Shown here: positions 1-64,000 of the stretch, in pieces | Numbering within the stretch: position 1 is the stretch's first letter | Layout: each line of letters starts with the position of its first letter | Origin: Candidatus Sulfomarinibacteraceae bacterium | GTDB taxonomy: Bacteria; Acidobacteriota; Thermoanaerobaculia; Thermoanaerobaculales; Sulfomarinibacteraceae | Length of the DNA: 64,000 nucleotides | NCBI GenBank assembly: GCA_963796455.1 | Contig: CAWCLO010000001.1 | Coordinates: forward strand, 480,001-544,000 | Direction: 5' to 3' | The notes under the pieces: model-generated | What the model saw: only the letters and a program-made list of their open reading frames with translations | Databases searched by the model: none | What the model was told of the DNA's origin: nothing | Made by a program: the position numbers and the translations under genes

Positions 1-2133
1 ATCGTTCGTTTATTTCTGCTGCCGGGAATCAGGGACTCGCAGGCCGGGCTGAAGGGATTCTCAGCCGACGCCGCTTCAGCCCTTTTCGGCAAATGGAGCC
101 CCAGTGGGTTTGGCTTTGACCTCGCGATCCTCGCTCGGGCCCGGTCGTTCGACTTCAAGATCGTACAGGTGCCGGTGCTCTTTCGATACGACAGCGAGCC
201 GACCACGGTCCGTTTCCTGGCCGATACCGTGCTCATGCTGCGCGATATTGCTCGCGTGCGACTGCGGATCGGCGGTCCGACCATCCGAGAGAGCCTGCGC
301 GAGTTCTCCGGCTGGATCCGTCGCCGGATCGAAAGGGTCGATGGAGCGATGGCGAGGCCCACCTACAGATCGCTGGGATTGGCCGCGTGCTGTGTGGGCA
401 TCATCGGTGTCGCCGTTTTTCGTCTTTGGCTGCCATCGGGCTCGATGGCCGTGCTCTCCTGGCTCCTGGCCCTAGTCGCATTCCTCCTCCTCACCCGCGG
501 TGCCGATGAACCTCTCGAAAGCGCACGATCGTCGCTTTTTTCGAAACGGGGTGAGGGGATGATCTTTGTTCTGATTTTCGCCCTGACCGCTTTCCTCCGA
601 CTCTGGCATCTCGGAGATGCCCCGCCGATGATCCACGGCGACTCCGCCGAATGTGGTCTTCAGGGCCTCGACATTCTCCGCGGACGTGTCGTTGACGTGT
701 TTGACTTCAGCCGTTGGTACAACACGCCCTACTTCGCATATTTGCCTTATGCCGTGAGCTTTGCGACGGCTGGCCTGACCATCGTCGGGCTGCGACTGCC
801 AACCGCCGTGCTCGGCATCCTGGCGATGATTCCCCTCTATTTCATGGTCCGGTCGTGGTTCGGTACAAGGGCCGCGCAAATTGCAGCCACGCTCTATGCG
901 GTGTCACACGCCGCCATCCATTTCGGCCGAATCGGTCTCTGGAACATCCAGACGCTCTTCCTCGAGCTGATCGCTTTCGCGCTGCTGATGCGGGCATTGC
1001 GAATTCGCAAGGTGTTTCCCGCCGCAGCGGCCGGCATCGCGGCAGGTCTCGCACTGTTTTCCTACACCGCCGGCCGTTTGATTCTGGTGGTCGGTGTGGC
1101 TTTCTTCATCATCCAGTTCCTTCAAGGCAACCGACGGCTCGTCTCTCGACTCCTGATTTTCTTCCTCCTGGGTGCAACCATCACGGCAATTCCGCTCTTT
1201 CTGAACTACGTCAAATCACCCCATATTCTGCTGGAAGACCGCACCGGCAGCGTCATGGTTCTGTCCGAGAGCAATCGGGTCCACCTCGCCCAGGAGATGG
1301 ACAACCTGTCGGCAACCGAGATCCTCTGGCGGCAGACCCGTACGGCCCTCGCAGGCTTTGCCACCATCGGCGATGCCAGCGGCCAGTACGGAACCGTGCA
1401 ACCTCTTCTGTCCTGGGTCACGGCTTTTCTGGCAGCCATCGGTTTTCTCATTGCCCTCCTACGGATCCGACAACCACCTTCCCAATTCCTCATCCTGTGG
1501 ACTGTGCTCGGACTGTTGCTTTCGAGTATTCTCGTCATCGACCCACCGTTTTATCCTCGCCTGATCGTGCTGTTTCCCGTGCCGTTCATATTTGCCGCAT
1601 CCGCCCTCGAGACAGGGCTCTCCCGATTGAGGGAGGACCGACGGCGGCAGCGATGGGCGGCGGCCGCGATCTGTCTGGCGGTCCTCGCCCAGTCGGCGTA
1701 TTTTTCCCTTACCGGCTACCGTCGGTATCTCGTTGCGATGGATGTGGATACCATCGAGTGGGATGTGGTCGAGGTCTTTGAGCGGGTCGGAACAGATCAC
1801 GACTACTATCTTTTTGGCGGCCCGACAATAACCGTCCTTCTCCCAGCATTGGAGCTCTTCGCCGATGACCGTCGGGTCGTGGTGGGCTTCACTCCACAGG
1901 ATGTGCCCGCAGATCTTCTTCAAAACACGGTTTTTATCGCTTTTTCTTCGGTGATCGAAGACCACACTCAGTTGCAACAGTTGGGAACGGTCATCAGCGA
2001 GCGGTTCCCGCAAACTCACCGGGAAGTGACCCACAGCCACAACCGCCGGCAGTTGGTTCTCTTTTTCTCGTCGCCGCTCGGCGGTTCTCGGGCCCGCCCT
2101 GGAGGTGCGAATGCGCATGACTCTGATCCATGA
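1..2133 (+). CDS. Fusion of a GT2 polyprenol-phosphate glycosyltransferase C-terminal part with an ArnT/PMT-like (GT-C) membrane glycosyltransferase; 5' end lies outside the window
   Basis: Frame is open from base 1: IRDSQAGLKGF...GFGFDLAIL...VQVPVLF is a DPM/DPG-synthase-like GT2 tail. It continues without a stop into a multi-TM region with LRLWHLGDAPPMIHGD, typical of GT-C loop 1. Confidence 0.75.
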   Translation: MVRLFLLPGIRDSQAGLKGFSADAASALFGKWSPSGFGFDLAILARARSFDFKIVQVPVLFRYDSEPTTVRFLADTVLMLRDIARVRLRIGGPTIRESLREFSGWIRRRIERVDGAMARPTYRSLGLAACCVGIIGVAVFRLWLPSGSMAVLSWLLALVAFLLLTRGADEPLESARSSLFSKRGEGMIFVLIFALTAFLRLWHLGDAPPMIHGDSAECGLQGLDILRGRVVDVFDFSRWYNTPYFAYLPYAVSFATAGLTIVGLRLPTAVLGILAMIPLYFMVRSWFGTRAAQIAATLYAVSHAAIHFGRIGLWNIQTLFLELIAFALLMRALRIRKVFPAAAAGIAAGLALFSYTAGRLILVVGVAFFIIQFLQGNRRLVSRLLIFFLLGATITAIPLFLNYVKSPHILLEDRTGSVMVLSESNRVHLAQEMDNLSATEILWRQTRTALAGFATIGDASGQYGTVQPLLSWVTAFLAAIGFLIALLRIRQPPSQFLILWTVLGLLLSSILVIDPPFYPRLIVLFPVPFIFAASALETGLSRLREDRRRQRWAAAAICLAVLAQSAYFSLTGYRRYLVAMDVDTIEWDVVEVFERVGTDHDYYLFGGPTITVLLPALELFADDRRVVVGFTPQDVPADLLQNTVFIAFSSVIEDHTQLQQLGTVISERFPQTHREVTHSHNRRQLVLFFSSPLGGSRARPGGANAHDSDP

Positions 2134-2941
2134 TCTGACCCTGCGGAGAAAAGTTCTCGTCCGGTGCACCGCCGCGTGCTGCCTGATGACCGCTGTATTT
2201 GCATCTGCGCAGACCGAAACCACGCCGCAACAATTTGATGTCGTGTTCATGGAGAGGGCCGAAGCCGCCGCCCGAACTGTCCTGTCCGCTGAAATGCGGA
2301 GCCCACATGACAATATCCGATGGGTCGCTCTGCGAGCCGCCACGGAACTCCGCGATCCGTGGATCGCCGCAGCGGCCCAGCCGATGTGCGAATCCACCGA
2401 CATCCTCGAACAGGTTCTAGCCCTGGAGTTGATCACAAATACAGATGCGGCTCGCGGCAGAGCCCAATTTCTGACCGCCCTTCAATCGCCTGACCGCGCG
2501 GTTCGACTTCGGGGTCTGCTCGGTCTGGAAAAAATCGGCGATCCGGAAACGACGCTAGAAATCGCCCGCCATTTGACAGATGACGACGACCCCGATCTCA
2601 GGGCGGTGGCAGCCCGCGCCCTCGGTTCGATCGGAGATCCCGCGGCGGTCCCCGCCCTCTATTCTGCCGTCGGCGACCCGCACGCCACCGTCCGGCGCGC
2701 AGCCGTTGCAGCCCTGGTCGAAACCGGAGACACCGACATCGGGAGATACCTCGTCAGCCGCCTCCAGCACGGCAACCCCTCGGAAACCCTGCCCCTTCTC
2801 CGATTGCTGACGCTGGTGAGAGATCCGCTGCTTGTTCCGGAGCTAGAACCATTTTTGCGGCACGACCTGGAAGAGGCCAGAGCGTGGGCGGCAGCGGCCA
2901 TCCTCGCCGCCCTCGAAACATCTCACTCCACGGCCCCCTGA
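2111..2941 (+). CDS. HEAT-repeat protein with probable signal peptide
   Basis: Repeated VR..A..ALG.IGD units; GGAGG RBS at 2101-2105. Confidence 0.8.
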   Translation: MRMTLIHDLTLRRKVLVRCTAACCLMTAVFASAQTETTPQQFDVVFMERAEAAARTVLSAEMRSPHDNIRWVALRAATELRDPWIAAAAQPMCESTDILEQVLALELITNTDAARGRAQFLTALQSPDRAVRLRGLLGLEKIGDPETTLEIARHLTDDDDPDLRAVAARALGSIGDPAAVPALYSAVGDPHATVRRAAVAALVETGDTDIGRYLVSRLQHGNPSETLPLLRLLTLVRDPLLVPELEPFLRHDLEEARAWAAAAILAALETSHSTAP

Positions 2942-3552
2942 TGGTCGACCCCGCGGTCGCCCGCCACTTCGCCGAATCCGCGGAAAACTACTCTCGTTTC
3001 CGGGGTCGCGGACCGCTCGGCTGGATCAGAGATCAGGAACAACGGGCGGTGCGGGATCTGGTAGATATCGAACCGGGAGAGCGGGTCCTCGACGCCGGAT
3101 GCGGTGATGGAGCCACCCTCGACTGGCTCGCCGAATCCGGCGCCTTGGCCACCGGCATCGATCTCAGTTGGCCGATGGCCCGTCTGTGCTCTGCCGCCGG
3201 CCACCCCGTCGCCGTGCAGGACATCGAGCGACCCGGGCTTCAACCGGTCTTCGATTGGGTTCTGTGCATCGGTGCGATGGAGTTTGTATCCGATCCCGCG
3301 CGGGCCCTCAGCCGTCTCGCAGGCTGCCTTGTTCCCGGTGGCAGACTGGTCCTGCTTTACCCCCGCAGGAGTGCTCTCGGATCGCTCTATGCCCTCTATC
3401 ACCGAAGCCACGGCGCCCGGATCCACACCTTTGACCGCGGCCGGGTCACCGGTCTGATGCAGAGCGCCGGCCTTGCCGCTCCGGAGAGCTGGCGCAACTG
3501 CATGTTGGCGAGCGTTTGCCGCACCCGACTCGCGGCGGTCAGGTCGCCGTGA
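2941..3552 (+). CDS. Class I SAM-dependent methyltransferase
   Basis: VLDAGCGDG motif I and GIDLS; ATG overlaps the upstream TGA. Confidence 0.85.
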   Translation: MVDPAVARHFAESAENYSRFRGRGPLGWIRDQEQRAVRDLVDIEPGERVLDAGCGDGATLDWLAESGALATGIDLSWPMARLCSAAGHPVAVQDIERPGLQPVFDWVLCIGAMEFVSDPARALSRLAGCLVPGGRLVLLYPRRSALGSLYALYHRSHGARIHTFDRGRVTGLMQSAGLAAPESWRNCMLASVCRTRLAAVRSP

Positions 3553-4337
3553 AACCGCTGCTGCTGACCTTTGACGTCGAGGAGTTCGACTGGTTGGTCG
3601 ATGGCGCTCGACCGATGCCGCCCGCCGAGCAGATCGCAATCACGGCTGAAGGCCTCCGCTTGCTGATACCGATTCTGCAAAACAGCCGGGCGCGCGCCAC
3701 TTTCTTTGTCACCGGCACATTTGCCGAGAGCCAGGGCGAGCTGGTGGCCCAACTCGCCGACTCGGGCCACGAGATTGGCGTCCACGGCCTCGAGCACGGG
3801 GATGACTACGCAAGCCTGGATCCAGGAGAGGCCACAGGGAGACTGCTTCGCGCGCGCGAGATCGTGGAAGGTGCCAGCGGGCAGACGGCTTCCGGCCTCC
3901 GGACCCCGCGGCTCAGAAAGTGCCCGGCAACTGTGGTCCGTGAGGCCGGTTTTGCCTACGACGCGTCGCCTCACCCAACCTGGGTCCCCGGGCGCTATTT
4001 CGGCCTCCTGCTGTCGCGCAAACCGTGGCAGGAGGAGTCAATCACCATGGTCCCGATATCTGTCCTTCCGGTCCTGAGAACGCCGGTCTCGTGGCAGTGG
4101 TTCCAGATTGCCGGCCGCGGTCTCGGGGTCGCGGCCCTCCGCCTTGCAGCCCTCGGCGCACCTTATCTCCACCTCTACTTTCACCCGTGGGAGGCCATCG
4201 ATCTGCGCAGCGTCGGAATCGATACGCCGGTGACCAGGCGGACCGGGCCGCCCTTCCTCGAGGCCATGACGGCAATCCTCGCGCGAACCTCAGGCTGGAC
4301 CGAGACCACCACGGTGATCGATTTCATCAAGAGATGA
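3549..4337 (+). CDS. Polysaccharide deacetylase family protein (DUF3473-like C-terminus)
   Basis: LTFDVEEF, ATFFVTG, GHEIGVHGLEH and YFHPWE motifs. Confidence 0.85.
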   Translation: MKPLLLTFDVEEFDWLVDGARPMPPAEQIAITAEGLRLLIPILQNSRARATFFVTGTFAESQGELVAQLADSGHEIGVHGLEHGDDYASLDPGEATGRLLRAREIVEGASGQTASGLRTPRLRKCPATVVREAGFAYDASPHPTWVPGRYFGLLLSRKPWQEESITMVPISVLPVLRTPVSWQWFQIAGRGLGVAALRLAALGAPYLHLYFHPWEAIDLRSVGIDTPVTRRTGPPFLEAMTAILARTSGWTETTTVIDFIKR

Positions 4338-4467
4338 CACCTTGGCAGGCCGGACAGGCCGACCATCTGTGCTTCGCACCCGGCGACCGCGTTCGATATT
4401 CATATTTTTAGCCGGACTCTATTTCTGATAATTTGTCTCAAACACATGCATCCCGAAGGAGAACACA

Positions 4468-5292
4468 ATGAAACACTTTTTGGGCTCGGTCCTGGCGCTT
4501 CTTCTCGCGATTCCCGCCTCGGCCAACGTCACGTACGAGATCGAGGTCAAAGATCACAAGCAGTCGCCAGCAAAGACATCGCTGATGAAATTCCTGGTTC
4601 TCGACAAGATGCTCAAACTCGATTCATCCTCGGTCGACGGAGATTTCAACGGTGAGATGATCTTTCGCGGTGAGGGTGAGAGCAAAAAGATGATCATCGT
4701 GAACCACGATGAGAAGTCCTATTTTGTGATCGACGAGGAGGCCATGAAGGAGATCGCGGCGAAGCTCGACAACGCGATGGCGATGATGGAGCAGGCGCTG
4801 GCCAACGTCCCGGAGAGTCAGCGCGAACAATTCGAAATAATCATGAAACAGAAAATGCCCGAACAACCTGTGCCGCGCGAAAAAACCGAGCTTCGCCCAA
4901 CCAGCGACACCGATACAGTCAACAACTATCCCTGCGTCCGGTACGAGCTGTGGAAGAGCGGCGCCAAGATCCGCGATCTGTGGGTCACTGATTGGAAGAA
5001 CATCGACGGCGGCAATGAAGTGGCCGACGCCTTTCAGGAAATGTCCGAGTTCTTCAGGGAGATGATGGACAGTTTGCCGCAATTCGGAGGTGGCCGGCAG
5101 TCCTTGGGCGATCCATCCTTCGAACACCTCCGCGAAATGAAGGGCTTCCCGGTTCTGACCAGCGAATTCGACACCGACGGTTCGCTCGAGAGCGAGGCTA
5201 CACTCAAGTCGGCGACTTCCGGAGAAATCGATCCCGATGCCTTCGATCCGCCCAAAGGCTACATGAAAAAGGAAATGTTCAGAGGGCAATAG
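4468..5292 (+). CDS. Secreted DUF4412-like protein
   Basis: Signal peptide (ASA), LWVT motif and C-terminal FDPPKGY; AGGAG RBS. Confidence 0.65.
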   Translation: MKHFLGSVLALLLAIPASANVTYEIEVKDHKQSPAKTSLMKFLVLDKMLKLDSSSVDGDFNGEMIFRGEGESKKMIIVNHDEKSYFVIDEEAMKEIAAKLDNAMAMMEQALANVPESQREQFEIIMKQKMPEQPVPREKTELRPTSDTDTVNNYPCVRYELWKSGAKIRDLWVTDWKNIDGGNEVADAFQEMSEFFREMMDSLPQFGGGRQSLGDPSFEHLREMKGFPVLTSEFDTDGSLESEATLKSATSGEIDPDAFDPPKGYMKKEMFRGQ

Positions 5293-5347
5293 GCCGGCGG
5301 GAGAACATTGGAACGAGATCGGAATCAGGAATTCGCGCGCACGGAGT

Positions 5348-5525
5348 AACCGCAGATAGAGCAGATGGAAGCAGAAAAAAAACGACCAAAGGACAAGAGA
5401 CGTGATGAATCTCCAGAAGACACCACGCTCAGGTGCTTTGGCAAAGAGTGTCGTCACAATGTGATTGGGTTGTTCAAATGACGGGTCCGAGATCTGCGTT
5501 CATCTGCGTGATCTGCGGTTTCTCC
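5348..5525. repeat. Inverted nonamer arrays (CGCAGATNA)n...(ATCTGCGTN)n flanking about 115 bp
   Basis: AACCGCAGAT at 5348-5357 and ATCTGCGGTT at 5511-5520. The 34-bp right arm recurs at 15092-15125 (inverted) and 52478-52511. Confidence 0.8.
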
Positions 5526-5581
5526 GAATCCACCCGCATGATATCGAGGAAATAAACCACCTGCAGCGATAGAATCTCTTC

Positions 5582-6307
5582 GTGGTTGCCAAGAAAAAAA
5601 AGAAATCGAAGAAAAAAACCTCTCGCCGGTGGGGCCTGCGTCTGCTGGCCACGGTGTGCTCGGTCCTTCTGGCTGGAGCGGCCGTCGTCATCTTCACCTG
5701 GCCCGATGTCGCCGCATTGGCCGAGCAACCGCCGGAAACGACCGCCTTTGTCGAGCGTGCCCGATTGCAGGGGAAGGAAGTCGGTTGGCGTTGGGTGCCC
5801 TACGACCAGATCTCACAGGAGCTGAAAAAAACGGTCGTGGCGGCAGAGGACATGAGCTTTTTTTCGCACAACGGCTTCGACACCCACGAGATCAAGGTGG
5901 CGGCCCGCGACGCGGTGCGCGGCAAGCAGGTCCGGGGTGCGTCGACGATCACCCAACAGCTCGCCAAGAATCTGTGGCTGACCCCATCACGCTCACCAAC
6001 CCGGAAGATCAGGGAGTTCATCCTGACCCGCCAACTCGAGGATCGACTCTCAAAACAGAGAATTCTCGAGCTCTATTTGAATGTCGTCCAGTTCGGGCCC
6101 AACACTTTTGGCGCGGAGGCTGCCGCCCGCGAGTATTTCGGGCTGCCAGCCGCCGAACTCGACCGTCGCCAGGCGGCTTCTCTCGCGGCCTCGCTGCCCC
6201 GGCCTTCGAGCTGGCACCCGGGTGTCACCGACGCAGCCTATCAAAGAAGCATCGCCCGAATATCGGCCAGGGCGGACCAGGCAGACTGGATCGATCAACT
6301 GCTGTAA
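5582..6307 (+). CDS. mtgA: Monofunctional peptidoglycan transglycosylase
   Basis: GT51 motifs AAED..FFSHNGFD, RGASTITQQLAKNL, RKIRE and KQRILELYLN. Confidence 0.9.
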   Translation: MVAKKKKKSKKKTSRRWGLRLLATVCSVLLAGAAVVIFTWPDVAALAEQPPETTAFVERARLQGKEVGWRWVPYDQISQELKKTVVAAEDMSFFSHNGFDTHEIKVAARDAVRGKQVRGASTITQQLAKNLWLTPSRSPTRKIREFILTRQLEDRLSKQRILELYLNVVQFGPNTFGAEAAAREYFGLPAAELDRRQAASLAASLPRPSSWHPGVTDAAYQRSIARISARADQADWIDQLL

Positions 6308-6352
6308 GATTTCGTGGTTACCAAAAAATCGGAACGCCGGAGGATCATCACC

Positions 6353-7330
6353 ATGAGAAGCATCAAGTTGATCGCGCTCGCATCCGTTACCGTACTCGCC
6401 GTTTCGTGCGCGCCCGCCGGCCCGGGCCCGGAACAGGCCGCAACGATGGAAGAGCCGACGATGGAAGGCCTCGAAAACGGCTCTTTCACGACCGAACTCA
6501 ACGGTTTCGACATCCATTATGAGGTGCACGGTCAAGGGCCTGTCCTGATGACCTTGCCCAACTCGTGGGGTTTGTCGCTTGAAGGCCTTCGAGCCATGTA
6601 TCGGCCGCTGGAGACCGGATTGACGATGGTCTATTTCGATCCCCGCGGAATGGGAGAGTCCGCACCCATCGTCAACGACGACGATATGGCGATGGAGGCC
6701 GTCCGGGCTGACTTTCAGGCCCTTCGCGAGCACCTCGGCCTGGCAGCGGTCAACGCCATCGGGTGGTCGAACGGCGCCATGAACCTCATCGAACTCGCCT
6801 CAGAAAGCCCCTCCACCCTGAGTGCAGCGATCTTCGTTCACGGTGCGGCAAGCTTTGCCGAAGAGGACTCGGCTCTCATGGCGCAGAAATATCCCGAACT
6901 CATCAGCAAGTGGATGGAATTCGAGACCTTGATGCAGACCGACACCGAGCTCACCACCGCAGAACGGACCGCGTTGATGCGAGTTCTGTGGCTCGAAGAC
7001 TGGTTCCCACTCTCGACCGGAGACCCGGCCGGCGCCGCAGTCCTCTTCGAAAGGCTGTTCGGGGAAGCCGAGTTCAGTTGGGCGCACGCCGATTACACCA
7101 ACAAGCGCTATCCCACCTTTGACGCTCGCGACCGCCTCCCCTTGATCACGGCCCGCAGTCTGGTGGTCGCCGGAACCCACGACATGTTCTCGGTCGAAAA
7201 GGTCGAGGTACTGGCGGATGGCATTGCGGACGCACAATTGGTGGTTTTTGAGTCGAGCGGCCATTTTGCACCGGCCGAAGAAGAGGAAGCCTTCAAGCGG
7301 GCTGTCTTCGACTTCCTGGGAGTTGAGTAA
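6353..7330 (+). CDS. Alpha/beta hydrolase, probable lipoprotein
   Basis: LAVSC lipobox, YFDPRGMGES, GWSNGA nucleophile elbow and SGH. Confidence 0.85.
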   Translation: MRSIKLIALASVTVLAVSCAPAGPGPEQAATMEEPTMEGLENGSFTTELNGFDIHYEVHGQGPVLMTLPNSWGLSLEGLRAMYRPLETGLTMVYFDPRGMGESAPIVNDDDMAMEAVRADFQALREHLGLAAVNAIGWSNGAMNLIELASESPSTLSAAIFVHGAASFAEEDSALMAQKYPELISKWMEFETLMQTDTELTTAERTALMRVLWLEDWFPLSTGDPAGAAVLFERLFGEAEFSWAHADYTNKRYPTFDARDRLPLITARSLVVAGTHDMFSVEKVEVLADGIADAQLVVFESSGHFAPAEEEEAFKRAVFDFLGVE

Positions 7331-7365
7331 GAGCACGAATTCCAACGCGATCGTTGGTTCGATCC

Positions 7366-8229
7366 CTATTTCTTTTTGACCGGTGTTTCGGCTGGGGGTG
7401 GGTTTTCGAGTTCCGCCGGATCCCGACGATCGACAACACCCTCGGCAGGGCCTCTGAGACTGGCCGTCAAACGTCCGAAACTGAGTTTGAAATCAAGACG
7501 ATACAGTGTTCTCGTCGGACCTGGGTCGATCCAGTAGACAAACTCACCCTTGCGCGAAAACATCTCACCATCGGCGGTCACCGGCTGGACTCGCAGCAGC
7601 GTCCGTTTCCCATCAAAGGCCCTGAACTGTTTGCGCGGACCGACGTTGGAAATCGTTTCGATGCCGCCGTGATCGGTGAAAAGGGTCAGGGGAAACGTGG
7701 CTCCAACTTTCTCCGCCAGGGTGCGCCCGCGATAGACGAAAGCCATCGGGTCGAGGGCCGGGCCGCCCTCGTAGGGTGACTCCGCCGGCATACCCTTTTT
7801 GTTGGTGCGGATAACGCCCGCCTCGCGATCGATTCGGTAGTAGACGACCCGTCGTCTCCCGCGCTCGGTGATGTCGCTCTCATAGGCAACTGTGCTCATG
7901 GTCTCGGCATCGACCCAAGACTCGATTTGTCCGTCCACACGATAGATCTTGTTGAAGAACTTCGAGTTCCTCGCGGACATGAGGATGTGGTAAGTGGGCC
8001 GACCTTGATAGTCCTCGAGCCGGCTTTCCAGCGTCATTTCGCCGCACTTGACTCCGAGATACTCGACCACATAACGAAAGGGCCCATCGATCGGGATCGT
8101 CGCCGCGTTGTCGGTGACCACCGTACGAACAGGCTCCTCGGCGCGGCTCACCAGCACCGTCGCCGTGGCTGCACCTGCTGCAACCAGGGCAAAACCCAAC
8201 GCAAACCGCATGGTCCGTTTCATTCCCAT
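7366..8229 (-). CDS. DUF3108-like exported protein
   Basis: N-terminal hydrophobic anchor; Y.V.YLGVKCGE, IYRVD...SWVD and WI...P..LY patterns. Confidence 0.6.
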   Translation of the reverse strand: MGMKRTMRFALGFALVAAGAATATVLVSRAEEPVRTVVTDNAATIPIDGPFRYVVEYLGVKCGEMTLESRLEDYQGRPTYHILMSARNSKFFNKIYRVDGQIESWVDAETMSTVAYESDITERGRRRVVYYRIDREAGVIRTNKKGMPAESPYEGGPALDPMAFVYRGRTLAEKVGATFPLTLFTDHGGIETISNVGPRKQFRAFDGKRTLLRVQPVTADGEMFSRKGEFVYWIDPGPTRTLYRLDFKLSFGRLTASLRGPAEGVVDRRDPAELENPPPAETPVKKK

Positions 8230-8236
8230 CAAACCA

Positions 8237-8899
8237 TTATCCTGCAGTCGACTCCGGATCGGCCACCTCGCCGTCGCGAGTTCGCCGATTCCGATACAAG
8301 GATCCATCGACTGCGGCGGCCATCCGGACGACATCGAGGTCGCCACCGAGAAAATCAGCGATCCGCTGCGCTTCACCGGAGGGGTTCCCGACCACATCCG
8401 AATATTTCACATAGACCGCATCCAGGTTTTTTCGGAAACGGATCTGAAATTCCACCTTCTCGAGGTGGTTCTCATACATCCTCAGAAGTTCTCCGTCATC
8501 GGTGTGCGAGTCTTCACCCCTGCGTTCGAGCATTTTTGCTTGCGAGGCAAGAACCTCGTGCACGTTGCGTCGCATGAAGACGATTTTGTAATCGTTGTCT
8601 GCCGGAAGGTGATTGAGCAGGGACGACACGACCTTGATGACCCTGCCCCGGGCGCTTCGCAACCAGCTTGTATCAGTAGCCGTTGCCAGGTCCATCACCC
8701 TCTCGTCCTCGAAATAGCCCTTCGGATTGTCCTCGTCGGCCGTCCGGGCGTCGTCGACCACCAACTCCAGACCGCCCGCCTCGAGCATCTTCATCGCCAT
8801 CGAGGTCCCGGACCTCGGCAGCCCGGAAACGATGACCACCGGTCTTCCATATTTCAGGCGCCGGACAACTCTTGAAAGCGCACCCGTCATGCTCCACAT
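8237..8899 (-). CDS. Sulfotransferase family protein
   Basis: 5'-PSB loop VSGLPRSGTS, NPKGYFE and MRR....LAS. The start codon is uncertain (8890 or 8899). Confidence 0.8.
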   Translation of the reverse strand: MWSMTGALSRVVRRLKYGRPVVIVSGLPRSGTSMAMKMLEAGGLELVVDDARTADEDNPKGYFEDERVMDLATATDTSWLRSARGRVIKVVSSLLNHLPADNDYKIVFMRRNVHEVLASQAKMLERRGEDSHTDDGELLRMYENHLEKVEFQIRFRKNLDAVYVKYSDVVGNPSGEAQRIADFLGGDLDVVRMAAAVDGSLYRNRRTRDGEVADPESTAG

Positions 8900-9081
8900 C
8901 TCCCTGGTTTGGCGGTACGGAATTCTCAACACCACCATCGGCGTTCTCTGATGTCGGACGATCATCGATCGGGTCGGCCACCGGCCGCCGATCGGCGTTC
9001 TGGCTATACTACAATGCCGCGATCGGAGCCATCATTCCGGTCCACTCTTGCGGCACGATATGCGCACCAACAGGAGATTCT

Positions 9082-11229
9082 TTGCCACCAGATCGTTTCG
9101 AATCACGAGCGCAGTCATTGCGCCGCGCCACAACCCTTGCGGTGACGGCCTTTTTGCTCGTATGGCCGGTCAGCGCCGAGGCATATATCGGCCCCGGCGC
9201 GGGCTTTGCCGTGCTCGGATCCTTCGCCGTCTTGTTCGTCACGATGCTTCTCGCAGGAATTTCACTGCTCGCGTGGCCTTTCCGCATGTTGTGGCGAATG
9301 ATCCGGCGACGGAGTCGAAGCAAAGCTCTGGTCAGGCGCCTGATCGTCGTCGGCTTTGATGGCCAGGATCCACGCATCACCGAAGATCTGATGGCGCGTG
9401 GAAAGATGCCGAATTTCTCCAAGCTCGCGGAGACCGGCGGTTACAGCCGCCTGCGATCGACCTTCCCGTCGATCACACCGGTTGCCTGGTCCTCGTTCAC
9501 CACCGGCACCAATCCAGGAAAACACAACATCTTCGATTTTTTGGATCGCGACCCGCGAACCTATCTTCCGCGGCTGTCGTCGACCGAAATTTCGTCGCCA
9601 CACCGCGTTCTCAAACTGGGAAAGTTCCGCATCCCCCTTGCCAAACCCGGCATCCGGTTGCTGCGAAAATCGAAACCGTTCTGGACAATTCTCGGCGAAC
9701 ACAATATCTGGAGCACGGTGATCCGGGTTCCGATCACCTTCCCGCCAGACGTCTTCTACGGTGCTCAGCTCGGCGCGATGTGCATCCCGGATCTGCTCGG
9801 GACTCAAGGCACGTTTATGTTCTTTACGACCCGCACCGGCGTGGAAGCGTTTCAGGAGGGTGGGCTGAGATTCACTCTGAGCCCGAACGGCTCCGAAAAC
9901 TCCTTTTCGGGAACGATTGCGGGCCCTGAGAACAGCTTTCTCGAGGGCAACCCACCCATGACCCTCCCGCTCGCCATCGACGTCGATCGCGACGCCGACC
10001 GTGCACAGGTTTCGGTTGACGGCAAGAGCTTGGACCTCGAACCGATGGTGCTCAGCGATTGGGTCAAACTCGAGTTCTCGGCAATCGCCGGAATGAAGGT
10101 CACCGGGATCTGCCGCATGATGATCACCGAGATGGGCGAACACGTCTCGCTCTATCTCTCACCGATCAACATCGAGCCTGAAAAACCGGTGATGCCGATT
10201 TCGCATCCGGGCTACTACTGTTCCTATCTCGAGAAAAAACTGGGATCCTACGCCACCCTCGGGCTGGCCGAAGACACCTGGGCCCTCAACGAAAAAATCA
10301 CCGACGACAAGACATTCATGACGCAGACCACCGACATCGACCGGGAGCGCGAGACCATGTTCTTCACCGCTCTCGATAGGTTGCGAAAGGGAATGTTGGT
10401 CACGGTCTTCGACGCAACCGACCGCGTCAATCACATGTTTTGGCGCTACCGGGAAGACGGCCATCCGGCTGCTGCAGGAATCGAAGCGCCCGAGTACGGC
10501 GATGCCATCGAGCAGCAGTACATCCGGAACGACGAGATCGTAGGAAGGGTCATGCAGCGCCTCGGCGAAGGGGACGTCCTGTGGGTGATGTCCGACCACG
10601 GTTGCACCTCGTTTCGCCGCGGGGTCAACCTCAACGCGTGGTTCCTGGAGAACGGCTATCTCGCACTCAAAGAGGGTGTCGACGCTTCGCAACCGTGGCT
10701 GCAGTCGGTCGATTGGTCACGCACCCGGGCCTACGCCGTTGGTCTGGTCGGTGTGTTCCTCAACATCAAAGGTCGAGAAGCTCAGGGGATTGTCACCGCG
10801 GGCAAGGAGGCAGATGAACTCAAATCCGAGCTCAAACAGAAACTCGATGGCCTCGCCGACAACGAAACCGGCGACGTGGCCATCAACGAGGTCTTCGACA
10901 CCGATCTGCTCTATCGCGGCCCCTACAAGGGCAACGCGCCGGATCTTCTCGTCGGCTACAACCACGGTTATCGGATCTCCTGGGATTGTGCGAGCGGCGT
11001 TGCGGCCGGCCCATTGTTCGAAGACAACACGAAGGCATGGAGCGGTGATCACATCGTCGATCCGAGGCTTGTACCGGGGATCCTTCTCGCCAACCACAAG
11101 ATCGACCGGAAGGACCCGGCCATCATCGATCTCGCACCAACCGCGCTGAGTCTTTTCGGCCTCAAACCGGCTCCTCATATGGAGGGAAGCCCGGTGGTCG
11201 AGATGAGCCGCTTCGGCGGCAAAGGATAG
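9082..11229 (+). CDS. Alkaline-phosphatase superfamily (type I phosphodiesterase/nucleotide pyrophosphatase-like) protein with N-terminal signal and TM segment
   Basis: VVGFDG, TPVAWSSFTTGTNPGKHNIFDF, DRVNHMFW, MSDHG and WSGDH motifs; TTG start after an AGGAG RBS. Confidence 0.85.
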   Translation: MPPDRFESRAQSLRRATTLAVTAFLLVWPVSAEAYIGPGAGFAVLGSFAVLFVTMLLAGISLLAWPFRMLWRMIRRRSRSKALVRRLIVVGFDGQDPRITEDLMARGKMPNFSKLAETGGYSRLRSTFPSITPVAWSSFTTGTNPGKHNIFDFLDRDPRTYLPRLSSTEISSPHRVLKLGKFRIPLAKPGIRLLRKSKPFWTILGEHNIWSTVIRVPITFPPDVFYGAQLGAMCIPDLLGTQGTFMFFTTRTGVEAFQEGGLRFTLSPNGSENSFSGTIAGPENSFLEGNPPMTLPLAIDVDRDADRAQVSVDGKSLDLEPMVLSDWVKLEFSAIAGMKVTGICRMMITEMGEHVSLYLSPINIEPEKPVMPISHPGYYCSYLEKKLGSYATLGLAEDTWALNEKITDDKTFMTQTTDIDRERETMFFTALDRLRKGMLVTVFDATDRVNHMFWRYREDGHPAAAGIEAPEYGDAIEQQYIRNDEIVGRVMQRLGEGDVLWVMSDHGCTSFRRGVNLNAWFLENGYLALKEGVDASQPWLQSVDWSRTRAYAVGLVGVFLNIKGREAQGIVTAGKEADELKSELKQKLDGLADNETGDVAINEVFDTDLLYRGPYKGNAPDLLVGYNHGYRISWDCASGVAAGPLFEDNTKAWSGDHIVDPRLVPGILLANHKIDRKDPAIIDLAPTALSLFGLKPAPHMEGSPVVEMSRFGGKG

Positions 11230-11238
11230 GGGGAAATC

Positions 11239-11433
11239 ATGTTTGCATACACCAAAGTCAAACTCGAAAAAAGCTTGATCGAGAGGGTGCGCCGTTTTTC
11301 TGATATCGCCGGCTACTCCTCGCCAGAGGAGTTCATCACCCACGCCTTGGAGAAGGAGCTTGCCCAACTCGAGGACGCCGACTCCGAGGAGGAGATCAAG
11401 AAACGTCTCCAGGGCCTCGGTTATATGTCGTGA
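11239..11433 (+). CDS. Small protein (64 aa), ribbon-helix-helix-like N-terminus and EEIKKRLQGLGY tail
   Basis: GGGGGA RBS; fills the gap in the operon. Confidence 0.7.
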   Translation: MFAYTKVKLEKSLIERVRRFSDIAGYSSPEEFITHALEKELAQLEDADSEEEIKKRLQGLGYMS

Positions 11434-11452
11434 ACGAAGCACACTGACACCA

Positions 11453-12295
11453 ATGACCGTCTTGAATGATCTGCTGCGTCCGATATTCGATTGGCTGCAA
11501 CGCCCGCTCGAGGGTCTGCCGCCGATCGTCGGCGTCTTGATCTGGTCCATCCCGGTAGGTGTCTTCGCTCTCTGGGTATTTGGCAAGACATCGAATCAGG
11601 AGCGAATTGCACAGGTCAAGCGGCGCATCCACGCCGGGCTCTTCGAGATCCGGCTCTTCAACGACGACCTTGGCGCCATCATGAGGGCCCAGGGAGAGAT
11701 CCTGCGCCACGTTGTTCACTATCAGGCCCTGGCGCTCAAACCGATGATCTTCATCCTTCCGCCGCTGGTTCTGGTGATGGTTCAGCTGCACCAGTTTTAC
11801 GGATTTTCGGGGCTCCGTCCCGGTGATTCGACCCAACTGACGGTCGCACTCGATCAAGATGCCGTGAAACCGGGGCTCCGACCGGAGGTGAGCCTCGACC
11901 TCCCTCAGGGTCTGCGGGCCGAGACAGAGGCCATCTGGGCGCCGGCCCTGGCCGAATTCAGTTGGCGCCTGGCGGCCGACGAATCGGGAGAATATGACAT
12001 CCAGATCGTGATCGACGGCATCCCCTACTCCAAAAATTTGGCGGTGATCGACAAGGTCAAACGATTGTCGCCTGAAAGGCCGCCCCGAGGATTTGTGGAT
12101 CAGCTCGAGTGGCCCTCTGAAGCGCCGCTCGAAAACGAGGCCGCTGTGCGGTCGATCACCGTGGCATACCCCGAAGCGACGATGAATCTCCTGGTTTGGA
12201 GCTGGCAATGGAGCTTCGCCTGGATGGTGGCATTTTTTCTGCTGACGATGGTGGTGGCACTCTTGTTGCGAAAACCAATGGACGTCGAGCTCTGA
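11453..12295 (+). CDS. Membrane protein, DUF106/EMC3/TMCO1-like with a soluble insertion
   Basis: TM1, then a coiled segment, then KPMIFILPP-TM2, a soluble region and a C-terminal W..FF TM3. Confidence 0.55.
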   Translation: MTVLNDLLRPIFDWLQRPLEGLPPIVGVLIWSIPVGVFALWVFGKTSNQERIAQVKRRIHAGLFEIRLFNDDLGAIMRAQGEILRHVVHYQALALKPMIFILPPLVLVMVQLHQFYGFSGLRPGDSTQLTVALDQDAVKPGLRPEVSLDLPQGLRAETEAIWAPALAEFSWRLAADESGEYDIQIVIDGIPYSKNLAVIDKVKRLSPERPPRGFVDQLEWPSEAPLENEAAVRSITVAYPEATMNLLVWSWQWSFAWMVAFFLLTMVVALLLRKPMDVEL

Positions 12296-12308
12296 TCGGA
12301 TTCAGGAG

Positions 12309-13226
12309 ATGAAGGATAGATCCACGATTCTTGGCGCGGCGCTGATCTGCCTCTCGGCGGCCCTGTGGGGCCTCGATGGCGTCGTCCTCACCCCGAGGCT
12401 CGCCAACCTGCCGGTGGCCTTTGTCGTCTTCCTCCTGCACGTCGTGCCCTTTGTCTTGATGCAGCCCTTCCTCCATCGGAGCTACGGACGCCTGCGCCAG
12501 ATGGATGCCCGCGGCTGGTCGGCCCTCGCCCTGGTGTCGTTGACGGGCGGGCTGATCGGCACCCTCGCCATCGTCAAAGCACTTTTCCTCGTTGATTTCA
12601 ATCAACTCAGCGTCGTCGTTTTGTTGCAGAAGTTGCAGCCGGTGTTTGCCATCGTTCTTGCGGCCATCCTGCTCAAGGAACGCATCAGCTTTCGCTTTCT
12701 GGCCTCGGCGGTGGTCGCCATCATCGGTGCCTATCTCCTCACTTTTGGCTTCACGGCGCCGGATGGCGCGGCCGATGCGATCACGCTCCGGGCGGCCTTT
12801 TGGGCGGTGGTGGCCGCCGCTGCCTTCGGCTCGGCAACCGTACTCGGGAAATGGCTCCTGGGTTCGCTGGATTTCAAAGACGCGACGTTTGCCCGCTATG
12901 GAATGACTTCGTTCATGGCGCTTGGCGTGCTCGTGGTCGGCGGTTTCGGCCTCCCCTTCAACATGATCACGAACACCAACTGGATCGTGATCCTGATCAT
13001 CTCGCTGACTACCGGCAGTGGGGCCATCTTCCTTTATTACTACGGTCTCACCCGGGTCCGGGCCAGTGTCGCCACGATCTGCGAGCTCTGTCTTCCGCTG
13101 AGCGCGGTCCTTTTCGACTACCTCGTCAACGGCTCGGTTCTCGGCCCCTGGCAGTGGGCTGGTGCGGCGCTTCTTGTCGGGGCGATCCTGCACATCACCA
13201 CCCGCGTCGAGTCCGACCCAACCTGA
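12309..13226 (+). CDS. EamA/DMT family transporter
   Basis: About 10 TM segments in two repeats; QPVFAIVLAAILLKER. Confidence 0.9.
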   Translation: MKDRSTILGAALICLSAALWGLDGVVLTPRLANLPVAFVVFLLHVVPFVLMQPFLHRSYGRLRQMDARGWSALALVSLTGGLIGTLAIVKALFLVDFNQLSVVVLLQKLQPVFAIVLAAILLKERISFRFLASAVVAIIGAYLLTFGFTAPDGAADAITLRAAFWAVVAAAAFGSATVLGKWLLGSLDFKDATFARYGMTSFMALGVLVVGGFGLPFNMITNTNWIVILIISLTTGSGAIFLYYYGLTRVRASVATICELCLPLSAVLFDYLVNGSVLGPWQWAGAALLVGAILHITTRVESDPT

Positions 13227-13278
13227 AGCAAAACTCTCGAGACCCGAACTCCGAAATTCCTCATTCCTGATTTCCAAT

Positions 13279-13730
13279 ATCTGTCGTCAAAGGCGGAGTC
13301 TCGGACATCGTTCAGGGACAGCGACGGGGATCGGCAGACAGCGACAGCGAACAGGAGTCAGTGGCAGCATTCAGTCATCACAGGCTGTCTTCGGCGACAG
13401 CGTTCAGGCTGGCTGTTCTGGAGATCTGAAATCATGACTTTGGGTTGACTACCCCTTCTGTTGAACGACCCGGAGGTGGCCACATCGTCGCCTGTACTCC
13501 TGACCGCTGCCCTGAACACTGATCGCTGTTCTCTGTCGCTGTCCCTGTTCGCTGTTGCCTGTCGCTGACGCTGGACACTGTCGCTGACGCTGCAATTCGG
13601 GCACGGGCATGGACGCGGACGCGGACGCGGGCGCGGGGCAATCGCCACCCGGATATCCGAAAAACCAACCCGTAAACCACGTGTTGTCAGGTGGGCAACT
13701 TCAATTGACGATTTGTTCTGGACAGCAGTG
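13279..13730. mobile_element. TIR element copy 1 (internal deletion, ORF-less)
   Basis: Degenerate left TIR, right TIR CTGGACAGCAGTG, intact 32-nt core and retained ORF tail (NPKS*). Flanked by AT on both sides within an (ATTCCTN)n array. Confidence 0.8.
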
Positions 13731-13742
13731 ATTCCTTATTCC

Positions 13743-14711
13743 TCATCTAAAAGACCCCGGTTTTTGTGGAAACATCCTGGGGAGATCCGCCTCGACGCCG
13801 TAGTGCATCAGCGCGGTGACGCATTTCAGTGTCACCCAGCGCGAGGGGCCGATAGCTCGACAGGTGGAATCACCCGGCAGTGTGGCTGGTACAGGTACCC
13901 GACGGCGCCATCGGGCACCCACGATCTGGCGGTGCTGCAGCCTCGCCAGCGCCGCGGTCATCGACGGAAGGAGGGGCGCTTGAATCTGAGCCAGCACATT
14001 GAGGATCTCGGCAAAATCGGTACGACCGAGACATGGATGTCCCAGCCGCGCCAAGGCGCCCCTCGGAGGATCCAGCGTCCGGTCGATGCTCGCCAGGGCG
14101 CGCTCAAATAACCGGGCCCGTCGTTTTTCACCACAGGACTCGATCGCGCCGAGGACGGCAACCGCGGTCACCGGACACTCTTCATCCTTCCGACCCGCAG
14201 CCCGCCATCCACCTCGGTTCGCAGGTGGTGCGCCTTCCTCGAGCCAGGCCAAAGCCTCCTGGAACCTGGGGTGATGGCACCAACCAAGCCCGGCGAGCGC
14301 TTGTAACGCACGTGCGGTCAACAGAGGATCGGCCCGAACACCCTCAATTCGAGGAAAACCGCTCACATCTCGACCGTGTTCCAGCAGGCGCTCCGCCGCC
14401 GCCTGAAGCCGCGGATCGGTGGGATCAGCGCCCCACTGAACCGCCGCCACCAGCCGCCAGCCGAGACCGGAGTAGGTCTTCCAGACCGCCAACTGAGCGA
14501 TTTCTTCTCCGCCAAAACCAAAATCCGCAATCAGGGAGGCGACCGGTTCCACCGCGTTGGCTCCCCCACGCGCGCGGGCGACCGCCGGCGAGGACGAAGG
14601 GCGGTGAAAGAGATCTGTCAACACCTTCCACTGCAGGTTGGGGTGGTTTTCGTCAAGGAGCCACGGCAGCGGATCGCCGCGCAGGCATTCCCACGCCTCG
14701 GATCGCGTCAA
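13743..14711 (-). CDS. Hypothetical protein, prenyltransferase/squalene-cyclase-like helical repeats
   Basis: PLPWLL..., ALAWL......GGW and PSRWVTL patterns. Confidence 0.55.
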   Translation of the reverse strand: MTRSEAWECLRGDPLPWLLDENHPNLQWKVLTDLFHRPSSSPAVARARGGANAVEPVASLIADFGFGGEEIAQLAVWKTYSGLGWRLVAAVQWGADPTDPRLQAAAERLLEHGRDVSGFPRIEGVRADPLLTARALQALAGLGWCHHPRFQEALAWLEEGAPPANRGGWRAAGRKDEECPVTAVAVLGAIESCGEKRRARLFERALASIDRTLDPPRGALARLGHPCLGRTDFAEILNVLAQIQAPLLPSMTAALARLQHRQIVGARWRRRVPVPATLPGDSTCRAIGPSRWVTLKCVTALMHYGVEADLPRMFPQKPGSFR

Positions 14712-14986
14712 ATCCGTCCCGCCCGGCGGAGAGACATTGTATGACGAAGCAAACGCGTAGCGCCTTCGATTCTTGAAATCCGGCGGTTTCTGGCCTGGAG
14801 GGCCGGCTGGTCTTCCAGATCAACCGCTGAAGCTCGAGTCTCGCGCAGCCGCTTGTCGAGTTCAAATTCAAGTTTGACCATCTGATCCAAACTCATCCGT
14901 TTGAGGGAGACCTGGTTGAGCAAGGTGTACCCGTCGCAGACCTGTTTCGCCATCGCCGGCGCCGATCCGCCCTGATATGTCCCCAT
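14708..14986 (-). CDS. Small conserved hypothetical protein
   Basis: GGGAGG RBS before the ATG; 4-bp overlap with the next gene. Confidence 0.7.
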   Translation of the reverse strand: MGTYQGGSAPAMAKQVCDGYTLLNQVSLKRMSLDQMVKLEFELDKRLRETRASAVDLEDQPALQARNRRISRIEGATRLLRHTMSLRRAGRI

Positions 14987-15034
14987 CGTGACCTCCCATA
15001 CGGTCCGCACAGTGTAACCCGGCACCGATCACTC

Positions 15035-15125
15035 GATTTCGGATTTTGGATTTTGGATTTCCGGTCCTTAAGATCCCACCAACCCATTTTTGGAGAAACC
15101 GCAGGTCACGCAGATGAGCGCAGAT
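15035..15125. repeat. Heptamer array (GATTTTG)n followed by the 34-bp nonamer repeat
   Basis: GATTTCG GATTTTG GATTTTG GATTTCC; GGAGAAACCGCAGGTCACGCAGATGAGCGCAGAT. Confidence 0.8.
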
Positions 15126-15135
15126 AGACCAACCG

Positions 15136-15330
15136 TTGTGGTGTAGGGGTCTCGCCTGCACACCGTGCGGCCGAGACGGCCGCACCACAAAGGCCGGAGC
15201 CCGAAGAAGTGAATGCTGTTCGCTGTCCCGGCCGCTGATCACTGACGCTGATGACTGATTGCTGCCGCTGACTCCTGATCTCTGTCGCTGTCCCCGAACG
15301 CTGTCCGAGACATTGTCTTGAACAAGAGTG
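15136..15330. mobile_element. TIR element copy 2 (half copy: REP-like doublet, arm and one end)
   Basis: Ends in TTGAACAAGAGTG-AT and aligns with 42569-42828. Confidence 0.75.
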
Positions 15331-15338
15331 ATCGAGCG

Positions 15339-16475
15339 TCAGGGATTCAACGGACGCAATGCTCCATCCCTGAACTCGAGAACTTCGGATGCGCGGTAGG
15401 CGAGCTCCAGATCGGGGGTGATCCAGATCGCGGTCCTGCCGAGTGATGCGCGAACCACCGCCGCCCGCCAGTTTTCCCGATGAACGGCATTCACCCACGG
15501 CACCGGGTCGACCACCACCATCACGTGGTACTGGGACGGGATCACGCGGGCAACCAGCACCAACATCCGGTGGAATGAAGACATTGGGGCTCCATCTCCG
15601 GCAATCATTTGCTCTCCAAGGGCATCGGCGACTTCTGCCAGCGAGCACGCCTCATAAAGGGCAACCCGGGTCGAGCGATCGAGGGGCTCCGTACACAGGC
15701 TACCGAGATTGACCGCCAAATCTCCCTCCAAGAAGGGCTCACCCGGGGCAACCATGGCAACGAGCCGCGAGCCGTCGTCCATTGGTGCTCCATCAATGAT
15801 GATCTCACCGGAACGCGGCCGAACCCGGCCTGAAATTCCCGCCGCAAGCGCCTCGGAATCATCCGGATCGTCGCACAAGATGGCCACCGACTGGCCTGGT
15901 CGGAGCTCGAGGTCGATCGGCACCGTTCGCGGCAGCCCGTCCGCTCCGGAAAAAACGACGCTCTCGAGGCTCAGCGTGCCGCGAAGCTCGCGCAAGGGTG
16001 GAGCCGGAGCGATTTCAGTCGACAACGCTTCGACCCGTCCGCCCACCATCCTCCGCACAGCCATGAGGAGCACGCCCGGCGCCAGCCACCCACCGGATGA
16101 CGCCTCCACAAGCTTCGGTGCAAAAACGAAGACGAGACCCCAACCACCGATTGCCAGGAAGTCGGCCGCATCCGGTCCCCGCTTCGCAGGTCGGGGCACC
16201 GCCCACCTCATTGCTCCCGTGAGAGCGGCCAACAGGAACCAGCCCGCAGCCACTTCCCAACCTCCCGAGATTGCCAGATACGTCAGAGCCGACAGCGCCA
16301 CAGCAGCGCTCGACCAAGGTTCAACCGTCCGGTCGCGGCTGACGAAACCCTGCAGAACAATAATCACCACCACCACGAGCGGGGCCCAGGACGGCCACCA
16401 GACGGCGATCCATACCAACGACGCCCAGAGGGCGGCGTGGAGCCAGCCCACGGCTACTTTTTCCGGAGTTCCCAC
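15339..16475 (-). CDS. Membrane protein fused to a degenerate ABC-ATPase-like domain
   Basis: N-terminal TM segments, then an ABC-like scaffold (IDLELRPGQSVAI...P.SGEIIIDG...NL...VL.F.DG.L) lacking Walker A and the signature motif. Start codon uncertain. Confidence 0.6.
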   Translation of the reverse strand: MGTPEKVAVGWLHAALWASLVWIAVWWPSWAPLVVVVIIVLQGFVSRDRTVEPWSSAAVALSALTYLAISGGWEVAAGWFLLAALTGAMRWAVPRPAKRGPDAADFLAIGGWGLVFVFAPKLVEASSGGWLAPGVLLMAVRRMVGGRVEALSTEIAPAPPLRELRGTLSLESVVFSGADGLPRTVPIDLELRPGQSVAILCDDPDDSEALAAGISGRVRPRSGEIIIDGAPMDDGSRLVAMVAPGEPFLEGDLAVNLGSLCTEPLDRSTRVALYEACSLAEVADALGEQMIAGDGAPMSSFHRMLVLVARVIPSQYHVMVVVDPVPWVNAVHRENWRAAVVRASLGRTAIWITPDLELAYRASEVLEFRDGALRPLNP

Positions 16476-16649
16476 CTGATGATCATAGTCGCAATTTTTG
16501 AATGTGGCTTCGGTTCGAGCCGCCACAGCCCTCCAAAGCAGCGTTTGTTGCGATGGCCCCGATTCCCGACCGCGTTTCCGATAGCGATCAAAAGCGATGC
16601 CTCTGGCGCGATAACCGAGCAATTCTCCAGGTCCTTCTGCAAGCCAGGT

Positions 16650-17843
16650 ATGATGGCCCACATGCATGAACTCGACGGTCTGGATCTGTTCCGTTTCGAC
16701 GATGAACTGAGCGACGAGGAACGCATGGTGCGCAACACCGTGCGCGAGTGGGTGGACGACCGTATTCTGCCCCATATCGAGGAGTGGGCATGGGACTGCC
16801 GCTTTCCGCGAGAGCTGGTGGCGGAACTCGGTGCCCTCGATCTCCTGGGAGCCCCGTACAGCGAATTCGATCTGCCGGGGGTCAACAGTGTGACCTATGG
16901 GCTGATCAACCGTGAGCTCGAGCGGGGGGACTCCGGTCTCCGTTCCTTTGTCTCAGTGCAGACCTCACTTGTCATGTTTCCGATCCTCGAATGGGGCAGT
17001 GACGCCCAGAAAGAAACCTGGATCCCTGCCCTCGGACGCGGAGAAGCGATCGGTTGTTTTGGCCTCACCGAGCCTGATTTCGGCTCCAATCCCGGAGGCA
17101 TGCGGACGCGAGCTCAACGGGACGGGGATGACTGGATCCTCAACGGTGAAAAGGCGTGGATCACCAATGGTTCAATTGCCGACGTGGCGGTGGTGTGGGC
17201 ACGCACGGATGATGGTGTTCGCGGCTTTCTGGTGGATACGAAGACTCCCGGCTTTTCCACCTTCGAACACAAAGGAAAATACTCGCTGCGCGCATCGGTC
17301 ACATCGCAACTCGCTCTTTCCGACTGCCGGGTACCATTCGATGCCATCCTCCCCGGCACGAGCGGGCTCAAGGATCCCCTCTTGTGCCTCAATCAAGCGC
17401 GCTTCGGCATCGCATGGGGAGCTCTCGGCTCCGCGTTGGCGACCTTCTCGGCCGCTCTCGACTACGCCAAGAGCCGTATCCAGTTCGGCGGGCAACCCAT
17501 CGCGGCTCATCAGATCCAGCAGCAGAAGCTGGTCTGGATGTACTCGGAGATCGTCAAGGGTCACCTGCTCGCCCTCCAACTCGGGCGCCTCAAGGACAGC
17601 GGACGGCTGCGGCACGAAGCTGTCTCCCTCGCCAAGCGGAACAACGTCTGGGTGGGGCGGGAGTGCGCGAAGCTGGCGCGAGAGATTCACGGCGCCAACG
17701 GAATCGTCAACGAATATCCGATCATGCGCCATCTGATGAACATGGAAACGGTCTACACCTACGAAGGGACCCACGACATCCACACCCTCGTTCTCGGGCA
17801 GTACCTGACCGGAATCCCAGCCTTCGATCCGCCACGCGGATAG
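16650..17843 (+). CDS. Acyl-CoA dehydrogenase (glutaryl-CoA dehydrogenase-like)
   Basis: IGCFGLTEPDFGSNP, LNGEKAWITN, ELERGDSG and TYEGTHDIH motifs. Confidence 0.9.
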   Translation: MMAHMHELDGLDLFRFDDELSDEERMVRNTVREWVDDRILPHIEEWAWDCRFPRELVAELGALDLLGAPYSEFDLPGVNSVTYGLINRELERGDSGLRSFVSVQTSLVMFPILEWGSDAQKETWIPALGRGEAIGCFGLTEPDFGSNPGGMRTRAQRDGDDWILNGEKAWITNGSIADVAVVWARTDDGVRGFLVDTKTPGFSTFEHKGKYSLRASVTSQLALSDCRVPFDAILPGTSGLKDPLLCLNQARFGIAWGALGSALATFSAALDYAKSRIQFGGQPIAAHQIQQQKLVWMYSEIVKGHLLALQLGRLKDSGRLRHEAVSLAKRNNVWVGRECAKLAREIHGANGIVNEYPIMRHLMNMETVYTYEGTHDIHTLVLGQYLTGIPAFDPPRG

Positions 17844-17854
17844 TTTTACATTCG

Positions 17855-17870
17855 CGTGACAAATATCACT
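17855..17870. promoter_or_regulatory. CRP/FNR-like palindromic site
   Basis: CGTGA-CAAATA-TCACT compared with the TGTGA-N6-TCACA consensus. Confidence 0.35.
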
Positions 17871-17985
17871 CGGACAGCATAACTTTTTCGGCCTTTCTCC
17901 GTATAGCTGAGGGACACGGGCACAAGGAGAAGGCCCGATTTCGGAGCATTAATGTTCCTCACGACCTCTATCCAACTCCTCCTTC

Positions 17986-18015
17986 AGGCTCCTCCCCCGG
18001 GAGCCTATTTTTTTT
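17986..18015 (+). terminator. Rho-independent terminator
   Basis: AGGCTCC-N7-GGAGCCT followed by A and T8. Confidence 0.75.
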
Positions 18016-18055
18016 GTCCTGAGGCGGCGGATTCAACGCCTGTTATTCTCTGTTG

Positions 18056-19558
18056 ATGGAATGGATCGTCAGTCTCATACCGGATTCCGCCCCTGACCCG
18101 ATCGCGGCACTGACCGATCCACCCGACGGGGCCGGTATTGCAGAGATCCGGATGGATCTCTTTCCCGACCTGGATCTCCAGACCGCCGTCGGCGCCTCTC
18201 GACTTCCCGTTTTGTTCACCCTCCGCTCGACGACCGAGGGGGGCCGCGGCCCCGACGATCGGGAAACACGTGCGCGGAGGATCCAGGAGGCCTGGGAGGC
18301 CGGTGCGGCACTGCTCGACCTCGAGTTCGATCGCGACCTCGAGTTGATTCGCGAATTCGGCATTCCTTCAGAGCAGGTCGTGCTTTCGTGGCACGATCAT
18401 GGCGGCACACCGGCTGATCTGATGGCGATCACCGACAGGATGTTGGCCGCCCCGGCGCGCTGGATCAAGGTTGTCCCGACAGCCCGGAGTGTTGCAGACC
18501 TGGTCGCGGTGCTGGCTCTCCACCGCCGCTTCAACGGCGGTCAACGGGCGCGGCGGCGGCTGGTGAGCTTTGCAATGGGAAACTCCGGAATCGCCAGCAG
18601 GTACCTGAGCCCCTTACTCGGTCCTCCCCTCGGATACGCCGCGTGGTCGGGCGATGCGCCCGCAGCCCCGGGTCAGATTTCGATTGCGGCGATGGAGGCT
18701 GTCATATCCCACCTCGACGGTCCGCCGCAACGGCTCTATGGGGTCATCGGTGAAAATGTTTCGCAGAGCCTCAGCCCCGTCCTCCACGCCGCTGCATACC
18801 GCAAACTGGGTCTTCCAAATCTGCTGTTGCCGATAACCGTCACAAATCCCGACGAGTTGGCGGATCTCTTCACTCCCCGCGGCTCCACCGTATTCGAAGC
18901 ATGCGGGCTCGACCCTTGGGGGTGGGCAGTGACCACGCCCTACAAATCGCACGCGGCTGCCGCAGCCGACCGCCACGCACCCAGGGTTCTGCGAGCGGCC
19001 GCCGCCAACACACTGATCCTCGGACCGGAACATGTCACCGCCGAAAACACCGATGCCGACGGCGTCGCGGGTTCTTTGATCACGATGGGCGTTGACCCCA
19101 GAGGCCGCATCGCCGTCGTCCAGGGCACTGGAGGAGCGGCACGAGGTGCTGCCGTTGGTCTCGATCTCGCAGGGGCCGACGTGATCCTTCGCGGCCGCTC
19201 GGCCAAAACCACAGCGGCGATCGCCGAGGAAATCGGTGTCGGCCACTGTGCTTCGAACGAGGCACCGGAGGGTGCGTCGATTCTCGTCAACGCCACCCCG
19301 CTGGGCGGTGATGCAACCGATGCGGTCCCTTTCAGCGACCACGAAATCTCAGTCGCGAAGGCCATCGTGGATATGGTTTACACAGATCACGCGACGGAAC
19401 TGGTAGCCAAGGCACACGAGCACGGCGTAGCGGTCGCCGATGGCAGAGAGGTTTTGCTCCACCAGGGCATCGCCCAGTTCGCGGCCTTCAACCAGACCGT
19501 CCCACCAAAGGACGCTATGAGAGCAGCGCTCGAGCGCCGTTCGAACTCGAAGTTCTGA
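18056..19558 (+). CDS. aroE: Bifunctional type I 3-dehydroquinate dehydratase / shikimate dehydrogenase (AroD-AroE fusion)
   Basis: EIRMD, TLRSTTEGG, SWHD and APGQ (AroD); SLSPVLH, VTTPYK, AANT, NTDADG, GTGGAA and NATPLG (AroE). Confidence 0.9.
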   Translation: MEWIVSLIPDSAPDPIAALTDPPDGAGIAEIRMDLFPDLDLQTAVGASRLPVLFTLRSTTEGGRGPDDRETRARRIQEAWEAGAALLDLEFDRDLELIREFGIPSEQVVLSWHDHGGTPADLMAITDRMLAAPARWIKVVPTARSVADLVAVLALHRRFNGGQRARRRLVSFAMGNSGIASRYLSPLLGPPLGYAAWSGDAPAAPGQISIAAMEAVISHLDGPPQRLYGVIGENVSQSLSPVLHAAAYRKLGLPNLLLPITVTNPDELADLFTPRGSTVFEACGLDPWGWAVTTPYKSHAAAAADRHAPRVLRAAAANTLILGPEHVTAENTDADGVAGSLITMGVDPRGRIAVVQGTGGAARGAAVGLDLAGADVILRGRSAKTTAAIAEEIGVGHCASNEAPEGASILVNATPLGGDATDAVPFSDHEISVAKAIVDMVYTDHATELVAKAHEHGVAVADGREVLLHQGIAQFAAFNQTVPPKDAMRAALERRSNSKF

Positions 19559-19585
19559 GTTCGGAATTCGGAATTCGGAGTTCGA
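19551..19585. repeat. Heptamer array (ARTTCGG)n overlapping the aroE stop codon
   Basis: AGTTCTG AGTTCGG AATTCGG AATTCGG AGTTCGA. Confidence 0.85.
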
Positions 19586-19643
19586 CTCCTCCATCCGGCA
19601 GCCAGGGCGGTCAACCCGGCAACAACTCAATCGACGAACAAAA

Positions 19644-19893
19644 TCTGTTGAACGACCCGGAGTTGCCCCGCCGTCCCTGCACCTGATCGCTGGCTCTGAA
19701 CACTGATTGCTGCCCCCTGTCGCTGTTTGCTGTCTTCTGTTCGCTGTCGCTGACGCTGACGCTGGACACTGTCGCTGCCGCTGCAATTCGGGTACGGACG
19801 CGGGACAACCGCATACCCGATAAACCAGAAGCCAACCCGTAAGGTGTCGTTCAGTGGGCAACCTCACATCATGATTCGTTTTGTACGGTAGTG
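19644..19893. mobile_element. TIR element copy 3 (half copy, degenerate core end)
   Basis: TCTGTTGAACGACCCGGAG, GCTG-rich arm, GCTGCAATTCGG, CCAACCCGTAA and a degenerate TIR TTGTACGGTAGTG. Confidence 0.75.
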
Positions 19894-19932
19894 TTTCCAG
19901 ACCCCGAAGTCAGAAATTGTACGACCGCGGCC

Positions 19933-20901
19933 TCAGCGCATCCCTACGGCCCTGCGCACCTCATCCATCAGCGGTCCGGCCGTCTCGCGAGCCTTTTCAG
20001 CCCCGGCAGAAAGAATCCGTTCAACCTCGGCCGGGTCACCCACAAGCTCTTCGTAGCGGGCGCGGGCCTCGCCGAAGGTCTGAAGGTAGTAATCGAAGAG
20101 GCGCTTCTTCATGTCGCCGTAACCAACGCCGCCCTCGCGAAAGGCCTTTTCAATCCATGCCTTCTCAGTCGCGTCCGGCGCAAAAAGCTTGAGCAGGTCG
20201 TAAAGGGGGTTGTCCTCGGTCGGCTTTGGTTCCTCCACCGGGGTCGAATCCGTGACGATCGACATGATCTTCTTTCGGATCGGTTTTTCGGGCCCGAAGA
20301 TATCGATCGTATTGTCGTAGGATTTACTCATCTTGCGACCGTCCAGCCCGGGGACCACCGCCACATCGGCGAGGATCAATGGATCCGGAAGAACAAAGAC
20401 TTCTTCGCCATAGGTCGCATGGAAGGAGGCTGCCACATCGCGGGTCACCTCGAGGTGTTGCTTCTGGTCTTTGCCGACCGGCACCAAGCCGCTCTTGACG
20501 ATGAGAATATCTGCCGCCATCAGTACCGGATAGGCAAAAAGACCGTGGTTCGGGACAACACCCTGCGCAACCTTGTCCTTGAAGGAATGACAACGCTGCA
20601 ACAGCCCCATCGAAGTTACCGACGACAGATACCACGAGAGCTCCGTCACCTCTGGCAAATCGGACTGGCGATAGATGACGCTTCGAGACGGATCGAGACC
20701 GAGGGCAAGAAAACCGGTCGCCAGATCGCCGACCAGACCGCGCAGGCGATCGGCGTCCTGCACCGTGGTCAGTGCGTGGAGGTCCGCCAGAAAATAGTAG
20801 CAGTCATGCTCCTCCTGCAACCGGAGGAACTGCCGGATGGCACCGAAGTAATTTCCGATGTGGAGGTTGCCCGAGGGTTGAACACCCGAAAGAACACGCA
20901 T
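19933..20901 (-). CDS. trpS: Tryptophan--tRNA ligase
   Basis: SGVQPSGNLHIGN, YPVLMAADIL, VPVGKDQKQHLE and KMSKS. Confidence 0.97.
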   Translation of the reverse strand: MRVLSGVQPSGNLHIGNYFGAIRQFLRLQEEHDCYYFLADLHALTTVQDADRLRGLVGDLATGFLALGLDPSRSVIYRQSDLPEVTELSWYLSSVTSMGLLQRCHSFKDKVAQGVVPNHGLFAYPVLMAADILIVKSGLVPVGKDQKQHLEVTRDVAASFHATYGEEVFVLPDPLILADVAVVPGLDGRKMSKSYDNTIDIFGPEKPIRKKIMSIVTDSTPVEEPKPTEDNPLYDLLKLFAPDATEKAWIEKAFREGGVGYGDMKKRLFDYYLQTFGEARARYEELVGDPAEVERILSAGAEKARETAGPLMDEVRRAVGMR

Positions 20902-20993
20902 GGAAACTCCTTTTGACTCTCGCGGCCCGGAGACCCGGCCGCTGGAGGACCGGAGGGGCCGAGCGGATCATAACAAAGGTGCGGGGGGCCGAC

Positions 20994-21023
20994 AAAAAAA
21001 CCGGCCGGTGCGCCACCGGCCGG
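20994..21023 (-). terminator. Rho-independent terminator after the ferredoxin gene
   Basis: 10-bp perfect stem CCGGCCGGTG/CACCGGCCGG with an A7 run on the + strand. Confidence 0.8.
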
Positions 21024-21047
21024 CGTGTTCTCTTGTGAATTCAGCGA

Positions 21048-21281
21048 CTACTCTCCGTCGTCACCAATCGCCTCGACCGGGCACGACTCCATGGACTCTT
21101 CCATTTGCTCGTTCTCTTCGTCATTCCCCGGCTGCTTGGACACGTACGAGTAGCCTTCGTCCTCATTCGCCTCGAAATTATTCGGGGCGGTGGTTCGGCA
21201 GACGTCGCAGTCGATACAGCTTGAATCCACGTACCACTTTCCGGGTACGTTGTCTTCCAGTTTGTCAGTAGGGTCGGCCAT
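21048..21281 (-). CDS. Single-cluster ferredoxin
   Basis: CIDCDVC...CPVEAI; AAGGAG RBS. Confidence 0.92.
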   Translation of the reverse strand: MADPTDKLEDNVPGKWYVDSSCIDCDVCRTTAPNNFEANEDEGYSYVSKQPGNDEENEQMEESMESCPVEAIGDDGE

Positions 21282-21370
21282 CTCGCACTCCTTTCCAGCG
21301 GGCTGTTCCCGCGCATCGGCGGGATAATACCACCCGCACCTCGGTTGTCAATTCTCTTTTTGATTCGGCT

Positions 21371-22480
21371 TCATCTGGGCGCAATCTCAAACGGTCGTCG
21401 ATTGACGCGGCGGAAGGGCTCCGATGAGCTTCCATCCGCCTTGGCTTCAGACGACGGCCACTGGCATTCAACATTATAGGGGTAGGCAAAGGCCGGCAGG
21501 ATCGCGGTGGGATCCTGGGTCCTGTTGTCGATATAGTTCCCGTAGACCGTCATTCCGACCACCGGGTCGGTGCCCGAAGACGTCCAGGCGATGATCGAGA
21601 CATCGACTCGGATGTCCTTGGGGGCCGAAGCGAAACCAAACAAATTCAGGAGGAAGCTGTCGAACTGGGTGTGGGACGCCGGAGGCATCGAGAACACGTA
21701 GATCAAAGGGTCGCCGTTGAGGTCGAGAAACGCTGATCCGTCACCCTGAAACGCTTGGATCGTCACCGTGATCGCGGTCAGCGGATCGGACGCGTTCATG
21801 ACACCGAGGTTGTAGCGAAAGTCTTCGTTCTCCGTGCCACCGGTCATGACCAGGAAACTGAAGTCGGTTTCTTCAGTCACGGCCGACGAGTCGGCCAGGT
21901 TATACCAGGGTAAACCGGGCAGGGTCTGGCCAAAGGTCCCCACGACCGGCAGGAACTCCCCTTCGTTGGCGGGATCCTCCTGGTAGTAGCTGAAGGGGGT
22001 GTAGTCGCGCGAATTGACGATCGCGTTTTTGTAGACACGCGTCCCGTCGTCTTCCAGGCTGCCGGCCTCATAGGCGAAGATAACCAGACCGCCGAAATTG
22101 GTGCCGTTCTCCGTTCCCCAGTAGAGTCCGATCGGATCTTCAATCACCACGGTACCGCCGGGAGGAATGTCGCGGAGCGATTCGTTGATGAAGCCGAAGC
22201 CATCGGCCTCGCGCCCACCGAGCCACAGCGATCGATCGATGAACGCATTGCTGTTCGAGATCAACCCCGACTGGATGTACACAACGGCAATATCGATGGA
22301 AGCTTCGGTTTCGACGTTGGTGATGTAAAGATCTGATCGCCACTCGGTCCCGTTCGCCCCACTGGTGTGAGCGATTGCGGGCAGATAAATCAAGTCGGCG
22401 GCCTGAAACTGAGCATCCGCCGGCATCGCGGCGAAGAACATAGACATGACAAGAGCTGTCATCAGCCCCTTACGGATCAT
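21371..22480 (-). CDS. Secreted hypothetical beta-rich protein
   Basis: Signal peptide (ADA); YLPAIAHTSGANGTEWRSDL.ITN, FRYNLGVMN and IDNRTQDP motifs; GGAGG RBS. Confidence 0.7.
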   Translation of the reverse strand: MIRKGLMTALVMSMFFAAMPADAQFQAADLIYLPAIAHTSGANGTEWRSDLYITNVETEASIDIAVVYIQSGLISNSNAFIDRSLWLGGREADGFGFINESLRDIPPGGTVVIEDPIGLYWGTENGTNFGGLVIFAYEAGSLEDDGTRVYKNAIVNSRDYTPFSYYQEDPANEGEFLPVVGTFGQTLPGLPWYNLADSSAVTEETDFSFLVMTGGTENEDFRYNLGVMNASDPLTAITVTIQAFQGDGSAFLDLNGDPLIYVFSMPPASHTQFDSFLLNLFGFASAPKDIRVDVSIIAWTSSGTDPVVGMTVYGNYIDNRTQDPTAILPAFAYPYNVECQWPSSEAKADGSSSEPFRRVNRRPFEIAPR

Positions 22481-22524
22481 TCAAACCTCCCGGGGTGCTC
22501 GGTGAGATACTTCTTCTCAACCGA

Positions 22525-23904
22525 TCACTCGCCTATCTTGACAGTTTCATCGGAGATCGGCAAGACGACCCGCGCTTCGAATCCGTGCGGATCGAGATTC
22601 GCAAGCTCGATGTGGCCTCCCTGCGCATGCACGAACCGCTCGGCGATCGCCAACCCGAGGCCGCTTCCACCCCTCCGGCGGGTATAAAACGCCTTCCGGA
22701 CGCGCTCCATTTCCTGTTGCGGTATCCCGTCGCCCCGATCCCGAACCACCATGGTCGCGAAGGACGCATCAGCCTCGGCAAAAAGCTCGACCACGCGGCG
22801 ATCGGCGGGTAGAGCCCGTACTGCCTGCACCGCGTTGAGCACGAGATTGAGGAGGACCTGCCGGAGTTGGCCCCCATCAGAACGAACCTTGACGGTGGAA
22901 AGCCCCGGCTTGACCCGAAGGTGCACTCCGAGCGCCTTGGCCTCATTGGTGAGAAAGCCTCCGACGTCCTCGAGAATCGTGTCGACCCTGATGGCTTCGA
23001 ATTCAGGCTCGGTGGGCCGCGCATAGGTCAGAAAATCGCTCACCAAACTGGCCAGACGTCCGACTTCGGCACGGGTGCTGGCGAGCGATTCGCGGGCATT
23101 GGCTCCCTCGGACGCAAGATCTTCATCCAGAAGTTCGAGATTGAGGTTGATCGAATTGAGAGGATTCCGGATCTCGTGGGCCAAATTGGCTGCCAGTGCG
23201 CCGAGGGCGGCCAGTTCTTCGGCCTCGAAGCGCTGCGCCTCGAGGCGGCGAGTCCTCTGAATCAGCATCCAGACAAGAGCAAAGGCGAGAACCAGAGTGG
23301 CCACCGTGAGCACGGCGATTCGAATCGTCTGCGACAAAAGATCCCCGCGGAGTACCGAGACCCGCTCGGCGACCTCTGCAGGATCAACATTGAGGATCAC
23401 ATTGCCGACTTCACCAAGAGGCACGGCAATCCGATAAGGATTTTCGGTTTCGATCACCTTTTCATCGGACAGCATTCCTTGAAGATCGAGATCCTCGGCC
23501 AGTGCATCGGGGATCTCTTCAGTACTCTGACTCTTTGATGAGAACACAACTCTGCCATCGGCATCAGTGACTTCGATGGACTTCCAGATTCTGCGTTCGG
23601 GGTCGCCCTCGAGGGTGCGTGTCAGGACCTCGCGTCGAGTTTCCACCACATCGAGTTCCTTGACTTCCATTCCCCCGAGTTCGGCGGCGATGCGGCGAGC
23701 TTCCTCACGCCCTCCGGCGAGCACATCTTCGAGGTACCTTTTGGACAGCGACCCGGAAATCAGGTGCCCAAATAGCAGAATGATACCGAGCACGAGCAAC
23801 AGAAAGACCGCAGCCGCGACTGCATACTGCAGACTGAGTGTGCTCCGTGTGCCGTTGATGCGCTCCATATCGGCCATTCTGACCTTATCCTCGCCCGGGC
23901 GCAC
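22525..23904 (-). CDS. Membrane sensor histidine kinase (NtrB/AtoS-like)
   Basis: Two TM segments; H-box LAHEIRNPL, N-box NLVLNA, DRGDG and GSGLGL; GTG start after AAGGAGG. Confidence 0.92.
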   Translation of the reverse strand: MRPGEDKVRMADMERINGTRSTLSLQYAVAAAVFLLLVLGIILLFGHLISGSLSKRYLEDVLAGGREEARRIAAELGGMEVKELDVVETRREVLTRTLEGDPERRIWKSIEVTDADGRVVFSSKSQSTEEIPDALAEDLDLQGMLSDEKVIETENPYRIAVPLGEVGNVILNVDPAEVAERVSVLRGDLLSQTIRIAVLTVATLVLAFALVWMLIQRTRRLEAQRFEAEELAALGALAANLAHEIRNPLNSINLNLELLDEDLASEGANARESLASTRAEVGRLASLVSDFLTYARPTEPEFEAIRVDTILEDVGGFLTNEAKALGVHLRVKPGLSTVKVRSDGGQLRQVLLNLVLNAVQAVRALPADRRVVELFAEADASFATMVVRDRGDGIPQQEMERVRKAFYTRRRGGSGLGLAIAERFVHAQGGHIELANLDPHGFEARVVLPISDETVKIGE

Positions 23905-23988
23905 GGACTCCTCCTTGCGGGACCATCCGCTGAACACAGTGTTTTAAGGGCCCCAAGGCCGCCATGCCCCGTTTCATGCCTCGGCCGA

Positions 23989-24005
23989 CGCAAGGGTCAT
24001 GCCAG
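23989..24005 (-). promoter_or_regulatory. Sigma-54 (-24/-12) promoter
   Basis: CTGGCATGACCCTTGCG on the minus strand with GG-N10-GC spacing, about 85 bp upstream of the kinase start. Confidence 0.6.
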
Positions 24006-24042
24006 TGCCCTGCAGCACAATCCAGGGCGGATCCAGGAGCAC

Positions 24043-25194
24043 CTACAGGCCGCAGGCGGTTCGCAGATCCCCGGTCCGGTGGGTCCGCTCCCATGTGAAC
24101 TCCGGCTCATCACGACCGAAGTGTCCAAAAGCAGCTGTCTTTTTGAAAATCGGGCGCAACAAGTCGAGATCCTCGATGATGCCAAGCGGCGACAGCGGGA
24201 AGACCTCACGAACCGCCGCGGTGATTCGATCATCCGGCACCTCACCGGTACCAAAACTGTCGACCATGACCGAAACCGGATCAACCACACCGATCGCATA
24301 TGCCAGCTGAACTTCGACCCGGCTCGCGAGACCGGAAGCGACGACATTCTTGGCCACGTGCCGCGCCATGTATGAGGCGGAGCGATCGACCTTTGTCGGG
24401 TCCTTTCCGGAAAACGCGCCGCCACCGTGCGATCCGACACCACCATAGGTATCAACAATGATCTTCCGGCCCGTGAGGCCGCAGTCCCCCTGCGGTCCAC
24501 CAATGACAAAACGGCCTGTCGGGTTGATGTGAATTTTGGTTTGCTCATCGAGCATCGATGCGGGAATTGTTTCCTCGATCACGCGGGTTCGAATATCGTC
24601 ACGGATCTCGTCGATCGTCACGTCTTCAGAATGCTGGCAAGACACCACGATGGCTTCGATCCGTCGCGGCGAATCTCCGTCATATTCGATCGAGACCTGC
24701 GATTTGCCGTCCGGGCGAAGCCAGTCGATCGCGCCGCTCCGACGAGAACTGCTCAGTTTTCGGGTGAGTTGGTGCGCCATGATCAGCGGCATCGGCATGA
24801 GTTCGGGGGTCTCGTTGGTCGCAAAACCGAACATCAGACCCTGGTCCCCTGCACCGCCCGGATTGACACCCTGCGCAATATCGGGAGACTGCGGATCGAT
24901 CGACGAAATCACCGCGCAGGTTTCGTAGTCAAAACCGAATTTCGCGCGGGTGTAACCGATCTCCCGAATCGTCTCGCGCACGATGGCGGGAAAATCGACA
25001 TAGGTCTTGGTGGTGATCTCGCCGGCGATGAAGGCGAGACCGGTGGTCACGAGGGTCTCGCACGCCACCCGTCCGTTGACGTCCTCAGCCAGCACGGCGT
25101 CGAGGATCGCGTCCGAGATCTGGTCGGCGATCTTGTCAGGGTGGCCCTCGGTCACCGATTCCGATGTGAAGACATGTCGTCCGATGGGTGCCAT
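24043..25194 (-). CDS. metK: S-adenosylmethionine synthetase
   Basis: [19 protein letters not shown] and GGGAFSGKD. Confidence 0.98.
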
Positions 25195-25307
25195 CTCTCC
25201 TCCTTGAGCAGCGCGGTGCGTTCACGACCAGGCGGTCCGATGACGAGAACGCGCACACTGAAGAACCCCAAAGGTATCACCGGCATTTCCGGATGGTCAA
25301 TGTTCAG

Positions 25308-25366
25308 GATGCTGGATGCTAGATGCTCGATGCTGGATCTCTGATTCAGAATTCAGGTTGCAAAAT
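25308..25366. repeat. Heptamer array (GATGCTN)n, left flank of element copy 4; continues as (CATCCTG)n at 25740-25770
   Basis: GATGCTG GATGCTA GATGCTC GATGCTG...; the right-hand array is its reverse complement. Confidence 0.85.
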
Positions 25367-25739
25367 CACTCGAGTCCAAAAGAGTGCCATCGGACAGCGT
25401 TCAGGGACAGGGTCAGCGAACGGGAGTCAGCGTCAGCGTTCAGTCATCATCGGCCATCGTCGGCGACAGGGTCAGTCTGACTGGCATCGAGATCCGAAAT
25501 CACGACCTCCGGTTGAGCTAACGCCACGCCGTCACGGCACCAGATCGCTGCGGCTGAACACTGGACACTGTTGCCTGTCGCTGACGCTGGATCCTGACGC
25601 TGGACCCTGTCGCTGCCGCTGCAATTCGGGATCGGGATCGAGAACGTGCCAACCGCCAACCGAATATGCCAGAAACCAACCCGTAAACCACGTGTTGTCA
25701 GGTGAGTAACTTCATGACAATCTGCTTTGGACAGCAGTG
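25367..25739. mobile_element. TIR element copy 4 (internal deletion, ORF-less)
   Basis: AT-CACTCGAGTCCAA...TTGGACAGCAGTG-AT, intact core, and an ORF-tail remnant GAAATCACGACCTCCGGTTGAGCTAACGCCA. Confidence 0.85.
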
Positions 25740-25809
25740 ATCCAGCATCCTGCATCCTGCATCCTGTATCGTAAATCTCCGGTCTGGGTCGGAAATCGAG
25801 GGGAGTTTC

Positions 25810-26475
25810 ATGGCAAAAAGGTGGAATGAGAAGACCATCCGAGAGATGGTCTCGCGGCTCGAGGTATTTCGCCGCACCTGCCGGGTAACGACTCTGGCCG
25901 AAGAACAACGTGAACGGTCCCCTTACCGCCTCCTTGCCGCGTGCGTGATCTCTCTGCGGACCAAAGACGAAGTCACGGCAGAGGCCAGCAGGAGGCTGTT
26001 TGCCATTGCCCCGACGCCGGCCGCGTTGTCCGCCCTCGAAGAGGAAGCTATCGCCACCGCCATTTACCCAGCCGGGTTTTACAACACCAAGGCCGGTCAA
26101 CTCAAAAAGATCGGCCGCATCATTTCCGAGCAGCACGGTGGCGAAGTTCCGGCCAGCGAAGAGGATCTGTTGAGGATGCCCGGGGTCGGTCGCAAAACAG
26201 CGAATCTCGTGCTCGGTCTCGGTTTCGAAATCCCCGCAATCTGCGTTGACACGCACGTCCACCGCATCTCGAATCGACTCGGTATGATTGCCACCAAAAC
26301 GCCCGAAAAGAGTGAGCAGGCGCTCAACCGGATGCTGCCGCGCGATCTCTGGATTCCCATCAACGATCTGTTGGTGACCTTCGGGCAGAATTGTTGCCAC
26401 CCGACCTCACCTCATTGCAGCACATGCCCTCTCGAGGACCTCTGCCCCCGCATCAGCGTCACACGCTCCCGCTGA
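25810..26475 (+). CDS. nth: Endonuclease III
   Basis: HhH motif MPGVGRKTANLV, VDTHVHR and C-X6-C-X2-C-X5-C cluster. Confidence 0.93.
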   Translation: MAKRWNEKTIREMVSRLEVFRRTCRVTTLAEEQRERSPYRLLAACVISLRTKDEVTAEASRRLFAIAPTPAALSALEEEAIATAIYPAGFYNTKAGQLKKIGRIISEQHGGEVPASEEDLLRMPGVGRKTANLVLGLGFEIPAICVDTHVHRISNRLGMIATKTPEKSEQALNRMLPRDLWIPINDLLVTFGQNCCHPTSPHCSTCPLEDLCPRISVTRSR

Positions 26476-26712
26476 AGTTTCGAGTTTTGATGCTTGAGTT
26501 ACGTCTTCTTTTCTCTGCACCCGATAGCAAGTGCGTGAGTCGTAGAATTGATAGCTCAGCGCCATGAATAAACCTGATCGTCAATGGAATTGTGAGTCGC
26601 GGCATCCACAGGACGGGGCCTGTCCCGCCCTTTCCCGAGTCCTCAATTGTCGTTTGGGATTCGCGAGTTCTGCACGAGCCTCATCTCAAAACTCATAACT
26701 CAAAACTCAAAC
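26476..26712. repeat. Inverted heptamer arrays (GAGTTTT-like / CTCAAAA x4) between convergent genes
   Basis: CTCAAAA CTCATAA CTCAAAA CTCAAAC at 26685-26712; degenerate complement at 26476-26500. Confidence 0.65.
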
Positions 26713-26723
26713 CTGATCGATGG

Positions 26724-29663
26724 TCAATTCGCCTGGCGGTGTTGATCGAGATTCGACAGCCTGTTCGACACATCCCGGTACGAGGGGTCGGCCGCCATCA
26801 GCTCCTGGAATATCTCTTGCGCCTGGTCGATATCACCGGCCGCTTCGTAAGCAGCTGCGAGGTCGTAGCGAAGCCCGATGCGGGCATCTTCAGAGAGATC
26901 GGGTGCCACCAAGGCCTTTTGATACCACTCCGCCGCCTCGGACCACATTCCCTGCTCCTGATAGCAGACCCCGATGGTCGCACAACTGTCGACAAAGTAT
27001 GCAGTGTCTCGCGACGCCACCTGAAATTCTCGAATCGCTTCGGGCAACAACCCCATCTCACGGTACGCGATACCGAGGTTGTAGTGGGTGTCCGAATCCT
27101 CTTCCGACAATTGTTCGGCAACGCCCTTCTGGAATTCCCGGAAGACTTCTTCCAATATCGCCTCGCCCTTGCCACGACCGGTCGCTTCGTCGACCATCGC
27201 CTCCTCCGCGGCCAGCTCCGCTTCGAGTTCCTTGGCGAGATCGATATATTGTTCCTCGTCCGCAAAGAGTTCTTCCGCACCCTCTTCGACGGCTTCGACC
27301 TGTCCGAGCAGAACCCCGACCTCCTTGAGTTTAAGCCGCCGTTCGACGACCTCCGGGTCCTCACCGTGTTCTTCTTCGAGCTTTGCCAACACACGGGCGG
27401 CGTCCTCGTAGAGATCCTGATCGATGAAGAAGTCGATCTGCTCGAGGTCTCCCATCGAAGGACCGACAAAGCTGTCGGTAATTTCGACCAACTCGTCCGG
27501 CACTTCTTCGACAACCAGAGGCATCTCTTCCACAACCGGCTGCGCCGGCTCTTCAGCAACAACCTGGGCTTCGGGCTCTTCGACGACCCGAGCCATTTCA
27601 GGCTCTTCGATCGCCACGATTTCGGGCTCCTCGGCTGTCACCGCTTCCGACTCGTCGACAGCGGCCGACTCGTCGATCTCGGCTGCGACCACCGGCTCTT
27701 CAGGCACGCTGGGCGGTTCCGGCAGATCGATCTGCTCTGCAACCGCCTCCACGACCTCGGCCGTTTCGTCGGCGACGCCCATCCCTGAAGCAAAATCGAC
27801 AGGAAACTCCTCGACTTCGAGCACCTGATCTTCGGCCGGCGGAATTGACATCTCACCTTCGATGTCCACGACCTCGATCAGATCGCTCTCTTCATCAACA
27901 AACTCGGCCGCCGGCGGTTCCGAGCTCGCAACAGCCTCGTCGCCGCCGGTCGAATCTTCCGCGAGCTCCACCGGTTCACCTGAAGTCACCAGTGTCGGGA
28001 CGTCGGCGTCAGCCGACGGGACCGATCCGTCGACGATTTCGGGTAAGACATTGACGAGGTCGGCCAGCTCATCCATCGAGTCCTGGGCACGATGATGCTC
28101 CACCAACGGTCCAGCCATCGAAACGGCCTTATCGCGGTCCCCCTGCTCTGCATACAGGAGAACCAGGCGTCGACGGGGCTCGAATTCATCCGGGCAAAAA
28201 AGGACCACATCCTCGAGATGGCTGACGGCTTTTTCTACCAGCCCGTACTTGGCAAAAACAGCAGCCTCGGCGAGCCGTTCCTGCAGATCGAACGAATCGG
28301 GCGCCGGAACCTCAGAACCCGACGGCGTCGATCGGGCGACTTTCTCGGTCTTTGGGGTCTCTTGGCCCGAAAGCGTCTCGGCTTCGATGACCTCGGCGAC
28401 TTCTTCTTCATCCTCTTCTTCATCGATCTCGATGACCTCGATATCGCCGTCTCGAAAGGTATCGTCGGTTCCGGGAGGCTGATGTACCTCGGCATTGACG
28501 CTATCGAGGGTCGACAATCGCTGCCGAAATTGCTGATTCTCGGGTTCGGTCTCTTGAACCTCGAGAAACAACCGCTTCGCCTTCTCGAGTTCTTTCGATT
28601 GGTAATAACTCTCAGCGAGTGCCGCCTTCAGGGTGAAAAGAGTTTCCGCCTCGTCGGAGGAGGCAAAGGCCCTGACGCCGAGCTGCAGAACCACCTGATC
28701 TTCAGGCAGTTCCTGAAGCAGATTTTTGAGCACGCGTTGCGCCTTTTTGGTCTTGCCCTTTTCGAGCATCGCCTCGATCACCGGGACGAGCATCTCGCGC
28801 GCTTCGTCGACCTCGCCTGAGGTCAGCAGCGCACCGCCCACCAGCGATCGCATCTCCGCGTTGTCGGGCTTCACGGCCAGAACTCTGTTGGCGATTTCCA
28901 TCGCCGCCTTGTTCTCGCCCATCGTCAGATGAGTGCGAACCAGTAGCGTGTTCAGTTCAACGTTCTCAGGCGAGGCGCCGACGGCCCAGTTCAGGAACTC
29001 GAGCACCACCGGAGTTCGGCCGGAGTCGAGAAAGACCTCGCAGACCTTGATCATGAAGTCGCCTTGCGGTGGATCCTGTTCGAGAACATGGCGATAGAGC
29101 CGCTCGGCCTCATCGAGCTTTTCAGCCTCGAGCAGCATCCCGCCGAGACGATCGTAGACTTTGAGAGCCGAATTGATTTCGCCCCGCCTCAAAAGGAGGT
29201 CGGCGAGCCGGAGCGCCGATACATGGTTCGACGGGTCCAGATCAACCAGCTTTTCGTGGCTCTCGATGGCCTTTTCGAGCTCTCCGTTTTTGACGTACCA
29301 ATCCGCGAGGATCTGATACTCGCGTTTCGCCTCGACCATCAAGCCCTGGTCAAAATAGAGATCGGCGAGGCGTTCGAAAATATCGAGGCGTTGCGGGTCC
29401 AGACGCTGAATTTTTTTCAGTATCGCGATGGCTTTGGTCGTGAACCCATCCTTGGTGAAATGGTCCGCGATTTCTTCGTACAACTCGATCGCACGCTGGA
29501 GCTGTCCAACCCGCCCGTACAGGTCTCCGACCCGGTTGATGATGGTCGTGTCGTCGGGAAAGCGCCTGCGGATCTTCTCGTACTCTTTGATGGCCTGCTC
29601 GAGCTTGCCCTTTTGGACCAGCTTTTCTGCATCCTTGAGGATCTTGTCCCGTTTTATGGCCAT
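26724..29663 (-). CDS. Large TPR protein with acidic linker (SgmX-like architecture)
   Basis: N-terminal TPRs (DGFTTKAIA), EA.VF.KYGL segment, Glu/Pro-rich linker and C-terminal TPRs (THYNLGIAYREMGL). Confidence 0.75.
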   Translation of the reverse strand: MAIKRDKILKDAEKLVQKGKLEQAIKEYEKIRRRFPDDTTIINRVGDLYGRVGQLQRAIELYEEIADHFTKDGFTTKAIAILKKIQRLDPQRLDIFERLADLYFDQGLMVEAKREYQILADWYVKNGELEKAIESHEKLVDLDPSNHVSALRLADLLLRRGEINSALKVYDRLGGMLLEAEKLDEAERLYRHVLEQDPPQGDFMIKVCEVFLDSGRTPVVLEFLNWAVGASPENVELNTLLVRTHLTMGENKAAMEIANRVLAVKPDNAEMRSLVGGALLTSGEVDEAREMLVPVIEAMLEKGKTKKAQRVLKNLLQELPEDQVVLQLGVRAFASSDEAETLFTLKAALAESYYQSKELEKAKRLFLEVQETEPENQQFRQRLSTLDSVNAEVHQPPGTDDTFRDGDIEVIEIDEEEDEEEVAEVIEAETLSGQETPKTEKVARSTPSGSEVPAPDSFDLQERLAEAAVFAKYGLVEKAVSHLEDVVLFCPDEFEPRRRLVLLYAEQGDRDKAVSMAGPLVEHHRAQDSMDELADLVNVLPEIVDGSVPSADADVPTLVTSGEPVELAEDSTGGDEAVASSEPPAAEFVDEESDLIEVVDIEGEMSIPPAEDQVLEVEEFPVDFASGMGVADETAEVVEAVAEQIDLPEPPSVPEEPVVAAEIDESAAVDESEAVTAEEPEIVAIEEPEMARVVEEPEAQVVAEEPAQPVVEEMPLVVEEVPDELVEITDSFVGPSMGDLEQIDFFIDQDLYEDAARVLAKLEEEHGEDPEVVERRLKLKEVGVLLGQVEAVEEGAEELFADEEQYIDLAKELEAELAAEEAMVDEATGRGKGEAILEEVFREFQKGVAEQLSEEDSDTHYNLGIAYREMGLLPEAIREFQVASRDTAYFVDSCATIGVCYQEQGMWSEAAEWYQKALVAPDLSEDARIGLRYDLAAAYEAAGDIDQAQEIFQELMAADPSYRDVSNRLSNLDQHRQAN

Positions 29664-29762
29664 CTCGTCTCAATCTCCTCGATCAAAGCTATACCCAGGA
29701 TGGCACGTAACAACGCAGCCTCCCTGAACAATCTGGACTCATATCTGTCCTGATCCCAGGGT

Positions 29763-30347
29763 TTATGGTAGCACAGGCGACCACCGGAATCCGCGGCGAT
29801 GGAGTACGGTCGAACCGTGATTCTGCAAGCCCTTCCGGTGTTCGACAGTGCCGTAACCCTTGTTATTCTCCCACTTCCATTTCGGAAACCGGGTGGAGAG
29901 GTCGACCATGAGGCGGTCTCGGTGGACCTTTGCCACGATCGAGGCCGCGGCCACCGAAAAATAATCGCGGTCAGCACGGGTCGGCGACAGGACAGGACAA
30001 CCGAGATCGCCCGGATCGACGTGGTCAGTGACAACAACGCAATCGGGAGTCAGAAGTGCGCCTGCCGCAGAACGCATCGCCAGACGGGTCGCTTCGAGGA
30101 TATTCAATTCATCGATCAACTCGACCCAGATCTCGCAGAGCGCGTAGGACATCTCTCCCGCCAGGAGACGGGCCGCGACGGCTTCGCGGCGTCGTGGGGT
30201 CAATTGCTTGGAATCGCGAACCTCGGGATCGTCGGGGATGGACGAGAACGCTGCCGCGCCGACAACAACGGGGCCCGATAACGCTCCCCTTCCGACTTCA
30301 TCCACACCAATGATGAAATCGGCATCATCCAAGACACGGCGGTCCAT
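29763..30347 (-). CDS. rnhB: Ribonuclease HII
   Basis: GVDEVGRG, DSKQL, AAASIVAKVHRD and NKGYGT. Confidence 0.95.
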   Translation of the reverse strand: MDRRVLDDADFIIGVDEVGRGALSGPVVVGAAAFSSIPDDPEVRDSKQLTPRRREAVAARLLAGEMSYALCEIWVELIDELNILEATRLAMRSAAGALLTPDCVVVTDHVDPGDLGCPVLSPTRADRDYFSVAAASIVAKVHRDRLMVDLSTRFPKWKWENNKGYGTVEHRKGLQNHGSTVLHRRGFRWSPVLP

Positions 30348-30387
30348 TGATCCGAGTTTGTGCTGTCGCCCAGGAAACCGGGATCGG

Positions 30388-30732
30388 TCAGCGGCCACGC
30401 TCTTTGATCCGCGCCGCCTTACCGCGAAGGTTGCGGATGTAGTAAAGCTTGGCCCGCCGCACCTGTCCACGCCGGGAAACTTCGATCTTGGCGATGGACG
30501 GCGTGTGGAGAGGGAAGGTCCGCTCGACGCCGATTCCGGAAGAAATCTTGCGAACGGTAAAGGTCTCCGAAACACCGCCGTGCTTGCGCGCGATCACGAG
30601 ACCCTCAAAAATCTGAATGCGTTCTTTCTCGCCCTCTTTGAGGCGCACGTGGACCTTGACATTGTCGCCGGGGCGAAACTCGGGAATGTCGGTCTTCAAA
30701 TATTCTTGCGTCACTTCGCGAATGAGGTCCAT
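30388..30732 (-). CDS. rplS: 50S ribosomal protein L19
   Basis: [17 protein letters not shown] and VRRAKLYY. Confidence 0.98.
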
Positions 30733-31004
30733 CTTCGTCGCCTCCAAAGGAATCCCGATCCGCCTGGGCGGTACCGGGGCGGGGAGTATACATGCCTTCC
30801 CCAGCGAGGACAAGGGGTCGCGGGCTGCCCGCAGGGAAACGGAACGGGTCCCGTCGTTCGATGCTCGATACTGGATGCTAGATGCTAGATCACTGCTGTC
30901 CAAGACATCATCTCAGACAGCGATCAGGGACGGCGACAGCGATCAGTGTTCAGCATCAGCGAACAGTAGTCAGCGTCACGTTTGACTGGTATGGAGCCCT
31001 GAAA

Positions 31005-31378
31005 TCAAGACTTTGGGTTGAGTAAACGCCAGGTCATCGCACGGACTTGATCGAAGGCCTTCATCGCTTCACCGGCTCCATTCCGGTTGACCGCCCCAGC
31101 GTGGACGAGGAGCTCCAGGTGGCTGTCGACCTCTTTCGCCGAGGCGTAGGCGATTCTCCAGTGGTTCGATCGGTCTCTACCAATCGGCCGTGCCCTTCTG
31201 CCAGATTCGCAGGGACCGAACTTGCCGACCGGATGACCTGATCGGCAATGGACTTCAGCGGAGCTGGAACCCTCATCACGAGCTTGATCGCGATTCCTGC
31301 TGCTTCGAGGGCTTTCGAGTGGGCAACGAGGTTGGTGGTCGTGGCGGCTGAGGAAATGGTCACCTCCGGGTCGTTCAT
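31005..31378 (-). pseudogene. Four-helix-bundle protein (Avd / 23S rRNA intervening-sequence protein-like), frameshifted near 31182
   Basis: IADQVIRSASSVPANLAEGHGR in one frame continues as GRDRSNHWRIAYASAKEVDSHL...VRAMTWRLLNPKS* in another; about 124 aa when repaired. Confidence 0.88.
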
Positions 31379-31391
31379 GCCCATATCCACA

Positions 31392-31462
31392 AGCCGGTGT
31401 GGTGGCCGATGTCAAGGATGCCCTGCACCCTGCCTGTCCTTGACATCGGCCGCCCACCGGCT
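31392..31462. promoter_or_regulatory. Strong hairpin immediately upstream of the four-helix-bundle start
   Basis: 15-bp perfect stem GGCCGATGTCAAGGA/TCCTTGACATCGGCC, extended by AGCCGGTG/CACCGGCT. Confidence 0.75.
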
Positions 31463-31964
31463 ACCTATTCTGTTGAACGACCCGGTGGTGGCCACTTCGC
31501 CGACTGGACTCCTGATCGCTGCCGCTGGACACTGATTGCTGATCTCCGTCGCTGATCCCTGTCGCTGACGCTGCCTCCTGTCGCTGTCCCTGCACCTTGG
31601 ACGCTGTCGCTGCCGCTGCAATTCGGACGCGGACGCGGACACGGGCACGGGCACGGGCACGGACAACCGCGAACCGGATATGCCAAAAACCAACCCGTAA
31701 ACCACGTGTTGTCAGGTGGGTAACTTTTCGTGAGATTCTGTTTTGGACAGCAGTGATGCGAGATGCTGGATCCCACAACCACTTGGCAGAGGGGCACGGG
31801 GGGAGAGGGGCGGAGGACAGCCCGGCATCCTCGCTATCGCTATCGGGATCGCTATCGCTATCGAACGGCTGCTGTGGATATCGACCTCGAAAGGTGGAAA
31901 GGAGCCGACGGGAAAGGGAGAACCACTCGGCACCAATTTCTCCTAAACGCGAATGTCGCCTCCC

Positions 31965-32087
31965 GATGTCATCCTGAGCGGAGCCCGCCCTGGGGCGTAG
32001 TCGAAGGATCTATTGCCCACCCGGGGGAGACCCAAGGCCGCAGATCCTTCGACTCCGCGCTCGAAGCGCTGCGCTCAGGATGACATC
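31965..32087. repeat. Long palindromic repeat (GTCATCCTGAGCG...CGCTCAGGATGAC type)
   Basis: 16-bp perfect outer IR plus 13-bp inner IR AGTCGAAGGATCT/AGATCCTTCGACT; half copy at 42208-42286. Confidence 0.85.
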
Positions 32088-32099
32088 TTGAACGACAGT

Positions 32100-32269
32100 G
32101 CCGATCCCGATCCCGAAAGGGAGAAAGGGAGAAAGGGGGAAAGGGAGAGAAGGGAGAACCGTGCCGGAAGGATCTGCTCATGATAAGGAGCAGGGTCCTC
32201 TGCTCCTCTGCTCCTCTGCTCCTCTGCTCCTCTGCTCCTCTGCTCCTCTGCTCCTCTGCTCCTCTGCTC
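32100..32269. repeat. Composite octamer repeat: (AAAGGGAG)n - spacer - (CTCCTCTG) about x9
   Basis: 8 perfect CTCCTCTG units at 32203-32266 plus partial units. Confidence 0.9.
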
Positions 32270-32882
32270 ACTTCTCGCCAGGATGCACCGGTAAACCGTC
32301 CTCTTCCTCACCATGCTCGCCCCACTCGGCGGGTGCCGGGATTCCGAAAATCCGGTATCCGTCGGCCTCCGGTACCAGAACGACTCTCCCATGTGCGTCC
32401 AGAACTTCGTCTTCCGGCCAGAGCGCGCCACTCGAGCTGTCAAAAGCCCGAAAACCGAAAGGCACTTCCGCTCCATCTGGTGCGAGCCAGTCGGGGACCA
32501 CCAGATCCCAGCGCTCGTCATCCTCGGCAACCGCCCGAAATTCGATTGCTGCACCGGTCTTCGACCCGAGGTCCTGGCGCGCGGCGAGCAGTTCCTCCGC
32601 CTCGCCGAGCAGATCTTCGAGCATCTGCTCGGCAAAGGCCTGGACCTTTTCACCGTCATCGGTGCCCGTCACCTCAGCAGACAGGAGCAGATGGTACTCA
32701 TCACCTTCGAGCTCGTCGCCGGCTACGAAATCAAATTGAAGCTCCGAACCGTCTTCGACGGATTCGACATCGAAAGACGAGCCATGGACCAAATCTCGTA
32801 CCACGATCGCGATCAGCAGCTCTTCGGTCGAGGACGCCGGAAAGCCGATTTCCCACCCTGTTTCCCACGATGCCATCGTCAT
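32268..32882 (-). CDS. Acidic hypothetical protein
   Basis: 4-bp overlap with the ttcA stop; coherent composition. Confidence 0.7.
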   Translation of the reverse strand: MTMASWETGWEIGFPASSTEELLIAIVVRDLVHGSSFDVESVEDGSELQFDFVAGDELEGDEYHLLLSAEVTGTDDGEKVQAFAEQMLEDLLGEAEELLAARQDLGSKTGAAIEFRAVAEDDERWDLVVPDWLAPDGAEVPFGFRAFDSSSGALWPEDEVLDAHGRVVLVPEADGYRIFGIPAPAEWGEHGEEEDGLPVHPGEK

Positions 32883-33637
32883 GCCTCCACTTTTCCTTCG
32901 TTTTCATTTCTATATTGCCGGACCGCGGCCCAATACAGTTGGCGCCGCACCAGTCTTTGATCGCGCCCGAGGCCCGCCAACACCTCACGAATTTTGCCAC
33001 GTTTTGACCGTCGATCGCGATCGCACCCTGCGTAGGGCTCCGGCAAGCGAGCCAGGCGGGCCATACGAAGCAGCTCACGATGCTGCAGTTCATACATCGG
33101 ACGCACCACAGTCACCGCGCCGTCAAAATATGAACGGAGCGGGGGCAGCGCCTCCGCCGTGCCTGTGAACATCACGCTCATCAACCAGGTCTCGACCACG
33201 TCATCAGCGTGGTGCCCCAGGGCGACATGGCGGGCCTGGTGTCGCTCGGCCGCCTCGATCAGCGTGCGGCGGCGGATCCTGGCGCAGGAGTAACAGTCGA
33301 GCTCATCATGATCTTTCGCCTCGATCCGAGGTTCGCACTCCGCCAACTCGATCCCCGACTCCTCGAACCACGCCGTGAACCTCGGCGGCAGCCCCTCGCA
33401 GCGTCCAACAGAATTGAGACGCACATGGAGAGCTATTAGCCGCAGCGGGTCCTCGAGCCGCCGGTTGTACTCCATCAAGAGATGGGCCATCGCGAGGCTG
33501 TCGACCCCGCCGGAAATCGCCATCGCGATACGGGAACCCTGCGGTAGCAGCGGCCACCGTCTCGCCGTCCGTCGCATCTTTCCGAGCAGCCGGCCGGCAC
33601 ATCGCCCGGCCCTGGATTCATCGTCAGTCCTGGTCAT
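32879..33637 (-). CDS. ttcA: tRNA 2-thiocytidine biosynthesis TtcA-family PP-loop protein
   Basis: SGGVDS PP-loop, CYSCARIRR, ALGHHADD and VVRPM. Confidence 0.8.
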   Translation of the reverse strand: MTRTDDESRAGRCAGRLLGKMRRTARRWPLLPQGSRIAMAISGGVDSLAMAHLLMEYNRRLEDPLRLIALHVRLNSVGRCEGLPPRFTAWFEESGIELAECEPRIEAKDHDELDCYSCARIRRRTLIEAAERHQARHVALGHHADDVVETWLMSVMFTGTAEALPPLRSYFDGAVTVVRPMYELQHRELLRMARLARLPEPYAGCDRDRRSKRGKIREVLAGLGRDQRLVRRQLYWAAVRQYRNENEGKVEA

Positions 33638-34406
33638 CCCTCTTCTTACCGAAGAGCGCGGCGACGCCGATGCCGAGCAGGTAAAGGAGAATCATCGGGA
33701 CAGCAAAGACGGTTTGGGTGGCCACATCGGGGGTCGGCGTAATGACTGCGGCGGTAACAAAGATCAAAAGCACCGCCCACCGGAACCACCGCAAAAGCTG
33801 GCCCGCGCTGACGATGCCCATTCGGGCCAGGAAGAAGATCAACATCGGCATCTCGAAGACAAGACCCATTCCGAGCAGGATCTTGGACATCATCGAGAAG
33901 TAGGCGCCGATGGTCACCACCTGTTTGAATCCCTCACCGACCCCGAGCAGGAACTTGACCACCATCGGAAAGGCCACTCGATAACCAAAGTAGCCGCCGG
34001 CGATGAAAAAGAGGGACGTGAAAAAAATAAAGGGCAGAAACAAATTCTGTTCTTTCCGATAGAGACCCGGTTTGAGAAAGAACCAGAGTTGCGTCAAGAG
34101 CACCGGGGCGGCCGCGAAGATCGCGGTCAAGAGTGCCACCTTGATATACAGCATGAACGGCCCTGGGAGATCCGTGAACGCCAGTTTCTCACCCTCGGGA
34201 ACCGCTGCGAGGAAAGGCCGTTCCAGCCAATGAAAAATCGCCGGCGCAAAATACCAACTCGCGAGAAAGGCGACAAAAATCGCGATCACGGAGTAGAGAA
34301 TTCGCCGCCGTAATTCGTCAAGATGATCGAGCAGAGTCATCCGAGGCAGTTCGTCATCGAACTCCTCGCCAACCTCGTCGATCAGTTCCCGATCGTCCGC
34401 GGTCAC
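33624..34406 (-). CDS. tatC: Twin-arginine translocase subunit TatC
   Basis: LLDHLDELRRR, PGLY..E, GLVFEMP and ITPTPD. Confidence 0.96.
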   Translation of the reverse strand: MTADDRELIDEVGEEFDDELPRMTLLDHLDELRRRILYSVIAIFVAFLASWYFAPAIFHWLERPFLAAVPEGEKLAFTDLPGPFMLYIKVALLTAIFAAAPVLLTQLWFFLKPGLYRKEQNLFLPFIFFTSLFFIAGGYFGYRVAFPMVVKFLLGVGEGFKQVVTIGAYFSMMSKILLGMGLVFEMPMLIFFLARMGIVSAGQLLRWFRWAVLLIFVTAAVITPTPDVATQTVFAVPMILLYLLGIGVAALFGKKRDDQD

Positions 34407-34729
34407 GATGGACCACTCTCCTCAGTGGATTTTTCTGCCGGTTGTTCGGTGGGGTCGACCGACTGCTTGATCGACTCTTTCAGATCCGAAATCCCGATCG
34501 GGTCGGTCACTGTCTTTTTGATGTCCTTGATGTCTTTTCCGACATCCCGGATTTCGTCCGCAGCCACCTCGTCTTCGATGGTCCGTTTGAACTCGTTGGA
34601 CGCACGACGGAACTCACCCATCGCACGACCGATGGATCGACCGATCTGGGGCATCTTGCGCGGACCGAAAAGCAACAGGGCCACCACGAAGATGAGAATC
34701 AACTCGGGCATTCCGAGGGTACCGAACAT
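34403..34729 (-). CDS. tatA: Twin-arginine translocase TatA/TatB family subunit
   Basis: LGMPELILIFVVALLLFGPRKMP..GR..G....EFRR. Confidence 0.85.
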   Translation of the reverse strand: MFGTLGMPELILIFVVALLLFGPRKMPQIGRSIGRAMGEFRRASNEFKRTIEDEVAADEIRDVGKDIKDIKKTVTDPIGISDLKESIKQSVDPTEQPAEKSTEESGPS

Positions 34730-34765
34730 AGGCCTCCCGGTGGGTAGTATACCGGTGTTCCTTTC

Positions 34766-35005
34766 GATCCCGTTTCCGAAAAGGAGAAAGGGAGAAAGGG
34801 AGAAAGGGAGAAAGGGAGAACCCTACCGGATGCACCGTTCGTGATAAGGGCCGTGTCTCCCCTGCTCCCCTTCCCTGCTCCCCTGCTCCCCTGCTCCCCT
34901 GCTCCCCTGCTCCCCTGCTCCCCTGCTCCCCTGCTCCCCTGCTCCCCTGCTCCCCTGCTCCCCTGCTCCCCTGCTCCCCTGCTCCCCTGCTCCCCTGCTC
35001 CCCTG
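34766..35005. repeat. Composite octamer repeat: (AAAGGGAG) about x5 - spacer - (CTCCCCTG) x16 perfect
   Basis: 16 consecutive perfect units at 34878-35005, with imperfect units from 34857. Confidence 0.93.
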
Positions 35006-35100
35006 TCCAAACATCCTCCCGGACTATTCGTAAGACGAAAAGGGTTACACTTGTTCAACGGGGCCGAAAGCGGTCACAAGCAGAAAACTCCGGGAGCCAA

Positions 35101-36681
35101 ATGACTGACAGCAAAAGCCGTTTCAATCCGATCGTCATCGCCCTTGTCGTCCTGATCACCGGCGCGACTGCCGGTGCGATCTTTGGCGAGCGAACGGTGC
35201 CCGACGAAGAAACCGAATTGATGCTGAGAGCGTCGCGAGTCGTCAACCTCCTGCTCGAGTGGTTACCGGCCGATCACGACCCGGCCGACATCGTCTATGA
35301 CGGCATCGGCGGCATGCTCGAGGTACTCGATCCCCACTCCAACTACCTGGATCCGAGGACGTTTCACAAGATGCGCTCTCGCCAGGAGGGCTCGTTCTAC
35401 GGGGTCGGTATCATCATTTCCCGGCGCAACGCAAAGATCACCGTCATCACACCGATGGCAGGCACTCCGGCAGCTTCCAAAGGTCTGCGGACAGGTGACG
35501 TGATCTCGGCAGTCGAAGATCAACCTACCGAAGGCCTCAGCCTTGACGACGTGGTCGATCTTGTCCGGGGCCCCGAGGGCACCACCGTCAAATTGACCAT
35601 CGATCGTCCGGGCCTCAAGGACAGTTTCGACGTCGAGATCGAACGGACCCGAATCCCCCAGACAACCGTGCGCTACGCCTTTATGGCGCGACCGGAGATC
35701 GGCTACATCAGACTCTCGGAATTCACTTCATCGAGCACCCGCGAGGTCCGTGAAGCCATCGATCGCCTCGAAGAACAGGGCATGAAATCGTTGATATTTG
35801 ATCTTCGGAACAACCCCGGCGGGTCCCTCGACGCCGCGATCGGGGTCGCAGACGCTTTTCTCCAGGAGGGTGATCTCATCGTCACCACCCGCGGCCGCAC
35901 CCCCTCGAGCCATTCGACGCTCAACGCGCCCGGGAACGGAGAGCCCTTTGCCGGCCCGGTCGTGATTCTGGTCAACGAGGGATCGGCATCCGCTTCGGAA
36001 ATCGTCGCCGGCGCCGTGCAAGATCATGATCGGGGCGTGGTCCTCGGTGAGATCACCTGGGGCAAGGGTCTGGTGCAGACTGTATTCACCGTGCGCGACA
36101 CCGGTTTGGCCTTGACGACGGCGAGGTACTACACCCCCTCCGGCAGATCGATCCAGAGGGACTACGATTCGTACATCGACTACATCACCCATCGCAACGG
36201 CGACAACGGTGACGCGGAGATCTATTCGACGGATGCAGGTCGAACCGTGCTCGGCGGCGGCGGCATCACTCCCGATGTCACTCTCGAGAGCAGGCGCCTG
36301 TCCGAGAATCTGGGGCGTTTTTACGGCAACTCGGCTTTCTTCCGGTTTGGAATCGAGTTTCTCCAGGATATCGCCGAGGAAGAACAGCCTGCGATGGCAG
36401 AAAACCTCGTCGTCGACGACGAGCTGTTGGATCGCTTCTGGGCGTGGGTCATCAGTGAGGAGATCGCCACCAAGGATGCCATCGAGGAACTCAAAACGAA
36501 TCCCCAGGATGTGGCCGATGTCGGCCTCGGGATCCGGGTCGAAGTCATGAACGCAGTGCTCGGTCTGGAAGAGGGCTATCGGGCTGCCATGGAGGCGGAC
36601 AACCAGTTTGCCGCCGCGATCGAGCATCTCGAGGAAGCCGAAGACTTCTGGATCGCCTGGCAGACCGCCAATCTCGAATAG
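35101..36681 (+). CDS. S41 carboxyl-terminal processing protease with PDZ domain
   Basis: LDPHSNY, GVGI, DLRNNPGG, SASASEIVAGA and GKGLVQ. Confidence 0.93.
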   Translation: MTDSKSRFNPIVIALVVLITGATAGAIFGERTVPDEETELMLRASRVVNLLLEWLPADHDPADIVYDGIGGMLEVLDPHSNYLDPRTFHKMRSRQEGSFYGVGIIISRRNAKITVITPMAGTPAASKGLRTGDVISAVEDQPTEGLSLDDVVDLVRGPEGTTVKLTIDRPGLKDSFDVEIERTRIPQTTVRYAFMARPEIGYIRLSEFTSSSTREVREAIDRLEEQGMKSLIFDLRNNPGGSLDAAIGVADAFLQEGDLIVTTRGRTPSSHSTLNAPGNGEPFAGPVVILVNEGSASASEIVAGAVQDHDRGVVLGEITWGKGLVQTVFTVRDTGLALTTARYYTPSGRSIQRDYDSYIDYITHRNGDNGDAEIYSTDAGRTVLGGGGITPDVTLESRRLSENLGRFYGNSAFFRFGIEFLQDIAEEEQPAMAENLVVDDELLDRFWAWVISEEIATKDAIEELKTNPQDVADVGLGIRVEVMNAVLGLEEGYRAAMEADNQFAAAIEHLEEAEDFWIAWQTANLE

Positions 36682-36732
36682 GAATTTCGGGTCTGGAAAC
36701 TGGGAACTCAAGCGAGTGAAGGTGGGCGATCG

Positions 36733-36772
36733 GAAATTTCGAAATCCGAAATTCGAAATTCGAATCTGAAAA
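36733..36772. repeat. Heptamer array (CGAAATT)n between convergent genes
   Basis: CGAAATC CGAAATT CGAAATT CGAATCT. Confidence 0.8.
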
Positions 36773-37219
36773 TCAATTGGCGGCGTCTTCCCAGATCAGC
36801 GTGACGGGTCCGTCATTGACGAGATCGACCTCCATCATGGCGCCGAAGACACCCGTTTCGACATTGATATCGAGATCTCTCAGGAGGCTCACGAAGTCCT
36901 CGAAGAGCGGTGCCGCCTGATCGCCGGGCATGGCGTGGTCAAAACTCGGGCGACGGCCCTTACGAATCGATCCCGCAAGGGTGAACTGGGACACCGCCAG
37001 AACCGAACCTCCAACTTCGTCGAGGCCCAAATTCATGCGATCCTCAGCGTCCGAGAATACGCGCAGGGTCGCGAGACGGCGGGCGGCGCGCTCGATCACG
37101 TCGCGACCATCACCCTTCTCGAGACCGACGAGAACGACCAGCCCCGTTTTGATGCCGCCAACCATCTTGTCCGCGACCCGGACCTCGGCTCGCGACACCC
37201 TTTGAATCACCATCTTCAT
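36773..37219 (-). CDS. dtd: D-aminoacyl-tRNA deacylase
   Basis: VIQRV, SQFTL, GRRPSF and NDGPVT. Confidence 0.97.
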   Translation of the reverse strand: MKMVIQRVSRAEVRVADKMVGGIKTGLVVLVGLEKGDGRDVIERAARRLATLRVFSDAEDRMNLGLDEVGGSVLAVSQFTLAGSIRKGRRPSFDHAMPGDQAAPLFEDFVSLLRDLDINVETGVFGAMMEVDLVNDGPVTLIWEDAAN

Positions 37220-38784
37220 TCCGCTTCTCCACGTTGGAAGGTCGTCATCAGGAGGCGCAGTTCACGCCCCCCCAACACCGTCACCAATCCGACATAGACC
37301 ACGGCCGCCGGCAGCAACACGGTGGTGATACGAAGCGCCGCGGCCAACGAGGTGTGGTCGATGTCGGCAAGCCACGGCCGAACCATCATCAACCCGCCAG
37401 CAAGGGCCGCCGCGGCGACGATCTGGCGAAGGACCGCAACAAAGGCGGCCGCGTGCGGCCCGCTGCCGAAACCATGCCGGAGCGCGTAGAGCGCGGTCAG
37501 AAAAAGGGCGAAACACGCCATGGCGATCGTGTTGGCCCACCCCAGCCCGGCAGTCCCGTAGGGGCCCACCATGAGCGCGCACATCGCGGTGAAGATGATC
37601 AGGGCCATCAAGCTCCCCCACATCGGGGTGCGGGTGTCTTTCTGGGCAAAAAACGCGCTCGCCATCACCTTGACGTGGCCCGTTCCGACAAGCGAAAAAG
37701 CGTAGGCTCCCAGGGTGAGGCCGGTGACCGCGACATCGTTTGCATCGAATCGGCCTCCGCCAAAGAGCAGACCGATGATTGGTTGCGCCAGGACAGTCAT
37801 CACAACCGCCGATGGCAGGGTCACGAAACTAACAAGAGTGGCCGTCCTGACCAGTGTCTGCGAGGCCTGCTCCGGGGCCTCCTTGAGTTCCCGCGACAAC
37901 AAGGGAAGGAGGACTGTCGTCAGCTGAACCACCACCAAACCAAAGACGAGTTCGGTGACCCGGTAGGCCCCATATGTGTGGCTCACACCGGAATCGATAA
38001 AGGACGCAAAACGATTCGAAATCAATTGATTGAGTTGGTTGATACCGAGAACCGGAATTCCCGGCAGCATCAAAAACAGCACTCCACGAACCTTTGGATC
38101 GCGAAAGCCCGACCAGAGGGGTTTGAGAGAAAAACCCAGCCGACGGACGGCCGGTGCCTGGACGGCGAACTGCAGCAAGCCACCAATCAACACCGCGACG
38201 GAAAGGATCGGAGCCGGGTTGTCGACCTTCGGCAGCACCCCCCACGCAACGATGGCGATGGTGCAGTTGTAGAACATCGGAGTCGCTGCCGAGAGCAGGA
38301 ACTTCTCGTGGCTGTTGAGGACCGCCTGCAGTATGGCCGCCAGTGAAATGAAGAGGAGATACGGAAACATGATCCTGTTCATCAGGACCGTCGTTTCGAG
38401 TTTTCCCGGTGTCGCGGCAAAACCCTCGGCATACAGGCGGACCAGCCATGGGGCGACCAGGATCCCGAGCGCCACAACGGCACCGACCACCAAAATAAGG
38501 ACAGCGAGCATGCCCCGGAACAGTTCGACCGCCTCCTTGCGGTCGCCGTTTTTTCCAGTCAGTTGGGCCAACGTCGGTACAAACGCTGCGTGCAGGGTGC
38601 CCTCGGCGAAGAGTCCCCGAAAAGCATTCGGAATCCGGTTTGCCGTACGATACATGTCGTAGAGATGGCCGGCGCCAACCACCGAAAACAAAGCCTTGTC
38701 TCGGAGGTAGCCCGTGATTCTGCAAAACAGAGTCACCACCGCCATCCGGGATGCGTGGCGAACGACGCGTTGTTCCTGACCCAT
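37216..38784 (-). CDS. murJ: Lipid II flippase MurJ
   Basis: RITGYLRD, RIPN.FR.LFAEG..AAFVP and FFAQKDTRTP. Confidence 0.93.
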   Translation of the reverse strand: MGQEQRVVRHASRMAVVTLFCRITGYLRDKALFSVVGAGHLYDMYRTANRIPNAFRGLFAEGTLHAAFVPTLAQLTGKNGDRKEAVELFRGMLAVLILVVGAVVALGILVAPWLVRLYAEGFAATPGKLETTVLMNRIMFPYLLFISLAAILQAVLNSHEKFLLSAATPMFYNCTIAIVAWGVLPKVDNPAPILSVAVLIGGLLQFAVQAPAVRRLGFSLKPLWSGFRDPKVRGVLFLMLPGIPVLGINQLNQLISNRFASFIDSGVSHTYGAYRVTELVFGLVVVQLTTVLLPLLSRELKEAPEQASQTLVRTATLVSFVTLPSAVVMTVLAQPIIGLLFGGGRFDANDVAVTGLTLGAYAFSLVGTGHVKVMASAFFAQKDTRTPMWGSLMALIIFTAMCALMVGPYGTAGLGWANTIAMACFALFLTALYALRHGFGSGPHAAAFVAVLRQIVAAAALAGGLMMVRPWLADIDHTSLAAALRITTVLLPAAVVYVGLVTVLGGRELRLLMTTFQRGEAE

Positions 38785-38852
38785 CGCGTTTAAGGTATCA
38801 CCGCTGCCGGCGCGACGGCATGTCCATGATGCGGCAGGATCATGGCAAAACT

Positions 38853-38941
38853 CGGCTTGGGGCCTGGGGCCTGGGGCTCGCATCTCCAGACGATCGATCT
38901 CGCGTCAGAGTGCCTCAAGCCCCAGGTCTCAAGCCTCAGGC
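38853..38941. repeat. Inverted heptamer arrays (GGCCTGG)n / (CCTCAAG-like)n in the murJ-ssb divergent gap
   Basis: GGCTTGG GGCCTGG GGCCTGG GGCT ... GCCTCAA GCCCCAG GTCTCAA GCCTCAG. Confidence 0.75.
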
Positions 38942-39045
38942 CACTTTGACGAACCGAGGCGTGAGAATTGAATCGCGCACCCACGAAGGGCGGTCGCCAT
39001 TGTGTTAATATTCACCCGTCCCTGCCACGCAAAGAGGAGATAATC

Positions 39046-39453
39046 ATGGGTATCAACAAAGCCACGCTCCTGGGTAATGTCGGCCAGGATCCGGAAATCA
39101 AAACCCTTCCCAGCGGAACCCGCCTTGCCACCTTTTCACTGGCCACATCCGACCGCAGATCAAAGGACGAAAACGGAAACCCGCGCACTGAATGGCACAA
39201 TCTGGTGGTGTGGGACCGCTTGGTCGATGTCGTCGAACGATATGTGACCAAGGGCAAACAACTCTATATCGAGGGCCAGATTCGGACTCGCAAGTACGAG
39301 GTCGAAGGGGTGACCAAGTATCGGACCGAAATTCATGTCCGGGAGATGGAGATGCTCGGCGGCCGTGGAAGCGGCGGCGATACGGGCCCCCGCGAAGACT
39401 ACGGCGCGGTGGCGCAGGGCTTTCCAGACGATGCGGACGACGTGCCTTTCTGA
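39046..39453 (+). CDS. ssb: Single-stranded DNA-binding protein
   Basis: NKATLLGNVGQDPE, TEWH and C-terminal DDVPF; GAGGAG RBS. Confidence 0.97.
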   Translation: MGINKATLLGNVGQDPEIKTLPSGTRLATFSLATSDRRSKDENGNPRTEWHNLVVWDRLVDVVERYVTKGKQLYIEGQIRTRKYEVEGVTKYRTEIHVREMEMLGGRGSGGDTGPREDYGAVAQGFPDDADDVPF

Positions 39454-39479
39454 TCAACGAACGAACACTTTCGATTTCG

Positions 39480-39518
39480 ACGCCTCCCGCACCCTGTGCA
39501 GGAGGCGTTGTTATTTTG
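39480..39518 (+). terminator. Probable terminator after ssb
   Basis: ACGCCTCC-CGCAC/GTGCA-GGAGGCGT stem followed by TGTTATTTT. Confidence 0.6.
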
Positions 39519-39553
39519 TGCCAATCATTCACCAGGAATCGCCGTGCTAACCC

Positions 39554-39582
39554 TTGACAATGATTGAGGTTCTGTATAACGT
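39554..39582 (+). promoter_or_regulatory. Sigma-70 promoter for the HU/IHF gene
   Basis: TTGACA-17 nt-TAACGT, overlapping TATAAC. Confidence 0.6.
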
Positions 39583-39615
39583 CTCAATTCCCCGCGTCCG
39601 GGGAAGGAGGAGTGG

Positions 39616-39885
39616 ATGATCAAGTCGGATCTGGTCGAGAGGGTCATGCAGGCCACCGATCTCCCGAAACCGAAAGCCAGCGAAGCAGTCAATGCCCTCT
39701 TCGAGGGAATGAAGACTGCCCTGCTGCGAGGCGACCGCATCGAGTTGCGCGGTTTTGGGGTGTTTCAGGTCAAAGACCGAAAACGTGGAATCGGCAGAAA
39801 CCCGAAGACCGGCCGTGAAGTCGAGATTCCACCCGGCAAGACCATCCGCTTCAAACCTGGAAAAGCACTACGTGACATGAGCTGA
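39616..39885 (+). CDS. HU/IHF family DNA-binding protein
   Basis: IELRGFGVF, GRNPKTG and FKPGK; AAGGAGG RBS. Confidence 0.95.
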   Translation: MIKSDLVERVMQATDLPKPKASEAVNALFEGMKTALLRGDRIELRGFGVFQVKDRKRGIGRNPKTGREVEIPPGKTIRFKPGKALRDMS

Positions 39886-39887
39886 CA

Positions 39888-40844
39888 GTGGTCTCTCCCG
39901 AGGCCATGAGACCAATCGGCCCCGACGGACCGCCCGCCGGGGCCTTCTCTTTTTCAAGGCCTGAATACCAGCCCAGGTGGTGGCTGCATCTTCTCCTTTT
40001 CGTGCTCACTTTCGCCAGCACCACCGTCATCGGTGGGTTGGTGTGGGCCGGACTGCCACCCGAAATGGCGCGGCTCGGGCTGATCGGCATCCTTTTCGAC
40101 CCGAGGCTCTACGTCGCCGGACTCAAGTTTTCCGTCCCCCTGATGACGATTCTCTCCTGCCACGAACTCGGCCACTACCTCGCGGCCCGCCACTACGGCT
40201 TGAGGGTCACCCCCCCGTTCTTTCTCCCGTTTCCGGTGCCCCTCCTCGGCATCGGCACCCTGGGTGCCGTCATCCGGATCAAGGACCCGATCGCCAACAA
40301 AAGACAGCTGCTCGATGTCGGCGCGGCCGGACCGATCGCCGGTTTTGTTGCGTTGCTTCCCTTTCTTGCCTACGGCATCGCCGCCTCCGAGGTCGGGGTG
40401 GCACCGACAGATGGTGCCGGCTACCTCGAATTCAGTGAACCGCTCGTCTATCAGCTGTTGGAAATGCTGATCCGACCCGGTCTGGGGGATGATCTCACCC
40501 TGTGGCTGCACCCGACGGGTGTGGCGGCATGGTTCGGAGTCTTCATCACCCTGCTCAACATGCTGCCCTTTGCGCAGCTTGACGGCGGTCATGTGACCTA
40601 TGCTCTGCTGGGAAAGTGGCACCGGAGGCTCGCCTGGCCGCTGCTGGGCGGTCTGGCGGGTCTCGGATTTGTCTGGCCGGGGTGGTGGTTGTGGGTCGTC
40701 ATCGCGATCATCATGAGACCGCAACACCCGAGATTGTGGGACGAAGACGTGCCCCTCGATCCCTGGAGAAAGCTCGCAGGGTGGACGGCGATCGTGATCT
40801 TCATCCTCTGCTTTATGGCCGAGCCGATCAAGATCGTGCTCTGA
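39888..40844 (+). CDS. Site-2 protease (M50) family protein
   Basis: HELGH, AGPIAG and NMLPFAQLDGGH. Confidence 0.92.
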   Translation: MVSPEAMRPIGPDGPPAGAFSFSRPEYQPRWWLHLLLFVLTFASTTVIGGLVWAGLPPEMARLGLIGILFDPRLYVAGLKFSVPLMTILSCHELGHYLAARHYGLRVTPPFFLPFPVPLLGIGTLGAVIRIKDPIANKRQLLDVGAAGPIAGFVALLPFLAYGIAASEVGVAPTDGAGYLEFSEPLVYQLLEMLIRPGLGDDLTLWLHPTGVAAWFGVFITLLNMLPFAQLDGGHVTYALLGKWHRRLAWPLLGGLAGLGFVWPGWWLWVVIAIIMRPQHPRLWDEDVPLDPWRKLAGWTAIVIFILCFMAEPIKIVL

Positions 40845-40868
40845 CGGGCACGATCTTGAATTTGGAAT

Positions 40869-41137
40869 CATTGCTGTCCAAAACAGATCGTCCTTTGAAT
40901 GCACCCACCTGACAACTCGAGACCTACGGATTGGCTTTTGGCCATATCCGGTTCCCGGTTCTCCCGTGTCCGCGTCCCCGTCCGAATCAAGCGGCAGCGA
41001 CAGCGTTCAGTGTTCAGCGGCAGTGAGCAGCGACAGGGAACAGCGGTCAGCGATCAGTACTCAGCGATCCGCGGTAACGGTCAGGAGTCCAGGCGGCGAA
41101 GCTACCACCTCCGGGTCGTTCAAAGGAACGGGTAGCC
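40869..41137. mobile_element. TIR element copy 6 (half copy, opposite orientation)
   Basis: AT-CATTGCTGTCCAAAACAGATC, CCCACCTGACAAC, CAGCG-rich arm and CCACCTCCGGGTCGTTCAA. Confidence 0.8.
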
Positions 41138-41181
41138 GCGGGAATCGCGATCCGGAACACCCAGAAACCAACTCGCAGGTC

Positions 41182-41988
41182 TCACTTCTCCCGACTAAAA
41201 ACCGTTGCCAGGAAACCGAGCATCGCTTCGGTGACCGCCTGCGGTTGTTCGAGGGCCGAGAGGTGGCCGGAACCGGGAATCACGGTCAACGATGCGTTCG
41301 GAAGCACCTCCACCATCTGCCGTGAAACCGACGGAGGCAGGGTCCTGTCTTCGTCACCGACGATCACCAGCGCCGGCATCGCGACCTCGCGGAGCCGGTC
41401 GAGCACCGAATCGCGCCGCACGAGGGCGCCGAGAGTGGCGCTGATGGACGGCAGGTGGACCGAAGTGAATTTCTCCGCCCACTCATCGACGAGTCCCGGA
41501 TTCTCTCGAAAGGTCGTCTTGCCGAACATGAGCGGAAGAACGCCGGGCAGAAACGGCCGCAGGCCAAAGGTTTTCGCACCGAGATTCATCGCCGCGTATT
41601 TGATCTTTTTGAAAGCCTTTTCACGACCGGCGTGGGTATCGACGAGGATCAGCGCCAGGACCCGATCTGAAGCAGTCAAAGCAGCCCGCATGGCCACCAT
41701 GCCACCGATCGACAAGCCGCACCACACCGCTCGGTCGATGTCCAACTCGTCAAGGACCGCAACGACGTCATCGACCATATCGTAGAGTTCGAACTTCCCT
41801 GCGACGGGCCCGGATCGACCGTGGCCTCGCTGGTCGACATTGATGACGCGGTAGTGTTCGGCCAGAGGACCGATCTGCGCCGCCCACATCTCGCCCGAGC
41901 AGAGAAAGCTGTGACCGAGAACGATGGGTGGCCCGTCGCCGTGGTCTTCGAAGTAGATGCGAACTCCATCGTGTTCGATTTCGGGCAT
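41182..41988 (-). CDS. Alpha/beta hydrolase (enol-lactone hydrolase-like)
   Basis: DQRGHGRS, GLSIGG, VGDED and GHLS..EQP. Confidence 0.9.
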   Translation of the reverse strand: MPEIEHDGVRIYFEDHGDGPPIVLGHSFLCSGEMWAAQIGPLAEHYRVINVDQRGHGRSGPVAGKFELYDMVDDVVAVLDELDIDRAVWCGLSIGGMVAMRAALTASDRVLALILVDTHAGREKAFKKIKYAAMNLGAKTFGLRPFLPGVLPLMFGKTTFRENPGLVDEWAEKFTSVHLPSISATLGALVRRDSVLDRLREVAMPALVIVGDEDRTLPPSVSRQMVEVLPNASLTVIPGSGHLSALEQPQAVTEAMLGFLATVFSREK

Positions 41989-42039
41989 GGGGTGCCTCCT
42001 GGTGTGTCGTTAGGATTTTGGCGTGGCCATCGTAGTGGA

Positions 42040-42286
42040 AAGGGCGAGAGGAGGAAAGGGAGATCGGCCGGATGCTCGATACTGGATGTTCGATACTGGA
42101 TCCCGAGCCCGAGCCCGTTGCCGCTACCGAAAGGGAGAAAGAGTGAGAGGGAGAGAAAGGGAGAACCATCCGGCAACCATTTCGTGCGCGTGCGAATGCC
42201 GCCTCCAGATGTCATCCTGAGCGGAGCCCCACGTTGTCACGGCGCAGCCTGAAAGGCGAAGACGGAAGGGGCGGAGTCGAAGGATC
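42040..42286. repeat. Stacked repeats: purine octamers, (GATRCTN) heptamers, hexamers, shared 75-bp module and half palindrome
   Basis: GATGCTC GATACTG GATGTTC GATACTG GATCCC; AAAGGGAGAACC...GCGAATG.CGCCTCC.GATGTCATCCTGAGCGGAGCCC as at 31913-31986. Confidence 0.75.
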
Positions 42287-42299
42287 TATGAGGTGGAAC

Positions 42300-42828
42300 C
42301 ACTGCTGTCCAAAACTGCTCGTCAATTGAAGTTGCCCACCTGACACCACGAGGTTGACCGGTTGGTTTTTGGCATTTCCGGTTCGTGGTTGCTCCGGGGT
42401 CCGAGTCCGCGTCCAAATTACAGCGGCAGCGACAGTGTGCAGTGGCAGCGACACCGACAGTGATCAGCGGCAGGGAACAGCGACAGAGGACAGCGTTCGG
42501 CGGCAGCGATCAGGAGTCCAGTCGGCGAAACGGCCACCTCCGGGTCTTTCAACAAAAGGAACAGCCGCTGTGGTGTCGGCGTCGCGCCTGCCCACCGTGC
42601 GGCCGAGACGGCCGCACCACCAAGGCCGGATCCCCGAGGAATTAGTGCTGTTCACTGTCCCGGCCGCTGATCGCTGACGCTGATGACTGAACACTGCCGC
42701 TGGCGACTGTTCGCTGTCGCTGCCCCGGCCGCTGATCGCTGACGCTGACTCCTGATAGCTGACGCTGTCTGCCGTTCCCCGTCGCTGTCCCTGCACGCTT
42801 ATCCGAAACTCAGTCTTGGACAAGAGTG
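42300..42828. mobile_element. TIR element copy 7 (two-ended, opposite orientation, REP-like doublet as cargo)
   Basis: CACTGCTGTCCAA...TTGGACAAGAGTG; doublet at 42569-42620. Confidence 0.85.
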
Positions 42829-42854
42829 ATCGAACATTGAGTAACCGTGGGGAT

Positions 42855-42922
42855 CTCCCTTTCTCCCTTCTCCCCCCTTCTCCCTTTCTCCTCTGCCCTT
42901 CTGCTCATCTGCTCCTCTGCTT
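42855..42922. repeat. Pyrimidine octamer tract (CTCCCTTT)n then (CTCCTCTG-like)n
   Basis: Complement of the AAAGGGAG tracts, followed by degenerate CTCCTCTG units. Confidence 0.7.
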
Positions 42923-42958
42923 TTCGACCCGTCCGGGATCGGGTGGTAATCTCTGCTG

Positions 42959-44164
42959 ATGGAAACAGTGACCCGTATCCTCTGCACGACATCGGAGATC
43001 AGCCTCAAGGGGGGCAACCGCCGGTGGTTCGAGCGCACGCTCACCGACAATATTCGAAAAGTCCTGATCGGACTGCCGAAGGCCCGGATCGCACGGCCTG
43101 CGTGGCGGGTCCTCATCAGCTTCGCGGAACCCGTCGCATTCGACGACGCCGCGCGACGGTTGGGCACGGTCTTCGGGATCGGTGCGATCATGGCCGTCGA
43201 ACACGCCGGCTCCACGATGGATGATCTTCAGAATCTCATCGAGGGCCGGATTGTTGATCTCGAAGCCTCCAGCTTCGCGGTCCGCTGCCAACGATCGGAC
43301 AAGAGATTCCCTCTCACTTCTCCTGAGATCGAGCGTTCGCTCGGATCCTTCATCCAGGAGCGTACGAACTGGCCGGTCCAGCTCAAGGGCCCCGACCTCA
43401 CGATTCACGTCCTGGTGGATGAAAATGGGATCTTCACCTGGACCCGTCGAATCAAAGGTCCCGGCGGCCTGCCGGTTGGCGTTGGGGGGAGAGCGACCTG
43501 CCTGCTCTCCGGTGGCATCGACTCTCCGGTCGCCGCTTATCAGATGATGAAGCGCGGTATGCAGATCGATTTCGTTCACTTCCACTCGGTGCCACGCACC
43601 GACCCGGCAAGCCTGGAAAAGGTCGAGGATCTGGTCAGGATTCTGATCCGCTATCAGCGGCCCGCCCGCCTCGCCATGGTGCCGCTTTTACCGATACAAG
43701 AGGAGATCGCCGCCCTTTGTCCGGCGGAACTGCGAGTCCTTCTGTACCGGCGATTCATGACTCGGTTGGCCGAAAAGGCGGCACATCGATTTCGATCCGA
43801 TGCACTCATTACCGGCGAAGCGCTGGGCCAGGTGGCATCGCAGACCATCCAGAATCTCAGGGCGGTCGAATCGGTGGCCACCATGCCGGTCCTTCGACCA
43901 CTGGTCTGTTTTGACAAACCCGAGATCATCGATATCGCACGACGGATGGGCACCTACGAGACCTCAATCCTCCCCCACTTCGATTGCTGCTCGTTTCTCC
44001 TGCCCGACAGCCCCGCCACCAAGTCAACCAAGGGAGAGCTCGATCGAGCCGAGGAAGCTCTCGACGTGGACGCGTTGGTCAGATCAGCGCTCGACGAAAC
44101 TGATGTGCGCCGCTTCGAGGAACCGGTCCCGTGGGACGAGATCCCACTACCGGAGGGGGTGTGA
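42959..44164 (+). CDS. thiI: tRNA 4-thiouridine synthase ThiI (no rhodanese domain)
   Basis: EISLKGGNR, THUMP domain, GGLPVG, LLSGGIDSPVA, GQVASQT and DCC. Confidence 0.95.
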   Translation: METVTRILCTTSEISLKGGNRRWFERTLTDNIRKVLIGLPKARIARPAWRVLISFAEPVAFDDAARRLGTVFGIGAIMAVEHAGSTMDDLQNLIEGRIVDLEASSFAVRCQRSDKRFPLTSPEIERSLGSFIQERTNWPVQLKGPDLTIHVLVDENGIFTWTRRIKGPGGLPVGVGGRATCLLSGGIDSPVAAYQMMKRGMQIDFVHFHSVPRTDPASLEKVEDLVRILIRYQRPARLAMVPLLPIQEEIAALCPAELRVLLYRRFMTRLAEKAAHRFRSDALITGEALGQVASQTIQNLRAVESVATMPVLRPLVCFDKPEIIDIARRMGTYETSILPHFDCCSFLLPDSPATKSTKGELDRAEEALDVDALVRSALDETDVRRFEEPVPWDEIPLPEGV

Positions 44165-44165
44165 G

Positions 44166-44777
44166 GTGAGCGACGACCGGCACCGATCGCGTCGCGACTT
44201 CCTCACCGGTTGGTTCGACGCATTCAAAACCGCATCGACAGCGGCCACCGGCGCATCCAAAACCAACCCGGAGACCGCGCTTCGGCCGCCGGGCGCACTC
44301 AAACCGGACGCGGATTTTCTCGCCGCCTGTACCGGTTGCGGCGACTGTGTGCCGGTTTGTCCAACCGACAGCATCATCACCATCGATCACGAGGACGGAA
44401 AAAAAATCCCGGTCATCGATCCCTCGGTCAAAGCCTGTTATCTGTGCACCGAGCTTCCCTGCATCGCAGCCTGTGGCGAGGGGGCCCTGGTGGATCCGGG
44501 AGGACCCGATCGGGTTCGCCTGGGCATTGCCCGGGTCAGCCCGAAAAGGTGCGTCACCTTCAAAGGGGAGAGCTGTCGCAGTTGTTATACGGCCTGTCCC
44601 TACCCGGACATGGCGATCATGTTGATCGGCAATAGACCCCTGATCGGCAGCGGTGCCTGCACCGGCTGCGGTCTGTGTGAAATGGCTTGCCCGGAATACC
44701 CCAAGGCCATCACCGTCATCGCCGAACGAAACCTCGTCCCCGGCCTCCGAATCCCCAAGGACGAACAAGCGGGCTGA
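44166..44777 (+). CDS. Multi-4Fe-4S ferredoxin (NapF/NapG/MauM-like)
   Basis: SRRDFL, LRPPGA and four Cys clusters. Confidence 0.85.
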   Translation: MSDDRHRSRRDFLTGWFDAFKTASTAATGASKTNPETALRPPGALKPDADFLAACTGCGDCVPVCPTDSIITIDHEDGKKIPVIDPSVKACYLCTELPCIAACGEGALVDPGGPDRVRLGIARVSPKRCVTFKGESCRSCYTACPYPDMAIMLIGNRPLIGSGACTGCGLCEMACPEYPKAITVIAERNLVPGLRIPKDEQAG

Positions 44778-44786
44778 AGTGAGCAA

Positions 44787-44900
44787 GAGTTCGGAGTGTT
44801 GAGTTCGGAGTTCGGAGTTTTTACCCAGAGCCACTTCAATCGCATTGACCATCCGGACGGGTGGGTGGCATTCCGAACTCCGAATTCCGAATTCCGAACT
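44787..44900. repeat. Inverted heptamer arrays (GAGTTCG)n ... (TCCGAAY)n between convergent genes
   Basis: GAGTTCG GAGTGTT GAGTTCG GAGTTCG GAGTT ... ATTCCGA ACTCCGA ATTCCGA ATTCCGA ACT. Confidence 0.88.
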
Positions 44901-44905
44901 TTGCC

Positions 44906-45907
44906 CTATAGCTCTGACTCGACCTTGAGCTGGCGGGTCATCAGTTCGCGGAGGGCGGTCTGTGGATCGACATCCCCCGCCAACAGCCTGGTCATGGCAT
45001 CGGTGATCGGCATATCAACACCGTGGTCATGGGCCAGTCGTGCTGCTGCCGGTGTCGTACGGACACCCTCCACCACTTCTCTCTGGGAACCGAGGATTGT
45101 GTCGAGATCTTCACCCCGACCGAGACGCTGTCCGAGAGTCCTGTTTCTCGACAGACCACCCGTACAGGTCAAAACCAGATCACCCATCCCCGCGAGCCCG
45201 CGGAATGTTTCGGCCTCGGCGCCCAACGCGACTCCGAGCCGGGTGATCTCGTGCAGCCCTCTCGTCATCAAGGCGGCCTGAGTGTTCGAACCCAGACCGA
45301 GCCCATCGACGATGCCGGCGGCGATGGCGATGACGTTCTTGAGGGCCCCGGCCAATTCCACCCCCACCAGGTCCGCTCCCGCATAGCACCTCAGATAATG
45401 ATCCGAGAACTCTTCCTGAAGACGGGCCGCGAGATCGAGGTCCGGGCAGGCCAGGACCGCCGCCGATGGATCGCCACGGATCACCTCGCGGGCAAAAGTG
45501 GGACCTGAAATGCAGCCGAAGCGTTCTTTTTCAAGACCCAACACTTCGTGGGCCATTTCATCCATTCGGCGAAGTGTCGCAGTCTCGATCCCCTTCGAGG
45601 CCGAGATCACCGCCTTGACCTTTGCGACCTCCGGTCTCAGGTCTTCCATCACCGATCGGCTGAACTGAACCGGCACGACCCACACCCAGATCTCCGAGTG
45701 ACGCGCGGCCGCCACCAGATCATCTGTGGCCGTGATGCCCTGATGGAGTTCGAGATCGGAAATAAAGAGCGGATTGAAATGATCGCGGTTGATGCCGTCG
45801 GCCACCTCCTGCTCGCGCGCCCACAGCATGACTTCGTGGCCACGACGGGCCAGCTGATGGGCCATCGCAGTGCCCCAGGATCCGCCTCCAAAAACGCTCA
45901 GCTTCAC
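44906..45907 (-). CDS. gpsA: NAD(P)H-dependent glycerol-3-phosphate dehydrogenase
   Basis: GGGSWGTA, SKGIE, GALKNVIAIAAG and GDLVLTC..LSRN. Confidence 0.97.
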   Translation of the reverse strand: MKLSVFGGGSWGTAMAHQLARRGHEVMLWAREQEVADGINRDHFNPLFISDLELHQGITATDDLVAAARHSEIWVWVVPVQFSRSVMEDLRPEVAKVKAVISASKGIETATLRRMDEMAHEVLGLEKERFGCISGPTFAREVIRGDPSAAVLACPDLDLAARLQEEFSDHYLRCYAGADLVGVELAGALKNVIAIAAGIVDGLGLGSNTQAALMTRGLHEITRLGVALGAEAETFRGLAGMGDLVLTCTGGLSRNRTLGQRLGRGEDLDTILGSQREVVEGVRTTPAAARLAHDHGVDMPITDAMTRLLAGDVDPQTALRELMTRQLKVESEL

Positions 45908-45910
45908 CTT

Positions 45911-46513
45911 CTACCTCCATCCGTCATCATCGATTTTGACCTCCTCGCCAGCCAGCATCCTGCGGATATTCGAACTGTGGCGAAAAATGATCAGAATCGA
46001 TGCCGCACTGACCGAGACCAGGGTCACGATGTCAGGGTCGTCAATCAATTTGAGCACCAGCGGAAAACTCGCGCTGGCCATCATCGATGCCAGGGCCACC
46101 CAGCGCCAGATCAGGAGCACCAGGATCCAGAGCCCAAAGGCCGCCAACGTGCTGAGCGGAGCGATCACGAGAAAAGCCCCTATCCCCGTAGCCACACCCT
46201 TGCCACCCCGGAACTTGAGCCAGACGGGATAGCAGTGCCCGATCACCACAGCCAGCATGGCAGCCGACACCCAGGCGCTCGACGGGTTGTAGCGCTGCAT
46301 CAACCAGACCGGGATCGCTCCCTTTGCGATATCGACCAGGGTCACCGCCGCACCAACCCTCCACCCCGCCGCCCGAAGCGCGTTGGTGCCGCCGACGTTG
46401 CCCGAACCGGTCTCACGGACATCTCCGCCGGTCACCGCGCGGACCACGAGCAGGGCCGTGGGCAGCGAGCCCATGAGATATGCCAGGGCGACGATCAGCA
46501 ACTCGTAACTCAC
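45911..46513 (-). CDS. plsY: Acyl-phosphate:glycerol-3-phosphate acyltransferase
   Basis: GSGNVGGTN, FRGGKGVAT and RHSSNIRR. Confidence 0.96.
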   Translation of the reverse strand: MSYELLIVALAYLMGSLPTALLVVRAVTGGDVRETGSGNVGGTNALRAAGWRVGAAVTLVDIAKGAIPVWLMQRYNPSSAWVSAAMLAVVIGHCYPVWLKFRGGKGVATGIGAFLVIAPLSTLAAFGLWILVLLIWRWVALASMMASASFPLVLKLIDDPDIVTLVSVSAASILIIFRHSSNIRRMLAGEEVKIDDDGWR

Positions 46514-47079
46514 GTGAGGGGATACCTTTCAAGCGCAGTGTACACCGCGCCACCCGGCTGGAGATCGCTTTCAAAGAGCACGACCTCCGTGCACGTGAAT
46601 GGCGGTGGATCGATGGCCTCGCCCCATTCGATGAATTCTTCGACCGATGATCTGGGCCACGACTGCCGCAACCTCGCCAGGGTCAGGTGCAGGGACCAGG
46701 GTCTCCGTTCGCGTCGGATACCGATGGCTGCGGCCGCATTTTCGACGGCCGCAACGACCCCGTCAACGCCATCAGCGGTCCCTCCCAACCACGCCACCCG
46801 AGGCCGGGACTTTGTCGGGAAAAAACCGGCGCCACCAATTCGCACAAAAACCGGTCCGTGGCCGCACAATGAAGGACCGAGTTCCTCAGTGAGACCGTCT
46901 AGCAACCCACGATCGACATCACCGAGGAATTTGAGCGTCAGATGCCATGCCTCAGGTCGAGTCCATCGCGCCTTCGGCATTTCGGTCCGGATGCGATTTC
47001 GGCGTTGAACGAGAGATTCTCTGATTTCCTCGGGAAGCTCGAGTGCGAGAAAGGCGCGAACGGATCCCCGTTCATTCAT
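46510..47079 (-). CDS. thpR: RNA 2',3'-cyclic phosphodiesterase (2H family)
   Basis: Two HLTL motifs. Confidence 0.92.
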   Translation of the reverse strand: MNERGSVRAFLALELPEEIRESLVQRRNRIRTEMPKARWTRPEAWHLTLKFLGDVDRGLLDGLTEELGPSLCGHGPVFVRIGGAGFFPTKSRPRVAWLGGTADGVDGVVAAVENAAAAIGIRRERRPWSLHLTLARLRQSWPRSSVEEFIEWGEAIDPPPFTCTEVVLFESDLQPGGAVYTALERYPLT

Positions 47080-47086
47080 TTCCGAA

Positions 47087-48334
47087 TCAGCTCAGCAACC
47101 GACGGCGCAGGAGATCGAGGGCTGCATTGACACTCCATTCCCTGACAATCCTGCGGTCGCCGGGGAACACGCGGTGCGCCGCCGAAGTCCCATCCGGTCC
47201 GGCAACCGCCCAGTGGACCAGACCCACCGGTTTCTCGTCGCTGCCGCCGGTCGGGCCCGCGATGCCCGTGATCCCGACCCCCCAGCTACTGGAAAAACGT
47301 TCACGAACACCTTCGGCCATGGCTCTCGCCACAGGTTCCGAAACGGCGCCGTGTTCGACGAGCAGATCCCGCTGTACATCGATAATGCTTTCTTTTGCCT
47401 GATTGGAGTAGGTCACGGCGCCGCCAGAAAAAACATCCGACGCCCCCGCGATATCGGTCAGCCTGGCGCTCATCAAGCCTCCGGTGCACGACTCGGCGAC
47501 GGAGAGTGTTTCGCCCCGATCTCGAAGCCGTTCCAGAACCACCTCCGGCAGGCCATCGACGTCTGCGCCCGCCACATCGTCTCCGAGGTTTTCACGAAAA
47601 GCGACATCCATGGTGTCCACCCTGCGCCTCGCGGCAATCTCGTCTCCCTCCGCGGAGAGCACGAAGCGCACAACTCCGTAGGAGGCGAGGATGGTGATGT
47701 TTTCGCGCCCGAAACGTTCATAAAGGTGGAGGATCTTCTGCTCGGTGTCGGATTCGACCACCCCGCCCAAAAGCAGGGTACGGCTGATTCTGGCGCTACC
47801 CAGCCCCCACAAAGCGACCTCGGGCGCCAGGTCACGATCAAGCATCTCCTCCATCTCCCACGGCACGCCCGGAAACGCGGCCAGGATCTTCCCCCGGGTT
47901 TCCACCATGATGCCGGGTGCCGAACCTCGCTCGTTCTTCAACGGACGCGAACCGGCCACGACCCGAGCCATGGTCTTGCAGACTTCCGGCATGGGTCTGC
48001 CGAGGAAGGCATAACGATCACGAATCTGCCGTTCGACTTCGGCGTTTGCTTCGATGCTCCGACCGAGGGCGAGTGCAACCCCATCGCGGGTCACATCGTC
48101 TGCGGTCGGCCCCAATCCACCGGTTACGACCACAAGGTCGTGACGAGCCATCAATTCACGGATCGCCACGGCCACGTCATCTACCACATCGCCGACAACC
48201 CTTTTTTCATCGACCACGATGCCGTGGCGGGCAAGAACCCGGGTGACGGTCAAAGAGTTTGAATCGAGACGACGCTCACCCAACAGTTCTGATCCCACAG
48301 CAAGGCAGGCGGCGCTCCGGCGTTCAAGGGTCAT
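47087..48334 (-). CDS. cinA: CinA family competence/damage-inducible protein (MoCF-like + NMN deamidase)
   Basis: GGLGPTADDVT, AESCTGG and TGIAGP. Confidence 0.95.
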   Translation of the reverse strand: MTLERRSAACLAVGSELLGERRLDSNSLTVTRVLARHGIVVDEKRVVGDVVDDVAVAIRELMARHDLVVVTGGLGPTADDVTRDGVALALGRSIEANAEVERQIRDRYAFLGRPMPEVCKTMARVVAGSRPLKNERGSAPGIMVETRGKILAAFPGVPWEMEEMLDRDLAPEVALWGLGSARISRTLLLGGVVESDTEQKILHLYERFGRENITILASYGVVRFVLSAEGDEIAARRRVDTMDVAFRENLGDDVAGADVDGLPEVVLERLRDRGETLSVAESCTGGLMSARLTDIAGASDVFSGGAVTYSNQAKESIIDVQRDLLVEHGAVSEPVARAMAEGVRERFSSSWGVGITGIAGPTGGSDEKPVGLVHWAVAGPDGTSAAHRVFPGDRRIVREWSVNAALDLLRRRLLS

Positions 48335-48539
48335 GAGTCCTCCAGGGAACACGATACTCGATACTCGATCGTTGATCATCGCATTCTGATTGCCGCTAGG
48401 ATACCGCGACGAACTTCAATGGACGGCCGGTCAATCGAGGATCGACAACCCAGCATCGAGTTTCGGGCGGACAAATAAGATTTCGGGTAGAATCTCCCCG
48501 CCGCATTGCGGCGATCAACCGCTTTCCAGGAGGCATTAC

Positions 48540-49916
48540 ATGTCGACAATCACCCGCACTATTTCCGATTTTGCGGTCGCCGTTCGCTACGAGGACCTGC
48601 CGCCAGAGGTCGTTCGCGAGGCGAAAAGATTTCTGATGGACTCGGTGGGCTGCGCCCTCGGCGGCGCCCAGCAACACGATGTCCACCTCGCGCGAGAAGT
48701 GCTTACCGAAACCGCCGGCGCCGGGCCCTGCCGGGTTCTGGTCACCGGTGAGCGGTGGGACCCGCTTTCAGCATCGTTGCTCAACGCGCTGATGATCCGG
48801 GTGATGGATTACAACGATATTTACTGGATGCAGGATCCCTCGCACCCCTCGGATCTGATCCCCGCCGCCATGGCCCTGGCCGAGAGAACCGGGAGTTCCG
48901 GACGGGACCTGCTGGTCGGAATCGCTCTCGCATACGAGTTCGAACAACGCCTGTGTGAAGTCTCCTACCCCGGTGTCCGGGAAATCGGCTGGCACCACGC
49001 CACCCTGACCGCAGCGGCCGCGCCTATTGCCGCCGGAAAGATGCTCGGCCTCGATGCCGAACAGATGCAGCACGCCATCGGTATTTCGGCGTCCCGTCAC
49101 TGCACACCGGGTTCGGTCACGGCCGGCAAGCTGACAATGATGAAAAACACCGTCGATCCCCTGGCCACCCAGAGCGGTGTGCTCGCGGCACTGCTCGCCG
49201 AACGCGGATACACCGGGCCCGAGCATGTGCTCGATGGCAAGGAAGGCTTCAGCCATGTCTTCGACAGCGAGTGGAAGTTCAATATATTGACCGACGGTCT
49301 GGGAGAAAGCTGGCGGATCATGAAATGTGGCATGAAGTTCTTCCCCACCGAAGCACTGACCCATGCGCCGATCTCCGCCACCCTCGATCTCGTGATCGAC
49401 AACGACCTGGCGCCGGATGAGGTGGAGCAGGTCACCATCTACTCGCTCGCACGCGCCGCGGACATCCTCGCGGATCCGTCGAAATATGATCCCCGCAGCA
49501 AGGAGACCGCCGACCACTCACTTCCCTATGTGATTGCCGCCGCGGTCGCCGAGCGTCAGGTGACGCCGGTGCAATTCACCGATGCCAAAATCATGGATCC
49601 GACGATTCGGGCCCAACTCAACAAGGTGAAGGTCATCGCCGATCCCGAGATCGAAGCGGTCTTCCCCGAGTTGCAACGGGTCCGGGTGGTCGTCACCACC
49701 ACCGACGGACGGGAGTTCTCGAAAGAACTCGATTATCCGAAGGGCGATCCCCGCAACCCACTCAGCGACGACGAGATCTCCGGAAAATTCTCGGCCCTGG
49801 CAGAGGGCATTGCGACGCCCGAAGATGTGGAGCGGATGCGGGCGGCCGTCAATCGCACCGAAGAGTTCGACAATGTCCGCGAACTGATGGGCGACCTTGT
49901 TGTTGAGAACCGGTAG
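48540..49916 (+). CDS. prpD: MmgE/PrpD family dehydratase
   Basis: R.MDYND, SHPSD, GWHH, ADHSLPY and KGDPRNP. Confidence 0.85.
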   Translation: MSTITRTISDFAVAVRYEDLPPEVVREAKRFLMDSVGCALGGAQQHDVHLAREVLTETAGAGPCRVLVTGERWDPLSASLLNALMIRVMDYNDIYWMQDPSHPSDLIPAAMALAERTGSSGRDLLVGIALAYEFEQRLCEVSYPGVREIGWHHATLTAAAAPIAAGKMLGLDAEQMQHAIGISASRHCTPGSVTAGKLTMMKNTVDPLATQSGVLAALLAERGYTGPEHVLDGKEGFSHVFDSEWKFNILTDGLGESWRIMKCGMKFFPTEALTHAPISATLDLVIDNDLAPDEVEQVTIYSLARAADILADPSKYDPRSKETADHSLPYVIAAAVAERQVTPVQFTDAKIMDPTIRAQLNKVKVIADPEIEAVFPELQRVRVVVTTTDGREFSKELDYPKGDPRNPLSDDEISGKFSALAEGIATPEDVERMRAAVNRTEEFDNVRELMGDLVVENR

Positions 49917-50052
49917 TTCGGATTTCGGAATGACCGGTACCGGAGAACAGGGTCTCCCCTGGAGGGGCCTGGCATCCCGGCATGATGTTGTTTTCAACTT
50001 CGTGCCGACGTGCCCGGCATCCTCTCGAGAAGCGCGCTGACGGGAGGAAAAA

Positions 50053-51996
50053 ATGGCACAGACAATTACCGAAAAAGTCGTCCAGGCGCACGCCGAAGGA
50101 TTGGATGCCGGCCACGAGGTACTGGCCGGAGACATGGTCACCGTCAGGCCATTCCACGTCATGACCCATGACAACACCGGCGCCGTGATGCCGAAGTTCC
50201 GCACCATCGGCGCCCATCAGGTCGCCGATCCGACGCAGCCGGTCTTTACTCTCGACCACAATGTTCAGGACACCTCCGAGGAGAACCTGGCGAAATATCG
50301 GCGCATCGAAGACTTCGCCAACGAGCAGGGAATCGAGTTCTTTCCCGCCGGAGCGGGAATCGGCCACCAATTGATGGTGGAACAGGGGTTCGTCCATCCC
50401 GGAACTCTGGTCGTGGCCTCGGACTCCCACTCGAATATGTATGGCGCCATGGCCGCCGTTGGAACACCCGTGGTACGGACCGATGCGGCCGCTCTGTGGG
50501 CCGGTGCGGTTACCTGGTGGTTGGTGCCGCGGACGGTCAAGGTCACGCTCGTAGGCGAACTGCGACCCGGGGTCTCCGGCAAGGACGTCATCATCACCCT
50601 CTGCGGTCTCTACAACTCCGGCGAGGTCCTCAACGCAGCAATCGAGTTTCACGGACCGGGCGTGGCGGGACTGTCGATGTCGGAGCGACTCACCATTTCC
50701 AACATGACTACCGAATGGGGGGCCCTCGTCGGTTGGTTCGGTTTCGACGAAATCACGGCTGAGTACCTTCGCGACCGATCCGCGGCGCTGAAGATAAAGG
50801 GAGTCGGCGATCGGCTCACTGAAGAGATGATCTCCCACTGGGAGGAAAACCCGCCGGCACCCGACCCCGATGCCTCCTACGCCGCAACGATCACGCTCGA
50901 CCTCGGATCCGTATCACCTCATGTTTCGGGCCCCGACACGGTCGCGGTCATGCACTCCGTCGCCGAATTGGCCGAGAAAAAACTCAAGGTGGACAAGGCC
51001 TATCTGCTTTCCTGCACCAATGCGCGCTACGACGACCTCGTCGAAGCGGCCGCTGTTCTGCGCGGGAAAAGGGTCGCCGATCACGTGGAGCTCTACGTCG
51101 CGGCCGCCTCCGCTACCGTCCAGGCCGCCGCCGAGGAAGACGGCACCTGGGCCGACCTGCTCGAAGCCGGGGCTCGATCGCTGCCACCGGGGTGCGGCGC
51201 ATGCATCGGTCTCGGTATCGGTCTCCTGGAGGATGGCGAAGTCGGGATCTCGGCCACCAACCGCAACTTCAAGGGACGGATGGGGTCGCGGGATGCCAAA
51301 GCCTATCTCGCCAGCCCCGCGGTCGTCGCGGCCTCGGCGATCTCGGGCTTCATCACCGGACCTGAGGATCTCGGGTCTTCGGTTCCGGACTACGCATTCG
51401 AGGATCTCGGTTGGAAGCCGACCGAACGCGAAGTGGCGATCCGCGAAGGATTCCCGGGTTCGCTCGCCGGCAGGGCACTGCTCATGCCGGTAGACAGCCT
51501 CAACACCGACGGCATCTACGGCAAGGACGTCACCTATCGCGACGATCTCACGCCGGAGCAGATGGCGGGCCACGCGATGGCCAACTACGATCCCGATTTC
51601 CAGAACATCGCAGCCGAAGGAGACATCATCGTCGCCGGCCGCAACTTCGGATCCGGTTCGTCGCGCGAGCAGGCGGCAACCGCCCTCAAATTCCGGGGCA
51701 TTCAGATGGTGATCGCTGCCTCCTTTTCGCAGACCTATCTCCGCAACGCCTTCAACAACGCCTTCATTTGTTTGCAGAGCGAGGCACTTTCGGAGGCCAT
51801 CCGGAAGGCGTATGAGGACGAGGCCGCAGCGGGCGCACGCTCAATTCCGGCCGGCGATCTCAGCATCGATTTCCGGAACGCCACCGCCTCCTGGCGAGGC
51901 GAGACTTTTGCACTCTCACCGGTCGGCCCGGCAGCGCAGGAACTGGTCCTCGCCGGCGGTCTCGAAGCCCTCACGAGAAAACGCCTCGGGCTCTGA
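50053..51996 (+). CDS. lysF: Single-chain homoaconitase-like (Lys4/LysF type) aconitase-family hydratase
   Basis: THDN, GIGHQ, DSHSNMYG, TWW.VP, SGKDVII.LCG, SCTN, CGACIG; fused swivel domain with NTDGIY and NFGSGSSREQA. Confidence 0.75.
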   Translation: MAQTITEKVVQAHAEGLDAGHEVLAGDMVTVRPFHVMTHDNTGAVMPKFRTIGAHQVADPTQPVFTLDHNVQDTSEENLAKYRRIEDFANEQGIEFFPAGAGIGHQLMVEQGFVHPGTLVVASDSHSNMYGAMAAVGTPVVRTDAAALWAGAVTWWLVPRTVKVTLVGELRPGVSGKDVIITLCGLYNSGEVLNAAIEFHGPGVAGLSMSERLTISNMTTEWGALVGWFGFDEITAEYLRDRSAALKIKGVGDRLTEEMISHWEENPPAPDPDASYAATITLDLGSVSPHVSGPDTVAVMHSVAELAEKKLKVDKAYLLSCTNARYDDLVEAAAVLRGKRVADHVELYVAAASATVQAAAEEDGTWADLLEAGARSLPPGCGACIGLGIGLLEDGEVGISATNRNFKGRMGSRDAKAYLASPAVVAASAISGFITGPEDLGSSVPDYAFEDLGWKPTEREVAIREGFPGSLAGRALLMPVDSLNTDGIYGKDVTYRDDLTPEQMAGHAMANYDPDFQNIAAEGDIIVAGRNFGSGSSREQAATALKFRGIQMVIAASFSQTYLRNAFNNAFICLQSEALSEAIRKAYEDEAAAGARSIPAGDLSIDFRNATASWRGETFALSPVGPAAQELVLAGGLEALTRKRLGL

Positions 51997-52023
51997 TTGG
52001 TTGAGGAATTCGAGGGTCGGAGC

Positions 52024-52428
52024 CACTCTTGTCCGAGACAGGTTCTCGGCTACCGTTCAGGGACGGCGACAGCGATCAGCGTCAGAGACAGGGAACAGCG
52101 TTCAGTAGTCAGCGGCAGCGACCAGCGGCCGGGGCAGCTTCAGCTTCGGCGAACAAACGACCCGAAGGTGGCCACGCTGTCGCGGCACCTGATCGCTGTC
52201 CACTGATCGCTGTCCACTGACCGCTGTCCCTGATCGCTGTTCCTGATCACTGCCCCCTGTCGCTGTTCGCTGTTGCCTGTCGCTGCCGCTGCAAATCGGG
52301 CACGGACGCGGACGCGGACACGGGCACGGGCACGGGCCACCGCGAACTGGATATGCCAAAAACCAACCCGTAAACCACGTATTGTCAGATGGGCAACTCC
52401 ACATGACGATCTGTTTTGGACAACAGTG
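52024..52428. mobile_element. TIR element copy 8 (two-ended, no cargo)
   Basis: CACTCTTGTCCGA...TTGGACAACAGTG; core matches at 30 of 32 positions. Confidence 0.85.
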
Positions 52429-52477
52429 GTTCGGAGTGAGGATTGCTCGCCGAGAGCGATAGCGACTGCGACGGCCA

Positions 52478-52511
52478 ATCTGCGTTTATCTGCGTGATCT
52501 GCGTTTTCTCC
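52478..52511. repeat. 34-bp nonamer repeat copy
   Basis: ATCTGCGTTTATCTGCGTGATCTGCGTTTTCTCC, 32 of 34 identical to 5492-5525. Confidence 0.85.
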
Positions 52512-52891
52512 AGCCGGTCCGTTTTCCGGAGATGTGGCGGTATCTCAACGGTTATTGAAACAGGGTCTCATCATCAGAACCGTTTGTATTGCAGGTATTT
52601 GACGCGGTTGCTGTGTTATGCTCGCGATCGCCATTTGACGTTTGGTCAGAACAGTTCGTCTCGTCACCGATCCGGGGAAGGGGGAACGGCGTTGCGAGGG
52701 ATTTCAGTAGCTACAGACGGCACATTTGCCTGTATTGCTGGTGAACCACCATCCCCCCGGATGACCCCCCAAAAAACCCCGTACATCAACCGCGTTACTA
52801 TCGGCCCTTCAGCCCACTGGTTTGAAGGGCCGTCTTGTTTTTGCACAGGTTCAGAATCAAACAACAGGACGATTGGAGGGAGGAGATGAAC

Positions 52892-54838
52892 ATGATGTCG
52901 AAATCCAGGCTGATCCATAGGGGGCGGGGCGTTGGTGCCTTTGTTCTCGCGGCAGCTTTGATCGTGGTCTTTTCGGCACCCGCCGAAGCGATCGATCTCT
53001 CGTCGAACAAGGGCTCGTACACGCTCAATCTCGACACCACCGTTTCGTGGGGCGGACGGCTTCGGGTCGCCGATCGAGATCCGAGCATCATCAGCCCCTT
53101 CGAAGGGGGTACCGCGTGGTCGGTCAACGGCGATGATGGCAATCTCAACTTCGAAAAGAACTCTTTGGTCAGCAATTCTCTCAAGGCGACCATCGATTTC
53201 GATTTCGCAACCTCCAGGAATAACCCACACCAATTCGGTGTCTTTCTCCGCGGCAGCGGTTTCTATGATTTCGCTCTCGAACAGAATTGCTGCGAACGGA
53301 CCGAATTGACCCAGGAAGCGCTCGATTGGGCAGGGAGCCGCGTCGAACTGCTCGACGCCTTCGCGTGGTGGCAGTTCCCGCTCGGCGGTGGACGCCGCGG
53401 TGAGATCCGAGTCGGCCGCCAGGTCCTCAACTGGGGCGAGAGCACCTTCATTCAGGGTGGACTGAGTGTCATCAACTCGGTCGATCTGTCGGCCCTGCGG
53501 GTGCCGGGCTCCGAGCTCCGCGAGGCCTTCCGGCCGCAAGGAATGGTCTGGGCCTCCTTCGATCTTTCAGCCAACATCTCGGTTGAGGCCTTCTACCAAT
53601 ACGAGTGGGAAAATATCGTCGTTGATCCTCCAGGCACTTATTTTTCGACCAACGACTTCGTGGGGCTGGGAGGCGAAAGAGTCTTCCTCGCATTTGCCAG
53701 CTTCCCCGACACGGGCGAATCGCCGTTCTACATCCAGCCGCCGTCGGACTACCCCTTCATGAGTGTGCCCAGAGGCGCAACCCAAGAACCGGATGATGGC
53801 GGCCAGTACGGTCTGTCGCTGAAGTGGTTTTTGCCAAACTTTGGCGGCACCGAATTCGGTTTCTATTACATGAACCTCCATAGCCGGCTGCCGACCATCA
53901 ATGGCGTTACCGGTCCGATTTCGATCGTTCCCGGTATCCAGGCCGCGGGTGCCGCTGCAGCGCTGCAGATCTACTATTTCTTTGGCGTGCCACCGGGCGT
54001 CAGCCCTCAGGTCGACGCGGCGGCTGCCCAGGCGGCACAGGCGGCCGCAACCTCCATGTACGCCAACAGCGCGACGTGGTATACCGCCTATCCCGAAGAC
54101 ATCAAGGTCATGGGTCTGAGCTGGAACGCCCAACTCGGCACCTCGGGCATCGCCTTCCAGGGCGAAATTTCATACCGTCAGGACAACCCGCTCCAGAAGG
54201 ACGATGTCGAGGTCCTCTTTGCAGCGCTGTCGCCCATTTCCGCCGGGCTCGCGGCGACCAATCAGGTCGTTCCGGGCGGTGCCGGATTCTCGGAGACCAT
54301 CCTGGGCTACGACACATTTGACACTTCACAGCTTCAATTCACCTTTACCAAGGTATTCTCCAACTTCCTCGGCGCGGATCAGGGCGTGGTCGTTCTCGAA
54401 CCCGGATTCAACTGGGTCTTCGACATGCCGGACAAGGAAGAGCTTCGCTTCGAGGGCCCTGGGACCTATACCAGCGGCAACCCGATCCACGCACTGCCCG
54501 GCGGTGCCCACGCCGGCAAACCGGCCGAGGAACCGCAACGTTTCGCCGATGACTTTTCATGGGGCTACCGCATGGCGGGGCGCCTGACCTACAACAACGC
54601 CATCGGTGCCTGGAGCCTGGCGCCTCGCTTTGCCTGGGCCCACGATGTTCAGGGCGTCTCGCCGGCACCCGGGGGTTCCTTCATTCCGAATCGCAAGGCA
54701 TTCACGATCGGTCTCCAGGCCGGTTTCCAGAACGCCTGGCAGATCGATCTCAGTTACACCGACTACAGCGGCGCCGGCCGCTACAACCTGATCAACGACC
54801 GCGACTTTGTCGGCGCGTTCGTCAAGTTCTCGTTCTAG
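52892..54838 (+). CDS. DUF1302 family outer-membrane protein
   Basis: NGDDGNLNF, GRQVLNWGESTF, PGSELRE, DRDFV and terminal F. Confidence 0.85.
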   Translation: MMSKSRLIHRGRGVGAFVLAAALIVVFSAPAEAIDLSSNKGSYTLNLDTTVSWGGRLRVADRDPSIISPFEGGTAWSVNGDDGNLNFEKNSLVSNSLKATIDFDFATSRNNPHQFGVFLRGSGFYDFALEQNCCERTELTQEALDWAGSRVELLDAFAWWQFPLGGGRRGEIRVGRQVLNWGESTFIQGGLSVINSVDLSALRVPGSELREAFRPQGMVWASFDLSANISVEAFYQYEWENIVVDPPGTYFSTNDFVGLGGERVFLAFASFPDTGESPFYIQPPSDYPFMSVPRGATQEPDDGGQYGLSLKWFLPNFGGTEFGFYYMNLHSRLPTINGVTGPISIVPGIQAAGAAAALQIYYFFGVPPGVSPQVDAAAAQAAQAAATSMYANSATWYTAYPEDIKVMGLSWNAQLGTSGIAFQGEISYRQDNPLQKDDVEVLFAALSPISAGLAATNQVVPGGAGFSETILGYDTFDTSQLQFTFTKVFSNFLGADQGVVVLEPGFNWVFDMPDKEELRFEGPGTYTSGNPIHALPGGAHAGKPAEEPQRFADDFSWGYRMAGRLTYNNAIGAWSLAPRFAWAHDVQGVSPAPGGSFIPNRKAFTIGLQAGFQNAWQIDLSYTDYSGAGRYNLINDRDFVGAFVKFSF

Positions 54839-54851
54839 AGGGGAGGCACAT

Positions 54852-56219
54852 ATGAAAAACCACAGCAAAATCATCCTCGGCTGCGCACTGGTGCTTGCGG
54901 TAGGCATGACGGCACCCGCGTGGGCCCAGTTGTCGGCCGACGAAATCGCCCAACTCGGTACAACTCTGACTCCGCTCGGTGGAGAGAAGGCCGGCAACGC
55001 CGACGGCACGATCCCGGCCTGGGATGGCGGTCTGGCCACACCACCCGCCAACTGGCAACCGGGCACTCACATGGTCAATCCTTTCGGCGACGAAACGCCG
55101 CTCTTCACCATCACCGCAGCCAACATGAGCGAGTATGCAGACAAGCTCACCGTCGGTCAGAAGGCTCTCTTCGAGACCTATCCCGACAGCTATAAGATGA
55201 TTGTCTACCCGAGCCACCGGACGGCCGCAGTGCCGCAACGAATCTATGACGCAACAAAGCACATTGCCGGGACTGCGAAATTGGTCGAAGGCGGCAACGG
55301 TATCACCGGCGCGGTCAACGGCATTCCGTTCCCGATTCCCAAAGAGGGTGTCGAGGCGATCTGGAACCACCTCGTACGCTACCGCGCCGACGCGGCCGCG
55401 CGCCAGATCGGCCAGGCGGCACCGACCCGCGGCGGCAGCTACACCCTGGTCCAGTTCCGCGATGAGTTCTACATGTCATACAGCATGCCGGACATGAGCG
55501 AAGAAAAGCTCAACAACCGGGTCTTCTTCTTCAAACAGGAAGTGACCGCCCCGGCCCGACTCGCCGGTGGTGTGCTGCTGGTGCACGAAACGATGGACCA
55601 GGTCAAGGAACACCGCAACGCATGGCTTTACAACCCCGGTCAGCGTCGAGTTCGCCGGGCGCCGAACGTGGCCTATGACAACCCCGGAACCGCGGCCGAC
55701 TCGATGCGGACCTCGGATCAGCTCGACATGTTCAATGGCTCACCGAGCCGCTATGACTGGAAGCTTGTCGGCAAGAAGGAAATCTACATTCCCTACAACT
55801 CGTACAAGCTCCAGGACCCCTCGGTCAAGTTCAAGGACATCCTGACGCCGCTCCACATCAACCAGGACCTCCCGCGCTACGAACTCCATCGGGTGTGGGT
55901 CGTTGATTCGACCCTCAAAGAGGGCTCACGCCACATCTACAAAAGACGGACCTTCTATATCGACGAAGACAGCTGGCAGATTGCAGCGGTCGACATCTAT
56001 GACAACCGTGATCAACTGTGGCGGGTCTCCGAGGGCCACATCGTGCAGTATTACCAGATGCCGGCCATGTGGACCTCGCTCGAGGTCCATACCGACCTCC
56101 AGGCAGGCCGCTATCTCGCGGTCGGTCTCAACAGTGAAAATGCGCCCTACGATTTCACCATCACGCGAAGCCCCGAGGACTTCACTCCGGCGTCGCTGCG
56201 CCGCACCGGCCGGCGCTGA
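54852..56219 (+). CDS. DUF1329 family periplasmic protein
   Basis: LTPLGGEKAGNADGTIPAWDGG, YNPGQRRVRRAP and RYELHRVWVV. Confidence 0.9.
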   Translation: MKNHSKIILGCALVLAVGMTAPAWAQLSADEIAQLGTTLTPLGGEKAGNADGTIPAWDGGLATPPANWQPGTHMVNPFGDETPLFTITAANMSEYADKLTVGQKALFETYPDSYKMIVYPSHRTAAVPQRIYDATKHIAGTAKLVEGGNGITGAVNGIPFPIPKEGVEAIWNHLVRYRADAAARQIGQAAPTRGGSYTLVQFRDEFYMSYSMPDMSEEKLNNRVFFFKQEVTAPARLAGGVLLVHETMDQVKEHRNAWLYNPGQRRVRRAPNVAYDNPGTAADSMRTSDQLDMFNGSPSRYDWKLVGKKEIYIPYNSYKLQDPSVKFKDILTPLHINQDLPRYELHRVWVVDSTLKEGSRHIYKRRTFYIDEDSWQIAAVDIYDNRDQLWRVSEGHIVQYYQMPAMWTSLEVHTDLQAGRYLAVGLNSENAPYDFTITRSPEDFTPASLRRTGRR

Positions 56220-56234
56220 CATTGTATTGATACC

Positions 56235-56275
56235 GGCGGACGGGCCTCACAGCCCGTCCGCCTTTTTATTTCTTT
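56235..56275 (+). terminator. Rho-independent terminator
   Basis: 11-bp stem GGCGGACGGGC/GCCCGTCCGCC followed by TTTTTATTTCTTT. Confidence 0.85.
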
Positions 56276-56299
56276 CGAAAAAAACCGGGAGAACGGCAG

Positions 56300-57340
56300 A
56301 TGGAAACTCCATCGGGCACACCTACCGCCCGGGTCGCTGATTGCGTGACCCGACGTCAAACCAGGCTCGCAGGGAGAGCGCGGTCATCGATCGTGGTCAT
56401 CTTCGGTCTCCTCTTGGCCGTGGGAGCCTTCGCGACGGCTCAAGAGGAAGATGCCCCGGAATATTCGATTCCGGCGCTGCTGGCACCGCAATCCCTGATG
56501 CTCGATGCGGTTGAAGTCGGCGGGACCCTGATCGCGGTCGGAGAACGAGGCCACATTCTGGTCTCCGAGGATCTGGGCGCAACCTGGCAACAGAGAGATG
56601 TCCCGACACGATCGGGACTCAACGGGGTCTTTTTCCACGATCGTTCAACCGGGTGGGCCGTCGGGCACGACTCGGTAATCCTCCGGACAACCGACGGCGG
56701 CACGACCTGGGAACGGGTCTATTGGGCGCCTGACGACGAAGCTCCATTCTTTGACGTCTGGTTCGCCGACAAAAACTACGGCATCGCTATCGGCGCCTAC
56801 GGCAGCTTCTTCGAAACCACCGATGGCGGTACAACCTGGGATTCACGCTGGATCAGCGAAGATGACTGGCACCTGCACAAGATAGCCCGCGCAACCGATG
56901 GCACGATGTACATCGCTGCGGAGGCAGGTTCGGTCTACCGATCGGATGACGGCGGCGAGAACTGGACCACCCTTTTGACGCCCTACCAGGGCTCCTTTTT
57001 CGGCGTTCTCCCGCTCGCCGACGGGGTCATGGTCTTTGGACTGCGGGGGAATCTCTTCAGATCGGAAGATGGTGGCGAGAATTGGCAGGAGATTGAAACC
57101 GGCACGGTCGCCATGTTGACCGACGGAATCCAACTCGCCGACGGACGGATCGTGATCGTCGGGCTCGGAGGAACGATTCTGGTTTCTGACGACGACGGTC
57201 GATCTTTCGAACTCCACCCGCAGGCGAATCGACGGGGTATTTCGGCGATCGTCGAGACTCCGGATGACAAGGTGTTCATCGTCGGAGAATTCGGGGTCAA
57301 CAACACACCGTTGAGCCAACTCACCGGCGCTACGGACTGA
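56300..57340 (+). CDS. YCF48-like BNR/Asp-box beta-propeller protein
   Basis: Repeated S/T.DGG.TW motifs and AVGERGHIL. Confidence 0.88.
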   Translation: METPSGTPTARVADCVTRRQTRLAGRARSSIVVIFGLLLAVGAFATAQEEDAPEYSIPALLAPQSLMLDAVEVGGTLIAVGERGHILVSEDLGATWQQRDVPTRSGLNGVFFHDRSTGWAVGHDSVILRTTDGGTTWERVYWAPDDEAPFFDVWFADKNYGIAIGAYGSFFETTDGGTTWDSRWISEDDWHLHKIARATDGTMYIAAEAGSVYRSDDGGENWTTLLTPYQGSFFGVLPLADGVMVFGLRGNLFRSEDGGENWQEIETGTVAMLTDGIQLADGRIVIVGLGGTILVSDDDGRSFELHPQANRRGISAIVETPDDKVFIVGEFGVNNTPLSQLTGATD

Positions 57341-57355
57341 GCGGAGGACTTTGAA

Positions 57356-59665
57356 ATGAAGACCATGCTCGAAAATCTGATCTTCAACAACCGCCGCCTG
57401 GTCGTGGCCGTGTTCGTCATTCTGACGATCTTCATGGCCTGGCAGGCCTCGCACCTCAAGATCGATGCCGGCTTCGCCAAGCTCCTGCCGATCAAACACC
57501 CCTATATGCAGACCTATCTTGAATACCGCGACGCCTATGGCGGCGCCAACAAGGTCGTGATCGCCATTCGTGCCAAAGAGGGCGATATTTTCACACCTGA
57601 GTTTTTCCAGGTATTGCAGGAGATTACCGACGAGGTCTTCTTTATCGAAGGCGTTGATCGAACGCGTGTGATGTCGCTGTTTACACCCAACGTTCGATTC
57701 ACCGAGGTGGTCGAGGACGGCATCTCGGGTGGCAACGTCATCCCAGATGATTTCGAACCCACCGAAGCAGGCCTCGCCCAGGTTCGCGAAAACATCCTCA
57801 AGTCCAACTACATGGGCAGGCTGGTCGCCAACGACTTTTCGGCCGCACTGGTTGTCGCCGAGCTCCAGGAAATCAACCCGAACACCGGCGAGCGGCTTGA
57901 TGTCATCGCCGTCTCTTCGATCTTTGAGGACATTCGCCAACGCTACAGCGAAACCGAGGTCGGGGTTGCTTTCGATTACCACATCATCGGTTTTGCAAAG
58001 GTCATCGGCGATATCGCATCGGGCGCGGCCCGGGTGGTGCTCTTCTTCCTGATCGCATTCATCATCACCGCGGTTTTTGTCTGGTACTACTCGCAAAGCT
58101 TCAAACTCACGGTGATCGTCGTCGGCTGTTCGCTGATGGCAGTCATCTGGCAACTGGGTCTGCTGACCCTCCTGGGCTTCGGCATCGACCCCATGTCGAT
58201 CCTGGTGCCCTTCCTGGTCTTCGCAATCGGCGTCAGCCACGGCGTTCAGATGGTCAGCGCATTCCGGGCCGAGGTCTTCGAAGGCACCGACAGTCTCAGC
58301 TCAGCCAAGTCGACCTTCCAACGACTGCTCGTGCCGGGTGGAATCGCTCTGCTCTCGGACACCATCGGCTTCATCACCATCATGTTGATCGAGATTCGGA
58401 TGATCCAGGAAATGGCGATCACCGCCAGCCTCGGTGTAGCGATCATCATCCTGACTGATCTGGTCCTGGTGCCGGTTCTGCTGTCCTACGTGCAACTCGA
58501 CGAGAAATATCTCGCAAAACTTGTCGCCCGGGCCAAACAACTCGATCCCCTCTGGACCTCGTTGGCCAGAATCGCGACAGCGCGCAATGCCACGATCATT
58601 ATCGCGCTGGCCGTCGTGCTCTTTGTCGTCGGCGGTTGGAAGGCCACCCAGATCAAGATCGGTGACCTCCATGCGGGGGTACCCGAGCTCCGCGCCAACT
58701 CGACCTACAACCTCGACACCGGCGTGATCACCGATCACTTCACCTTGGGAGTCGACGTCATCACCACGATCATCGAGTCGCACCCGGAGGCCTGCACCGA
58801 GCACGAGCTCATGACCACCATTGACGCCTTCGAGTGGAATATCAGGAACGTACCCGGCGTGCAATCGGTTTTTGGCATCGGCGCCGTCGCCAAGATCATC
58901 AATGCAGGCTGGAACGAGGGCAGCCTCATGTGGCGGGTCCTGCCCCGCAACACGTCGACCATGGCCCAGGCTGTGACATACATCGACACCAGCACCGGTC
59001 TATTGAACGGCGACTGTAGTGTGATGCCGGTCTACATCTACACCGTCGATCACAAAGCAGAGACCATCAAACGGGTGGTCGCAGCCGTCAAGAAATTCCA
59101 GGCGGAAAACGGATCCGACGAGCTCAAATTCAGGTTGGCCACCGGCAACGTGGGCGTCATGGCAGCCACCAACGAAGCTGTTTCCGAAGCCCAGTTCCCG
59201 ATGCTGATCTACGTCTTCGCGGCGATCATCGTTCTCTGTTTGATCACCTTCCGGTCCCTGAAGGCGACGATAGCGATCGTCGTTCCCCTGGCCTTGGTCT
59301 CGATCCTCGCCTACGCCTTGATGGCCATCCTCGAGATCGGTCTCAAGACCTCCACCCTTCCGGTTGTTGCGCTCGGGGTCGGGATCGGCGTCGACTATGG
59401 GATCTACATTTACAGTCGTTTCAAGAGCTTCTTGAAGGAAGGCATGGCGATCCAGGAGGCCTACCACAACACCCTCAAAGTCACCGGTGCCGGGGTCGTC
59501 TTCACCGGCGTCACGTTGGCTCTCGGTGTCGCCACCTGGATCTTCGCGCCGATCAAGTTCCAGGCCGACATGGGCATCCTGTTGACCTTCATGTTCCTGT
59601 TGAACATGGCGGGCGCGATCGTTCTGCTACCGGCTCTCGCCTACTGGTTGAAACCAAAGGGATAG
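57356..59665 (+). CDS. RND superfamily (MMPL-like) transporter
   Basis: Two repeats of TM, periplasmic domain and 5 TM; AIGVSHGVQ and GIGVDYGIY. Confidence 0.9.
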   Translation: MKTMLENLIFNNRRLVVAVFVILTIFMAWQASHLKIDAGFAKLLPIKHPYMQTYLEYRDAYGGANKVVIAIRAKEGDIFTPEFFQVLQEITDEVFFIEGVDRTRVMSLFTPNVRFTEVVEDGISGGNVIPDDFEPTEAGLAQVRENILKSNYMGRLVANDFSAALVVAELQEINPNTGERLDVIAVSSIFEDIRQRYSETEVGVAFDYHIIGFAKVIGDIASGAARVVLFFLIAFIITAVFVWYYSQSFKLTVIVVGCSLMAVIWQLGLLTLLGFGIDPMSILVPFLVFAIGVSHGVQMVSAFRAEVFEGTDSLSSAKSTFQRLLVPGGIALLSDTIGFITIMLIEIRMIQEMAITASLGVAIIILTDLVLVPVLLSYVQLDEKYLAKLVARAKQLDPLWTSLARIATARNATIIIALAVVLFVVGGWKATQIKIGDLHAGVPELRANSTYNLDTGVITDHFTLGVDVITTIIESHPEACTEHELMTTIDAFEWNIRNVPGVQSVFGIGAVAKIINAGWNEGSLMWRVLPRNTSTMAQAVTYIDTSTGLLNGDCSVMPVYIYTVDHKAETIKRVVAAVKKFQAENGSDELKFRLATGNVGVMAATNEAVSEAQFPMLIYVFAAIIVLCLITFRSLKATIAIVVPLALVSILAYALMAILEIGLKTSTLPVVALGVGIGVDYGIYIYSRFKSFLKEGMAIQEAYHNTLKVTGAGVVFTGVTLALGVATWIFAPIKFQADMGILLTFMFLLNMAGAIVLLPALAYWLKPKG

Positions 59666-59819
59666 AAGATCGTCAACACTGCAGTCGATCGCAGACCGCA
59701 TCACCCATGCGGGCGGTCGAGACCGAGTCGTCACTCCTGAGGTCGGCGGTGCGCAGCCCGTCCGCGAGGGTCGGCGTGGAGTCTTGCGTCTCGGTGGCAA
59801 CGGATTCTGAGCTAAGAAG

Positions 59820-60896
59820 CTAAGAAGCTGAAGAAGCAAAAAACTCCTTGATGAGGTGCGAGTAGAACTCGACGCCGTCTACCAACTCGGTGTGCGTCAC
59901 AAATTCTCCGGCGGTGTGCGAACGTTCGGTTTGTCCGGGGCCGACCTTGATGGTTGGCAGGTGACGGGTCCAGACGGCGTCCGAAAGGGTCGCCGATCCG
60001 ATCACCCTTGCCTCCGGTCGCGCCCGGCGAGCAGCACGTGCCACCGGGGAATCCGGATCGGTGCTCAGAGATTTGAGACGATCCGACCGGACCCGGACCG
60101 AGGCTCCGGTCAACGCCGCCACCTCGGCCACGATGTCGGCGGTCGCATCATCATCAACCGTTCGAAGATCGAGACAGAAGACGCAGCGATCCGGGATCAC
60201 GTTGCGCCGAGTGCCGCCTTCAACCGTCGTGACGTGGCAGGTGACGCGGCCAAGCAACGGGTGTTCTCCACCCGGGCTGTAGCCGTCGAGGGCGGCAATC
60301 GCCCTGGCGGCTTCTGTGATGGCATTGGCCCCCGGCAAGCGGTGTGCGTGGGCCGCGTGGCGCGCGGTGCCCTGGGTCTCGAGCTCCAGAATCAACAGGC
60401 CCTTCTGGGCACAACAGATATCGAGGTTGGTCGGCTCCCCGATGACCGCGGCGTCGAGGCGACCCAGTTCCCCAACGTATCTTTCGAGACCGCCTCCGCC
60501 GCCGCCGATTTCTTCGTCAACGGTCAGAGCCAGGACCACCTGGCCCCCGATCTCCTTGCTTTCGACACCCGCCACCGCACACAACATCGCGGTGACGCAA
60601 CTCTTGGCATCATTGGCGCCAAGGCCCGAGATGCGCCCCCCTTCGTCACAGGGCAAAAACGGATCGTGCGGCCATGCTGCCACCGGAGCCACGGTGTCGA
60701 GGTGTGAGTTCAGAAGCAAACGCGGCCCCTCCCCTTTCCCGACCCTTATCACAACGTTTCGACCGGCCATTTCGGCCTGCAGCCCCCACGAATCGGCCCT
60801 TTCCAGAATGAACCGGGCGAGCTCCGCTTCGTCTCCCGACAGACTCGGGATTGAAACCAGCTCTTTCAACAGCAAGGGAGCTGAGACCCTTCTCAC
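59820..60896 (-). CDS. argE: M20 family acetylornithine/acetylcitrulline deacetylase
   Basis: NSHLDTV, GLGANDAK, DEE, GEPT and HTAGE; operon context. Confidence 0.75.
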   Translation of the reverse strand: MRRVSAPLLLKELVSIPSLSGDEAELARFILERADSWGLQAEMAGRNVVIRVGKGEGPRLLLNSHLDTVAPVAAWPHDPFLPCDEGGRISGLGANDAKSCVTAMLCAVAGVESKEIGGQVVLALTVDEEIGGGGGGLERYVGELGRLDAAVIGEPTNLDICCAQKGLLILELETQGTARHAAHAHRLPGANAITEAARAIAALDGYSPGGEHPLLGRVTCHVTTVEGGTRRNVIPDRCVFCLDLRTVDDDATADIVAEVAALTGASVRVRSDRLKSLSTDPDSPVARAARRARPEARVIGSATLSDAVWTRHLPTIKVGPGQTERSHTAGEFVTHTELVDGVEFYSHLIKEFFASSAS

Positions 60897-61807
60897 GGGG
60901 CCACGCCTCCGATCGGGATTTCAGGTGAAGCCTCGATCAGCGTGCCGCAGCCTTCGTTGGTAAAAACCTCGGTCAAGAGGGAATCCGCTTTGATGCCGCT
61001 GATAATGTGGGTCCGCGGCACACCCTCCAGGAGAGCGAAACGACAGGCTTCGAGCTTGGCCTTCATTCCCCCGACAGCGCCCGAACCCAGGAGTTCCTCG
61101 AGCCGGCCGTGATCCATGTGCGAAATCAGACTGTTGCGATCCTCCGGATCCTCGTAGACCCCGGCAACGCTGGTCAGCAGAATGAGTTTGACGGCCCCCA
61201 GGGTGGCCGCGAGCCGGGCGGCGATGGTGTCGGCGTTGACGTTGTAGATCTCTCCGTTTTCACCACCCGCCAGGGCACTCACGACGGGAACAAACCCACC
61301 CGCCAGCAGATGTTTGATGAGCTTGGGATCGACCGAATCGATGTCTCCTACGAAACCGAAATCGAGGGTCCTGGTCGCTCCCGACTCGGGGTCCTCCACT
61401 TCGACCGGTGGCCGGCGGTGGGCCTGGATGAGACCGCCATCCACACCGGACAGACCCACTCCGGGCACACCGCTCCGAACCAGGGCTGCCAGCAGATCGG
61501 TGTTGAGCTTGCCGTTGAAGACCATCTTGGCAACCTCGAGAGTGTCGGCGTCGGTCACCCTTCGCCCACCCACCGTTTGCACCTCGAGACCGAGTTGTTT
61601 CGAGAGCTCGGTCGCCTGTGGTCCTCCGCCGTGCACCACCACCACGTCAATGGACACCTGGTGGAGCAGCGATACCTGATCGGCGAAATTTGCGAGCGCC
61701 TGTTCGTCATCGATCACCTCACCGCCGATTTTGACGACGAAGGTCTTTCCCTTGAACATGCGAAGAAACGGCACCGCGGTGCGGAGCCCGGTAATGCGGC
61801 CGTTCAT
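60893..61807 (-). CDS. argB: Acetylglutamate kinase
   Basis: VVKIGG, VHGGGPQ, RVTD, NVNAD and GGMKAK. Confidence 0.92.
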   Translation of the reverse strand: MNGRITGLRTAVPFLRMFKGKTFVVKIGGEVIDDEQALANFADQVSLLHQVSIDVVVVHGGGPQATELSKQLGLEVQTVGGRRVTDADTLEVAKMVFNGKLNTDLLAALVRSGVPGVGLSGVDGGLIQAHRRPPVEVEDPESGATRTLDFGFVGDIDSVDPKLIKHLLAGGFVPVVSALAGGENGEIYNVNADTIAARLAATLGAVKLILLTSVAGVYEDPEDRNSLISHMDHGRLEELLGSGAVGGMKAKLEACRFALLEGVPRTHIISGIKADSLLTEVFTNEGCGTLIEASPEIPIGGVAP

Positions 61808-62802
61808 CTGATCCCTCCAAGTAATTCCAGCAACAGCGCCTTCTGCGCGTGAAGTCTGTTCTCAGCTTGATCCACGACCACGCTGGCATCGGAATCGAGC
61901 ACCTCATCGGAAACCACCACATTGCGTCGCACCGGCAGACAGTGCATGAAACGACCCCGATCGGTTCGTGCCATCCAATCGCTCGTGACCTGCCAGTCTC
62001 GGTGTAGCTCACGCAAGGCCGCTTCGGCCGCGGGATCACCATAGTGTTCGAGGCTTCCCCACGACTTGGCGTAGACCACCTTGGCACCATCGAGGGCTGC
62101 ACGATCATCGGTGGTTGTCACCGCAGCACCCGTCGTTTGAGCGATCCGAACGGCATCGATCATCAATTCGGGGTCGAGGTCATAGCCGTCCGGGCGAAGG
62201 ACCGTGATATCGAGTCCACGTTGTGCCGCCATCGCCACAACCGAATGCGGAACTGCGGCCGGCAGCGCCTTCGGGTGATAGGCCCAACTCAGGACCACCC
62301 GATCTCCCCGTTTGAGCCCGAGTTCATTCCAGGTCAAAGCGTCGGCCAGTGCCTGGCACGGGTGCCACAGAGCCGACTCCATGCTGATCACCGGCACTTC
62401 CGACGCCGCGGCAAAGGCGGTGACCACCGGGTCCTTGCGATCCTCTCGCCAATCGCTTCCGTTCGGAAACGCTCGGACGCCGAGAACATCAGCATACCGG
62501 CCCAGCACCGGCACCGCCTCTTTGACGTGCTCGGCGGCGCCGCCGTCCATGACCACGCCCTCGCGAGCCTCCAGATTCCACATGCCGCCGCCGACCGAGA
62601 GATTGACCGCATGACCGCCGAGTTGGTACATCCCGACCTCGAAGGAGGTCCGGGTCCGCAGGCTCGGGTTGAAAAAGACCATCCCCATCACCCGACCGTC
62701 GAGCCGATCGCGGCAGATCCCTGCCTTGATTCCGGCCGCCCTCTCGAGGACACGATCGATACGATCGGGTGACCAATCGGTGGTGCTCAGAAAATGTTCC
62801 AC
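61804..62802 (-). CDS. argF: N-acetylornithine carbamoyltransferase (ArgF')
   Basis: FFNPSLRTRTSF, EHVKE, WAYHPKALP and HCLPVRRN, typical of the AOTCase subfamily. Confidence 0.85.
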   Translation of the reverse strand: MEHFLSTTDWSPDRIDRVLERAAGIKAGICRDRLDGRVMGMVFFNPSLRTRTSFEVGMYQLGGHAVNLSVGGGMWNLEAREGVVMDGGAAEHVKEAVPVLGRYADVLGVRAFPNGSDWREDRKDPVVTAFAAASEVPVISMESALWHPCQALADALTWNELGLKRGDRVVLSWAYHPKALPAAVPHSVVAMAAQRGLDITVLRPDGYDLDPELMIDAVRIAQTTGAAVTTTDDRAALDGAKVVYAKSWGSLEHYGDPAAEAALRELHRDWQVTSDWMARTDRGRFMHCLPVRRNVVVSDEVLDSDASVVVDQAENRLHAQKALLLELLGGIR

Positions 62803-62806
62803 GTCC

Positions 62807-63973
62807 TCAGCCTCCAGAAAATTCGTTCAGCGCATCAGCCAGCACCTGCAACTCAGCCTCTCCCACAACCAGCGGCGGCATCAACCGCAACACGTGCGGA
62901 TCGGAGGAAGTTCCGGCCAGGATTCCACGATCGAAGAGGAATCGACCGACCTCTTTTGCCGCCACCGACGTCTCGAGACCGAGCAACAATCCTCGGCCCC
63001 GGAGGGCCTTCACCGGTCCAACAACCAGGAACTGACGGGCAGTCTCCTCCATCTGTGCGGCGCGATCGATCAGACGCTCGTCATCGATCACATCGAGCAC
63101 CGCGAGGCCGGCGGCACACGCCAGCGGCCCACCACCAAAAGTTGTTCCCTGATCGCCGATGGCCACGGTCTCAGACACCGCTTCGGTCGTCAGGACCGCC
63201 GCCATAGGGAAGCCATTGCCGAGACCCTTGGCGCTCGTGACGAGATCTGCAGGGGCCTGCCAAAGGTCTGCCGCAAAGGGGGCGCCCAGCCTTCCCACGC
63301 CAGTCTGAATCTCATCGAATATCACCAATGTTCCATTGAAGTGGCAGGCCGCCACCAGGTCCGGATAAAACTCTTCCGCCGCAACCCGGACACCGGCCAT
63401 GCTTTGGATCGGTTCAAGAATCACCGCGGCGGTGTTTTCGTCCAGAGCCGCAACCACGGCCTCGAGATCGCCAAAGGCCACCTCAGGGACATCTCGGACG
63501 ACCGCCGGAAACTGCCGCCGGTAGCCCCCAAGATGGGTCAGCGAGAGGGCGCCGGCTGTGCGCCCATGAAAACCACCCTCCATTGCGATGATCCCGGTCC
63601 GCCCGGTGGCCTTCATGGCCATCTTGACCGCAGTCTCGTTGGCCTCTGCTCCCGAGTTACAGAGAAAGGCCCGCTCGATGTGGTCCGGTGCAAAATGAAC
63701 CAACCGCTCGAGATAACGAGCGCGGACATCGTTGGCCGCAACATTCGAATAAAAGCCGAGCTGTCCGGCCTGATCGGAGACCGCCGACACCCACCGGGGA
63801 TGGGAGTGACCGAGCACCGACGTGCAATGACCGCCGTAGAGATCGAGATACTCCCGACCCTCCGCGTCCCACAAGCGGCAGCCGGAACCGCGGACGAATG
63901 CGACCGGCCATTTTGCATAGCTCGGGACGGAGAAACGATCCTCGGTGGCATTGATTTCAGTGTTGGTATTCAC
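62807..63973 (-). CDS. argD: Acetylornithine aminotransferase (class III; ArgD/LysJ-like)
   Basis: NSGAEANE, FHGRT, FDEIQTG and AKGLGNGFP. Confidence 0.85.
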   Translation of the reverse strand: MNTNTEINATEDRFSVPSYAKWPVAFVRGSGCRLWDAEGREYLDLYGGHCTSVLGHSHPRWVSAVSDQAGQLGFYSNVAANDVRARYLERLVHFAPDHIERAFLCNSGAEANETAVKMAMKATGRTGIIAMEGGFHGRTAGALSLTHLGGYRRQFPAVVRDVPEVAFGDLEAVVAALDENTAAVILEPIQSMAGVRVAAEEFYPDLVAACHFNGTLVIFDEIQTGVGRLGAPFAADLWQAPADLVTSAKGLGNGFPMAAVLTTEAVSETVAIGDQGTTFGGGPLACAAGLAVLDVIDDERLIDRAAQMEETARQFLVVGPVKALRGRGLLLGLETSVAAKEVGRFLFDRGILAGTSSDPHVLRLMPPLVVGEAELQVLADALNEFSGG

Positions 63974-64000
63974 AAATTCCTCGCACTCAGATGGGAGTCG

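What the first reader, a model, noticed from the sequence alone, without database searches (positions are those of the whole stretch)
30860..31775. The element inserts in phase into 7-bp tandem arrays with an AT duplication
Seen: deleting the element plus one AT restores an uninterrupted heptamer phase. Copy 5 gives GATGCTC GATACTG GATGCTA GATGCTA GATGCGA GATGCTG GATCCCA. Copy 1 gives ATTCCTC ATTCCTG ATTTCCA ATTCCTT ATTCCTC. Copy 4 gives GATTCAG AATTCAG GTTGCAA AATCCAG CATCCTG CATCCTG. Copy 8, with GC/GT flanks, gives GGTCGGA GTTCGGA GTGAGGA. Half copy 6 is preceded by ATCTTGA ATTTGGA AT. The heptamer sequence differs between sites. Inference: targeting recognises 7-bp periodicity or array structure rather than one sequence, using the arrays as safe landing pads; alternatively the arrays are generated by the element's machinery.
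Basis: partly seen in the sequence, partly recalled or inferred. Interest (0 to 1): 0.88.

Follow-up and report, generated by a model that had tools for sequence, protein, structure and literature searches.

The report
IS4 cassette landing in heptamer arrays
This small repeated element has the ends of an IS4 jumping gene but carries a four-helix-bundle gene instead of a transposase; it sits between 9-base duplications, about half of them inside 7-base tandem repeats, likely because the transposase that likely moved it favours AT-N5-AT sites, which such repeats supply in overlapping clusters.

Summary
The junction strings are real, but the duplication is 9 bp (7+2), not AT. Outside arrays, 9-bp flank identity is 0.71 versus 0.32 shuffled, and 2 bp is not significant. 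The element is a 0.3-0.9 kb cassette with 16-bp inverted ends and a TIGR02436 gene. Autonomous IS4 elements with the same ends exist elsewhere but were not found in this assembly. Array association is real: 35 of 69 rebuilt sites versus 1.6% background. In this genome it concerns one family, ATNCWGN, which matches the motif learned from non-array sites. Other heptamer families are not enriched beyond that motif, but neighbouring units raise the per-site rate 5-9-fold. The same arrays occur in relatives lacking these ends. One transposase clade sits in several different heptamers (21 of 34 ends versus 6 of 122), confounded with array-rich hosts. The scan already called the cassette IS4-derived on other windows of this genome; the targeting analysis is added here.

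The parts
30860..30890 (+). Left part of the GATSCWG-type heptamer array (GATGCTC GATACTG GATGCTA GATGCTA GAT)
   Evidence: sequence; TRF period 7, 4.4 copies
30882..30890 (+). Left copy of the 9-bp target duplication, ATGCTAGAT
   Evidence: genome-wide length tests
30891..30906 (+). Left terminal inverted repeat (family majority CACTCTTGTCCAAGAC)
   Evidence: same 16-mer upstream of IS4 transposase genes, e.g. L221, L148
30915..30980 (+). Internal degenerate CAG-type 6/7-bp repeats, left arm of the cargo module (bounds approximate)
31005..31378 (-). TIGR02436 four-helix-bundle gene; this copy is one base short and frameshifted near codon 66; family length 124 aa
   Evidence: (28.8 bits, cut-off 24); 74 cassette-type domains, 58 intact ORFs
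31393..31462 (-). Long hairpin just upstream of the gene start
   Evidence: predicted -52.9 kcal/mol, z -7.7
31497..31665 (+). Internal degenerate GCTGTC-type repeats and CGGGCA hexamer run, right arm of the cargo module (bounds approximate)
31661..31755 (-). Conserved right end of about 95 bp; terminal inverted repeat CACTGCTGTCCAAAAC at 31740-31755
   Evidence: its profile matches best the right ends of the array-associated IS4 clade
31756..31764 (+). Right copy of the 9-bp target duplication, ATGCGAGAT (1 mismatch)
31756..31775 (+). Right part of the heptamer array, running into a CCAC-rich tail
   Evidence: similar uninterrupted array plus tail in L175, L305, L306
13279..13730 (.). Gene-less copy with a decayed left end, in an ATTCCT-type array; 9-mers differ at 3 bases
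25367..25739 (.). Gene-less copy with oppositely reading flanks; 9-mers differ at 4 bases
42300..42828 (.). Gene-less copy without a duplication (7 of 9 differ)
52024..52428 (.). Gene-less copy; 9-mers GGTCGGAGC / GTTCGGAGT

Best explanation
The element is a transposase-less cassette with IS4-type ends that lies between 9-bp duplications (7+2, not 2), and it was likely moved by an IS4 transposase supplied from elsewhere, whose likely AT-N5-AT target preference would draw it into heptamer arrays that were likely there first. Shown: 16-bp inverted ends shared with intact IS4 elements; a 9-bp duplication; the motif ATNCWGNAT at array and non-array sites; a 5-9-fold higher per-site rate when matching units are adjacent; the same arrays in genomes without these ends. 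Inferred: the transposase dimer makes a 9-bp staggered cut and prefers A-T at positions 1-2 and 8-9. Only a period of 7 puts one dinucleotide at both places in every unit, so an AT-containing heptamer array is a cluster of overlapping near-palindromic targets, the arrangement reported to be optimal for Tn5/IS50. Survival of intergenic insertions would add to the bias. Duplications then decay with age, and deletions remove one end in many copies.
For: Duplication length: duplicated units closer than neighbouring units at 40 array sites, less close at 13, tied at 14; p=2.7e-4; duplication decay tracks end decay, rho 0.40, n=66. Partner: L082 is a 1411-bp element with these ends and an NF033592 transposase (251 bits, cut-off 115); L221 has both 16-mers identical to the cassette majority; among 54 metagenome elements with both ends the only exact duplication length is 9 (5 cases); seven further exact 9-mers. 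Motif: a symmetric matrix from 34 non-array sites gives A1, T2, C4, W5; 113 non-array half-sites of relatives outside the clade show A1 0.57, T2 0.44, A8 0.47, T9 0.68 against 0.30 background. Period: arrays abutting an end are 91 of 540 (7-mer), 1 of 323 (6-mer), 1 of 337 (8-mer), 0 of 28 (9-mer). Cluster effect: perfect ATNCWGNAT sites are hit 1 of 76, 12 of 182 and 18 of 153 with 0, 1 and 2 matching neighbours (p=0.027). Arrays first: G015, G004 and G022 have 264, 75 and 65 array matches and only background end matches; 0 of 15 sampled G015 array loci have an end; 32 of 38 exact-duplication array sites have a neighbour unit that differs from the duplicated unit. Tn5 precedent: passage in PMC1525189.
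Against: The cognate transposase was not found in G000 (90.5% complete), G006, G021, G008 or G015, so mobilisation in trans was not observed. The 9-bp matrix explains only 15.5% of insertions in arrays against 35 of 69 seen, and 2.7 expected against 29 seen in the ATNCWGN family; the Tn5-type cluster effect that fills this gap is borrowed, not measured. Only 22 of 89 G000 pairs have an exact duplication, and 43 of 54 metagenome elements with both ends have more than 2 mismatches (chimeric assembly or rearrangement is assumed, not tested). Clade members sit in arrays without AT at both ends (AATTAAGAA, ACTTTAGAC). No true empty allele of any site was found. Purifying selection on the cargo gene (pN/pS 0.18; singletons 0.37) is not explained. 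37 of 178 outer flanks are themselves repeated, so some sites may not be independent insertions.
Confidence: 0.68

Rival explanations
1. One IS4 clade has evolved real array recognition: it reads 7-bp (sometimes 8-bp) periodic DNA or its structure, with sub-lineages tuned to different units, and uses arrays as safe sites.
For: A 22-row clade (SH-aLRT 99 and 100) has 21 of 34 ends in arrays against 6 of 122 outside. Units differ: GACTTTA, GAATTAA, GATACAA, GTATTAG, TTTTTAG, ATCCWGC, ATTCATC, and 8-mer CTTTGTGT. The register is fixed: A at 1 and 8 in 18 of 20 ends, the other two being the reverse complement. An array term still improves 9- and 13-bp models (beta 1.6). Other repeats in G000 abut arrays at 4 of 198 ends.
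Against: Confounded with host: distal flanks hold arrays in clade loci (198 of 6464 bp) and not outside it (0 of 32968 bp). In G000, other heptamer families are hit no more than the 9-bp motif predicts (6 seen, 4 of them near-family by eye, 3.3 expected). The array term vanishes in a 23-bp sequence model (beta -0.32). A distant relative outside the clade also sits in an array (L156). The 12 clade-diagnostic residues are scattered single substitutions. The clade was picked after seeing the labels, and kin are not independent.
Confidence: 0.17
2. The four-helix-bundle protein binds heptamer arrays and steers or helps the transposase, which would explain selection on the cargo.
For: TIR-less TIGR02436 genes have a heptamer array within 130 bp in 19 of 29 loci (11 on both sides) against 6 of 110 control windows. 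Four other such genes in G000 lie between 8-, 8-, 6- and 7-mer arrays. Cargo pN/pS is 0.18.
Against: The 387-bp G021 element has the same ends, an unrelated interior and no such gene, yet 10 of 15 sites are arrays. Short and gene-size copies use arrays alike (22 of 42, 13 of 24). The cassette's own arms are CAG-type, and those arrays are not targeted (AACAGCG 0 of 8, AGCGAT 1 of 76). Action in trans is not excluded.
Confidence: 0.07
3. The arrays are footprints: each insertion (9-bp duplication) followed by excision and rejoining through the shared AT would add one 7-bp unit.
For: The arithmetic works (9-2=7), the unit family equals the target motif, and hit arrays are longer than unhit ones (5.1 versus 3.7 units).
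Against: Long pure arrays occur in G015 with no ends nearby. Several equally common heptamer families in G000 have almost no elements. Relatives outside the clade have the AT..AT bias and almost no arrays. Only 6 of 38 exact sites have both neighbours identical to the duplicated unit. Longer arrays simply offer more targets.
Confidence: 0.05
4. The cassette spreads together with its flanking array by gene conversion or by copying of a larger repeat module, so the association counts few independent events.
For: Some flanks are shared between copies (L064 and L072); gene copies carry many intermediate-frequency variants; oppositely reading flank pairs exist (8).
Against: 141 of 178 outer flanks have fewer than 3 genomic copies. 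Site-specific 9-mers match on both sides far better than shuffled pairs. The pattern recurs in G006, G021 and autonomous elements.
Confidence: 0.03

Closest known systems
IS4 family, IS4Sa subgroup (De Palmenaer et al. 2008, PMC2266710; passages and sections 6-7 read)
   Same: Ends CA------T, 8-10 bp direct repeats, size 1150-1750 bp and the DDE and Y(2)R(3)E(6)K motifs fit the autonomous partner (1411 bp, 9 bp; D130, D196, E299, Y292, R295, K306).
   Different: The cassette has no transposase. The passages read do not mention tandem-array targets ('tandem' has 0 hits in the text). No comparison with named IS4Sa members was run.
MIC231 mobile insertion cassettes of the IS231 subgroup (titles in the reference list and a passage on IS231 passenger genes in PMC2266710; mobilisation in trans recalled)
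   Same: IS4-family ends around a passenger gene without a transposase.
   Different: Different ends and duplication length (9 versus 10-12 bp), 295 ends in one genome, cargo of unknown function under purifying selection, array targets.
ISRm22 (IS4) and other REP-targeting insertion sequences (Tobes and Pareja 2006, PMC1525189; passages read)
   Same: An IS4 element confined to a dispersed intergenic repeat with a palindromic consensus; hybrid copies without matching repeats.
   Different: The target here is a 7-bp tandem array, not a REP hairpin; about half of sites, not all; 9 bp rather than 6 bp.
Tn5/IS50 target choice (seen second-hand in PMC1525189; primary paper not read)
   Same: [quoted passage not shown]
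   Different: A different subgroup and motif; here the clusters are natural genomic arrays and the bias is about 30-fold over intergenic background.
Intergenic heptamer repeats of Xanthomonas and Nostoc (PMC4692102) and Beggiatoaceae (PMC4679880); passages read
   Same: Intergenic, often inverted-pair heptamer arrays of unexplained origin.
   Different: Rehm et al. state that they generally did not find the repeats associated with insertion sequences; here they are the main target of one and flank TIGR02436 genes.

Membership tests
IS4 family / IS4Sa (autonomous partner) | Single DDE transposase with D(60-110)D(100-150)E and Y(2)R(3)E(6)K | tested here: met
   NF033592 251 bits, cut-off 115; D130, D196, E299, Y292, R295 invariant and K306 nearly invariant in 45 sequences
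IS4 family / IS4Sa (autonomous partner) | Ends CA------T, length 1150-1750 bp, direct repeat 8-10 bp | tested here: met
   CACTGCTGT..., 1411 bp, 9 bp against Table 1
IS4 family / IS4Sa (autonomous partner) | Transposase clusters with named IS4Sa members | not tested
   No named IS4Sa protein was fetched; the IS50 end pattern was not formally excluded
IS4 family (the cassette itself) | Encodes its own transposase | tested here: not met
   Only a TIGR02436 gene lies inside; no match to the transposase profile in G000
Non-autonomous IS derivative (MIC/MITE type) | Inverted ends and duplication length shared with an autonomous IS | tested here: met
Non-autonomous IS derivative (MIC/MITE type) | Mobilised in trans by that transposase | not testable with these tools
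   Needs an assay; partner not found in five carrier or related assemblies
2-bp-core elements (TA/AT-duplicating transposons, IS110-type recombinases; features recalled) | 2-bp duplication or core at the junction | tested here: not met
   k=2 not significant at non-array sites, k=9 significant; exact 9-mers with unlike ends
REP-targeting IS, type 1 association | All copies break one repeat at a fixed position | tested here: not met
   The register is fixed, but 34 of 69 sites lie outside arrays
DGR/Avd-type retroelement (features recalled) | Adenine-biased mutagenesis | tested here: not met
   Per-base change rates A 0.056, C 0.082, G 0.077, T 0.061 in 32 copies; a reverse transcriptase partner was not searched for
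TIGR02436 four-helix-bundle proteins (cargo) | Match above the curated cut-off | tested here: met
   28.8 bits versus 24 for the broken window copy; family profile hits PDB 2gsc and 2rld

The most novel reading that the evidence does not exclude
A lineage of IS4 transposases has become a tandem-repeat-homing transposon: it reads the periodic arms left by four-helix-bundle gene modules, changes unit preference between sub-lineages, and in this genus has captured such a module as cargo that is under selection because it helps find or open those arrays. This would link bacterial heptamer repeats, a protein family of unknown function and a safe-harbour transposase in one system.
Probability: 0.2. 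Interest if true: 0.82.

Novelty: new variant of a known kind. Interest (0 to 1): 0.55.

Why it matters
The origin and role of bacterial heptamer arrays are unexplained, and one study reported them as generally not linked to insertion sequences (PMC4692102). Here they are the main landing site of an IS4 lineage, and the 9 = 7 + 2 geometry offers a simple, testable reason why period 7 and not 6 or 8 is used. Intact transposases with the cassette's ends are identified (L221, L208, L082), so the question can be put to a standard transposition assay, and a DDE enzyme with strong intergenic-array bias could be a useful insertion tool. The side result that TIGR02436 genes sit between inverted arrays across the phylum points to a candidate source of the arrays. 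If the bias is only sequence preference meeting an array-rich host, it is a tidy but modest extension of known Tn5 and ISRm22 behaviour.

Tried and rejected
A 2-bp AT duplication was rejected, as was a 16-bp one (non-array p=0.17). The only PF01609 hit in G000 (L001) has different ends. No IS256 match in five genomes. The cognate transposase was not found in G000 by single protein or profile; those searches rest on incomplete assemblies. DGR-like adenine bias was not seen. Empty alleles: no run holds half of the window's words (best share 0.18). Contigs of four runs gave no joint that skips exactly the element; two joints skip element and array together in relatives and are not informative. 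The rplS spacer of 23 congeners holds no copy of the element (one loose single end match, three loci with under 160 bp of spacer), but the spacers do not align, so they are not empty alleles. The transposase profile has no significant match among solved structures (best E 0.045); no fold was predicted. A complex prediction for transposase plus cargo protein was not available, so binding is untested. The promoter scan found no site inside the right end. The careful tree did not finish; quick trees were used. Dropped rows: 2 nested pairs over 1 kb; ends with more than 4 TIR mismatches; 20 of 89 pairs with more than 3 mismatches in the 9-mer for the site models; 15 of 102 rows under 59% identity in the second tree; L304 from the 30 TIGR02436 loci. 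Literature searches that found no report of an IS targeting heptamer arrays or of TIGR02436 with arrays: (listings of an open-access library only; supplements not read).

Full report
What is there. The stretch 30891-31755 is an 865-bp element between two parts of a heptamer array, upstream of rplS. It has 16-bp inverted ends, degenerate internal repeats, a predicted long hairpin (z -7.7) and a TIGR02436 four-helix-bundle gene, frameshifted in this copy. The genome (5.0 Mb, 10 contigs) holds 295 ends with at most 4 mismatches (185 left, 110 right), forming 89 pairs, plus 74 cassette-type gene domains and 58 intact ORFs. Across 32 full gene copies, median identity is 0.89 and pN/pS is 0.18, or 0.37 for singleton changes (simple count without transition correction); there is no adenine bias. 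Earlier scan notes call the host acidobacterial; I did not test that.

The duplication is 9 bp. Over 78 paired copies, flank identity peaks at k=9 (0.774 versus 0.493 for shuffled pairs), with echoes at 2, 16 and 23. At 25 non-array sites only k=9 is significant (0.711 versus 0.32, p=0.0005; k=2 p=0.073; k=16 p=0.17). Inside arrays the two duplicated units are closer to each other than to their neighbours at 40 sites, less close at 13 and tied at 14. Exact 9-mers occur in 15 of 23 G006 copies and 8 of 17 G021 copies; five exact ones have unlike first and last dinucleotides. In G000 only 22 of 89 are exact, and the decay tracks decay of the ends (rho 0.40, p=0.0009). 59 of 74 near-exact duplications have AT at both junctions, which is why it looks like an AT duplication.

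The mover. A search of 25 congeners for PF01609 found in G017 a 1411-bp element (L082) with near-identical ends and a 402-aa IS4 transposase (NF033592). Further relatives were fetched (41 genome loci; 19 family loci; the best 80 of 216 metagenome loci). Among 54 metagenome elements with both ends, 5 have an exact duplication, always 9 bp, 6 more differ at 1-2 bases, and 43 have none. PMC11708052 (abstract read) names recombination between copies and adjacent deletion as common causes of missing duplications; chimeric assembly is also possible, and neither was tested. L221 has both 16-mers identical to the cassette majority, and profiles of the cassette ends match one clade best. Ends, size, repeat length and motifs fit IS4Sa in Table 1 of PMC2266710. 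The transposase was not found in G000, G006, G021, G008 or G015, so action in trans is inferred. G021 carries a 387-bp element with the same ends and an unrelated, gene-less interior.

The array bias is real. 34% of 271 ends abut 7-periodic DNA against 0.2% of random positions. 35 of 69 rebuilt target sites lie in arrays against 1.6% of intergenic positions. Other dispersed repeats of the genome abut arrays at 4 of 198 ends. Arrays abutting an end number 91 of 540 for period 7, 1 of 323 for 6, 1 of 337 for 8 and 0 of 28 for 9. G006 and G021 give 15 of 18 and 10 of 15. Elements sit inside arrays, with 2.0 units before and 1.9 after.

Sequence or periodicity. In G000 the bias concerns one family: AGCATCC 31 of 66 and AGGATGC 13 of 15, against about 1 in 24 to 48 for five other common heptamers. 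A symmetric matrix trained only on 34 non-array sites gives A-T-n-C-W-G-n-A-T, the 7+2 window of that family. Relatives outside the clade show the same A1/T2/A8/T9 bias at 113 non-array half-sites. This matrix lifts the expected array share from 1.6% to 15.5%. It accounts for the other heptamer families (6 seen, 3.3 expected, p=0.11) but not for the main one (29 seen, 2.7 expected). Perfect ATNCWGNAT sites are hit at 1 of 76 when isolated, 12 of 182 with one matching neighbour and 18 of 153 with two (p=0.027). An array term improves 9- and 13-bp models and vanishes in a 23-bp sequence model. So the target is the motif plus neighbouring copies of it. [quoted passage not shown] I take this as the likely mechanism; it is borrowed, not shown here. 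Coding masks came from a crude ORF caller, so the intergenic denominators are approximate.

Which came first. G015, G004 and G022 have 264, 75 and 65 matches to the array pattern and only background matches to the ends. None of 15 sampled G015 array loci has an end, and two show the same array-plus-CCAC tail as the rebuilt copy-5 site; L175 has one in the rplS spacer. At 32 of 38 exact-duplication array sites a neighbour unit differs from the duplicated unit. The arrays therefore likely predate insertion. No true empty allele was found. A likelier source of arrays is the cargo family itself: TIR-less TIGR02436 genes have a heptamer array within 130 bp in 19 of 29 loci across the phylum, on both sides in 11, against 6 of 110 control windows, and four other such genes in G000 lie between 8-, 8-, 6- and 7-mer arrays. 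The control windows are mostly coding, so this comparison is generous. The cassette may have arisen when IS4 ends landed around such a module (inference).

The bolder reading. In quick maximum-likelihood trees a 22-row clade (support 99 and 100) has 21 of 34 ends in arrays against 6 of 122 outside (15 of 34 and 3 of 122 at a stricter cut). The units differ between members, and the register is fixed. A 7-row subclade sits in ATCCWG- and ATTCAT-type arrays like the cassette. But clade hosts are array-rich (198 of 6464 distal bp) and the others are not (0 of 32968), the clade was chosen after seeing the labels, and one distant relative also sits in an array with an exact 9-mer (L156). Evolved array recognition and an old AT..AT preference meeting array-rich hosts cannot be separated with these data.

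Unexplained. Selection on the cargo gene is not explained. Unpaired left ends outnumber right ends 88 to 29, and most have lost the right end together with its flank. Oppositely reading flank pairs occur in one sense only (8 versus 0; 5 versus 0), which fits deletion between inward-facing array pairs better than reciprocal recombination (inference).

Papers: PMC2266710 (passages, sections 6-7), PMC1525189, PMC4692102, PMC4679880 and PMC8557372 (passages; the last not used), PMC11708052 (abstract). No supplements were read; the target-site figure and end alignments of PMC2266710 could bear on the subgroup call and on precedent. MIC231 mobilisation in trans and the features of IS110 and DGR systems are recalled. 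Searches found no report of an IS targeting heptamer arrays; the library is open-access only.

Verdict: observation partly confirmed; interpretation partly supported; a new variant of a known kind (IS4-derived cassette with repeat-biased targeting); interest 0.55.

Noticed in passing
L275-L303; G000 C1:983116-983433, C4:1278079-1278393, C10:733016, C9:3022: TIR-less TIGR02436 genes lie between short tandem arrays, often inverted, each gene with its own unit (19 of 29 loci; four in G000 matching common array families of that genome). A candidate source of intergenic arrays.
   Followed up: partly
L042-L058 (G021): A 387-bp element with the same ends but a REP-like palindromic interior and no gene; near-identical copies, 10 of 15 sites in arrays.
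   Followed up: partly
L004:1290-2300 (G014), L005:1500-2400 (G020): The hairpin-plus-gene core occurs without these ends, next to other 7- and 8-mer arrays and, in L004, inside a larger inverted repeat.
   Followed up: no
L308, L310, L311, L312, L319 (G015): Long GATGCTG arrays are followed by one shared 40-bp sequence ending in TGTCAAGGG, like an arm of the cassette hairpin; possibly the end of another module.
   Followed up: no
G000 C1:2061-2810, C4:786703-792256, C5:55717-56527 and others: A second large dispersed family (0.5-1.2 kb, up to about 20 copies) bounded by inverted 8/9-bp purine-rich repeats; contents not examined.
   Followed up: no
window 32196-32269, 34778-34820, 34857-35005, 42854-42921: 8-mer arrays (TCCTCTGC, GAAAGGGA, CTCCCCTG x19) in intergenic spaces, not used by the element.
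   Followed up: partly
genome-wide; window 15330 (left end only), 19893 and 40869 (right ends only): Unpaired left ends outnumber right ends 88 to 29; most keep a G-rich array on their outer side and have lost the right end with its flank.
   Followed up: partly
L203, L204: Two clade transposases sit in 8-mer CTTTGTGT arrays; in L204 the flanks are continuous in an 8-bp phase rather than showing a 9-bp duplication.
   Followed up: no
L001:1284-2678 (G000 C7): An unrelated DDE insertion sequence with inverted ends of about 26 bp, the only PF01609 hit in this genome.
   Followed up: partly

Follow-up and report, generated by a model that had tools for sequence, protein, structure and literature searches.

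A probable IS4-ended insertion cassette without transposase that carries a four-helix-bundle gene in a Sulfomarinibacteraceae genome

Introduction

The spacer upstream of rplS in the genome of a Candidatus Sulfomarinibacteraceae bacterium (G000; 5.02 Mb in 10 contigs, 90.5% complete) contains an 865-bp unit, stacked with other repeats, whose only gene codes for a four-helix-bundle protein. The unit lies at 30891–31755 of the 64,000-nucleotide stretch analysed here (the window; C1:480001–544000), and it raises two questions: how a unit of this kind has multiplied, and what its gene does for it. An earlier note, made from the sequence alone, had proposed a proliferating MITE-like or RNA-structured family mobilised in trans, in which the protein would be the cognate factor or a fixed passenger. 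The same spacer also holds a REP-like palindrome, a GCTATC hexamer tract and two 8-mer arrays (31960–32090, 31840–31880 and 32115–32270); it is a stack of nested repeat modules, and relatives fill it with other modules.

Results

Structure of the unit

Both the 865-bp unit and the perfect 13-bp inverted repeat described in the earlier note are present at 30891–31755, although the perfect repeat is peculiar to the window copy; the ends of the family are imperfect repeats of about 18 bp, of the types CACTGCTG.. (end A) and CACTCTTG.. (end B). Read in the sense of the gene, with all parts but end B on the minus strand, the unit starts with end A (31738–31755), which is the IS4 right inverted repeat (IRR), and continues with the so-called conserved core (31665–31737), a GCCCGT-type hexamer tract (31629–31664) that forms the outer edge of the cargo and is the start of many one-ended copies, and a 5' arm of degenerate, CAGCG-rich hexamer repeats (31491–31628). 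A structured leader (31361–31490) precedes the gene (31005–31378; PF05635 / TIGR02436), behind which stand a 3' arm of degenerate, CGCTG-rich hexamer repeats able to pair with the 5' arm (30909–31004) and end B (30891–30908, plus strand), the IS4 left inverted repeat (IRL), whose positions 5–6 resemble the right repeat in this copy. Two features had been overlooked, namely a 9-bp target duplication (30882–30890 and 31756–31764, 8/9 identical) and the insertion target, a 7-bp tandem array at about 30861–30890 of which the left copy of the duplication is the last unit. The gene has 124 codons in intact siblings. In the window copy it starts at 31378 and, compared with an intact sibling, lacks one base after codon 65, a frameshift near 31183 by which it stops at 31061 and not at 31005; related reads and contigs have an extra base at 31181–31184, and either a mutation or an error of assembly could account for the missing base.

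Size of the family

The seven other window copies reported before all match at their positions and in both orientations. They are located between genes, and a whole ORF is found in none of them. Two are two-ended and ORF-less, one of 529 bp (42300–42828, plus strand) whose duplication is lost (2/9) and one of 405 bp (52024–52428, minus strand) with a duplication of 7/9. Two further ORF-less copies have a decayed end B (13279–13730, minus strand, end A intact) or a degenerate one (25367–25739, minus strand, inside a 7-bp array), and the remaining three consist of end B and the 3' arm alone (15136–15330, plus strand), a decayed 5' half (19644–19893, minus strand), and end A, core and 5' arm alone (40869–41137, plus strand).

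Over the whole genome the family is larger than reported, with about 207 loci once ends and ORF pieces are merged. Searched with profiles of the two ends, the genome has 183 B and 107 A ends; its reversed sequence, used as control, gave zero matches scoring at least 16. There are 82 A/B pairs, 81 of them shorter than 1 kb, and these two-ended copies fall into 32 of 817–895 bp and 49 of 341–724 bp; all 81 (341–895 bp) map onto one reference copy, and there is no transposase gene between their ends. The ORF is present in 32/32 long copies, running in A-to-B sense in 31 (28 intact) and inverted in one, with three broken, and most or all of it is lost in 49/81 two-ended copies. A protein search gave 95 loci, 88 of them above 70% identity, with 58 intact ORFs, many of which have a single IS end. 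The single 23S rRNA gene of this genome has no family copy inside.

Several rearrangements have been observed among these copies. The interior is inverted relative to the ends at C10:352981–353797, C1:390883–391606 and C7:133820–134343, likely by recombination between the arms, and six pairs have two B-type ends. One internal deletion, which fuses the 5' stem of the leader to about codon 64 of the ORF, recurs at seven loci (e.g., C1:367921, C1:999780, and C10:438034) and in L178. At C3:12441–14185, a transposase gene (IS481-like, by reading of its translation) sits within a cassette copy. A second high-copy family (at least 20 copies, as repeats of 500–1000 bp) has similar repeats and no clear ORF.

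Origin of the ends

When metagenomes were scanned for the end motif, at least 125 stretches matched, about 80 of which were examined. Among the matches listed, 80 distinct ends include 27 with an IS4 transposase inward and one with a four-helix gene, the others having fewer than 300 readable bases (24) or neither gene (28). The two transposases scanned matched NF033592 with 256 and 243 bits (cut-off 115) and have the domains DUF4372 and DDE_Tnp_1. Again among the matches listed, the CACTCTTG type (B) makes up 13 of the 14 ends that precede an IS4 transposase, whereas eight of the nine CACTGCTG-type (A) ends adjoining such a gene lie downstream of it. The left repeat is thus B and the right one A, which makes the cargo gene opposite in direction to the lost transposase. 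One autonomous IS4 element with both ends (L268, 1411 bp) was found in the same-genus genome G017. The core, which the earlier note had taken for a special conserved part of the element, aligns with the right end of L268 (z 4.1) and not with its left end (z -0.8), the values for other IS4 elements being -0.8 to 3.0 for right ends and -1.5 to 1.8 for left ends; with moderate support from this comparison, it likely corresponds to the subterminal part of the right end of the parental IS4.

The accessible text of PMC2266710 (Table 1) gives for subgroup IS4Sa ends of the form CA------T and duplications of 8–10 bp. The family consensus ends fit this form, the 9-bp duplication is within that range, and a DDE transposase with the YREK motif and a size of 1150–1750 bp are found in the autonomous elements L146, L151 and L268, not in the cassette. 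The parent would therefore fit IS4Sa, an assignment drawn from ends, size and duplication and not from a tree of ISfinder members. The nearest named plasmid match of the transposase is the ISGme2 family (35%), and ISfinder entries for the parent IS may exist.

Elements with the same ends and a DDE transposase, which the earlier note had proposed to look for, thus exist in metagenomes and in a same-genus genome. On the other hand, a matching transposase was recovered in only one of 31 genomes by protein search and one of five by DUF4372, G017 in both cases, and was not found in G000 (90.5% complete), G006 or G431, although all three carry IS4-ended copies. The same note had also named a resident transposase of a known family, combined with a single gene-bearing copy, as evidence against its reading; the ends do belong to a known family, IS4, but the transposase was not found in G000 and the gene is in dozens of copies. 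Resident transposases were rejected as donors: the genes scanned (one DDE_Tnp_1, five of six Y1, two IS110 pieces, and an IS481-like and an IS91-like gene, the last two labelled by reading of translations and not by a family match) have no such ends of their own. No DDE_3 match was obtained in G000. Nor was a link of the REPIN/RAYT type seen, since none of the five Y1 loci scanned has family ends within 1 kb, and the sixth locus is the tandem partner of a scanned one. At C4:1143372–1147450, two Y1-transposase units stand in tandem, with terminal inverted repeats of 32 bp. Short IS4-ended elements occur also in unrelated metagenome contigs (L195, 408 bp; L147, 449 bp; L154, 277 bp), each flanked by perfect 9-bp duplications; the interior of L195 contains a hexamer-armed hairpin, hinting at independent captures.

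Evidence for movement

In the 81 pairs, the match between flanks is best at 9 bp (0.77 versus 0.50 in shuffled pairs, z 16), and for the 24 pairs outside arrays the 9-bp match is 0.71 versus 0.32 (z 11), with no other length from 1 to 14 prominent. The duplications would imply transposition in trans by a cognate transposase. That only 21 of the 81 are perfect, with at least eight matches in 40, counts against this reading. Perfect duplications were found at two of the seven two-ended IS4 loci with both flanks readable, namely the autonomous L145 and L176, and are absent at L146, L181, L189, L190 and L209. A 2-bp AT duplication was discarded as an artefact of the 7-bp periodicity (9 = 7 + 2), because non-array sites show 9 bp only.

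Comparison of orthologous sites points in the same direction. In the 17 of 18 same-genus genomes in which rplS was found, its upstream spacer measures 93–414 bp, versus about 1530 bp in G000, and 17/17 have neither an IS4 end nor a four-helix gene. The earlier picture, in which a MITE-like family lacking a transposase proliferates by mobilisation in trans and carries a conserved passenger gene, is thus supported by the 58 intact copies and the empty sites. The alternative that the protein is the cognate mobility factor in cis found no support, since ORF-less copies of 433–456 bp, 93–98% identical and with duplications of 8–9/9, stand at different sites (the eight closest rows) and have therefore transposed without the gene in cis. 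As for the 65 one-ended copies, no hidden duplication above chance was found at the open side, with the exception of two perfect matches, one of which lies at a decayed A end; these copies are read as decay products. The candidate explanation by 5'-truncated retro-insertion was rejected because truncated copies show no duplication at the truncation.

Insertion into 7-bp arrays

A 7-periodic flank adjoins 111 of the 238 strong ends (47%), whereas 1.4% would be expected from the intergenic background (crude gene mask, 81% coding) and 3.6% when this is weighted by the target profile of 77 metagenome sites. Conversely, 78 of the 156 arrays of the main type in G000 contact an end. The arrays are not arms of the element, as 27/28 typed pairs are direct and both orientations occur (17 and 10). 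ORF-bearing and ORF-less two-ended copies are inserted in arrays in 18/32 and 32/49 cases, respectively (p 0.49). All three autonomous elements of the group (IS4 L268, and ISL3 L269 and L270) lie within short-repeat arrays, against 0/26 for the IS4 ends from unrelated metagenome contigs among the matches listed. Arrays may also have grown after insertion.

The gene and its protein

The ORF is under purifying selection. The 58 intact ORFs of G000 encode 57 distinct proteins, with dN 0.047, mean dS 0.33 and dN/dS 0.14 (0.06 in codons 31–85), and pN/pS is 0.55 for private variants and 0.12–0.14 for shared ones. In four other genomes, dN/dS is 0.26, 0.16, 0.21 and 0.13 for 30, 24, nine and five intact ORFs; all these estimates refer to intact ORFs only, the loci of relatives being best-scoring matches with broken copies excluded. 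The copies are mosaics in which linkage decays with distance over tens of bases (rho -0.13, p 0.002), as expected for short conversion tracts, and duplication state does not vary with how close in identity an ORF is to its nearest sibling (rho 0.0, n 29).

The structure predicted for a sibling protein (pLDDT 91) has four helices only. Its fold matches XCC0516 (TM 0.79), BT_0352 and Avd (entries 2GSC, 2RLD and 4DWL), with TM 0.73, rmsd 1.8 Å and 10% identity to Avd 4DWL and a net positive charge, and no catalytic family was matched by the protein. The matched structures are pentameric, judging from the five chains of each entry and a title cited in the accessible text of PMC10053308. The link to reverse transcription that this likeness had suggested to the earlier note was not borne out, as G000 (90.5% complete) gave no RVT_1 match and private changes show no excess at adenine (21/110 at A, which makes up 23% of bases). 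Four more PF05635 genes of G000, divergent and single-copy (C4:1278094, C1:983149, C9:2726, and C10:733004), are each flanked by inverted arrays of their own 6-, 7- or 8-mer. The repeat types of these genes recur gene-less elsewhere, the window included, and GxxExxY (PF13366) genes with inverted short-repeat arms have been noted at C1:453963 and C1:750134.

Leader, arms and folding

Two nested stems are found in the 130 bases before the start codon, both on the minus strand: an outer stem (31490–31474 with 31377–31361) that covers the start codon and codons 2–6, and an inner stem (31462–31438 with 31417–31392). The leader has 96% pairwise identity in G000. In 20 leaders less than 90% alike, chosen from 115, both partners have changed in 14 of the 23 pairs of the inner stem, a signal that collapses in slid controls; such covariation could, however, come from intrastrand correction of palindromes alone. 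The outer stem is nearly invariant (dS 0.009 in codons 1–7 of G000) and is hence uninformative on structure. The arm duplex is more stable than shuffled sequences in 31 copies (z about -7.5) although the 3' arm is the least conserved region (69% pairwise), and the whole element folds with z -9.1, sense and antisense strands about equally. IS elements are known to hide start signals against read-through. No sigma-70 site was found within the leader by promoter scan, and Rfam gave weak miRNA and snoRNA matches far below cut-off for the window and zero for five relatives. For sequencing runs, the best shares are 0.28 or lower, and the single RNA run (share 0.10) contains contigs of relatives only. 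L085 and L137, one of them IS4-shelled and the other ISL3-shelled, have a further hairpin, similar in the two and about 110 bases long, inserted just ahead of the ORF at its start codon.

Relatives and a second shell

The protein subfamily is narrow, with a DNA match in 18/18 same-genus genomes and a close protein match in one of 400 genomes across the phylum; the closest relatives by protein belong to Ca. Sulfomarinibacteraceae or Thermoanaerobaculia. In many relatives, GG(C/T)TCATCC ends enclose the leader, arms and ORF described here. Cassettes with these ends have 8-bp duplications (28 loci, 0.65 versus 0.48, z 6.7), a figure lowered by several right ends mis-called by motif. ISL3 transposases (PF01610) bounded by GG(C/T)TCATCC ends were found in two of the five genomes searched (G008 and G032, not G014, G005 or G031), and at L270 such a transposase stands beside a cassette. 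In a 46-row tree, a branch with support 99/94 separates the 14 IS4-shelled rows from the rest; the tree has up to about six rows per genome, nine unlabelled rows, midpoint rooting and open inner forks. One switch of shell is the simplest reading and is favoured on balance; its direction, which rests on the midpoint root, would be from ISL3 to IS4. Records labelled as Alphaproteobacteria or Chondromyces (L085, L135, L137, L140, L143, and L144) hold cassettes 91–95% identical to same-genus ones, which would reflect mislabelled bins or horizontal transfer.

Discussion

The best explanation, and a probable one, is that of a transposase-less cassette with IS4 ends and 9-bp duplications, likely moved in trans by cut-and-paste, whose hairpin-wrapped four-helix cargo is kept by selection and is likely older than its shell. 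The IS4 shell and the mobility themselves can be held with high confidence. The cargo (hexamer arms, leader, and ORF) would have travelled first on an ISL3 shell and replaced an IS4 transposase once, in the ancestor of the IS4-shelled genomes; a visiting IS4Sa-type transposase, now absent or unassembled, would then have amplified the cassette in trans, a donor that is likely but assumed, given the lack of matches in G000, G006 and G431. Arrays would be favoured because each 7-bp unit adds another overlapping AT-N5-AT target, a step that is incomplete, since IS4 ends elsewhere show a weak target preference from which 3.6% of sites would be expected in arrays, versus the 47% seen. Copies would later have swapped short tracts through gene conversion, and the leader would conceal the start codon, so that read-through transcripts yield little protein. 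As for the protein, it may tentatively be proposed that it acts as a putative basic pentamer that binds its own cassette, in the form of hairpin RNA or single-stranded DNA, and favours the persistence or copying of the copies that encode it, not as a cutting enzyme.

The array bias has also been considered as the work of the protein. As a trans-acting cofactor of target selection, it would bind arrays and draw both IS4 and ISL3 elements to safe intergenic sites, a role that would be the reason why both IS families captured the gene. The 111/238 strong ends adjoining a 7-periodic flank versus 1.4% (3.6% weighted), the arrays around L268, L269 and L270 versus 0/26 unrelated metagenome IS4 ends among the matches listed, and the inverted short-repeat arrays around each of the four single-copy PF05635 genes all agree with such a role, as does a predicted fold shared with Avd, which assists the enzyme of a mobile element. 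We nevertheless regard it as unlikely: unrelated contigs may simply be without arrays; ORF-bearing and ORF-less copies are equal in arrays (p 0.49), which excludes a cis effect only; and a single small protein would need to work with two unrelated transposases. In addition, IS4-family insertion into REPs (ISRm22) and the preference of IS50 for clusters of overlapping sites have been reported without such a factor (PMC1525189, accessible text), so a cofactor is unnecessary to explain the bias. Selfish homing of the cargo, with its own copy-in into hexamer-armed sites and incidental IS ends, is less probable still. The mosaic copies, the independence of duplication state from ORF identity (rho 0.0, n 29), the many intact ORFs with a single IS end, and the much stronger constraint on shared than on private variants would suit it; but two-ended copies have duplications of IS length, the 65 one-ended copies have none hidden beyond chance (two perfect ones excepted), ordinary gene conversion within a set of about 60 paralogues is enough to account for the mosaics, and the protein model has four helices only, with no catalytic family match.

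Two further explanations fare worse. If the gene were an inert passenger, never expressed and persisting by drift and homogenisation, a leader that would conceal the start codon, the loss of most or all of the ORF in 49/81 two-ended copies and the Coxiella homologue, apparently not made in vivo (PMC4990558, accessible text), would all be in keeping with it. Values of dN/dS of 0.06–0.26 in five genomes are, however, impossible by conversion alone, and 58 ORFs with a mean synonymous distance of 0.33 between them are still intact, which makes this reading very improbable. A retroelement, in which the Avd-like protein and a reverse transcriptase would copy a structured RNA to new sites, can hardly be credited: the fold, the strong structure (z -9.1) and the excess of 3' over 5' ends (183 versus 107) speak for it, whereas against it stand the absence of RVT_1 matches in G000, private changes without adenine excess (21/110 at A), truncations without duplication, and ends and duplication lengths that fit DDE transposons.

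The IS4-ended cassette has counterparts among known systems. Judged by its sequence, the unit fits the definition of a mobile insertion cassette, with IS-derived repeats, no transposase and a passenger gene, as given for MIC231, from the IS231 subgroup of IS4, in the accessible text of PMC6199540 (the class is named in that of PMC6542083). According to the same text, MIC231 likewise has two IS4-family repeats, no transposase, one passenger and about 0.85 kb, keeps a subterminal piece of the parent IS and is expected to be mobilised in trans. The present cassette differs in coming from another IS4 subgroup (ends CACT.., 9-bp duplication), in having a single passenger, held by purifying selection, intact in about 60 copies, in its hairpin arms, and in the ISL3 ends of relatives. 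It is like IS4Sa (PMC2266710, accessible text) in ends and duplication, and its autonomous relatives, which measure about 1370–1430 bp and have YREK, fit that subgroup too; the cassette itself has no transposase. The 23S rRNA intervening sequences of Coxiella and Leptospira likewise have complementary flanks that pair into a long stem, with a PF05635 gene in its loop (PMC4990558, available part); the cassette, on the other hand, stands between ordinary genes and not in rRNA, has hexamer-repeat arms, IS ends and an extra hairpin over the start codon, and its ORF is conserved, not decaying. It shares with the Avd of DGRs (4DWL; PMC10053308, accessible text) the fold, by prediction, and a net positive charge, but no reverse transcriptase, template or variable repeat was found with it, and there is no adenine mutagenesis. 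Like ISRm22, another IS4-family element, it is concentrated in extragenic repeats, and the imperfect duplications there, ascribed to recombination between copies (PMC1525189, available part), offer a further likeness; targets here are 7-bp tandem arrays and not REP palindromes, and the mobile unit is non-autonomous.

The ends, being IS4 inverted repeats, are not new. For the cassette itself no published description was found, nor was one for this gene with repeats or mobility, in a search that covered mainly openly accessible papers; the accessible text of PMC4679880 offers no explanation for heptamer arrays and makes no reference to the four-helix protein.

Significance

The cassette is of interest because a gene of the rRNA intervening-sequence family, in the same gene-in-stem layout, moves here as DNA on two unrelated IS shells. 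One published idea on how the intervening sequences arose and what their ORF does is that they are remnants of transposition or that the ORF served mobility (PMC4990558, accessible text), and here a member of this gene family is held by purifying selection in dozens of copies. A bolder reading, which we consider doubtful, is that of a selfish cassette that hops between shells, its protein binding the hairpin repeats of spacers as an adaptor that would steer IS4 and ISL3 elements into arrays independently of the transposase. If this were true, it would be the first function of PF05635 outside DGRs, would tie heptamer arrays to transposition, and would give a route by which rRNA intervening sequences arose. 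If the protein leaves transposition unaffected, the cassettes would still be an unusually successful family of passenger-carrying MITEs that shapes the spacers of sediment Acidobacteriota.
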